A DNA stretch of 41,359 bases from Octopus bimaculoides (taxonomy: Eukaryota): assembly GCF_001194135.2 (NCBI RefSeq), contig NC_068982.1, positions 128,266,959-128,308,317 on the forward strand, read 5' to 3'. Below the pieces are notes generated by a model. The model saw only the letters and a list, made by a program, of their open reading frames with translations. It had not been told where the DNA came from and ran no database searches. Position numbers and translations under genes: made by a program. Each line of letters opens with the position of its first letter. Positions within the stretch are counted from its first letter, which is position 1. Shown here one piece after another: positions 1 to 41,359 of the stretch.

Positions 1-76
<76 letters not shown>

Positions 77-420
77 CATCATTTAACAACCGCTTTCCAT
101 GCTGGCATGGGTTGGACAGATTGACATGGAGCTGGCTGGCTGGCAGGGAGCTGTCCAAACTCCAGTTGTCTGTTTTGACATTGTTTCTATGGTTGGATGC
201 CCTTCCTAACACCAACCACTTAACAGTGTGCTGTGTGCTTTTTATGTGCCACTGGTACGGGTGCGGTTATGCAGCACCAGCGCAAGTGCTTTTATGTGAC
301 ACCTACACCTGAAAGGACAAGCCTGTATGTATGGAAGCCAGCAATTTTACTTAGCTTGACATTTCTTATCAAGTACAACCAATTGCCACATCTCCCAGTC
401 CCTTGTCACGAGCTTCTTTT
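77..420 (-). mobile_element. 3' end of RTE-clade LINE (last codons, 3' UTR and (GAT)n tail)
   Basis: Minus strand reads TRDWEMWQLVVLDKKCQAK*, similar to the RTE C-terminus at 40328-40546. It is followed by the CCCATGCCAGCATGGAAAGCGG...ATGATG terminus shared with other copies. Confidence 0.75.
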
Positions 421-570
421 AGTTTATATCTACCAAATTCACTTACAATGCTTCAGTCAGCCTGGGACTATAGTGGAAGATACTTGCCCAAGATATCATG
501 CAGGGTGGGGTGAACCTAAAATTATGTGGTTGGAAAGTAAAATTCTAAACTACACAACCAAGCCTGCACC
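421..570 (-). mobile_element. Degraded tRNA-derived SINE 5' half (family A/B head)
   Basis: Similar to the head of the copy at 576-981 (cttgcccaag, ctatagt(a/g)gaaga motifs). Confidence 0.6.
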
Positions 571-575
571 TAATG

Positions 576-771
576 TACTCTTTTTTACTCTCTCTTTTAC
601 TTGTTTCAGTCATTTGACTGCAGCCATGCTGGAGCACCGCCTTTAGTCGAGAAATTTGACCCCAGGACTTATTCTATCAGTCTTTTTTTGCCGAACCCTT
701 AAGTTATGGGGACATAAACACACCAGCATCGGTTGTCAAGTGATGGTGGGGGAACAAACACAGACACACAA

Positions 772-817
<46 letters not shown>

Positions 818-981
818 GACGGGCTTCTTTCAGTTTCCGTCTACCAAATCCACTCACAAGGCTTTGGTCGGCCCGAGGCTATAGTAGAAGACACTTGCCC
901 AAGGTGCTACGCAGTGGGAATGAACCCGGAACCATGTGGTTTGTAAGCAAGCTACTTACCACACAGCTACTCCAGTGCCTA
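576..981 (-). mobile_element. Near full-length tRNA-derived SINE, family A, with internal (AT)n/(AC)n
   Basis: Head ...CCACATGGTTCCGGGTTCA(T/G)TCCCACTGCG...CCTTGGGCAAGTGTCTTCTACTATAGCC and tail GTCAAATGACTGAAACAAGTAAAAGA. Homologous copies at 2675-3066, 4201-4625, 11100-11455 and 32700-33145. Confidence 0.85.
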
Positions 982-1019
982 TACTTGAAAAAAAATAAAA
1001 AGAAATTGAGAGTGTAAAG

Positions 1020-1600
1020 ATTCCTTTGCTGATTCATCCAATGACAGACTTGTTAGCTAAAACCAACAAGTTATATTTTTTTATTTGAAGAGCTGAATAA
1101 AGGTATTTTTACAAGGTTACAGAAAACAGCTGTGTGGACTAGTAATTATTCATATTACATTCACTCGGGAATGTAGGTTTTTAGATAGCTGCTTTACAGG
1201 AACTTGGATTTCATTTTATAGCTTGAGATCAAAAATAATAAAATTGAAAGTTAGTGTGAACAGAAATATACTTGTTTACTGTTCAGAATTAAACCAGGAG
1301 AAGTTATCGTTTTTGTAAGTTGAGAAGAGGAGCTGAACTCTAAGAAGGTGAATAGAGATATCGTTGAGATAGAGATCTCTGGGTTAACAGTGTCAAAAGG
1401 ATACTTAACATGTGAGAAGCAGCTGGATAGAAATAGTACAACACAGACTTAGTATATGTGAGTGTGTAAAAGGCGTATACCATCTAATTCTATTATTTAA
1501 TGAGATACTTCATGGTCACACTAATTGCATAGGTGGAGTCAGCATAAGCAAATTAGGCATAAGTTTATATTACTTCAATGACCTGATAAAAGTGAGATGT
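1020..1600 (-). pseudogene. Highly degenerate CR1/Jockey-type LINE reverse-transcriptase fragment
   Basis: Minus strand has FAYAD(D)ST-like, NPE- and LYKA-like remnants in the order seen in LINE RT, with many stops and frameshifts. Confidence 0.45.
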
Positions 1601-1606
1601 CAGATA

Positions 1607-1733
1607 CTAGGGGTGTATGAAAAGTTTTGAGCCTGCAAGGCCTTTGAGACTTGAAGCCTTTCTTGTACCTTCATCAGAAGTTTTGTACCATGTTTTGTTT
1701 TTTTGAGGCTCAAGACCTTTCATACACTCCTCA
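1607..1733. mobile_element. Tc1/mariner-type MITE, 127 bp
   Basis: TIRs (c/t)(t/g)agg(g/a)gtgtatgaaa(a/g)gt(t/c)ttgagcct at both ends, flanked by TA at 1605-1606 and 1734-1735. Confidence 0.75.
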
Positions 1734-2054
1734 TATATATATATAACCAACTAGCAAAATGCATATTTGAATTAACATGTTAAAGGCACACATTTGAATG
1801 CATAAATATAAAGGAAGTATGCATATACTTATTTTATTGAATTTTTATATCTTAGCATTAGAAATATTTTTTTTTTTTTAAAAAAGAAAGATTAATAATA
1901 GCTTTTTACAAAATAAAATGAAAATGAAATATATATATTTCTTTATTCATAAAAGTCAATAATCTATCTTGTGTAATATGTGGGCGTGTATATAAAATTG
2001 AAGTAATATATACTTTTAAATGCAGAATTAGGATATGGTTGAGAAGGAATACCA

Positions 2055-2383
2055 ACAATTCAGCAAATAGACAATTCAGTGCATAGACAATTCAGTGCAT
2101 GAAATATATGCAATTTATTATTACATTATATTGGTGTTGGTTGTATATCTAATGCACACGCAACCTACAAACACAGCAGTCATAGAATAGATTAGCTATA
2201 CATACACAAAAAGCATACATATAAATGAAACAAACACCAGCAAAAAAAAAAAAAAAAAAAAAACAAACAAACATATACACACACCTATACAAAATAACCT
2301 TTACCTAAATTCAATAAGATGCCCTGCACTGAATTGTTTATATGCTGAATTATCTGGTGCTAAACTGTCAGGTGCTAAATTGT
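2055..2383. mobile_element. Foldback/MITE-like element with subterminal arrays of a 15-16 bp motif
   Basis: Three direct ACAATTCAG(T/C)GCA-like units at 2055-2100 and four inverted units (TGCACTGAATTGT and variants) at 2325-2383. Confidence 0.6.
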
Positions 2384-2599
2384 TGCATCACAAGTAGAGA
2401 TACAGATTGGGTCAGATATATTTGAGAAGTAGAATGGGAGTGATGTTTACTACCTACAACTATGTAAATTAGAAACTAGGAATCAAAATCAGACTAAATA
2501 CTTATCAGAATATTAAAGATCATAATACCCACCAGCATATCAAAACCCAATTGAAAAAAAAAACATATGCAATGACAAATAACATTTGAATACCAAGTA

Positions 2600-2867
2600 C
2601 AGTAATCACTCGCCATATCGAGGTTCACCGATTGTGCCCTTGTGCCCTCAGTACATGGATTTTTCTGGTTAGTATACTCTTTATTCTTTTACTTGTTTCA
2701 GTCATTTGACTGCAGCCATGCTGGAGCACTGCCTTTAGTCGAGCAAATCGACCCCAGGACTTATTCTTTGTAAGCCTATTCTATCGGTCTCTTTTGCCAC
2801 ACCGCTAAGTTACGGGGACGTAAACACACCAGCATCAGTTGTCAAGTGAAGTTGGGGGGACAAACAT

Positions 2868-2920
<53 letters not shown>

Positions 2921-3557
2921 AGACGGGCTTCTCTCAGTTTCCATCTACCAAATCCACTCACAAGGCTTTGGTTGGCCCGAGGCTATAGTAGAAGACACTT
3001 GCCCAAAGTGCCACGCAGTGGGACTGAACCCAGAACCATGAGGTTGGTAAGCAAGCTACTTACCACATTTATATCACAGTATATGTAAATTTATATCACA
3101 GGCACCTCAGTATATTGTAGGTTTCTGTGGCCATTATATATTTATATTATAAATTTTAGTTATTTCTGTGGTAAAATAAGCATTTTCACACCTGTAAATT
3201 AATAAATAAAAATACAGTACAGATTGAGATCCCCAGATGATTCATGTGCTGCAGTTCAGAAATGCAATCGATGGGGCCATGGAAGTTTATAAAAACTTTA
3301 CAAAGAAGAAAAGCCAGCGCCAGCAACTACCCAGCACTATGTTCCTCACCCGCAAAAAAAAGAGAAGACATGGGTACTCCTAAGGGTACAGGGGAGAGTT
3401 TATAAAAGCTTAAATATAGAAAAATAATAAAATAAATATAAACAAATTATAAAAATAATCAAAAAATATACAGTACAGTACTGTTTCAACGTTATGGATT
3501 TTCACCTATCGCGGGGCATTTTGGAACATAACACCCACAATAGTTGAGGGATTACTG
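2600..3557 (+). mobile_element. Deleted pogo/Tigger-like DNA transposon with a nested SINE
   Basis: TA|CAGTAATCACTC ... GAGGGATTACTG|TA (12-bp TIR, 1 mismatch). Internal remnant DPQMIHVLQFRNAIDGAMEVYKNFTKKKSQRQQLPSTMFLTRKK near 3228-3360 resembles Tigger transposase C-termini. Confidence 0.75.
2675..3066 (-). mobile_element. SINE family A nested in the Tigger-like element
   Basis: Collinear with 576-981. Confidence 0.85.
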
Positions 3558-4200
3558 TATATAGAACAATTTTTCTCTCTCAATCTTAAGTGTACACATA
3601 TGATCATTTTAAAATCCACTGCTTACATATACACGTAACTGGTTTTATTTCAGTTTCCAGCCATAAAAACTTTTCGTAAAGCTTTGGTCAGCTAAGGGAT
3701 ATAGTAGAAGACACTTACCCAAGGTGCCATGCAGTGGGACTAAACCTGAACTCATGTGGTTGAGAAGCGAACTTCTATAACACACAGCCACATGTATGTT
3801 AATATGTGTGTATGCATGCAACTTTGATCAAGCCAGTATCGCCCGACATCTTCACAGAGATTTGGTAATTGTAAACAAAATTAAAGCCCCACTGTTCATA
3901 CAGATGGTGTGGTTTTCCTGCAGTTCACCACATAACTATGTCTTGGCTGTTTAGTATTCAATACACTAGGAGATCATTAGTGATGGTTGGCATCGGGAAG
4001 GTCATCCAGCCACAGAAACTGCTTCAATGTAGCATCCTCTAATCCATGCAAGCATGGGAAAATAGATGTTAGAATGATGGTAATGAATATATCAGATATG
4101 TACAATGGTATCACAAAATTCCGCCTTGCAGTACAGCAGCTGATAAAATACAGCCGATGCAATGTAAATATTAGCTCATGTCTCAAAAAGGTAATCTTTA

Positions 4201-4421
4201 TTTCATCTTTCTTTTATTTGTTTCAGTCATTTGACAGCAGCCATTCTGGAGTACCACCTTGAAGGGTTTTTAATCAAACAAATTAACCCCAGGGCTTATT
4301 TTTTATTAAGCCTAATATTTATTCTATCAGTCTCTTTTGTGGAGCTGTTAAGTTTCAGGGATGTAAACACACTAGCACCAGTTGTCCAGCAGTGATTGGG
4401 GGGGGGGGAGCAAACACAACG

Positions 4422-4473
<52 letters not shown>

Positions 4474-4625
4474 GCTTCTTTCAGTTTCCATCTACTAAAT
4501 CCACTCACAAGGCTTTGGTTGGTCCCAAGGCTATAGCAGAAGACACTTGCCCAAGGTGTCACACAATGAGATTGAACCCAGAACCATGTGGTTGGGAAGC
4601 AAGCTTCTTCAACACAACCATACCT
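4201..4625 (-). mobile_element. SINE family A
   Basis: Collinear with 576-981, with internal (CA)n. Confidence 0.8.
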
Positions 4626-4801
4626 AATATATACACGTCTTTGCAAGAGTAAGCCCTGAATTTTATCTTTCCATGTTATTTTTTCACACAAACTTTTGTT
4701 ATAGTTGTAATTAATTTTTAATCATAAGCATTCTTAGTGAAAATTACTTCACTTAGATTAGTAAATAAGATGTCTCCTGTAAAGCATGAGAGTATTTTCT
4801 A

Positions 4802-5200
4802 CAGGTGTGGCTGCATGGTAAGGTTTTGCTTCCTAACCACATGATTCTGGGTTTAGTTCCACTGCTTTTCATTTTGGGCAAAAGTCTTCTATTATAGCCT
4901 TGGGTGGACCAAAGCCCTGAATGGATTTCATAAATGCAAACTGAAAGAAACTTGTGTGCATGTGTGTGTGTGTGCATGTCTCCTTGATATCGCATAGTAG
5001 TTGAAAACGAATGTCTCCTTCATTCAGGCAGTGTCCTTTGTTCCTAATCTTCTATAAAAAAAACATGTCTGGTCATGGAAAAATATTACATTACTTGGAA
5101 ACAGTTAAGTGTTGATAACAGGAAGGGCATCCAGCTGTAGAAAACCTGCCTCAGCAAAATTCAGTCTGACCCATGCAAGCATGGAGAATGAATATTGAAA
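4802..5200 (+). mobile_element. SINE family B (family A head with an RTE-type 3' tail)
   Basis: Same tRNA-like head as family A, ending GAAGGGCATCCAGCTGTAGAAA...GACCCATGCAAGCATGGAG. Related copies at about 7728-8135 and 8922-9345. Confidence 0.7.
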
Positions 5201-5360
5201 CAATGATACAGATGATATATATACATACACATATTATATATATGTGTGTGTGTAGATATACACACACATGTACACATACATAAACACACTCTACAAGGAA
5301 AAAATTCAAAGAAAATTCAAAGAAAACCATAGCTGTAAACTGACTGTAGATTACACTCAC

Positions 5361-5375
5361 ATGAAAGATTTGAAT
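5361..5375 (-). CDS. Candidate 15-nt microexon (IQIFH)
   Basis: cctttctttag|ATTCAAATCTTTCAT|gtgagt. Phase 0/0, after an 84-nt intron following the Ig exon. Confidence 0.35.
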
Positions 5376-5459
5376 CTAAAGAAAGGATTTAAACATCCAC
5401 TAAAACGTATAACTCTATGAACAAAAACTGAAATGAAAAGGTAAAGAAAATTGTCTTAC

Positions 5460-5655
5460 TTTATATTTTTCACTTTGTTCAATGACTTTGCCATATCTTT
5501 CCCAACGTAAGTTGCCTTTTCCTTCAAATGATGCCTTGAACTTGGCTGGTTTACCAACATCACCAAATTGCTTTCTGGGTTTAACAATAAATTCAGGTCT
5601 TTTTTCATCTGTTGCTGGCCTGGGAGTCACTGCTGGAGTTTCCACATCTTCTGTC
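5460..5655 (-). CDS. Internal exon encoding a linker and the N-terminal half of an I-set Ig domain of a giant muscle/cytoskeletal protein (twitchin/titin/obscurin/MLCK-like)
   Basis: Acceptor tttttttag|G and donor AAA|gtaaga. 196 nt, phase 2 in, phase 0 out. Peptide TEDVETPAVTPRPATDEKRPEFIVKPRKQFGDVGKPAKFKASFEGKGNLRWERYGKVIEQSEKYK has the I-set pattern P-x-F-x-x-K-P ... A-x-F ... W-x-x-x-G-x-x-I ... K-Y. Confidence 0.85.
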
Positions 5656-6192
5656 CTAAAAAAATGTATAAAGCAATAGACACAAGCTTTTAGATATGCC
5701 TTTCACCACAACCAATATTCTATATGGCATGATCAGAGATTAGCAAAGCTTCCTACTGAATGTAAAATAAAAACAATTTCAGTAATCTCTAAAAGAACAA
5801 GACTATTTCATTAGGATGGTACTATCCACCTGAAAGGAAAATTTAGAAAAGGGGTGGACAAGGAGACTTATTTTTGCAGCTGCTCTTAATTGAGTCTAAA
5901 TACTTATGGTACTTCAGATAAAGCCAAAGACAGGCTCACATATTTCATTTCTTCATTTAACATCTATTTTTCCATGTAAGTGTGGGTTGGACTGGGACAC
6001 ATTTGGGGAAAGCCTTTATGGCAGGGTGCTCTGCCTGTCACTAACTCTTACACATTTTTTTCAATTAAGAAATTGATTTTATTCCAAAGGGCTTTGAAAG
6101 CACAAAACAACTACTTGTAATGTTAACCCGTTATATAAACATACTGCCATCTCACTAAAGTGAAGTTGTGGGATATCAACATTCTCATATAT

Positions 6193-6423
6193 TATTTCTT
6201 TATTACCCACAGGGGGCTAAACATATAGAGGACAAACAGGGACAGACAAGCGGATTAAGTTGATTACATCAGCTCCAGTGCGTAACTGGTACTTATTTAA
6301 TCGACCCCAAAAGGATGGACAGCAAAGTCAATCTCAGCAGAATTTGAACACAGAATGTAACGGCAGCCAAAATACCACTAAGCATTTCGGCTAGCATGCT
6401 AACGATTCTGCCAGCTCGCCGCC
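6193..6423 (-). mobile_element. tRNA-derived SINE family C, full length
   Basis: GGCGGCGAGCTGGCAGAA head, GTTCAAATTC B-box-like motif, AATAAAGAAATAA tail. Homologous to 20694-20924 and degraded 29168-29355. Confidence 0.85.
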
Positions 6424-6451
6424 CTCATACATTCTCGTACATTTGTGCACA

Positions 6452-6499
<48 letters not shown>

Positions 6500-6961
6500 T
6501 TATAGGCTTCCTACAGTTTCTGTCAGCCAAAATTACGAAGTAGAAGGCACTGCCCAAGATACAGTGCAATGGAAATGAACCCCAAAATACTTGAATGCAA
6601 CAGGAACTTTTAATACTACAGCTGTCCTTGCATCTTTACAAAATTTAATTTTCAGTGTAATGTCACGACAAATGAAACGTAAGTTACATTCAAAATTGGA
6701 AGAAAAAAAACTCAAACATTCAAAATAATACAGCAAATAGTCTCAGGTTAAAATTTGCAACAAAACAATTGAGTATGAAAGGGATATTGTTTAAAGCAAT
6801 TGGAGAAGTTTCATCAAGTACAACAGAGACTGGCATCAACAGTCTGTAATACTTGGTTGATATTTTATGATCAATAATTTTCCCAATCAACCATAGAGAA
6901 TGCAAGGAAGAGGAAAATTGCACTTTGATAAAGAATGAATACTGAATTGATGAAATAGTAT

Positions 6962-6996
<35 letters not shown>

Positions 6997-7394
6997 ATGA
7001 TATATAATTTATGTAAACTGTGCTTGTAAGGTTTACAGTTGAAACTAGAGTTCTTACATGTAAATAACACGAATTAATAGCATTCATTACTCAGGACATT
7101 CATGAAAAGAAGTGGAATGGTTGCAATCAAGAAATTTAAAAACAATTATGAAGTCCATTAGCTGTAAGTTAACCTCAATCAATGAAGTTCACTGCCTGCC
7201 TGCCTGCATACGCACACATTTGTATTTGTACATGCATAATATTTAGTGTAGTGTAGGTGTGTGTGTGTGTGTCTGTGTGTGTGTGCACGCACATCTCGTC
7301 CTCCATTTTTCAGAGAGTAAGAGATGTAATGGGGATTTGGTTGCTAGTTCAATCAGGCTGAGCAGCCATGTTAGAGCAGGCAATCACACAGATG

Positions 7395-7600
7395 ATCCCT
7401 TATTAACTCAAATGACCTCGTTAAGGACCCTTCAGTAGTTCAAGAAATCATATGGAAGATCTCTTTTGCTTAAGTGACCATATAAAAAAACCTATTATTT
7501 TAAGTAACCACATAATGGATCCCTCAGGTGTTCAAAAGAACATGTTGATGGTGCTTCCTTAGTTCAAGTAATCACATAGAAAACTCTTCATTACCCTGCA
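7395..7600. repeat. Degenerate ~32-bp tandem repeat
   Basis: Recurrent TTCAAG(T/A)AA(C/T)CA(C/T)ATA...GA(T/C)CC(C/T)T motif, roughly six units. Confidence 0.5.
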
Positions 7601-7727
7601 GAGCCAATAGATTACAAGGGCAAATTAGGTTTCTAGTATGTGATGGCTAGCATGTTAATTGTGAAATGGTTATTGGATTTGGTTCCTTTCCATAGTTTCA
7701 TAAATAATTCTAATATTCTTCATATAC

Positions 7728-8135
7728 AGGCACAGGCATGGAAGTGTGGTTAAGAAGCTTGCATCCTAACCATTTGGTCTTGGGTCCAGTCTCATTGCCT
7801 GACACCTTGGGTAAGTGTCTTCTATTATAGCCCAGGGCTGACTAAACCGTGTGAATAGATTTATAAATGGAAATTTTGAGAACCCTGTTGTGTGTGTGTG
7901 TACTCTTATCTTGCATACTCTTATCTTGACATCATGCGGTCATTGTAAATGAGCATCAATGAAACAAGTGATGTTGTACATTTCCAGTCTTCCATGAAAA
8001 ACGTCTGACCATAGGGGAATATTAACTTGCTTCGAAACAGGTCGGTGTAGGCAGCAGGAAGGTTGTAAAAAATCTGCCTCCGGTTTCATCTGAACCATGC
8101 AAGCATGGAAAAACGAATGTCAAATGATCATGAGG
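7728..8135 (+). mobile_element. SINE family B
   Basis: Head gtgtggttaagaagcttgc...accttgggtaagtgtcttct and RTE-type tail gaaccatgcaagcatggaaaa. Confidence 0.7.
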
Positions 8136-8921
8136 ATTTCAAACTTTCAAAAGAAAGAACTGCTATTAATTCATATTATTTACATGTCAGGACTCTGGTT
8201 TCAATGTCAAACTTTCATAACACACTTTGCATAAATAATATATGCAACACTTTTATCAATCCAGCATTTTTATACATTATCTTGTTGGGATAAAAAAACA
8301 TTTTCCACCCTTAGAAACGTATGTTATTTCACATTCCAGTTTTTTCATTTTCCTCATTTCTTTCTCACACCTCTCTCTCTCTCTAAACATTCATTGTGTT
8401 GAAAACAGTCAATTTAAAGGAGTGGCTGCTCTCTACCAAAACCTCCTGCACTATATATATACAACAGAGAGGAAATAATATTTAAATAGCTAATACATCT
8501 GATAATAACAACTGTATAAACACTATATGTGCTTAACTAATTCAGAACATAGTAAAAAAAAATAGTGTCAGGTAGGCAAGTTCGCTGTTCTTAGGTTAAC
8601 CTAATTAATTAAGGTTAAGAAGTAAGAACAATGAAAACAACAAAAGTTATGATCTAGATGCAGATATATAAAACTGACATATGCACACGTGTAGGAAGTA
8701 AATACCTATGCAGGCCTTACTGCTAGCAAAGATAAGTAAAGAATCTGAATAAAGAATCTAAAATACAGTGCTCAGATAATAGTTCTAGGTAGGTTGCAAG
8801 AAACTAGTCCAAATCAAAGAGCAATTACTTTTATGCTGCCCAATAGCAGAACAAGGAAGACATCCTCAAAATTGAATTACAAGAACATCATAGACACAGG
8901 TATAGTTGTGAGGTTAAGTAG

Positions 8922-9345
8922 GTTGCTTCACAACCACAGTGTAGTTTCTAATTTGCTCCTGCTACATGGCATTGTGGGCAAGTGTCATCTACTACAACCT
9001 TGGGCTGATCAATACTTTGAGAGTGTAAAAAGGTAGCCAAAATCTGTATGAAAGTTCATCTGTATGTGCGTGTTAGTGCAGTTCCATTTGTGCTTTGTTG
9101 CTTTCACACTGTATAAAATAATGTCACTGATGCATAGGTAGTATCACTCTTCACCTCCATTGCAAATATGTGTCTACCTGTCGAACAGTTATAATTCAAA
9201 ATACAATGGGACTAAGTACATTACTTGGAAATAAGTAAAGTTTGGCAACAGGAAGGGTATCTGGGTATAGAAAAACTGACTCAGTAAGTCACATCCAAAC
9301 CAGGCTAGCATGGGAAAAGCAGGCATTAAAACGACGATGATGATC
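8922..9345 (+). mobile_element. SINE family B, degraded
   Basis: Same head. Tail ctagcatgggaaaagc...ttaaaacgacgatgatgat. Confidence 0.6.
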
Positions 9346-9734
9346 ATCATCATCATTGCTGTTAAGAACTCAGGACTGCATAACAATTATTCTGATGGTA
9401 CAAGAAAAGAATTTTATGGAAATAATACAAAAGCATAGTCCCTCTTCTAAATGAAATCAACATTACAATAAACACCAAGACAGACTCAGAAGAATAGGCC
9501 CTTTAACATATATATCTGAGGAATAATGAATCTTATGTAAAAAAGCAATAAAATAAAATAGGTAATACTTTTTTTTAAAAGAGAAAATAAAAGACACTCG
9601 CATATAAAACTGCTTCCACAGCCAATGTCATGTAAAAGGCATACAGAACACTCTGTGAAGTGGCAGGTGTTAGGAAAGGCATCCAGCCATAGAAACCAAA
9701 GTAAAACAGACATTGAGGCTTGGCACAGTCCTCT
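9341..9734. repeat. Source copy of a ~394-bp inverted duplication
   Basis: Reverse complement matches 11565-11959 with about 5 substitutions, one 2-bp indel and one extra GAT unit. Confidence 0.95.
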
Positions 9735-9829
9735 AGCTTGTTGGCTTTTATCAAACCATCCAACCTATGCCAGTATGGAAAACAGATGCAAATCCAGAGA
9801 ATGGCAACTTGACTGGCATAAAATCAGTC

Positions 9830-10000
9830 ACACACTACAACCTCTGGCCAATCATGTACTGCCACCTCTTTTTGCTTTGTCTATCAGTACTATTATGGCC
9901 TCTGTTCCTCAGAAGTGACTGATCAAGAAATCCTTTCCTGTAAGCATCAATCTGCAACTTTCAGAGGAAGCTTAAATCTCACTGACACCACCAGAGAGCC
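9830..10000 (+). mobile_element. CR1/Jockey-type LINE 3' fragment
   Basis: LQPLA...YYYGLCSSE remnant. DNA motif ctattatggcctctg is shared with about 18250-18262 and the minus strand of 26076-26090. Confidence 0.55.
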
Positions 10001-11099
10001 TGCAAAGGAACCATGGACACTGCTTCTTCCTCCAGACTGTTTGCTTAAGAAGCTTGCTTTGCATCATAGTTTCAAGTTCATTCCCATGGGGTTTCAGGCT
10101 GAGCCTCACAGCCCAGTACTTTGGGAAAGTGTCTGCTATTATAGCCTAAGGTCAACCAATGCCTTGTAAATTAATTTGGTAGATGCAAACTGCGAGGAAG
10201 CCCATTGTGTGCATGCGTGTATATGTCCATGTGTGTATATGTGCATGTGTGTTACACATCGCCAATTAAGAACCAGTGTTGGTTTGTTCATGTCACAAGA
10301 GAATAAGTACGAGGCTTGAAAAGAGAAATAATTACTGGGACTGATTTGTTTAACTAAAACCCTTCAAGGCAGCACCAGAACATGGCCGCAGTCAAATGAC
10401 AAGCAAGTAAAAGATATGCTTATGTGAACATGTAATAATAAAGCTAAGTATTTAATAAAGAAAAACAAAGCTAATTTCAGAGGAATTTGAACTCAGAACA
10501 TCAAGAGTCATAACTAAATACAATAAGATGCTCTGACGAGCCTATCGATCCACTTGTCCTGAGAGTAGAGTATAACTAACAAGTGACTGGTTAGCTTGCA
10601 GTGTTAATTCAAATGCTTAGCTGCCAGCAACTGTACTAATGGTTACTGTGCAAAAAAATCATCCCATGTTAACTTCATCATGCTTAGACATCTGCAAACA
10701 GTTGGATATTTTAGTTAATTACAAGAAACATTTATAACAAAGCTCAGTGAACAATAAGTTAGAACCTTGCATTACTTTTGAGATAACAGATTACACACAA
10801 AAAGATGGTAGGTGAATGTAACCTGTCTAAATTTGTAAAAGTACTGATAGGTGTAGACATGGCTGTGAGGTTGAGAAGTTTGCTTTACAACTGTGTGGTT
10901 TAGGGTTTGGCCCCAGTGTGCTACTTTGCGCAACTGTCTTCTACCTCACATTGACGAATGTCTTCTGAATAACCTCACATACAGATAGATTAATAGATAC
11001 ATACACATAGTGAAATGGTAGATATTTTTTTTTTAACTTCCCGTTTTTCACATGGTGAATTGTAATGAAAAATATAAAAAAAGAAGGAAAGTTCTTTTA

Positions 11100-11455
11100 T
11101 TGTTTCATTCATTTACTTGTTTCAGTCATTTGACTGCGGCCATGCTGGAACACCACCTTTAGTTGAACAAATCAACCCGCGGAGACTTATTCTTTGTAAG
11201 CCTAGTACTTATTCTATTGGTCTCTTTTGCTGAACCGCTAAGTTACGGGGACATAAACACACCAACATTGGTTGTCAAGTTACAGTGGGGGGACAAACAC
11301 AGACACACAAACATATATATACAATGGGCTTCTTTCAGTTTCTGTCTGCGAAATCCACTTACAAGGCTTTGGTCGGCCCGAGGCTATAGAAGAAGACACT
11401 TGCCCAAGGTGTCACACAGTGGAACTGAACCCAGACTTATGTGGTTGGGAAGCAT
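11100..11455 (-). mobile_element. SINE family A
   Basis: Collinear with 576-981. Confidence 0.85.
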
Positions 11456-11557
11456 GTGCCTATAAAATGCGCAAAAGTTTTATGTTGGACAAAAATTTTA
11501 ATGTTTTTATGAAATAATATATTTACCTTTTTGACCGGTTTTACTAGCACTAATCAT

Positions 11558-11957
11558 GACTAAGAGAGGACTGTGCCAAGCCTGAATGTCTGTTTTACTT
11601 TGGTTTCTATGGCTGGATGCCTTTCCTAACACCTGCCACTTCAGAGTGTTCTGTATGCCTTTTACATGACACTGGCTGTGGAAGCAGTTTTATATGCGAG
11701 TGTCTTTTATTTTCTCTTCTAAAAAAAAGTATTCCCTATTTTATTTTATTGCTTTTTTACATAAGATTCATTATTCCTCAGATATATATGTTAAAGGGCC
11801 TATTCTTCTGAGTCTGTCTTGGTGTTTATTGTAATGTTGATTTCATTTAGAAGAGGGACTATGCTTTTGTATTATTTCCATAAAATTCTTTTCTTGTACC
11901 ATCAGAATAATTGTCATGCAGTCCTGAGTTCTTAACAGCAATGATGATGATGATGAT
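11558..11957 (+). mobile_element. TSD-flanked insertion copied from 9341-9734 (putative local retrocopy)
   Basis: CACTAATCAT occurs at 11548-11557 and 11958-11967. The insert ends in ATGATGATGATGATGAT. Confidence 0.75.
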
Positions 11958-12480
11958 CACTAATCATAATAAAGAGAAGACAGCAGATAACTGAGCCCTG
12001 ATGGACTTCTATCAGTGTGTTAAAGTCCTTACTAAATTCATAGTTAACTCTCACCTTACTGACTGCACATCTGTACAAGGCCTGCATAGCCCTCACAAGC
12101 CACAAGGAGGAATATGGTGAGACTGGTTAAGAATATTAGGCCTCAACAACGATATACTGCTCACTTCTAAGTTTCACCAACTACAGTGAATATGCTTCAC
12201 TGATGCAATGTAACAAGATTGAAACTTGACTGTTGCATTCACCAGTTGGTTATAAAAGACCCATCCTAACTGTGTTATCTATATTATTCCAAAACTTTAG
12301 ATTAGCTAACATTGAACTTTTAAGTTGCTTTTAGATCTGAAACATGCTCAGAGGGATTTTTTTTTTCTTCTAATTGCAAGAATAATCTCAGTTCTATATT
12401 TAAGAGATGAGGAATTATGTACATTATTTACGGATATTTACATTATTTGACGGATATTTGTTCTCATCCTGTTTGTTGTT

Positions 12481-12526
12481 AACACAATGTTTCAGCTGAT
12501 ATACCCTCCAGCCTTCATCAGGTGTC
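12481..12526 (-). ncRNA. Minimal type I hammerhead ribozyme motif (left pLTR)
   Basis: GACAC-CTGATGA-A-GGCTG-gagggtatat-CAGCT-GAAAC-ATT-GTGTT. Confidence 0.65.
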
Positions 12527-12671
12527 TTGAGGAAATTTCGAACCTGGGTTCTCATTCCTAAGGTATTTTTCGATATTATTATTATTCAGGTCACTGCCTG
12601 GAAACGAACTCGGAATCTTGGGGTTAGTAGCCTGCACTCTTAACCACTATGCTATATGCCCGTGGGCAATT

Positions 12672-12881
12672 ATGGAGAGAATTTTAGGGAAAAATGGAGA
12701 CCACCTCCCCCTGTGGGATGAAGTTAAAATAATAGATAGAGAACACCACTGGAAAATATGAAAACTAAAAGAAGCAGCACACATGCTAGGACACAACAAC
12801 CTCCTAAGCAGACAGAGTGCAGATATGAGTAGTATATGGGAACTGGTATTAAGGAAGGATAGGAAAATATTAGATTTATAA
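12672..12881 (+). pseudogene. Penelope GIY-YIG endonuclease C-terminal remnant
   Basis: One open frame except a single TGA where Arg (CGA) is expected, consistent with CpG decay. Stop TAA at 12879-12881. Confidence 0.8.
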
Positions 12882-12914
12882 GCCCTAAAATTCACCCCAT
12901 AATTAATTGCCCAC

Positions 12915-12990
12915 GGGCATATGGCGTAGTGGTTAAGAGCACGGGCTACTAACCCCAAGATTCCGAGTTCGATTCCAGACAGTGACCTGA
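12915..12990 (+). promoter_or_regulatory. tRNA-derived Pol III type 2 promoter inside the pLTR (mirror copy on the minus strand at about 12590-12660)
   Basis: A box TGGCGTAGTGG (12922-12932), anticodon-like GGG-CTACTAA-CCC, B box GTTCGATTCC (12967-12976). Confidence 0.7.
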
Positions 12991-13052
12991 ATAATAATAA
13001 TAATATCGAAAAATATCTTAGGAATGAGAACCCAGGTTCGAAATTTCCCCAT

Positions 13053-13095
13053 GACACCTGATGAAGGCTGGAGGGTATATCAGCCAAAACGTGTT
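13053..13095 (+). ncRNA. Minimal hammerhead ribozyme motif (right pLTR, mutated)
   Basis: GACAC-CTGATGA-A-GGCTG-gagggtatat-CAGCC-aAAAC-GTGTT. G12 is mutated to A and there is a short deletion near the cleavage site. Confidence 0.55.
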
Positions 13096-14011
13096 AACAA
13101 CAAACAAGATGAGGACAAATATGTCAAATGTAAATAATATAGAATAATCTCAGTTATTCATTTCTCTAATATTACTTGTGAGAGACTCCATTGTAAGTAT
13201 ACTTAGCATGCAGAATGCTATCTAGAGGTAACTCCCTTCAGATCTACTGAGGAAAATAGTTCACCTTGTTTTTCAGTAAGTTAACTCTGTAGTTAACATG
13301 CTCCTATATAAGGTACTCTGTATGTGCTGTCCCAGCATCTTTACAATATAAATCCTTTTATTCTTTTATTAGTTTCAGTCAATGGACAGCAGTCATGCTG
13401 GGGTACTGTCATCAGAGGTTTAGCTACATATATTGATCCCTAAACATCACATAGTACTTGTTTTCGCAATCTCTATCACTTAAATGATTATGTTCACCTT
13501 GGCATAAAGGGACATAAAGACAGAATAAATACCACAGAGTATTTTAGTGTGATGCACTAATTTTTCTGCAAACCATCAATATAAACACACATTTTATGCA
13601 TATATATCAGCATGTACGTATATGCGTCTGTATGTGTAGACAGTATTTTCATGTTAATATTTTCTTGTAATGAGGCATACACAATTTCCCAAGTTTTAAT
13701 AGTGCAAATGCCTGCATTAAATACAACATTGAACACCTAATGCAATTAGCATCTCTTTTCTCTTGTAGATTTCCACTTGAAATTAACATTTTTTATGATG
13801 TTCAAAGATCTGTTTGACTATTTCATATCAGCCTTATTTGCAAGAACAAAATCTTTGTACATTAATATAATCAATCACAGTGAAAATAAATGCATAGTAA
13901 ATAAGTTCATTAAGGCATTGCATATTGCTCCAAGATTAAATGAATGCCTTAAAATTTTTTATTAGAATAGGACCCGTAAAAGAAAGAAAAAGAGACCACA
14001 AGGAACAACTG

Positions 14012-14270
14012 TTTCTTCTGATGACACACTTAAGTAAACATGGTCTCTATGCAATTAGATACACAACATAAAGAGCTGAACTTAAAACTTTACCCAATCA
14101 GAACCATCTAAGAGGTTGCCATTTGAAGTTTATTTTTAAATTCAATATTTTCTCAAACGGCAACTTCTTAGAGAAGGTTCTGATTGAATACAGTTTTAAG
14201 TTCAGTTCTTTATGCTGTGTATGTAATTGCATAGAAACCATATTTACTTAAGTGTGTCATCAGAAGGAAA
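14012..14270. repeat. Long hairpin / foldback element
   Basis: Arms 14012-14126 and 14153-14270 (about 115 bp) are reverse complements with about a dozen mismatches, mostly transitions. Loop is 26 nt. Confidence 0.9.
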
Positions 14271-16270
14271 AACTGAATGAACTTCTAATCCCAATTGAAT
14301 AAGTACACTATAAAATGGCTTGATTGGAGATGCCAACAAATACTCTAGATTTTACATAGTGTACACTACAGAATGTATGAAAATGTATTACATGGCCTGT
14401 ACTGAACACCCTGGGTATGACATTAAACTGCATCTGGTAGTGAGGTTCCAGTTTAGGAGTTCTGAATTTGTGGGGAGCATGGAGTCACTCCTTCATTACC
14501 ATTACTGCCGGGTCCATTCTGAGCTGGAATGGTAGTACCTGTCAGGGTACCATCTATGGGTTAAATAGATTTTTGTAAGGATAGATTGAGCCCCTTACCA
14601 GCAGTGAAAGCAATCAATCTAGGAGAAGGGAAACTTTAAAATTAATACTCTCTTCCAACATGCCTTGAGTCAGCGCAGAAAAATATGGCTGATGAAACTA
14701 ACATAAGGTATGTCCAGTAATATAGATTCAGGTCAACAAACGACCTGGAGGGAACATCAGCAGCAGCCCTTGACAGGTATGGCAGATGTGCTCTTGCCAA
14801 AGATCAAATACTATGGAAGCAAGTATCTCATGTCGGTGCACATTCTGCCGCAGGCAGAGAGCAGGAAATGATGAAATGATCACTGAATACCCAACATTTA
14901 AGACTTGTCTGTTGAACAACATACATAAACTGACATGGGTGTATTAGTAATTTGTTTATTAAAATAACATATATCCATTATGCACTTACAACCACAAACC
15001 AACAATCGTTAGTAGTTTAGCCCCTTGACTGGCAAAAGTCTTTTGTTGATTTGTCTACATCCTATTCTCACTATACTCTTCATTTCTATATTAAAGCCAA
15101 TATACTGAATAAATTTATGTTTCTCTGTATTCTTTATTGTTAAGTGGCTTTCATCTCTTTTCTATACATGAACTAATAAATAAAAATTCAGTTAAGACAT
15201 ATTTTAAAACAGGTCAAAGTAAAAAAAGAGGTATGTCACAATACAAACATTCAGTGAACAATCAATTCAATGAGAATATGTAGTAAAATACCCATAATAA
15301 TACTAATACTAACAATTTCACACACAAATTCCTAACAAGACAGTTTATTTATGGCTGCGTAACTATTTAAAACTTTTCTATTTATCAGCTAAAATTGCCT
15401 TTTTTTTTCTTTTTTTGAAACTAACTTTTCCTCAGAAAATCTATAGCACAACCACTATTCAGAAAAAGCTCCATACAGTTTTTATGATGCCAGAAAAGCA
15501 GATTTTCTTAAAGGTTACAATAAATTTATGAAGCAAGAAGATAATAAAAATATACACACAAATATCCATATGACTGTATGAAGTAATAAGTGGAAGTGGC
15601 ATGAGGGGGAGCAAAGCAGGAATATAAGACCAGATGTAACATACCAATTTCATATGTCATCCAGTAAAAGTGATCTGTCAATTAATTTTTTTTTTTTTTT
15701 CTTATATTTTTAATATAAAAGCTTAAAGTTGTCTTTCAGCTAAAAAAAAATTTGTTTAAATAAAATAAGGTTTTGTACTTTAAATTTGAATGACAATGAT
15801 CTCTTATTTCAAAAGCCACTTCAGGGGGATGAAGCACAGTTTAGAATGCCTGAAAGGTCATATGCCTTTCCACTTAAATGATGTATGAATGAGAGTCACA
15901 AAATAGTAATTCAATGAAATTTATGTGGGAGTGCTTCCATTCATGTGTATGACAACAAACGTATAATCGGAAGTAGTCAAAATTAGGAAATAAGCTAAGG
16001 TGAAGTAGCTAATTTGACAACATGACATGCTGATTACCTCAAGGAATGTAATATTAAATTCATGTTAGTTGACAAAAATTTATTTCTGATAAAGAAAACT
16101 TTTCAAAGTATAACAATTTCATTAATGAAGATACTTAAAAAGTTGCTGAATCGTACATACATAACTGCATCAAAACTAAAAATCAAAATGTCACACTCAT
16201 CAAACTAGTAATTTAAACCGAGAATCATTAAACGATTTAATAAGAGTATTTCAATATTTAATGTCCTCAC

Positions 16271-16295
16271 CTTATACTCTGCATATGCTGATCAA
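16271..16295 (-). CDS. 25-nt microexon (IDQHMQSIR) of the same gene
   Basis: tttttctttttcag|TTGATCAGCATATGCAGAGTATAAG|gtgagg. Phase 1 in, phase 2 out, exactly what is needed to join the 29459 donor (phase 1) to the 5655 acceptor (phase 2) without a stop. Confidence 0.65.
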
Positions 16296-17869
16296 CTGAA
16301 AAAGAAAAAATACAAATCAGTGATACAATGAATAAAATTTCATCTTCTAAATATATTAAGAGATATAAAAATATCTTAATAACGTTTGCAACATCCAACA
16401 CAACCAACTTCTTAAAGAATTATAATTTAATAACTTTATTTTTATCTACTCGATATTCAACACAAAAATAAGTTTTTGTAGTTTTGAATTAGAAATTAGG
16501 CTTATTGATCAAATCCAGATTCAAAGAATCACCAGAGATCTTGTTTATATCTTTTCTATTTTGCACTTGTAAAAGTAATTCTTAGTTTTCCAAGTTACAT
16601 TTCACTTCACATTTTCTCACCTTAAAAAAAAAAAATACCTCCAGTCATGAAATCAAAATTAGAAACGATAATTTAGTGACCTTCAAAAATAGCAAATATT
16701 TTAAAAAGGGAAATAACAAAAGTACAAGCATTTATTAATATACAGAAAAAAAAAAACAGTAAAATTCATTGAATAATTTCTCTTCATTTATGATGTTTTG
16801 TCAGAGGGTATGGCATTAATGCGAGTGTGAATTATATTAATTAGATATAAACACAAGTTAGTTATGACTTAAAATAGTAGTCTGCAAATTGCATCAGTTA
16901 ATTTAAGATTTTTATGGAACAGCCTAAAAGAAAGTTACACCTAGAATTTATTTCTTGCTGCTAGTTTATTTACAATTTTAAGAAAAGGGAGAAAGAATAG
17001 CTTTTCCATGTATCCCTGCAATTCTATGAGCATTGGTTTTGAAATTGCTTTATTAGTTACATTTCAGTTTTTAATATGGTTTCCATTTTATGTTGCAAAT
17101 CCGATTTAAGATTCTTTTAATATAAAAATTAACATTGCAAGGTCAAACTACAACCAAGTAGCAATGTTAACATAAAATTGGTAGCACATGAGAAATAGCC
17201 TTGTTCACACTGCAGAAAGTGTTGAGTAAAAACTCTATACTGCACAGTCAGAGCAAAGAACAGATAATCAAAGGTTACAGTGAAATCCCAGACAAGCAGA
17301 TAGGAAGCAAGAACTTAAAATGCACCAAATATATTCAAGTAACCAATTACAGGAGCAGTAAAGAAATAAATTAAATGGACATCTTGGACAGCTTGTATAT
17401 TATACTATAGATGATGCAATTGGTATTGCATAAGTTGACCTTGGTTCATTGAGAATGAAGTGTTAACCTTTGAAAAATACTGAATATACAAGTTTATTAC
17501 GTGACTAAGCTTCAAAAGTATTGTGTAAAATGTAGGCAGAAAACATAGTTTAAACAATAAATGTTAAAAGATTTTGTTCCTTCACTCTTTCACTTTTCCT
17601 TCTATATATCAATGACTTATTTGCTGCTACAAATAAGCCATTGATATATAGAATTAACAATACCCATTGTCACACAGATGACACAACTCTTCATTCCTCC
17701 CAAATATACCCCAACCATGCATTATCTATTCACAATATAGACCCCACATGCCAATTCTAACCAAACCCATGCTGGCTTTATGAACAGAGCTGTGAAAAAA
17801 CATCTTTCAATTGGGATATACCAATCTTGTTTCTTTCAACAACAAGAAAGCACAATTAATGCCCATTAT

Positions 17870-18420
17870 TAAGACATCATTTCACCATTCAGCCCCTTCG
17901 TCATAATCAGTACTCCATTAAAGCCCTCAAAATCAATCCAGTTGTTGGGCCTCACTATCACTGAGGATCTTTCTTGGCAAAAACAGATCCTTAACATAGC
18001 TAGGACGACATCCCAACAACTAGCTTTTCCTTCATGACCAAACCATGCTTCAGTCTCTACAAATTTCAGGTAAGGCCCAAAATGAGTATTGCTCTTACAT
18101 CTGGGATAGTGCTGCTGTTGTACAAATGAACATCCTAAACTCCAGCCAGAAAAGAGCCACCCAACTGTTTGGCATAAAGTCATTCACAGATACACACCAG
18201 CCTCTTACCCATAAACATGCTGTCTTCTCTCTCTACCATTCTACTTCTACAATAATGGCCTCTGATGCCCAGTGCTGGCTGGGATCATACCAGCACCACT
18301 CAAGCATTCCTGTTCTGCTCATCTCCTCTCATCACCTATGTTGTGTTGAGGCCCAACACCAATTACTAAACCCAGTTTTTCCTTCCTAGAATGTTAGTTC
18401 TCTAAAATTCCTTCCCCACT
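17870..18420 (+). mobile_element. CR1/Jockey-type LINE RT C-terminal fragment
   Basis: Frameshifted LLGLTITEDLSWQKQILNIA, LYKFQVRPK.EYCSYIW and QKRATQLFG...HQPLTH motifs. Confidence 0.8.
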
Positions 18421-19551
18421 AATTGTCTTTTCTACAGGTATTGATTTACAAAGGCATCAACCACATCAATCTAAGAGGACTTACAAAAGCCATGAGCACT
18501 GCTCCTTCCTCTAAACCTGGCAAGCATTAAGTTTAAAAACAAAAAAACACATACTAATACAGATTATATAACAATGGATACCGAGGGAAACTTAGTAGTA
18601 GCTAAGTTAGATTAAAAAACAATGGGACTTGCACATTGCAGATAACCACAATGCATAAACGAATGATGTATAGCAAATCTATTTAACAAATGGTGCAAAA
18701 ATGAGGATCATCATTATCATTGTCCAGTTTCGTAGAGCAATATTAAATATGGAACTGTAAGTCTTAAACACAATCCCAGGAAACAATAGCAAAGTCTTTG
18801 AGGAACTAAAGAAAGTTATAAATCAGATACTTAACATAAAAGGCCATTTATGTTGGAGAGTGAGATGATATAGTCACCAATACTCACAGGTTTACTCTTA
18901 CCTGGAGTGGTAATGGCTGTTAAAGGATCCAGTTATAAGCCAAAAACCTGAATATGACCCTTTGGCAAATGCACACAAGACGTATGTGTGTGTACATACC
19001 TTGATGTCACATGACCAGTCTCCTTACGAAAAGGTTAAACAAACCTTGTGCCTCAAGGGTAAACTCAGGGGAGCAGAAGAACTTCTCAAGTAAGCAGTAA
19101 ACAAACCTGCAGAAGGCAATGGAAAACTACTACTGCTGTCTCTTTCACAAATAAAATCATGAGTCTTCAAACTTTGTCATGAAAGTCCATGACAGCCAAT
19201 ATTTGTAGACATAACAAAGAGGTGGGGCGATAAAGAGAGATCAATTTCATATATGGATTTTTTTTTCTTTAAATTGTATTAGAAACCTTAGTTTTTATTT
19301 CATGTAACAACTTGCATAGCACTTTATCTATCTCTGCATCATGTCTATTTTTGCTCCCTTGGTCTACCTCCTTGGCTCACCAAGTACCAGACAAGTATCT
19401 TCCTTTCTCAACTCATGTTATTTGGTATTTTTTAATCAGTTACACTTATCTGACTTTCAGACTCATAAAGTAGCAATGTTGACATTTAATCTGGCAGCTA
19501 TGTTCAGTATATCACAAATTCTTTATAACCTTCGTTGTAAGAGCTACTTAC

Positions 19552-19560
19552 TTTCATTGT
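19552..19560 (-). CDS. Candidate 9-nt microexon
   Basis: gttcag|ACAATGAAA|gtaagt. Phase 1/1 compatible, TACTAAC at 19598-19604, poor polypyrimidine tract. Confidence 0.25.
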
Positions 19561-19684
19561 CTGAACATCTAGTTAACAAATTGCAATGTATAATTCTGTT
19601 AGTATACATGACACCTTTTAGTTTATTTGTCAGTGAAGATTTTCAATTTAAGTATATACTGACAGAATCATATATGTGTGTATA

Positions 19685-19770
19685 NNNNNNNNNNNNNNNN
19701 NNNNNNNNNNNNNNNNNNNNNNNNNNNNNNNNNNNNNNNNNNNNNNNNNNNNNNNNNNNNNNNNNNNNNN
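19685..19770. other. Assembly gap (N)
   Basis: 86 N. Confidence 1.
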
Positions 19771-20234
19771 TCAGCAGATCAGACTTAATTCCCCATCAGT
19801 CTTCTTCAGTGATGTGCACATTAATGAAGACTATGTGAAGCACAAACTTGGCTGCCAAACAGCATCACATTTCAGACACTGGCACCATTCCCTCAGTAGA
19901 ATGAACAAAGAAGAAAACCAGTTGTCACTAGCAAAATCACTAGTTTACACAACCTGCGACTTCCAGCCCCGCCCACACACACACCACGTTTGATTTTGTT
20001 TTCCAAAATAAGGAAAAGTATTAATTGAATTAAAATAGCATCTTATATTTATATAGAAGCATAAATCAAAGAGTTATTGCCAAACAATACAAGTAATAAA
20101 CGTTGAAGTATAATCAAAATAGATACATTTGAATTTCTTAAACAGACATGTAAATTACATGTATAACAATTATACATCTACAATTACATACAAATATGTG
20201 TGCATAATTACATGCACAACACTGCTTTTATATA

Positions 20235-20470
20235 TCATCGTTGTTTAATGTCTGCTTTCCATGCAGGCATGGGTTGGACAATTTGACTGAGAATTGGCAA
20301 GTTGGGAGGCTGCACCAGGCTCCAATCTCATCTGGCAAGCTTTCTACAGCTGGATGCCCTTCCTAACACCAACCACTCCAAGAGCATAGTGGGTGCTTTT
20401 ACGTGCGATGGGCACAGGACCCAGTCAGGTGGTACTGGCATCGGCCACGCTCAAATGGTGCTTTTTACGT
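20235..20470 (-). mobile_element. RTE 3' UTR / RTE-tailed repeat
   Basis: Same terminus as 77-420. Confidence 0.8.
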
Positions 20471-20693
20471 GCTTATTATGCATGTAAGTACACGCCAGCA
20501 TGAAAGATGGAAATTGAAAACTGTTGATGATATATACAATAGACATGATTGTGTGGTCAAGAAGTTCACTTCCCAGTCCTATGGTTTCAGATTCAGTACC
20601 ACTTCATGGCACTTTGGGTGAGTATCTTCTACAGTAGCTACATGCAGACCAAAGCCTTCTGGGTGAATTTGGTAATCAAAAACTGAAAGAAGC

Positions 20694-20924
20694 TGGCGAG
20701 CTGGCAGAAATGTTAGAGCGCCGGGCAAAATACTTAGTGGTATTTCGTCTGCTGTTATGTTCTGAGTTCAAATTCCGCCAAGGTCAACTTTGCCTTTCAT
20801 CCTTTCGGGGTCGATAAATTAAGTACCAGTTACGCACTGGGGTCGATGTAATCGACTTAATCCCTTTGTCTGTCCTTGTTTGTCCCCTCTAGATTTAGCC
20901 CCTTGTGGGCAATAAAGAAATAAG
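20694..20924 (+). mobile_element. SINE family C with 14-bp TSD, inserted in an older family A/B SINE
   Basis: AAACTGAAAGAAGC at 20680-20693 and 20925-20938. Confidence 0.85.
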
Positions 20925-21839
20925 AAACTGAAAGAAGCCTTGTATATAAAGAAGCCTTGTATATAAAGTACTTAGCTTTTAATAAACGATATGCCTATTT
21001 GATGTATATTCTATATTATTAATTATGAATTACAAAGTGTGTAATCTTAATAAATTTTGCATACATGGGTTTACAGGCAGAATTTTTTTAGTTATCTTAT
21101 TACACAAAATATTCTAGTGAGAAAACACAAACGTAGAAAAAAAGAAGTCTTTGGCAAGTAATCTGCAACACAGTTCTTGTTCAAGGATGTTAAGCTTGAA
21201 GCAATGCCAACAGTTGGTTAAACAACAACTAGAAATAAGATGCTGGTTTTCAACATAAAAATGAATAAAAGTATGTCAATATTTGTTCCTGCCGGGAGAT
21301 AAAGCAGCCAGCCTAGCTATCAGCATGAAGAGTTTTATTCTTATCATTAAAATTGTAATACTTTCTATGTATATATTATATTGGCTAAAGTCAAACTGAC
21401 ATTATAATTTACAAGCATTGATGTGTGGTTGAAAAGTCTGTTTCCCAACCACATGGTTTCAGGTTCAGTCCTGCTGTGCAGCACCTTAGGTAACTGTCTT
21501 TTACTATAGCCCTGAGTCAATCAAAGCTTTGTGAGTGGAATCGGTAGATGCAAAATGAAAACAAAAAAATGTCATATATATGCAATTATCAATGGTCATA
21601 GAATGACATGTCTGTCCTAAATCAGCAGTGCATGAAATTCCAATAGTGTAGGCCACTTCATTTTTGCATTTGACTCACAAGTTTCTTGATGTGAATTTGC
21701 ATTGAAACAAATTTTGTGTCTTGGGAGAAACATTATGCCAATAATAATACATGCACAGGTTCAATTTCAATTCTTTATTATTAGTCATCTGGTTAAATAT
21801 CTAACCAACTAACTAATTGATTGTTGTTTAATGTGTTGG

Positions 21840-22002
21840 TTAAACAATCAATCAGTTATTTGCTAGTCAAAGTTCTTTCTTTACTATTCACGACCTCTCC
21901 TTTCACTGCAAGATCTGAGTGAAAGGGGAGGTCATTAAGTCACTGAAAAGGTTGTGAACAGCAACAAATAGACTGACTAGCAAACAAACAACTGCTTGTT
22001 TA
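21840..22002. repeat. Imperfect foldback with a central 16-bp stem
   Basis: GACCTCTCCTTTCACT / AGTGAAAGGGGAGGTC (21892-21933, 10-nt loop). Outer arms are TTAAACAA...TTTGCTAGTCA and TGACTAGCAAA...TTGTTTAA. Confidence 0.7.
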
Positions 22003-22541
22003 ATCAGTATCTTAAGCACAACAAAATTAGGCCACTTCACCTCTACTAAAACAAATACATTGTCTTTAACATACCAGACTGCTTATCTCGATCTTCAAAC
22101 CCAATTTATTTTTCTACATTTCCCTTCATACTTTTCATTCTATTTATTTGTTTACTTATTTATTTTATTCTCTATTTTTTATCATATGGTTTATTCATTT
22201 AGATAAGAATGGTCAATCAAATCTATAGAAAGCAAATCTTTCTGATAAACTTTTTCTTATTTTATCTTTATTTTTCATCTTATTGAATTTACTTTATTTC
22301 TTTATTGTATCTTTCTGAATTCATATTTGTTGACCTTGCTTAGTGAACTCCATTTATGGTATTTGTAAAGAGGTAAATCTATTGTCTGTGACTCTATAAT
22401 GAAACTATTTGCTGTTTATAGCAGAGTCTGGTATTTTAACTTGCCATGAAATATTCTGAAATGTAGTCTGTTCTTTATGTTACAGTCCAATTTTATTTAT
22501 GGATGAGTGTGTGTATATGGATGTGTGTGTGTATGCATGTA

Positions 22542-22588
<47 letters not shown>

Positions 22589-22668
22589 TTACATAGTGTT
22601 TCTTATGTGACTAACACAGATTATGAAACTGGTGTCAACAAATGGAATAAATATGTATTCTTTCAATT

Positions 22669-22708
<40 letters not shown>

Positions 22709-23195
22709 CATACAAATATATTAAGCGTGTATATGTACATGTGTGTGTGTGTGTGTGAGTACATATATGCTAGTTTTACATGTTTTCTCTATGCCTGAAT
22801 GGGTTGGATGAATATATTATTGAGACAATGTTGTACAGCTTGATGCCCTTCAGGTCTCTAACTCTCACTTATTTTTCAAGTAAGAGATGTCTTATTTCTT
22901 ATATCTAAGAAGGTAGGAACCAAACTAAACAGACAAGTTGCTGACAGAAGTGGAAACAACACCACCACTCATAACATCTTTCATGGAGCATTATTGTAAA
23001 CAGATACATACATACATATTTATATATTGCTTGGATAGCCTTCGCTTTTTTTCTCTCAAAATGTTTTTTTAACCCAATATTTATTCACTATTATTTATAA
23101 CTTTATCTATTTCGAGTTCAACTGTTAAAAACATATATAGATAGGGAGAGAGGGAGAGAGAGAGAAAGTGAAAGAGACACACACACACAGACACA

Positions 23196-23196
23196 T

Positions 23197-23230
<34 letters not shown>

Positions 23231-23479
23231 ACATCGTTTAACGTCCGCTTTCCATGCTAGCATGGGTTGGACGATTTGACTAAGGACTGGTGAAACCGGA
23301 TAGCAACACCAGGCTCCAATCTAATTTGGCAGAGTTTCTACAGCTGGATGCCCTTCCTAACGCCAACCACTCAGAGTTTAGTAGGTGCTTTTACGTGTCA
23401 CCTGCACGAAGGCCAGTCAGGCGATACTGGCAACGGCCACGCTCGAAATAGTGTCTTTTATGTGCCACCCGCACAAGCC
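23196..23479 (-). mobile_element. Young RTE 3' end with a long (GAT)n tail, running into a gap
   Basis: (CAT)n at about 23197-23230 followed by the conserved terminus and tandem units. Confidence 0.85.
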
Positions 23480-23683
23480 NNNNNNNNNNNNNNNNNNNNN
23501 NNNNNNNNNNNNNNNNNNNNNNNNNNNNNNNNNNNNNNNNNNNNNNNNNNNNNNNNNNNNNNNNNNNNNNNNNNNNNNNNNNNNNNNNNNNNNNNNNNNN
23601 NNNNNNNNNNNNNNNNNNNNNNNNNNNNNNNNNNNNNNNNNNNNNNNNNNNNNNNNNNNNNNNNNNNNNNNNNNNNNNNNNNN
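23480..23683. other. Assembly gap (N)
   Basis: 204 N. Confidence 1.
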
Positions 23684-23757
<74 letters not shown>

Positions 23758-25899
23758 AGCACAGGCAAGAAGCTTGCTTCCCTAACAGATGGTCTTCAGT
23801 TCAGTCTCACTGTGAGGCATCTTAGGCAGGTGTTTTCTACTACAGCCTCAGGCTAATCAAAGCCTTGCGAGTGGATTTAGCAGGCGAAAACTGAAAGAAT
23901 CCTATCATGTTTGTGTGTATATATATCTATATATACACATACAATTTGTGCCTCGATAATACGTTTGTCTAACCCATGCAAGCATGGAAAAGTGGATTAA
24001 TGAATTCAATAAAAATTAGAAACTTAAAACCCAAGATTTGTTTCATTTTCTTTTTTTAATCTTGAAATAAAATATGTAGTAATAGTATGTACAATGTAGT
24101 TACAATCAGTTCTACAAAAGAGAAAAAAGCAGGTAGTAACAGAGAACTGGCAAAGGAGAATCTTTGGAATTCCTATACAACTACATAAGATCAATGCTCC
24201 TAATCTTGTATTGGCTATTTAGGAGGTTTAAATTTAAGAGATAGCAAGGTTTGTAATTTTTGTAATCTACATTGGTCCAAATTCATTTGGAATATTAAGA
24301 TGGCAAGCTGACAGAATCATTAGCATGTCGGGCAAAATGCTTTGTAGCATTTCTTCTGTCTTCATGAGATGAAAGGAAAGTTTTATATTACTCAGAACAT
24401 ATGTAACAAGGGCTAACTAAAAGTCTGAAAATAAACATGGACACTTAAGCCAAAGTTGAATGAAATTTGTAAAAGAGTGACTTCAATTTGTATGAATGGG
24501 AATCAAGAGTAAATAACTAACATGTGTGGAAATAGATCATTTGACACAGCCCAACCCATCAAAAACTGAATATCTCAGTAACATACATGGAGTGACCAGT
24601 ATCCATCATAGCATCATTTATGCGAGACAAAAAATGCTTGGTCTATGACCAGACATGTGAGTGTAACAATGGACGATGTATTCACATGTAGATCCATAGA
24701 AGTTATATCATCCTCAACCGAGAGGTATTACTGATGTTATCAAGAAACATATATATTTGAAACAGCAGTCTTGCACAATTTGGTCATTGTAGAAATCACC
24801 AGTATTTTTGGATTGGACAATGAGGAAATTAAATTTATATTTCCACAAAGGAAGTACATGTATTTTATTTTCATAACGCAGAAAATTTATCACTAACTCT
24901 ACTCTGAACAATATTTAAAACCAATTTTGAAATACGTACTCAAGATCGAATTAGTACAACACTCAACTTCTAACATTGTATAAATTCCAACATACCATTC
25001 CAATGCAGATCTGCTTTACTTCAAATGCTCCAACCCTGTCTCGTATCATAAAGTTGTTTAATGGATTAAATGACTGAGAAATCCAAATACATTAAAGCTT
25101 CATTTTGACAAATTTTCTGCACAAAATCTCAGACAAACAACTGTAAGCAAACAATAACTCCTTACTTAAACAGATGATACTAAGCTTGTGAGGTGAACTA
25201 ATTTTGTTGGACCCTATCTGGGGTTAAATAAATCATCTACTTGCTAGATTTTAAATCAAAAGCTTTATGACAACAACCTTATAATAGACAACTCTTCAAG
25301 ATTTTTAGCACAAAAGAAGGTTTCTTGTCCTATCATATTTTGTAGTTTAAAATTAGACTAACTATATAATCAGAATTTAGTTCAAATGTATGTTATCTTG
25401 TGAAGTAGTGAAAGCAAGAACTAAGGTGATAATTTGTGACACTGATTCAATTCCACCAGCTTATATCTATTTCACTCACTCTCACAAAACTCCTTTGGAA
25501 GGGAAGAATACCACAACCTCATTTTTTTCTTAAAATCAAGTAATTGGATATTTATTACATTTATACTTCAGTTTAAGTGAATATGTATCCATATAATTAT
25601 GATATTAAAAAGGTAATTAAAATAGATGATTAATTTTAACTGGATTTGTTTCTTTGAACGATCATTTTTTAATGTTGGGGTATATCTAAATTAAGTAGCA
25701 TATTGATTGATGCATTGCTTTTATGGTTTGATCTTAACCACAAACCATAACAGAGTGGAATAAGGAATGGTATAATTTCAACCTAGTAGCTATTAGCTTT
25801 TTTTTTTCTTTTTTTTTTTTACTTACTGAATCTAGAGTAAAGAGCAGCACCTGATCAATACCATAATATTGCTCTTGAACATTTGTAAGTGATCTCTGA

Positions 25900-26190
25900 T
25901 AGAAAAGACATAAAGAGGGAGGGAATTCATGGAGCTGATATTCTAAGATGGAAGAACTGCACATAGTGACAGGGGTAGGAGGATGGGGGCTAAGAGTTTG
26001 GATGCAACAAGGATAAAGGAAGGTCTAGAACAGGAATGTTTAAGCGGAGGTGGCACGAACCAACCAGACCCAAGAAGCAGAGGCCATAATAGAAGCAGTA
26101 GAAAAGGTAGACAGAAGAAACCTAAGAGGCTGGAATGTCTGTGAGCGACTTCATGCAAATCAGTTGGATACTCCATTTCTAGTTAGACAA
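25900..26190 (-). mobile_element. CR1/Jockey-type LINE 3' fragment
   Basis: Minus strand is similar to 18200-18330 (ctattatggcctctg, cttaaacattcctgttct). Confidence 0.6.
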
Positions 26191-26506
26191 TGATTAAATT
26201 GTTGGCCATTGCTGTTAGATAAATGATTAAAGATTTGTGGTGCTGGAACAATAGTACTATGTGCTTAATACTTTAAATAATTTGATCACATAGATTCAGT
26301 ATCAGCCTCTTGAAATGAAGATTTTATTGTCTATATCACATCATAGTTGTTGTGGCCCAAAAGCATTTGCTTATCATTCTATTTGAAAGTTAAACAAGTT
26401 GAGACTTATCATTGGTGGAGTGTTGAAACAGCTAGAAAACTAATGAGCAGTTTGTAGTTTAACAAAACTGGAATCAAATGATCTTCTCACAAAATGGGTA
26501 AATTAA

Positions 26507-26728
26507 CCCTTTTGATACCAACCCGACTGAAACAGCCTCTGGCTCTGTAGTACAAATGTTTTGTTTTCAAAAGTTCTGAATTAAAATCTTCCACCAAACC
26601 TTAGTTACAATTTATGTTCTTAACACTAGCTTAATGATAACTAAGTTATTTTACTAAATTCTTTGTTATATTTAAAAGTAATTGAAAGAAACACAGAGCA
26701 TCTCAACAGAAATATGGTAACAAAAGGG
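26507..26728. mobile_element. piggyBac-type MITE, 222 bp
   Basis: TTAA|CCCTTTTGATACCA ... TGGTAACAAAAGGG|TTAA. Confidence 0.85.
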
Positions 26729-27707
26729 TTAAGGAATATCTGTAACAACTTTTCAGATAAATGTCATTTTCCTTTTTAGGTTTTCATTAACTGGTTAGGG
26801 GATGTCGACCATTTTTCCATACACTTGTACAGAATGCACTGAAGAAAACAGATGGCACTATCAAAACATTTGCTTGTACCAAGGAAACATTTTTTTTCAC
26901 TACATACCTTAATGTTGAAAGAAATATCTTAAACAAATTTTTTAAATTTCAAAATTTAGATGTTGACTAAAAATTCAAACAAAAGAAATATACCTTTTTA
27001 AAAATACAAAGTCATCAATTCTTAAAATATCTATTTCATTATAAATTCTGGCATAATATCATAGAGCTGACAGGGATATTGAAAGGACATATATGATAAA
27101 AAGGAGAGACACTGAAGCTAGATACAGACTCCTGAATATCTAATAAGGAAAATATTCCAATAAATCAAGACTCATTAAAACATACAATATGATGTTTAGC
27201 CTCAAGTAAGAAGTGAATTCTACAATAAAAGTACTTTTAATTATATGTAAGCCTTCAATATATTCACGGTATATAAATATATATTATAAATAATCAAAGT
27301 TTTAAATAAGTTATCTTTCAAAAGAGGGACAGATAGTATTAACTTTTATTTTGAATTAATTCAATTTAATGAAACAACAAGATTGTAGTAATGAAATAAA
27401 AAACTAAAAACAAAATGAGAGTGTAAAATGATGACTATGCATATTTTTCAAATATAATTACGAAACCTTTTATAGATACATGTATTCTTTCAAACCTAAA
27501 CTGCCCCATGAGTATCAATGAAATTATAAACATAATTATAAACATACAGTTTTAGATAAATAAAGGTAAACTGGAAAAATAGAGTGAAAAACAGATGTTA
27601 CTTCATTATAAACAGATAGTTGTACCGAGCTGAATCTATTTTTGGATGAAATTTAAATCAATTTTTCAATCATTCTCTAATTTAATAAGTCACATTTTGG
27701 TTTAGTC

Positions 27708-28060
27708 CAGTGGTTCTCAACTGGGGTCCATATGGTCCCTGAGGATCCATATGGTCCCTGAGGATCCATATAAAATTGTTAGTGGTCCATGTAACAAAAT
27801 AGTGAATTGGGGGATCCACAACAGTATTTTAAGGACCCTTGAACAAATTTTGCTTCAGATGCATGTATTGGCATGCTAGGTTTCTTTCTCTAAAATTCTA
27901 CATAGTTCAACCTACACAAGTTAATGTGTGAAATACAAAATAGGAATTCTGAAAGTAGTTTCTATAAAAATAGTTTTTAAACATTGCATGGTTATAGGGG
28001 TCCACCAGAATAAAATAGTAATCAAAGGGGTCCATAGATAAAAAATGGTTGAGACCCACG
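27708..28060. mobile_element. hAT-type MITE, 353 bp
   Basis: CAGTGGTTCTCAAC ... GTTGAGACCCACG with a perfect 8-bp TSD GTTTAGTC (27700-27707, 28061-28068). Internal 19-bp tandem duplication catatggtccctgaggatc. Confidence 0.9.
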
Positions 28061-29167
28061 GTTTAGTCAGTACTATTAGCAGTACTATAACTTTTGTACT
28101 GCCAACCACTATAAGAATGTAATTAAGCCGTATTTGTTACAGAATCAACACTAATGAGTTCAATGTCAAAGATCCCTATGTGATTAGTTTCATTTCAGAA
28201 TATCTATTTAACTTATAAGATTCTCTTTATCATTCAAGGCAAACCTGACCTTCAATAGAGAAAGAAACAGAGGGGGAAAGGGGAATATCCTGACATTGGT
28301 CCAAAAAGCAACAGAGAATAAAAATAGTTAAACAACTGTGAGAAGAATTGGTAAAAAAAAATATATATATATACATATATATATATATCACAACAGAAAG
28401 TTCCTACAAAGTTAAGCTTCACATTTTAAATAATTTTAAATATCACAGGACAAAAAAGGATTTTTAAAATATACTGCAAATGGCATGTGCTATTGGACAT
28501 TAAATTAATCCTTTGAGACCACAGAACTAGTTTGGTGGTAAAAAGCAACAAACTCAGATATTTGAGAGCCTTCAAAATACAGAGAACAATCTCAGAGAAT
28601 ATTTAACAATGAATATAGACAGAACTAAGCATATTAATGACTAAAAATAAATCTAGGAGATGAGGTAGAAAAATAATATTAGGTGAAGTTATGGTCTTAG
28701 AGTCCTTAACAGGTGTGTATTACAGTTTAACTGTGATTTTAATTAACTATGGCCTCATTTTCTTGTACATGAACTTGTTATCAAACTTGGATATTGATTA
28801 CTGTTAGAATTAATACAAATTGCAGCTTCTTTTCATTTACAAATGAATACATAAAATTTCTAGTGGACAGCTAAATTTGAACTGCTATTCAGATTTTTTT
28901 AATAAATTTACATCCTTTATACTGAAGTATAAAAATGGAGTAACAATTATAACTAAACAAATTATGAAAACCTGTTCTAAATTTGTTTTCCCAAACTAAA
29001 CAACAAGATAAATAATGATTTCCAGTTACTAATATGTTGAAAAACATTCATGATACTTTTAAATATTCATATTTACGATAATGTGTTATTTCAGTTAGTA
29101 TCATTTTACCATAAAACAACTTAATATATATTTACTGTTATGTAATATTGTTATAAATTTTGGCAGA

Positions 29168-29355
29168 AGGCCAATAATTTTAGAGGGAGGATTTAGTCGA
29201 TTACATCAACACCAGCACTTAACTGGTACTTTATTGACCTCATGAAAATGAAAAGCGAAGCTGACCTCGGCAGGATTTGAACTTAGCAGTATTTCTGACT
29301 CTTAACATTCTAAGCATTTTATATGGAATATTAACGATTCTATCTGCTTGTCACC
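29168..29355 (-). mobile_element. Degraded SINE family C
   Basis: Similar to 6193-6423. Confidence 0.6.
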
Positions 29356-29458
29356 TTAGTATTATGTGATATTTTTTTTTAATGTTGCAAAAAAACTGTT
29401 TTGTAATATTAAAAACAAATCAATAATTTTAGACCAAACAAAAATAAAATCAACTTAC

Positions 29459-30202
29459 TTTGCTTTTTGTAAATATCCTCAGTTTCCTTCTTTATTCGTG
29501 AAGAAGAAGAATATATGGAAGACGTATCAGAATCTCTGCTAGTTTCAAAGGCTGAAATTCCAGATCCTCTTCTAGTTTCATAAGATGAAATTCCAGAATC
29601 TCTTCTGGTTTCAAAGCCAGAACGGCCAGAATCCCTTCTGGTTTCAAAGCCAGAAAGTCCAGAATCCCTTCTGGTTTCAAAGCCAGAAAGTCCAGAATCC
29701 CTTCTGGTTTCATAAGCTAAATTACCAGAATCCCTTCTGCTCTTTCGACTGGAATCTTCAAATAAAGAAGTATAATCCGATTGTGAAGTCCTCGTATCAG
29801 AAGAAGTATAAGAAAGATCAGAATCTCGACGGGAGTCCTGTTGACTTCGAAAAGAATAGGAACCAGATTGCTTTTGGGAATGTCTTGTGTCATATGAGGA
29901 CAAATTCGAGCTTTGATTATCTGAAAAGTATGAACCATAGGAGTCCTGAACATTTCGGACATCAGAAGCATGTGAACTGGATCCTTTGTAATCTGAAGAA
30001 TAAGAATCCTTTCTTCCAGATCTGTAAGGTATGTAAGATGATTCAGATTCTTGTCTTCTTGTTACATCAAGAATAGATTCTTTTTTATTAAGGTCCCAGT
30101 CTGAATCTCTATCAAAAGATGTTGAAAAATGGTCTTTGGATCCCCTGTCACTGGTATATGCGGTTTGAACATCTGATTTACTTTCCGATGAGGATATTCC
30201 GC
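29459..30202 (-). CDS. 744-nt Ser/Arg/Asp-rich low-complexity exon with 11-aa ETRRDSG repeats
   Basis: Lies in the 284-aa ORF 29409-30263. Acceptor ctcttacttcatctccag|GC and donor CAAA|gtaagt. 744 nt = 248 codons, phase 1/1. Confidence 0.85.
29530..29745 (-). repeat. Coding 33-bp minisatellite (about 6-7 units)
   Basis: Unit GAAACCAGAAGGGATTCTGGACTTTCTGGCTTT is present twice exactly and degenerates outward. It encodes ETRRDSGLSGF. Confidence 0.9.
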
Positions 30203-30524
30203 CTGGAGATGAAGTAAGAGAATATTGATAAGAGAGTTTTCGGTTTGTGTGATACATTGTCAAAGATTCAATGAAAACTTCCTATATTCAGATTACACTA
30301 AAATCCAATAACAGTACAAATCAATCAACCATAGAAAGAAAAAAAATATACATATAAATTATTATAAACTGCTGCAATATTTTTCTTTCTCTGAATTTTC
30401 AACCAAATATATATCGTATTTTTCTTTTTAAAAGTGCAGAACTCAACAGTGACAATAACAGAATCCAAAAAATCCAGCAAGTTGCAACTACAAGTTACTG
30501 TTATTAGCAGGTGAGCACAAGAAC

Positions 30525-30553
30525 CAGGAAGTTCTCTCTTCCTGAAACTAACA
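30525..30553 (-). CDS. Candidate 29-nt exon (VSFRKRELP)
   Basis: Strong acceptor tttctttatccttctctccag| but weak donor |gttctt. Phase 2 in, phase 1 out, compatible with the 30202 acceptor. Confidence 0.2.
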
Positions 30554-30684
30554 CTGGAGAGAAGGATAAAGAAATGATGTTACTTAGGTAATGCAAACTG
30601 TGCCAACACTAAAGACTATTTCAGGATAAAATTAAAACGTGTGCAGACGCTAGCAAAAGTTAGTGTGGCATCTCAACCACCCAC

Positions 30685-30692
30685 CGGTGCTG
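30685..30692 (-). CDS. Candidate 8-nt microexon
   Basis: ttttcttatattttag|CAGCACCG|gtgggt. Confidence 0.3.
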
Positions 30693-31293
30693 CTAAAATA
30701 TAAGAAAACAAGAAAGTTAAATACAAGAACTTAGTTACAAAACAAGAGTAATAAAAACAAAATGAAATGATGTAAACAAAATAGAACCACCGCCACCATT
30801 GTGAATAACTTCAGGAGCTTACTACAAATGGTAAAAGAAATTTGAGCAGAAAAATAAAACAAAATAAGAACAAAGTATAAGTTGCCAGCAGAAATATTTG
30901 CAATGATAATGAGAAAACTTATTTAATACTTTATAATCTTGGTTGAGCAAAGTTTTAGTTTTGTTACGGATGACTTTCAGGACATTTTGTTGAGATTGCA
31001 AAACCTTATTTATAACTGTGTGAACTTAATAACACATTTCAAAATAGTAATATATGTATAATAATCATATAAAAAGAACAATGAAATAGGAATTTCTCCA
31101 AAGCAACTTGCTATTACTGTTTTCCATGCTTGCATGGGTGTGACAGGTTTATTCATTAGGGTAATTGTTTTCCTATTGGATGCCCTTCCTACTACTAACC
31201 ACTCAACTGTGAAGTGAAGGTATTTTCTCTTTTGGATTACATGCCAGATAAACTTAAGCCAGCAGAGTTATGAGAGTTAATAATGTTGCTTAA

Positions 31294-31513
31294 CCCTTTA
31301 GTGTTCAGATTAATTTGTCAAAAGTAATCCTTATTCATTCACATTTCAAAAAATTTATCTGATATTATTTTGCAGCTTCAAGATAGGAAAGATGTAATTG
31401 CTTATTTTTAGAATGACATTGCAGAGAAGGTGTGAGAGGCTGGTTCTGGCCAGTTTGAGCATAAAATGTGTTGAATATTTGGGCCGGATACAGCCGGTTT
31501 AAACACTAAAGGG
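31294..31513. mobile_element. piggyBac-type MITE, 220 bp (second family)
   Basis: TTAA|CCCTTTAGTGTT ... AACACTAAAGGG|TTAA. Confidence 0.85.
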
Positions 31514-32699
31514 TTAAAGACCACATTATTAACAGTAATAATATCTGAACATATGACTATGAGGTCAGATGTACAATATCTTCACCTCACAATTGTTGTA
31601 CTTTTTTAAGTAAACTGTATAAATCATAGCACATTATATACATTAACACCAGAGTGGTGGATTGACAGAATCATTAGAACATTGGAGAAAATGCTTTGCT
31701 GTACTTGTTCCTATTTTTTTATATTCCAATTTTGAATCCAGCTATGGTTAACTTTGCCTTTTATCTTTTTGAGGTTAATATAATCAACTAAACTCAGCCC
31801 TATCATGCCCTACTGACAAAAGACTTTTGAGAAATTGGAGAAAGAGTTTTTTTTTTTAACCCATCGCTTCTTTATTTTTCTTACATTTTACAAATTATAG
31901 TGGGTAGGGTGTTGCACTCATGATTGGAAAATTATGATTTCAATTCCAGGATAGGGCAGTATGTTCTGTTTTTTTTTTTTTTAGCAAAACACTTATTTTC
32001 ACAGTACCCCAGTCCACTCAGTTGTAAATTAATAAACCTGCAATGGACTGGTATCTTATTCAGGGGCAATGCTGTGATACATGCCATAGGAATCAGCCCT
32101 ATGAGTTCCAGGACTCAAGACAGTAATGTCCAAAGGAATGATCATGATTCCTCATTTGATTGTTTCCTTTCAGTGGATTTTCCACCCAACAATGTTCTTC
32201 AAGAGTAACTTTCAACATTCTGACATTTGAAGCTCCCATCTAAGATGTAAATACAGTCTATTATATCAGCCTGTTCCTCTTTTTTGTAGTTGAGTTTCTG
32301 TTTTAAAAAACTTAGTGGTTAGATATTTGATAATCTTTTTTGCTTTCAAAATGACATTTTTTTAATATCACAAATATAGAACAGTGTCAACCATTACAGG
32401 TTTCCAATCAACCAGTCATTGGTTCTCTGCATTGCTAACAGCAAGAATGATAAGGGAATGTCTGTGACCCAGGGTTCAAATATCACAAGAGTCTGCTGTG
32501 TCTTTGATTTTCTCACCAATGCTTACACTGATAAATGTTAAAAGATAAACACAAATGCACACACACATTTATTTATACAATTGGCCTTTGTACAGTTTCC
32601 ATCTATCAAGTTCCACGCATGAGACTATGGCAGCAGACACTTTCCCAAAATACTATCATGAAATAAAACTTGGAACCATGTGGTTTGCTATCTTTTGGC

Positions 32700-33145
32700 T
32701 TTTCTTTATCTTGTTTCAGTCAGAGGACTGTGACCATGCTGGAGTATCACATTAAAGGATTTAGGCAAACAAATCGATTGGTACTTATTCTACCAATCTC
32801 TTTTGCTTAACCACTAAGTTATGGGGGAGGGGCAAACAAGCCAACACCAGTTGTCAAGTGGCAAATACAAAGACACACACACACAAATACAAAGACACAC
32901 ACGTATACCACACACATGTATACAGGCTTAGTAGTGGGCTTCCATAGTTTCTGTATTTACTAAATTCATTCACAAGGCATTAGATGGTCCAGGATTATAG
33001 TAGAAGATTCTTGCCCAAGGTGCCACGCAGTAGCACTGAACTCAAAGCCACATGGTTGCAATGTGAGCTTCTTAATCACATAGCCATATCTGTGCCCATA
33101 GCTTGGTAAGCAAACTCCTTTACAGCACATCCATGCCTGCACCCA
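32700..33145 (-). mobile_element. SINE family A, degraded, with a duplicated head
   Basis: Collinear with 576-981. Confidence 0.65.
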
Positions 33146-33199
33146 TTTACTTAAAATAAATTTCATTAACAGATGACTGCAGTCATAAATGAAGCAGAC

Positions 33200-33273
33200 T
33201 TCTGTTACAGCAGGCTCTGCAGAAGGAGCTGCATCTAATAAGAATTTTTCTCTTTCTTTCTTTAATTCTTCTT
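33200..33273 (-). CDS. Candidate upstream exon (EEELKKEREKFLLDAAPSAEPAVTE)
   Basis: Protein-like peptide after a T-rich, AG-free tract of about 45 nt. Splice sites are weak (GAG or AAG acceptor, gtctgc donor). Phase 1 in, phase 0 out. Confidence 0.3.
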
Positions 33274-34311
33274 CTCAATGTCATAAGATACAGACAGAAT
33301 TAATATAGAAATAGAAATCATATTGCGCTCCAAAGCTTGAGTACTTATTTTGCATTACCAAGTGATAAAATAATCATTAACCACTAAAATTACAGGTTGT
33401 TATTGTTGGCTTTATAAAAATCATATCCCTAAAATATTCTACACATTATAAGCTAGTAATAATTAGGGATCCACAATTATATGCTTAATGTAGTATATAT
33501 ACTGTTTTCTATTTGAAAATGAACAGCAAGAGCAATGCTTTATTTCAGTCACAGGGAAACTACAGCCCACAGGACATTCTGAATGGCATGCCTAATTTGA
33601 GGAAGAAAATAATGTGCATTAAAAAGCTTTTAGTAGCACAACCAACCTAACAATGAGCCATGTCCCATGCAGTTTGCTTCATGAAAAAAGTTGGCCATGA
33701 CTGCTCTGCATGTTTACAACAGCATTCTCTGCATACATAACCAGCAAATATGTTCATTTACTGTAGAAGTTTCGTAAATTTGTTATAGCTGCCAATGAAT
33801 TAGTTGTCATGAGTATTGATTATTTGTTAAGTCTTCTAGCATTAAGATATTCAACACATGATTGATGGTGGATCTCTTTTATGTTTATAGTATTTACTTT
33901 GATTTATCAAAGTGACAAATCTGCTGCTAAATTTTGTCTTCAACACTATTACTGTGAAGAGCTTTGATTAAACTTTCATTTCTCCTTTTGGGAAACATGG
34001 AAGAGAAGTGTAGAGATTTAAGCTTATTCCATGTCATAAAGTAAATAAGTATATTTGGTAGGTGTGCAAATTAAGTTAAAGTTGAAATTTTCTTTTCTTC
34101 ATTTTACTTTTTCATCATTACTATGTGCTTTATATCTTCAATTATCATGTTTGGGTCATAAACTAACATGAAATTTTGATGGAAGGTTTGAACTTAGATG
34201 ACTAGTTTTTAAAATGGAAGAAAGCAACAAAAAAACCACTGATGTTTCTTTCCCAAGTCATGAATCTTTGGACTTTGAAATGGATGTTCATGAGCATCAA
34301 TGCCAGTATGC

Positions 34312-34314
<3 letters not shown>

Positions 34315-34383
<69 letters not shown>

Positions 34384-34457
34384 GAGAGAGAGTGAGAGAG
34401 AGAGTGAGAGAGAGAGTGAGAGAGAGAGTGAGAGAGAGAGTGAGAGAGAGAGTGAGA
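34315..34457. repeat. Compound microsatellite, (GA)n then (GAGAGAGAGAGT)n
   Basis: Read directly from the sequence. Confidence 0.95.
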
Positions 34458-35092
34458 AATGAATAGTTTTAATATATGTTTGTAAGTCAATACATAAAAC
34501 ATGGGGGATAGAGTAAAAAGTCAAGCTAAAATAAACATTAGTATGTACAACTATCACCATTCCCATGTCCCATCAGCATACTGAACCACTATTAATAACA
34601 ACTGTATTTTAACTAGTTTGATTGATGTCTGTTTTGCTTCTTGCTCTCTGATGCTGCCTTAGAATCTACTGTAACTCAGAAGTCTACATTCTTTTAACAA
34701 GCAAATTTCCCAAATTCTACATCTTTAGTGAGTTATTTAATTTTTAATTATATAAGTTTACAGGACAAAGGCCTGTGGCCATATGACCAGGCCGTTAAGC
34801 TAATGCAATCAAAGTTGTGGGTTTTAATCCTTGTCATGGTCAACACATTGTGTCCTTGCACAAAATAGTTTATTTCACATTGCTGTAATCTTCTCAGCTG
34901 TCAATGAGTAGATGTTTATGTCTGCTTATGACTATATCAGCACTTAAAACAATTAGTGAAAGCATGGTGCATGTCACCAAGCCATACTTGCTTCCGAGTG
35001 CAAGGTGGCTGACTTTAAGTTCATGGGTATTAAAACTGAACTAAGTAATGAAGGAGTCATTTGAAATGCTAAATATGGCAACCAAATCTCAC

Positions 35093-35119
35093 TCAAGCAA
35101 CATCTTAACATCTTTCCAT
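35093..35119 (-). CDS. Candidate 27-nt microexon
   Basis: ctttgtttttgttttttcaag|ATGGAAAGATGTTAAGATGTTGCTTGA|gtgaga. Open in phase 1 and phase 2. Confidence 0.2.
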
Positions 35120-35369
35120 CTTGAAAAAACAAAAACAAAGGATGTTTGGAATAATCTAGTCTACAATACAAAACTGTACCTGATCAGACACAATCAAGGG
35201 TCAAACAACAACAAAACATGAAATCCATAATATGCAGTAAAAATAACTTTATACACACCCACACACACACAGTTACACAGCAATATAATGTCTTTCAAAT
35301 ATTATTAGCTATAATAATTAATCAAAAATACATGTCTCATATTAAAAGTAAATGGAGAAAAATTTATTT

Positions 35370-35737
35370 CTTTTTTGTTTGAGTGTGATCGTTGCCAGCG
35401 TCGCCTTCCTGGCACTTGTGCCGGTGGCACATGAAAAGACATTCGAGTGAGGTCGTTGCCAGTGCCGCTGGACTGGCTCCTGTGCAGGTGGCACGTGAAA
35501 TACACCATTTTGAGCGTGACCGTTGCCAGTACCGCCTGACTGGACTTTGTGCCGGTGGCACATAAAAGCACCCACTACTCTCTCGGAATGGTTGGCGTTA
35601 GGAAGGGCATCCAGCTGTAGAAACTCTGCCAAATCAGATTGGAGCCTGGTGTAGCCTTCTGGTTCACCAGTCCTCAGTCAAATCGTCCAACCCATGCTAG
35701 CATGGAAAGTGGATGTTAAACAATGATGATGATGATG
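35370..35737 (+). mobile_element. RTE 3' UTR with three ~65-bp tandem units and a (GAT)n tail
   Basis: Units GAG(T/C)G...CGTTGCCAG...GGTGGCAC...AAA, then the conserved terminus. Confidence 0.85.
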
Positions 35738-35868
35738 TTACAATTTTTGTTAAGACTGTTTTCCAATTGTGTTACTGAATGCATAACAAATGTTGCCCCA
35801 CTTGTACATAATGTCTGACCGTTTGCCTTATGAGTGAATTTAGTAGACGGAAATTAAAAAGAAGCCCA

Positions 35869-35918
<50 letters not shown>

Positions 35919-36035
35919 GAGAGAAAGAGAGAGAGAGAAAGAGAGAGAAAGAGAGATTAAACTAGTAGTGGGGGAGGAAGTACAGAGAGTGTAATAGCTA
36001 GAATAAGAATAGGAAGAGATTCAGAGAGCTTTTAT

Positions 36036-36775
36036 CTCTGTTGGTTACAAAAGTTTTCTTTCTCCAAGTGAAAGGAAGATTGTATGATGCATGTATACGG
36101 ACAGCAAGTCTACATGATAGTGAGACACAGGCCCTGAATGCAGAGGACATGCAAAGGGTAGAGAAGAATGAGGCCAGTATGCTCTTCTGGATGTGTAATC
36201 TCAGTGTACAAGTTCGACAAAGTCCTAGTGTACTGAGAGAGGAGTCAGGCATAAAAGGAATGGTCACTGTGTGCAAGAGAGAAGATTGCACTGGTTTGGT
36301 CATGTAATGCAGATGGATGCCGACAGTTCCATAAAGAAGTACTGGTCTCTCAAAGCAGATGGAACACGTGGAAATGGGAAAACATGGGACAAAGTACTGA
36401 AGGACAATCTCAGGATATTGAACCTTTCATACAAGATGACAAAGGATCGAGATGCCTGGCGCCTTACTCTACTCAAGAAGACCCATATTCAACAGCAGAA
36501 GCGTTAAGACCACTCCGCGTAGTGAAGATGACTACCCTGCAAGAGCCCTGTGCTGGTACCACATAAAAAGCACTTGAGCCAGTGCCATGTAAAAGTATTC
36601 ATGTAGTGCCACATAAATGCACCCAGCACATGCTGTAAAGTGGTTGGTGTTAGGAAGGGTATCAATCAGTAAAAACCATGTCAAATCAGACTGGAGCCTG
36701 GTGCAGCTCTCCAGTTTGCCAGCTCTGGTTAAACCTTCCAAACCGTGCCAGCATGGATAACAGACATTAACTGAT
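36036..36775 (+). mobile_element. 5'-truncated RTE-clade LINE
   Basis: LQVKGRLYDACIRTASLHDSET...RRLHWFGHVMQMD...KTWDKVLKDNLR...MTKDRDAWRL followed by the 3' UTR. Confidence 0.9.
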
Positions 36776-37023
36776 ACACACACACATGTATGTTGCTTAA
36801 TGTTGGATGAATGAGAAAGAAGTACTCAATACATGTCGTGGAGGATATAGTTTTTTTTTTTTTAATTTATTAAAAGTGAAGCTGGAGGTTTGTCTTATGA
36901 TTCATGTTTCACACCAAAGCAGACTTTGCACACAAATAGTAAACAAGCATTGATGATTGTGGTCTTCCATTCAAACATATCCAGACTAGGGGAAATACTA
37001 CTTTGCTTGAAAATAGGTGAAGG

Positions 37024-37271
37024 NNNNNNNNNNNNNNNNNNNNNNNNNNNNNNNNNNNNNNNNNNNNNNNNNNNNNNNNNNNNNNNNNNNNNNNNNNNNN
37101 NNNNNNNNNNNNNNNNNNNNNNNNNNNNNNNNNNNNNNNNNNNNNNNNNNNNNNNNNNNNNNNNNNNNNNNNNNNNNNNNNNNNNNNNNNNNNNNNNNNN
37201 NNNNNNNNNNNNNNNNNNNNNNNNNNNNNNNNNNNNNNNNNNNNNNNNNNNNNNNNNNNNNNNNNNNNNNN
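37024..37271. other. Assembly gap (N)
   Basis: 248 N. Confidence 1.
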
Positions 37272-37311
<40 letters not shown>

Positions 37312-37649
37312 CAATCTTTATATCTAACTTAGCATTGATATTTTGTTAGAACACCAAATACTATGGCATTCACCCTTGGGAGGACCTTTCATATGAACAC
37401 ATGGCATATTAAAGCACACATATCATTGGAAGATGGGAATCATCTGTTACAGACCTCAGAACTGCCAGAACATATAATTTCGATGTACTCAGTCTTTTCA
37501 GTGACAGACAGCTGCTATTCACATACCAGCCAAATATAACAGCCAATGAGTAACTTTTCAGGCACTGATGTTTCAGATAGCTAGCAAGCTTATTAAAGAA
37601 TAATTATTAATGACAGAAGCAGCATTAATACCAAAAGGTGATCTGTATA

Positions 37650-37862
37650 TGAGGGTGCTGAAAAGTTCCTAGCTTTAAGGGTATCATGAAAAGCCTGGTT
37701 GGAGGCCCAAACTTCCAAGTTCTTTTACAGGGCTTAAAAAACTGAAGGACCACTGCAATAAGTGTATGAATTTCAGAGGGGAATATGTTGAATAAAATCA
37801 TAATTAACTGATCCTCCTGTACTTTTTTTTATCCAAAGCCAGGAACTTTTCAGCACCCCTCA
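37650..37862. mobile_element. Mariner-type MITE, 213 bp
   Basis: TA|TGAGGGTGCTGAAAAGTTCCTAGCTTT ... AAAGCCAGGAACTTTTCAGCACCCCTCA|TA. Confidence 0.9.
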
Positions 37863-38639
37863 TATATATAACTCAACATGGATATTTTGTTGAAATGTCA
37901 AATGCTATGCTATTGACTTCTCATTTGGATGCATGGTGCATTCGTCATTTTTAAGTTCCCTTTTTCTATGCTGGCATGGATTGAACAAGATTTATTGAAA
38001 TATATTATTCTATGACCAGACACTCTTCTTGTCATCAACTTTTACTTAGTCTTCAAGTTAGGTATAATCCATGCTTTTAAAGCATGATAAAACCAATAGG
38101 CTATGGGATGTATTGTTTACAGGAGATGCAACCAACACATTACAGTAGCACAAACATTGTCAGAGTGAATGTATAAGGAAATAAACATTAAAACACACAC
38201 ACAAATATATATTGTCATCTTAATGTCTGCTTTTCATATTTGCATTGGTTGGACAGAATTTGTTGAGGTAGATTTTCTACAACCAGATGCCCTTCTGTCA
38301 CTAACCCTCATCCATTTCTAAATATGGCAATATTTCCCCCATCTTTACATGAGAGAATAAAAATGAAGGATGCTGCTTGCATGATGGTAACATTCATTTA
38401 CAACTATCATACAATTTTAAGGCAGGGAGGAGACAGTAACACACATATATGCAACAGGTTTCTTTTAGTTTCTATTTACCAAATCCATTTGAAAGGCTTT
38501 GATCAACCTAGGGCTATAGTAGAAAATATCTGTGCAAGGTGCCATGCTGAGGGACTAAACACAGAACCATGTAGTTGGGAAATAAACTTCTTACAACATA
38601 TACCATAGTATCAACCAGAGTATCAGACGTTATACATCA

Positions 38640-38880
38640 CTGGTCACAATTCGCTTCGCATTGTTTAAGCTTTCGAAATGACACCACCCCACTGGCAAGA
38701 TGAGCAGGCCAACATTCTTCCTGATCGATAGGCTATTCCATTACAAGATTACCCATTTACAGCTGAGTGGACTGGGGAAACATGAAATGAAGAGTTTTGC
38801 TCAAGAACACAATGCACCACCCAGCCCAGGAATCAAACCCATGATCTAGTAATCTAATCACTGAGCCACATGCTTCCACA
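38640..38880 (-). mobile_element. Old tRNA-derived SINE with a CORE/V-like central motif
   Basis: Minus strand gtggctcagtg...gggtttgattcctgg...ttgagcaaaac...cagtccactcagctgtaaatgggta. Related fragments at about 31910-32070 and 34780-34910. Confidence 0.55.
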
Positions 38881-39929
38881 TGTGTGTGTGAGAGAGAGGT
38901 TTCTGCACAGTTTCCATCTGCTTATTTTGATCACAAAGTAATGAAGTCAGTGCTTCTCAGTAGGATAGGCCATAAAAGCCACACCATACAAAGTGAACTT
39001 TATGATAACACAGCCATGCCTATACCTATTATAATATATACACAATACATACATATATAGTTGTCATTTCTACAACTGGTTTTCTATGAAGCAGTGTACC
39101 CTCTCTGACACCAACACATTCAGTCGGAAATGTGCATAAACTTTTGATAAAGATTAGTTATGATGTAGAAAAAGGAAATTGTTCATGGTATTACCACACA
39201 CAAAAAAATATATACCTGTTTAATTTGTGTTTACACAGATTATTTATGAGTGCCAGCAGTTCTTTTATTTTCTTTTAATCAAAATCTAACACAGGAAAAG
39301 AATGTACCTCCTCTGGAGCTTTAGTACAACATATGGCAACTGAACTTGCACGCATTCATATAAAAAGCTGTATTCTGTATTAGAAGTTAGTTTGACATTT
39401 AAGTTTAAAAACCCTGATCGTTACTTTCTATACTTCATTCATAACTTTTAGTTTCCCACTGTTTTGTATCCTACATCATCCAAGCTTATGTAGACGACAG
39501 AATTAAGATATGGATACTATATTCATTCACATACAGTTTGAACATTCTATAAGTTCTATTATTATTTATCTTCAAATGTTTGGCTTTCTCATATGTATTT
39601 GCTCTAATCACAGTTTGCATCTAATTATTCTGCTTTCAATTACTTCCTTAAGCCCTTTGAGACAACAACTAATTCTATGACATAAATTTCCTGTTTTAAA
39701 GTGAGCTAAATTAAAACCTTCAGTCAAGATTTCATGTTATGTTCCATACACCAATTTGAATAATAAAGATATTTTACTAAATTCTTCATAATTATCATAT
39801 AAATTAAAATGAAACCAATGTATTTCAACAGAAATATGGGAACAAAAGTGTTAACCTACACATTCAAATATTGTTACCCATCTTTTACTTTTTCAATCAT
39901 TAGACTGCAACTTTTCTTGGGTACTGTCT

Positions 39930-41018
39930 TAGCTTTTGTGTGCAGCAGATGCACAGGGGGCAATAAACACCACAGATGCTCAGAAAACAGATTCCATCAC
40001 ACTCCAGTGGGAGAAACTAAAAGTAATTGATAGCTTCTGCTACCTAGGTGACCAAGTTAGTAGTGGGGGTGGATGCTCAGAGAGTGTTACCACTAGCAAA
40101 GTTTAGAAAGCTTCTACCCCTAATGGAGAAAAAGGGCCTCTCGCTCAGAGTGAAAGGTAGATTGTACAATGCATGTGTGCGAACTGCCATGCTTCACGGC
40201 AGTGAAATATGGGCCATGACTGCAGAGGACATGCATAAGTCCGAAAGAAATGAAGCTAGTATGATTGGCTGGATGTGTAATGTCAGTGTGCACACATGAC
40301 AGAGTGTAAGCGTGCAAGAGAGACATTTTGCGCTGGTATGGTCATGTACTACGGATGGGTGAGGGGAGATGTGTGAAGTGCCACTCCCAAACAGTTGAAG
40401 GAATCCGGAGTAGAGGTAGACCCAGGAAGACATGGGATGAGGTGGTCAAGCATGACCTTCGAATGTTGGGCCTCACAGAGGCAATGACAAGAGACCGAGA
40501 CCTCTGGAGATATACTGTGACTGCAAAGAGCCGGCAAATAAAGTGAGTTCACAGCTGTATCCTACACCAGTTTCGCATAACCAACCCCAGCCCATTCAAA
40601 AGTACCTTGGATCATAACGTGACCTGCTGTGCTTGAGGAGACTTATTGAGTTAAGTACATCAACATCAAAATGAAAATCAAAAGGAAATTATAGTTGTGA
40701 TACCCATGCTGGTGGCACGTAAAAAGCACCATTCGAACGTGGCCAATGCCAGCGCCACCTTGACTGACTTCTATGCCAGTGGCACGTAAAAAGCACCAAC
40801 CGATCATGGCCGTTGCCAGCCTCCTCTGGCCCCTGTGCCGGTGGCAAGTAAAAAGTACCCACTACACTCAGAGTGGTTGGCATTAGGAAGGGCATCCAGC
40901 TGTAGAAACACTACGAGATCAGACTGGAGCCTGGTGCAGCCTCCTGGCTTCCCAGACCTCAGTCGAACCATCCAACCCATGCTAGCATGGAAAACGGATG
41001 TTAAAAGATTATGATGAT
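39930..41018 (+). mobile_element. 5'-truncated RTE-clade LINE with complete 3' UTR
   Basis: DSFCYLGDQVSSGGG, LSLRVKGRLYNACVRTAMLHGSE and RWYGHVLRM...RGRPRKTWDEVVKHDLR...MTRDRDLWRY across frameshifts, then tandem units and an ATGATGAT tail. Confidence 0.92.
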
Positions 41019-41021
41019 ATA

Positions 41022-41359
41022 TCTATATATATAAAAATGAGAATGTGTGTCTGTCTGTCTGTCTGTCTGTCTGAATCCCTAAAACTCGAGAACTACGCAA
41101 CCAATTTCATTCAAATTTTACACATGCCTTACTTAGGGTTCCAGTTGTGTTTTAGTCAAAAGAAATTATTAACTTCTTGCAGAGTTCGAGCACACGGCAA
41201 CATAATATCTCCTCCACTATTTAAGTATTAAGTGTCAAAAGTGAAACAAAAACACTCATGTCAAATACTTTCACTTTAAAAATGAAACTATTCCACTAAC
41301 TGAAACAATCACATTTCGATACTGTAGTGACAGATACTTTCACAGAGAGAGAGAAAGAC
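41022..41359 (+). mobile_element. Non-autonomous Helitron-like element 5' end (runs off the window)
   Basis: A|TCTATATATATAAAAATGAGAATGTG(TCTG)n...AACTACGCAACCAATTTCATTCAAATTTTACAC. The 5' TC after A and this motif order recall invertebrate Helitron/HINE repeats. Confidence 0.5.

Follow-up and report, generated by a model that had tools for sequence, protein, structure and literature searches.

An inverted duplication 1.8 kb from its donor in an octopus genome, with the anatomy of microsatellite-tailed retroposition and a palindrome at its end

LINEs and SINEs of the RTE clade, as Malik and Eickbush reportedly described in 1998, retropose with microsatellite tails. Where LINEs are stringent in recognizing their templates, unrelated RNAs are rarely copied, and non-element DNA next to a LINE can be moved through a read-through transcript, as in 5' and 3' transductions and orphan transductions. 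DNA-based routes can also place a copy close to its source: FoSTeS/MMBIR and templated break-repair insertions draw on a local template, often with inversion, microhomology or filler at the junctions and breakpoints at hairpins, and in template switching a short flanking duplication is possible when synthesis resumes behind the point of departure. In L1 tailless retropseudogenes (Noll et al. 2015, PMC5322556), a LINE copies a cellular RNA devoid of the usual tail at its end; priming is internal, at single-stranded loops, with short complementarity to the target (2-18 nt), the insertions carry target-site duplications (TSDs), and nuclear RNAs are among those copied.

The octopus locus described here resembles each of these systems in part. 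If its template was RNA, it is close to the tailless retropseudogenes, although those come from relaxed, poly(A)-type L1 elements and are dispersed, whereas the octopus copy would involve a putative microsatellite-tailed, apparently stringent LINE and an intron RNA as template, and it lies 1.8 kb from its source. With RTE-clade retroposition (Tay et al. 2010, PMC2887409; Nishiyama and Ohshima 2018, PMC6007223) it has in common a simple-repeat 3' end, slippage in the number of repeat units, a truncated 5' end, a TSD and a tail that overlaps the target by 1-2 nt, and its upstream T run resembles the T stretch that precedes RTE TSDs by ~10 nt, but the repeat is all that it has in common with the LINE/SINE 3' region. 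As in LINE transduction, non-element flanking DNA is found at a new site; unlike transduced sequence, the mobilized piece has no recognizable LINE or SINE 3' end, only the microsatellite. An exact 10-bp duplication together with a correctly oriented retroposon-type tail, finally, departs from what FoSTeS/MMBIR would lead one to expect.

Table 1. Positions of the duplicated segments, their junctions and the related features of the window
Feature	Position	Strand	Remarks
SINE copy A, old 3' part	9217..9344	+	related subfamily (cf. 5087-5216); end ...aaaacgacGATGATGAT
Perfect palindrome, 16 nt, GATGATGATCATCATC	9336..9351	none	centre between 9343 and 9344
Donor segment	9343..9734	copy's sense is minus	repeat search, blastn, alignment
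SINE copy B, old	9596..9790	+	~75% identical to family copies; decayed tail
Left TSD copy, 10 bp, CACTAATCAT	11548-11557	+	
Filler GACTAAG, 7 nt	11558-11564	+	5' junction
Inserted copy, 393 nt	11565..11957	sense is +	5'-truncated within SINE B; end (ATG)5AT
Right TSD copy, CACTAATCAT	11958-11967	+	
Internal coding exon, host gene	29459..30281	-	acceptor atatag/G, donor A/GTAAGT; open frame ~274 codons
Fullest SINE copy in window	35378..35737	+	three 64-bp head modules, core, hairpin CCATGCTAGCATGG, ...gttaaacaat(GAT)4
Older LINE 3' end, 5'-truncated	35963..36790	+	colinear with 39933-41018
LINE 3' end, 5'-truncated	39933..41018	+	ORF C-terminus to stop 40544-40546

Within the 41-kb window (the whole stretch of Octopus bimaculoides DNA that was analyzed), positions 11565-11957 are an inverted copy of 9343-9734, at 98% identity and a distance of 1.8 kb. 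An inverted-repeat search returned the arms as two blocks, 9338-9655 with 11642-11959 (318 nt, 98%) and 9650-9734 with 11565-11649 (85 nt, 96%), and blastn aligned them over 397 columns at 98.0% identity (E=0); the inverted copy of about 98% identity noticed in an earlier, sequence-only reading of this DNA is thus borne out by both searches. No other duplicate in the window is as young, the runner-up pair being 88% identical. Seven differences separate the arms, namely C/G at 9715, a CA deletion at 9657-9656, T/C at 9625, 9578 and 9382, A/C at 9563, and one ATG unit that the right arm has in addition. The SINE consensus assigns the change at 9715 to the right copy and that at 9625 to the left copy, and such drift in both copies since the copying implies an event that is old and real. 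At the rate of PMC13282606, if it holds here, their divergence of ~1.3% suggests an age of ~1-3 My. No A>G difference of the ADAR type separates the copies when they are read in the sense of the RNA; the three T/C differences run in the opposite sense, and at least one of them arose in the donor.

These differences also bear on whether the pair is an artefact of assembly, that is, a collapsed or duplicated haplotype or a chimeric read inverted in a gapped scaffold. The assembly is scaffolded, with three N gaps in the window (19685-19770, 23480-23683 and 37024-37271), but the closest of them is 7.7 kb off, the copy has unique sequence on either side, together with filler and an exact duplication of 10 bp, and the seven differences are divided between the copies as independent drift predicts. 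We consider an artefact very improbable.

The donor segment is made up of (ATG)4, a stretch (9357-9595) that is single-copy in the window and ~140 bp from the start of an old antisense SINE (9596-9734), and its homology reaches 9341 if the CA in common with the target duplication is counted. The middle part had earlier been put at ~270 bp and not recognized as a repeat; this length has to be corrected, since the SINE starts near 9596 and leaves ~240 bp that recur nowhere else in the window. SINE copy B runs ~56 bp past 9734, where the homology to the right copy ends, and when six further members of the family are aligned with both loci, the left one tracks the SINE consensus to ~9790 while the right copy departs from it at 11564. 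The right copy thus breaks inside an old SINE that the left locus continues, which identifies the left locus as the donor; the sequence-only reading was right both about the cut in mid-SINE and about the direction of copying.

As that reading also held, the right copy and not the left one is bracketed by a 10-bp direct repeat, CACTAATCAT, which is perfect and falls exactly at the homology borders (its left coordinate had been given one base off), and the right copy does carry seven extra nucleotides at its 5' junction and one extra repeat unit. Direct 10-mer repeats at a spacing of 395-405 bp occur at 7 of 40343 window positions. The first two bases (CA) of the right duplication copy could equally be donor-derived, which would amount to 2 nt of microhomology. 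At the left copy, no 8-mer or longer word from 9295-9360 recurs in 9650-11600, and an insertion of the left copy with its own TSD was rejected on that ground. A single DNA transposon with 394-bp TIRs (9338-11959) was likewise rejected: there is no direct repeat outside the arms, only the right arm is TSD-bracketed, and the left arm's SINE runs inward beyond the homology. The filler is no more like the donor continuation (9742-9735) than chance allows (p=0.15), and copying of the filler from there or from 9210 was rejected, ~0.6 chance 7-mer matches being expected. Upstream of the insertion, a T4 run lies at 11539-11542 (P-9 to P-6) and a T5 run at 11528-11532 (P-20 to P-16); random positions of the window have a T4-type run so placed in 9-11% of cases, and a single site was scored. 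No marks of splicing, editing or poly(A) addition were seen in the copy, and a processed mRNA retrocopy was rejected, the copied sequence being non-coding, SINE-bearing and free of poly(A). A search with the reconstructed empty-site peptide gave no candidates. Next to the insertion, 12126-11968 on the minus strand encodes what we take to resemble a reverse transcriptase fragment (...VRVNYEFSKDFNTLIEVHQGSVICCLLFI...); Pfam and a PDB sequence search of this segment returned no match.

Elements with (GAT)n tails are present in the window, as claimed before, but their attribution to RTE elements holds in part: most carriers are SINE copies, plus two truncated LINE 3' ends. There are at least eight SINE copies, and LINE and SINE have ~300 bp of 3' sequence in common, including a hairpin (CCAUGCUAGCAUGG). 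The LINE at 39933-41018, a candidate relative of the autonomous partner, has a 3' UTR of ~470 bp, with the 'SINE' sequence inside it (40707-41018) and the tail gattatgatgat at its end, 41007-41018. In the older LINE the ORF C-terminus extends to ~36504 and is followed by a SINE-like 3' region with a decayed tail, a 3' UTR of ~270 bp. Both are thus unlike the extremely short simple-repeat 3' UTR that serves to recognize the RTE clade. Pfam found no match in either ORF C-terminus (35963-36504 and 39933-40543); the motif LRWYGHVLRM...RGRPRKTW...DRDLWR presumably resembles the C-terminus of Bov-B. The tail of the right copy, (ATG)5AT, adjoins the right TSD and has the same repeat in the same orientation as the SINE copies and LINE 39933-41018. 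Family copies are followed by ATAT in six of eight cases, the right-copy insertion by CACT; at the other SINE copies, age has erased any clear TSD or target motif.

Two features of the donor were not part of the earlier description. One is the palindrome GATGATGATCATCATC, in which SINE copy A, tail-to-tail with the donor microsatellite, brings its (GAT)3 up against (CAT)4; the right copy terminates 1-3 nt beyond the centre of this palindrome, which is predicted to fold into a ~12-bp hairpin as RNA or as single-stranded DNA. The other is the missing LINE/SINE 3' hairpin region: 9345-9595 has no similarity to the SINE/LINE 3' region and no comparable hairpin (the fold of the donor 3' end has z = +0.3 to +0.9).

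It might be thought that the ~240-bp unit with its (GAT)n is itself the 3' end of an unrecognized LINE or non-autonomous family, so that the right copy would be an ordinary retroposon, either re-inserted in 5'-truncated form from a host read-through transcript with 140 bp of upstream flank (a 5' transduction) or derived from a third, master locus. A short minus-strand ORF (9362-9478) stops 6 nt before the microsatellite, and repeat libraries for genomes of this kind are incomplete (PMC13282606). However, 9357-9595 has no other copy in the 41-kb window, against at least eight of the SINE, the left copy has no flanking direct repeat, the reading frames of the unit are broken and AT-rich, and a rare family would have to put two 98% identical members 1.8 kb apart. 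Protein searches with the unit's ORFs, a weak negative, point the same way: the concatenated ORFs had no match at E<=10 in 5.8 billion proteins, where the SINE-derived part of the query was also matchless, and the 75-aa ORF had none among 1.84 billion representatives, in collections that hold almost nothing from this organism. An ordinary retroposon is, in our view, unlikely. Exact look-ups gave no record for the ORF across the donor breakpoint (9625-9918) or for that across the 3' junction (11932-12105), and metagenome scans with a 28-mer of the unit and a 27-mer of the empty site gave no matches. Rfam (E<=1) assigned the unit to no RNA family, with only a weak mir-297 match in a (TG)n-like tract outside it, and a tRNA search found none; a known structured RNA gene, such as an intronic snoRNA, was accordingly rejected as the template.

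The strand of the copied sequence can be set against that of a host gene. A conserved exon (29459-30281) lies 17.5 kb upstream of the duplicated segments in the direction of transcription and puts the gene on the minus strand, which supports the earlier proposal that it was the host gene's sense strand that was copied. The inverted pair probably sits within an intron.

We lean, with confidence a little short of even, toward target-primed reverse transcription by the machinery of the resident (GAT)n-ending LINE/SINE family as the origin of the right copy. An endonuclease would have nicked the bottom strand at TTTACTAG/CACTAATCAT, ~6-9 nt downstream of the T4 run, and the freed 3' end (...ATTAGTG-3') would have base-paired, over 2-3 nt, to CAU where (GAU)4 meets (AUC)3 in a minus-strand donor transcript, most simply unspliced host pre-mRNA, with the loop of the microsatellite-palindrome hairpin as the priming site. 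Reverse transcription would then have covered 393 nt, gaining one repeat unit via slippage, and halted within SINE B, here antisense; seven filler bases would have gone in as the 5' end was joined, and the duplication would stem from a second nick 10 bp off. The RNA intermediate, its nascent and local origin, the priming inside it and the identity of the enzyme are the parts of this route that we infer.

Several observations favor retroposition. A perfect 10-bp duplication at the homology borders is rare by chance, (ATG)5AT beside the 3' duplication matches the resident tails, arbitrary truncation and filler at the other end are as at non-LTR 5' junctions, and what was copied is the gene's sense strand. 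The T4 run, for all its background frequency, is placed like the RTE insertion signature, a T stretch ~10 nt upstream of the first TSD base that is undocumented in cephalopods (PMC6007223). The extra repeat unit fits slippage at initiation, which is known for RTE and L2 (PMC2887409, PMC3747384). Other observations weaken the case. The common 3' region and its hairpin are the hallmark of stringent template recognition, and the donor has neither; CACT follows the insertion where ATAT is usual for the family; and a landing 1.8 kb from the source is very unlikely in a genome of gigabase size, as we assume this one to be, unless the template was tethered. Moreover, the palindrome centre lies at the copy end, where a stall of DNA polymerase is also to be expected, the locus is a single case that carries no RNA-specific mark, and the clade of the LINE is a candidate assignment.

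A DNA-templated insertion, by replicative template switch or break repair (FoSTeS/MMBIR- or SDSA-like), accounts for nearly the same facts, and a single locus cannot separate an RNA from a DNA template. By this route a 3' end would have come off its template at 11557, been extended by a few bases and invaded the inverted donor, copying it from 9734 to ~9343; stalled at the (GAT)3(CAT)4 hairpin, it would have returned 10 nt behind its departure point, where CACTAATCAT would be re-copied and so duplicated. Inversion and a spacing of 1.8 kb are typical of such events and explain the short distance better than retroposition does, the copy ends just past the centre of a palindrome able to form a hairpin, one junction has the 2-nt microhomology and the other the filler, and no feature demands RNA, the donor being devoid of a LINE/SINE 3' recognition region. 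Less usual for a template switch would be a clean 10-bp flanking duplication, a breakpoint at the one microsatellite in the orientation that matches resident retroposon tails, a copied strand that is the transcribed one, and a T run upstream of the nick that fits an RTE-type endonuclease, although none of these points is decisive. We regard a DNA template as a serious but somewhat improbable alternative.

Should target-primed reverse transcription have made the right copy, the locus may stand for a more general process, in which an otherwise stringent microsatellite-tailed LINE, possibly of the RTE clade, starts reverse transcription inside nascent intron RNA at a hairpin-loop (GAU)n made by an abutting antisense SINE tail, and pastes the copy a few kb off in the same intron, creating poly(A)-less local inverted duplications and long dsRNA stems in pre-mRNAs. 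We think this possible, with the balance of our judgment somewhat against it. If the template was RNA, strict LINEs would sometimes copy host non-coding RNA locally, at exposed tail-like microsatellites, and this would be a source of inverted duplications missed both by repeat annotation and by retrogene screens that rely on poly(A) and intron loss. With DNA as the template, a template switch at a microsatellite palindrome would have mimicked retroposition, which calls for caution with retrocopy calls based on TSDs.

By either mechanism, a 393-bp, 98% complementary pair 1.8 kb apart should form a long dsRNA stem in pre-mRNA. A-to-I editing is heavy in coleoid cephalopods, and such a stem would be a natural substrate for it, with a possible effect on splicing or small-RNA production.

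The inverted duplication proposed by the sequence-only reading was borne out by both a repeat search and blastn. The repeat search placed the duplication in two adjacent inverted segments, 9338-9655 paired with 11642-11959 (318 nt, 98%) and 9650-9734 paired with 11565-11649 (85 nt, 96%), split by a 2-nt indel only; in blastn they form a single alignment of 397 columns at 98.0% identity. This left/right pair is by far the most similar in the window, the runner-up being 88% identical. Aligned base by base, the two copies differ by five substitutions (9715, 9625, 9578, 9563, and 9382), and the right copy lacks a CA (9657-9656) and has one additional ATG unit, the latter as that reading had claimed. 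The right copy is indeed bracketed by an exact direct repeat, CACTAATCAT, at 11548-11557 and 11958-11967, although its left occurrence lies one base to the left of where it had been implied, and the 7 extra nucleotides described at the 5' junction (GACTAAG) are present as filler at 11558-11564. Direct repeats of 10 nt with this spacing occur at only 7 of 40343 window positions, simple repeats counted in. No direct repeat was found around the left copy; no word of at least 8 nt from 9295-9360 recurs within 9650-11600.

When the left locus and right copy were aligned with six further window copies of the SINE family, the left locus matched the SINE consensus from ~9596 to ~9790, while the right copy matched it only as far as the equivalent of 9734 and then passed into filler and duplicated target, so that the left copy is the donor and the right copy is cut in mid-SINE, as had been proposed. 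This donor SINE (SINE B) is old, ~75% identical to other family copies, and its private changes also occur in the right copy. The source of the right copy is therefore the left locus or an identical sequence, and an independent SINE insertion is ruled out. Polarized by the SINE consensus, the change at 9715 falls on the right copy and that at 9625 on the left, indicating that both copies drifted after the event, which argues against an assembly artifact. We consider such an artifact very improbable, even with three N gaps in the window, which lie further from the pair. The event is a real, directional, target site duplication (TSD)-flanked insertion with a retroposon-type tail. It is unlikely that the pair instead belongs to an unrecognized repeat family, as the central ~240 bp of the donor (9357-9595) has no other copy in the window; open reading frames of this unit had no match in large protein collections, a weak result that says little on copy number because the SINE-derived part of the query was also unmatched. 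In Rfam and tRNA scans the unit matched no known RNA gene, and nothing was retrieved by exact open reading frame look-ups, by a search with the empty-site peptide, or by two metagenome scans.

The (GAT)n-ended elements of the window are copies of one SINE superfamily, whose 3' end reads ...CCAACCCATGCTAGCATGGAAAGCGGACGTTAAACGAT(GAT)n. The head of one copy, at 35381-35568, is built from some three 64-bp modules in tandem (GTGGCACATAAAAGCACC...TGCCAGTGCCGCCTGACTGG), and module number varies among copies. A scan of all open stretches in the window found two LINE 3' ends, one of which terminates in gattatgatgat at 41007-41018. The entire body of the abundant (GAT)n-tailed SINE is included in the 3' untranslated region (UTR) of each, and LINE and SINE form a pair that shares the (GAT)n tail and ~300 bp at the 3' end. 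The earlier statement that RTE elements here end in (GAT)n is thus essentially right about the tails, in the SINE copies and in the second LINE 3' end, but its RTE assignment is putative: the LRWYGHVLRM...RGRPRKTW...DRDLWR of the LINE C termini resembles the Bov-B/RTE C terminus, and a Pfam search of both C-terminal fragments gave no match. RTE elements typically have an "extremely short" 3' UTR (PMC2887409), in contrast to the 270 to 470 bp of the LINE ends in this window.

Repeat features and other structures in the window
Feature	Position	Strand	Details
Perfect palindrome	9336-9351		16 nt; GATGATGATCATCATC; centre between 9343 and 9344
SINE superfamily copies, (GAT)n-ended	35378-35737, 23190-23479, 20234-20472, 9217-9344 (SINE A) and others		
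LINE 3' end, 5'-truncated	35963-36790	+	ORF C terminus 35963-36504, then SINE sequence colinearly
LINE 3' end, 5'-truncated	39933-41018	+	ORF C terminus 39933-40543, stop 40544-40546, then SINE sequence colinearly
Second abundant SINE (GTCATTTGACTGCGGCCATGCTGG...)	10060-10420	-	
Second abundant SINE	11090-11450	+	
Open stretch at insertion site	11968-12126	-	reads ...LWLVRAMQALYRCAVSKVRVNYEFSKDFNTLIEVHQGSVICCLLFIMIS
Inverted pair	12435-12689 / 12883-13136		tRNA-like SINE head; 262 bp, 88%, ~190 bp apart
Large imperfect palindrome	14012-14269		258 bp, 84% identical to own reverse complement
Tandem array	34314-34457		(GAGAGAGTGAGA)12; 12-bp unit, very regular, 99% identity
N runs (assembly gaps)	19685-19770, 23480-23683, 37024-37271		two adjoin microsatellite-rich SINE copies

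The open frame at 29409-30263 (minus strand) represents a real internal exon (29459-30281), with an AG acceptor at ~30282 and a GTAAGT donor at 29458-29453. The frame is also open in a contig of a related organism (Logan SRR11869385), whose product shows 90% amino acid identity; that contig is 92 to 97% identical over most of the exon, except in the repeat tract 29551-29650, and is gappy and less similar immediately downstream. Large protein collections, very sparse for this organism, yielded one relative only. Within the exon, a 33/66-bp tandem repeat (29528-29739, minus strand, 6.4 copies) encodes repeated SGFETRRDSG(L/I) and is the place of greatest length difference from the related contig. 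The duplicated segments lie 17.5 kb downstream of the exon on the transcribed strand, which makes the next intron their probable location, although the window shows no downstream exon. The two copies of the second abundant SINE lie between the arms in opposite orientation and add inverted-repeat potential to this stretch of probable intron. The insertion site itself is in an open stretch that we take to resemble the reverse transcriptase motif G-x-x-QG-x-x-LSP-LLF, an identity for which Pfam, a homolog search, and a PDB sequence search gave no support. The inverted pair 0.5 kb from the insertion is a foldback/MITE-like element or else consists of two SINE copies in opposite orientation.

We tentatively ascribe the right copy to target-primed reverse transcription of an RNA template, a reading to which we give slightly less than an even chance. 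It is favored by the TSD with the right kind of tail adjoining its 3' occurrence, the arbitrary 5' truncation with filler, the 2- to 3-nt overlap of tail and target, and the copying of the transcribed strand, and the additional repeat unit is consistent with slippage in unit number (PMC2887409; PMC3747384). A T4 run 6 to 9 nt upstream of the nick, of a kind present at 9 to 11% of random positions, resembles the RTE-type insertion signature known from plants, lizards, and mammals (PMC6007223). The donor microsatellite is half of a palindrome in which the (GAT)3 tail of SINE A, an old copy on the plus strand, adjoins (CAT)4 in a tail-to-tail junction. The copied segment has its end at 9343, or at 9341 with inclusion of the CA common with the target duplication, 1 to 3 nt past the palindrome centre, and the donor transcript folds into a ~12-bp hairpin with this end point in its loop. 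Priming within an RNA at a single-stranded loop is documented for L1 "tailless retropseudogenes" (PMC5322556), a precedent for the internal priming proposed here.

A hairpin-forming palindrome is also an expected polymerase stall site, and a DNA template switch at this palindrome is a serious rival, which we judge somewhat less probable. Almost every feature of the insertion could also be obtained from a template-switching DNA polymerase: microhomology and filler are expected at its junctions, and a flanking duplication would follow if synthesis resumed 10 nt behind the departure point. Its strongest argument is locality, the donor being inverted and merely 1.8 kb off, whereas random landing would almost never be this close, so that under retroposition one must further assume that the template was nascent RNA of this locus. 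Against the template switch stands the strongest argument for retroposition, namely, that the breakpoint falls exactly at the only microsatellite that matches, and in the only orientation that matches, the tail of the resident retroposons, together with a clean 10-bp TSD.

The copied piece carries none of the 3' region common to LINE and SINE, including the stem-loop CCAUG-CUAG-CAUGG, and RNA folding found nothing notable at its 3' end (z-scores of +0.3 and +0.9). Extensive 3' sequence common to a LINE and a SINE marks "stringent" template recognition (PMC3747384), and retrocopies of unrelated RNAs would then be expected to be rare. This lack and the palindrome are new relative to the sequence-only reading; of its RTE retrocopy of nascent intron RNA, the directional, TSD-flanked insertion and the retroposon-type tail stand, while the RNA intermediate, the RTE identity, and the nascent-intron-RNA step are inferences. 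If retroposition from RNA is the true explanation, this single locus would represent a variation on known internal-priming retroposition.
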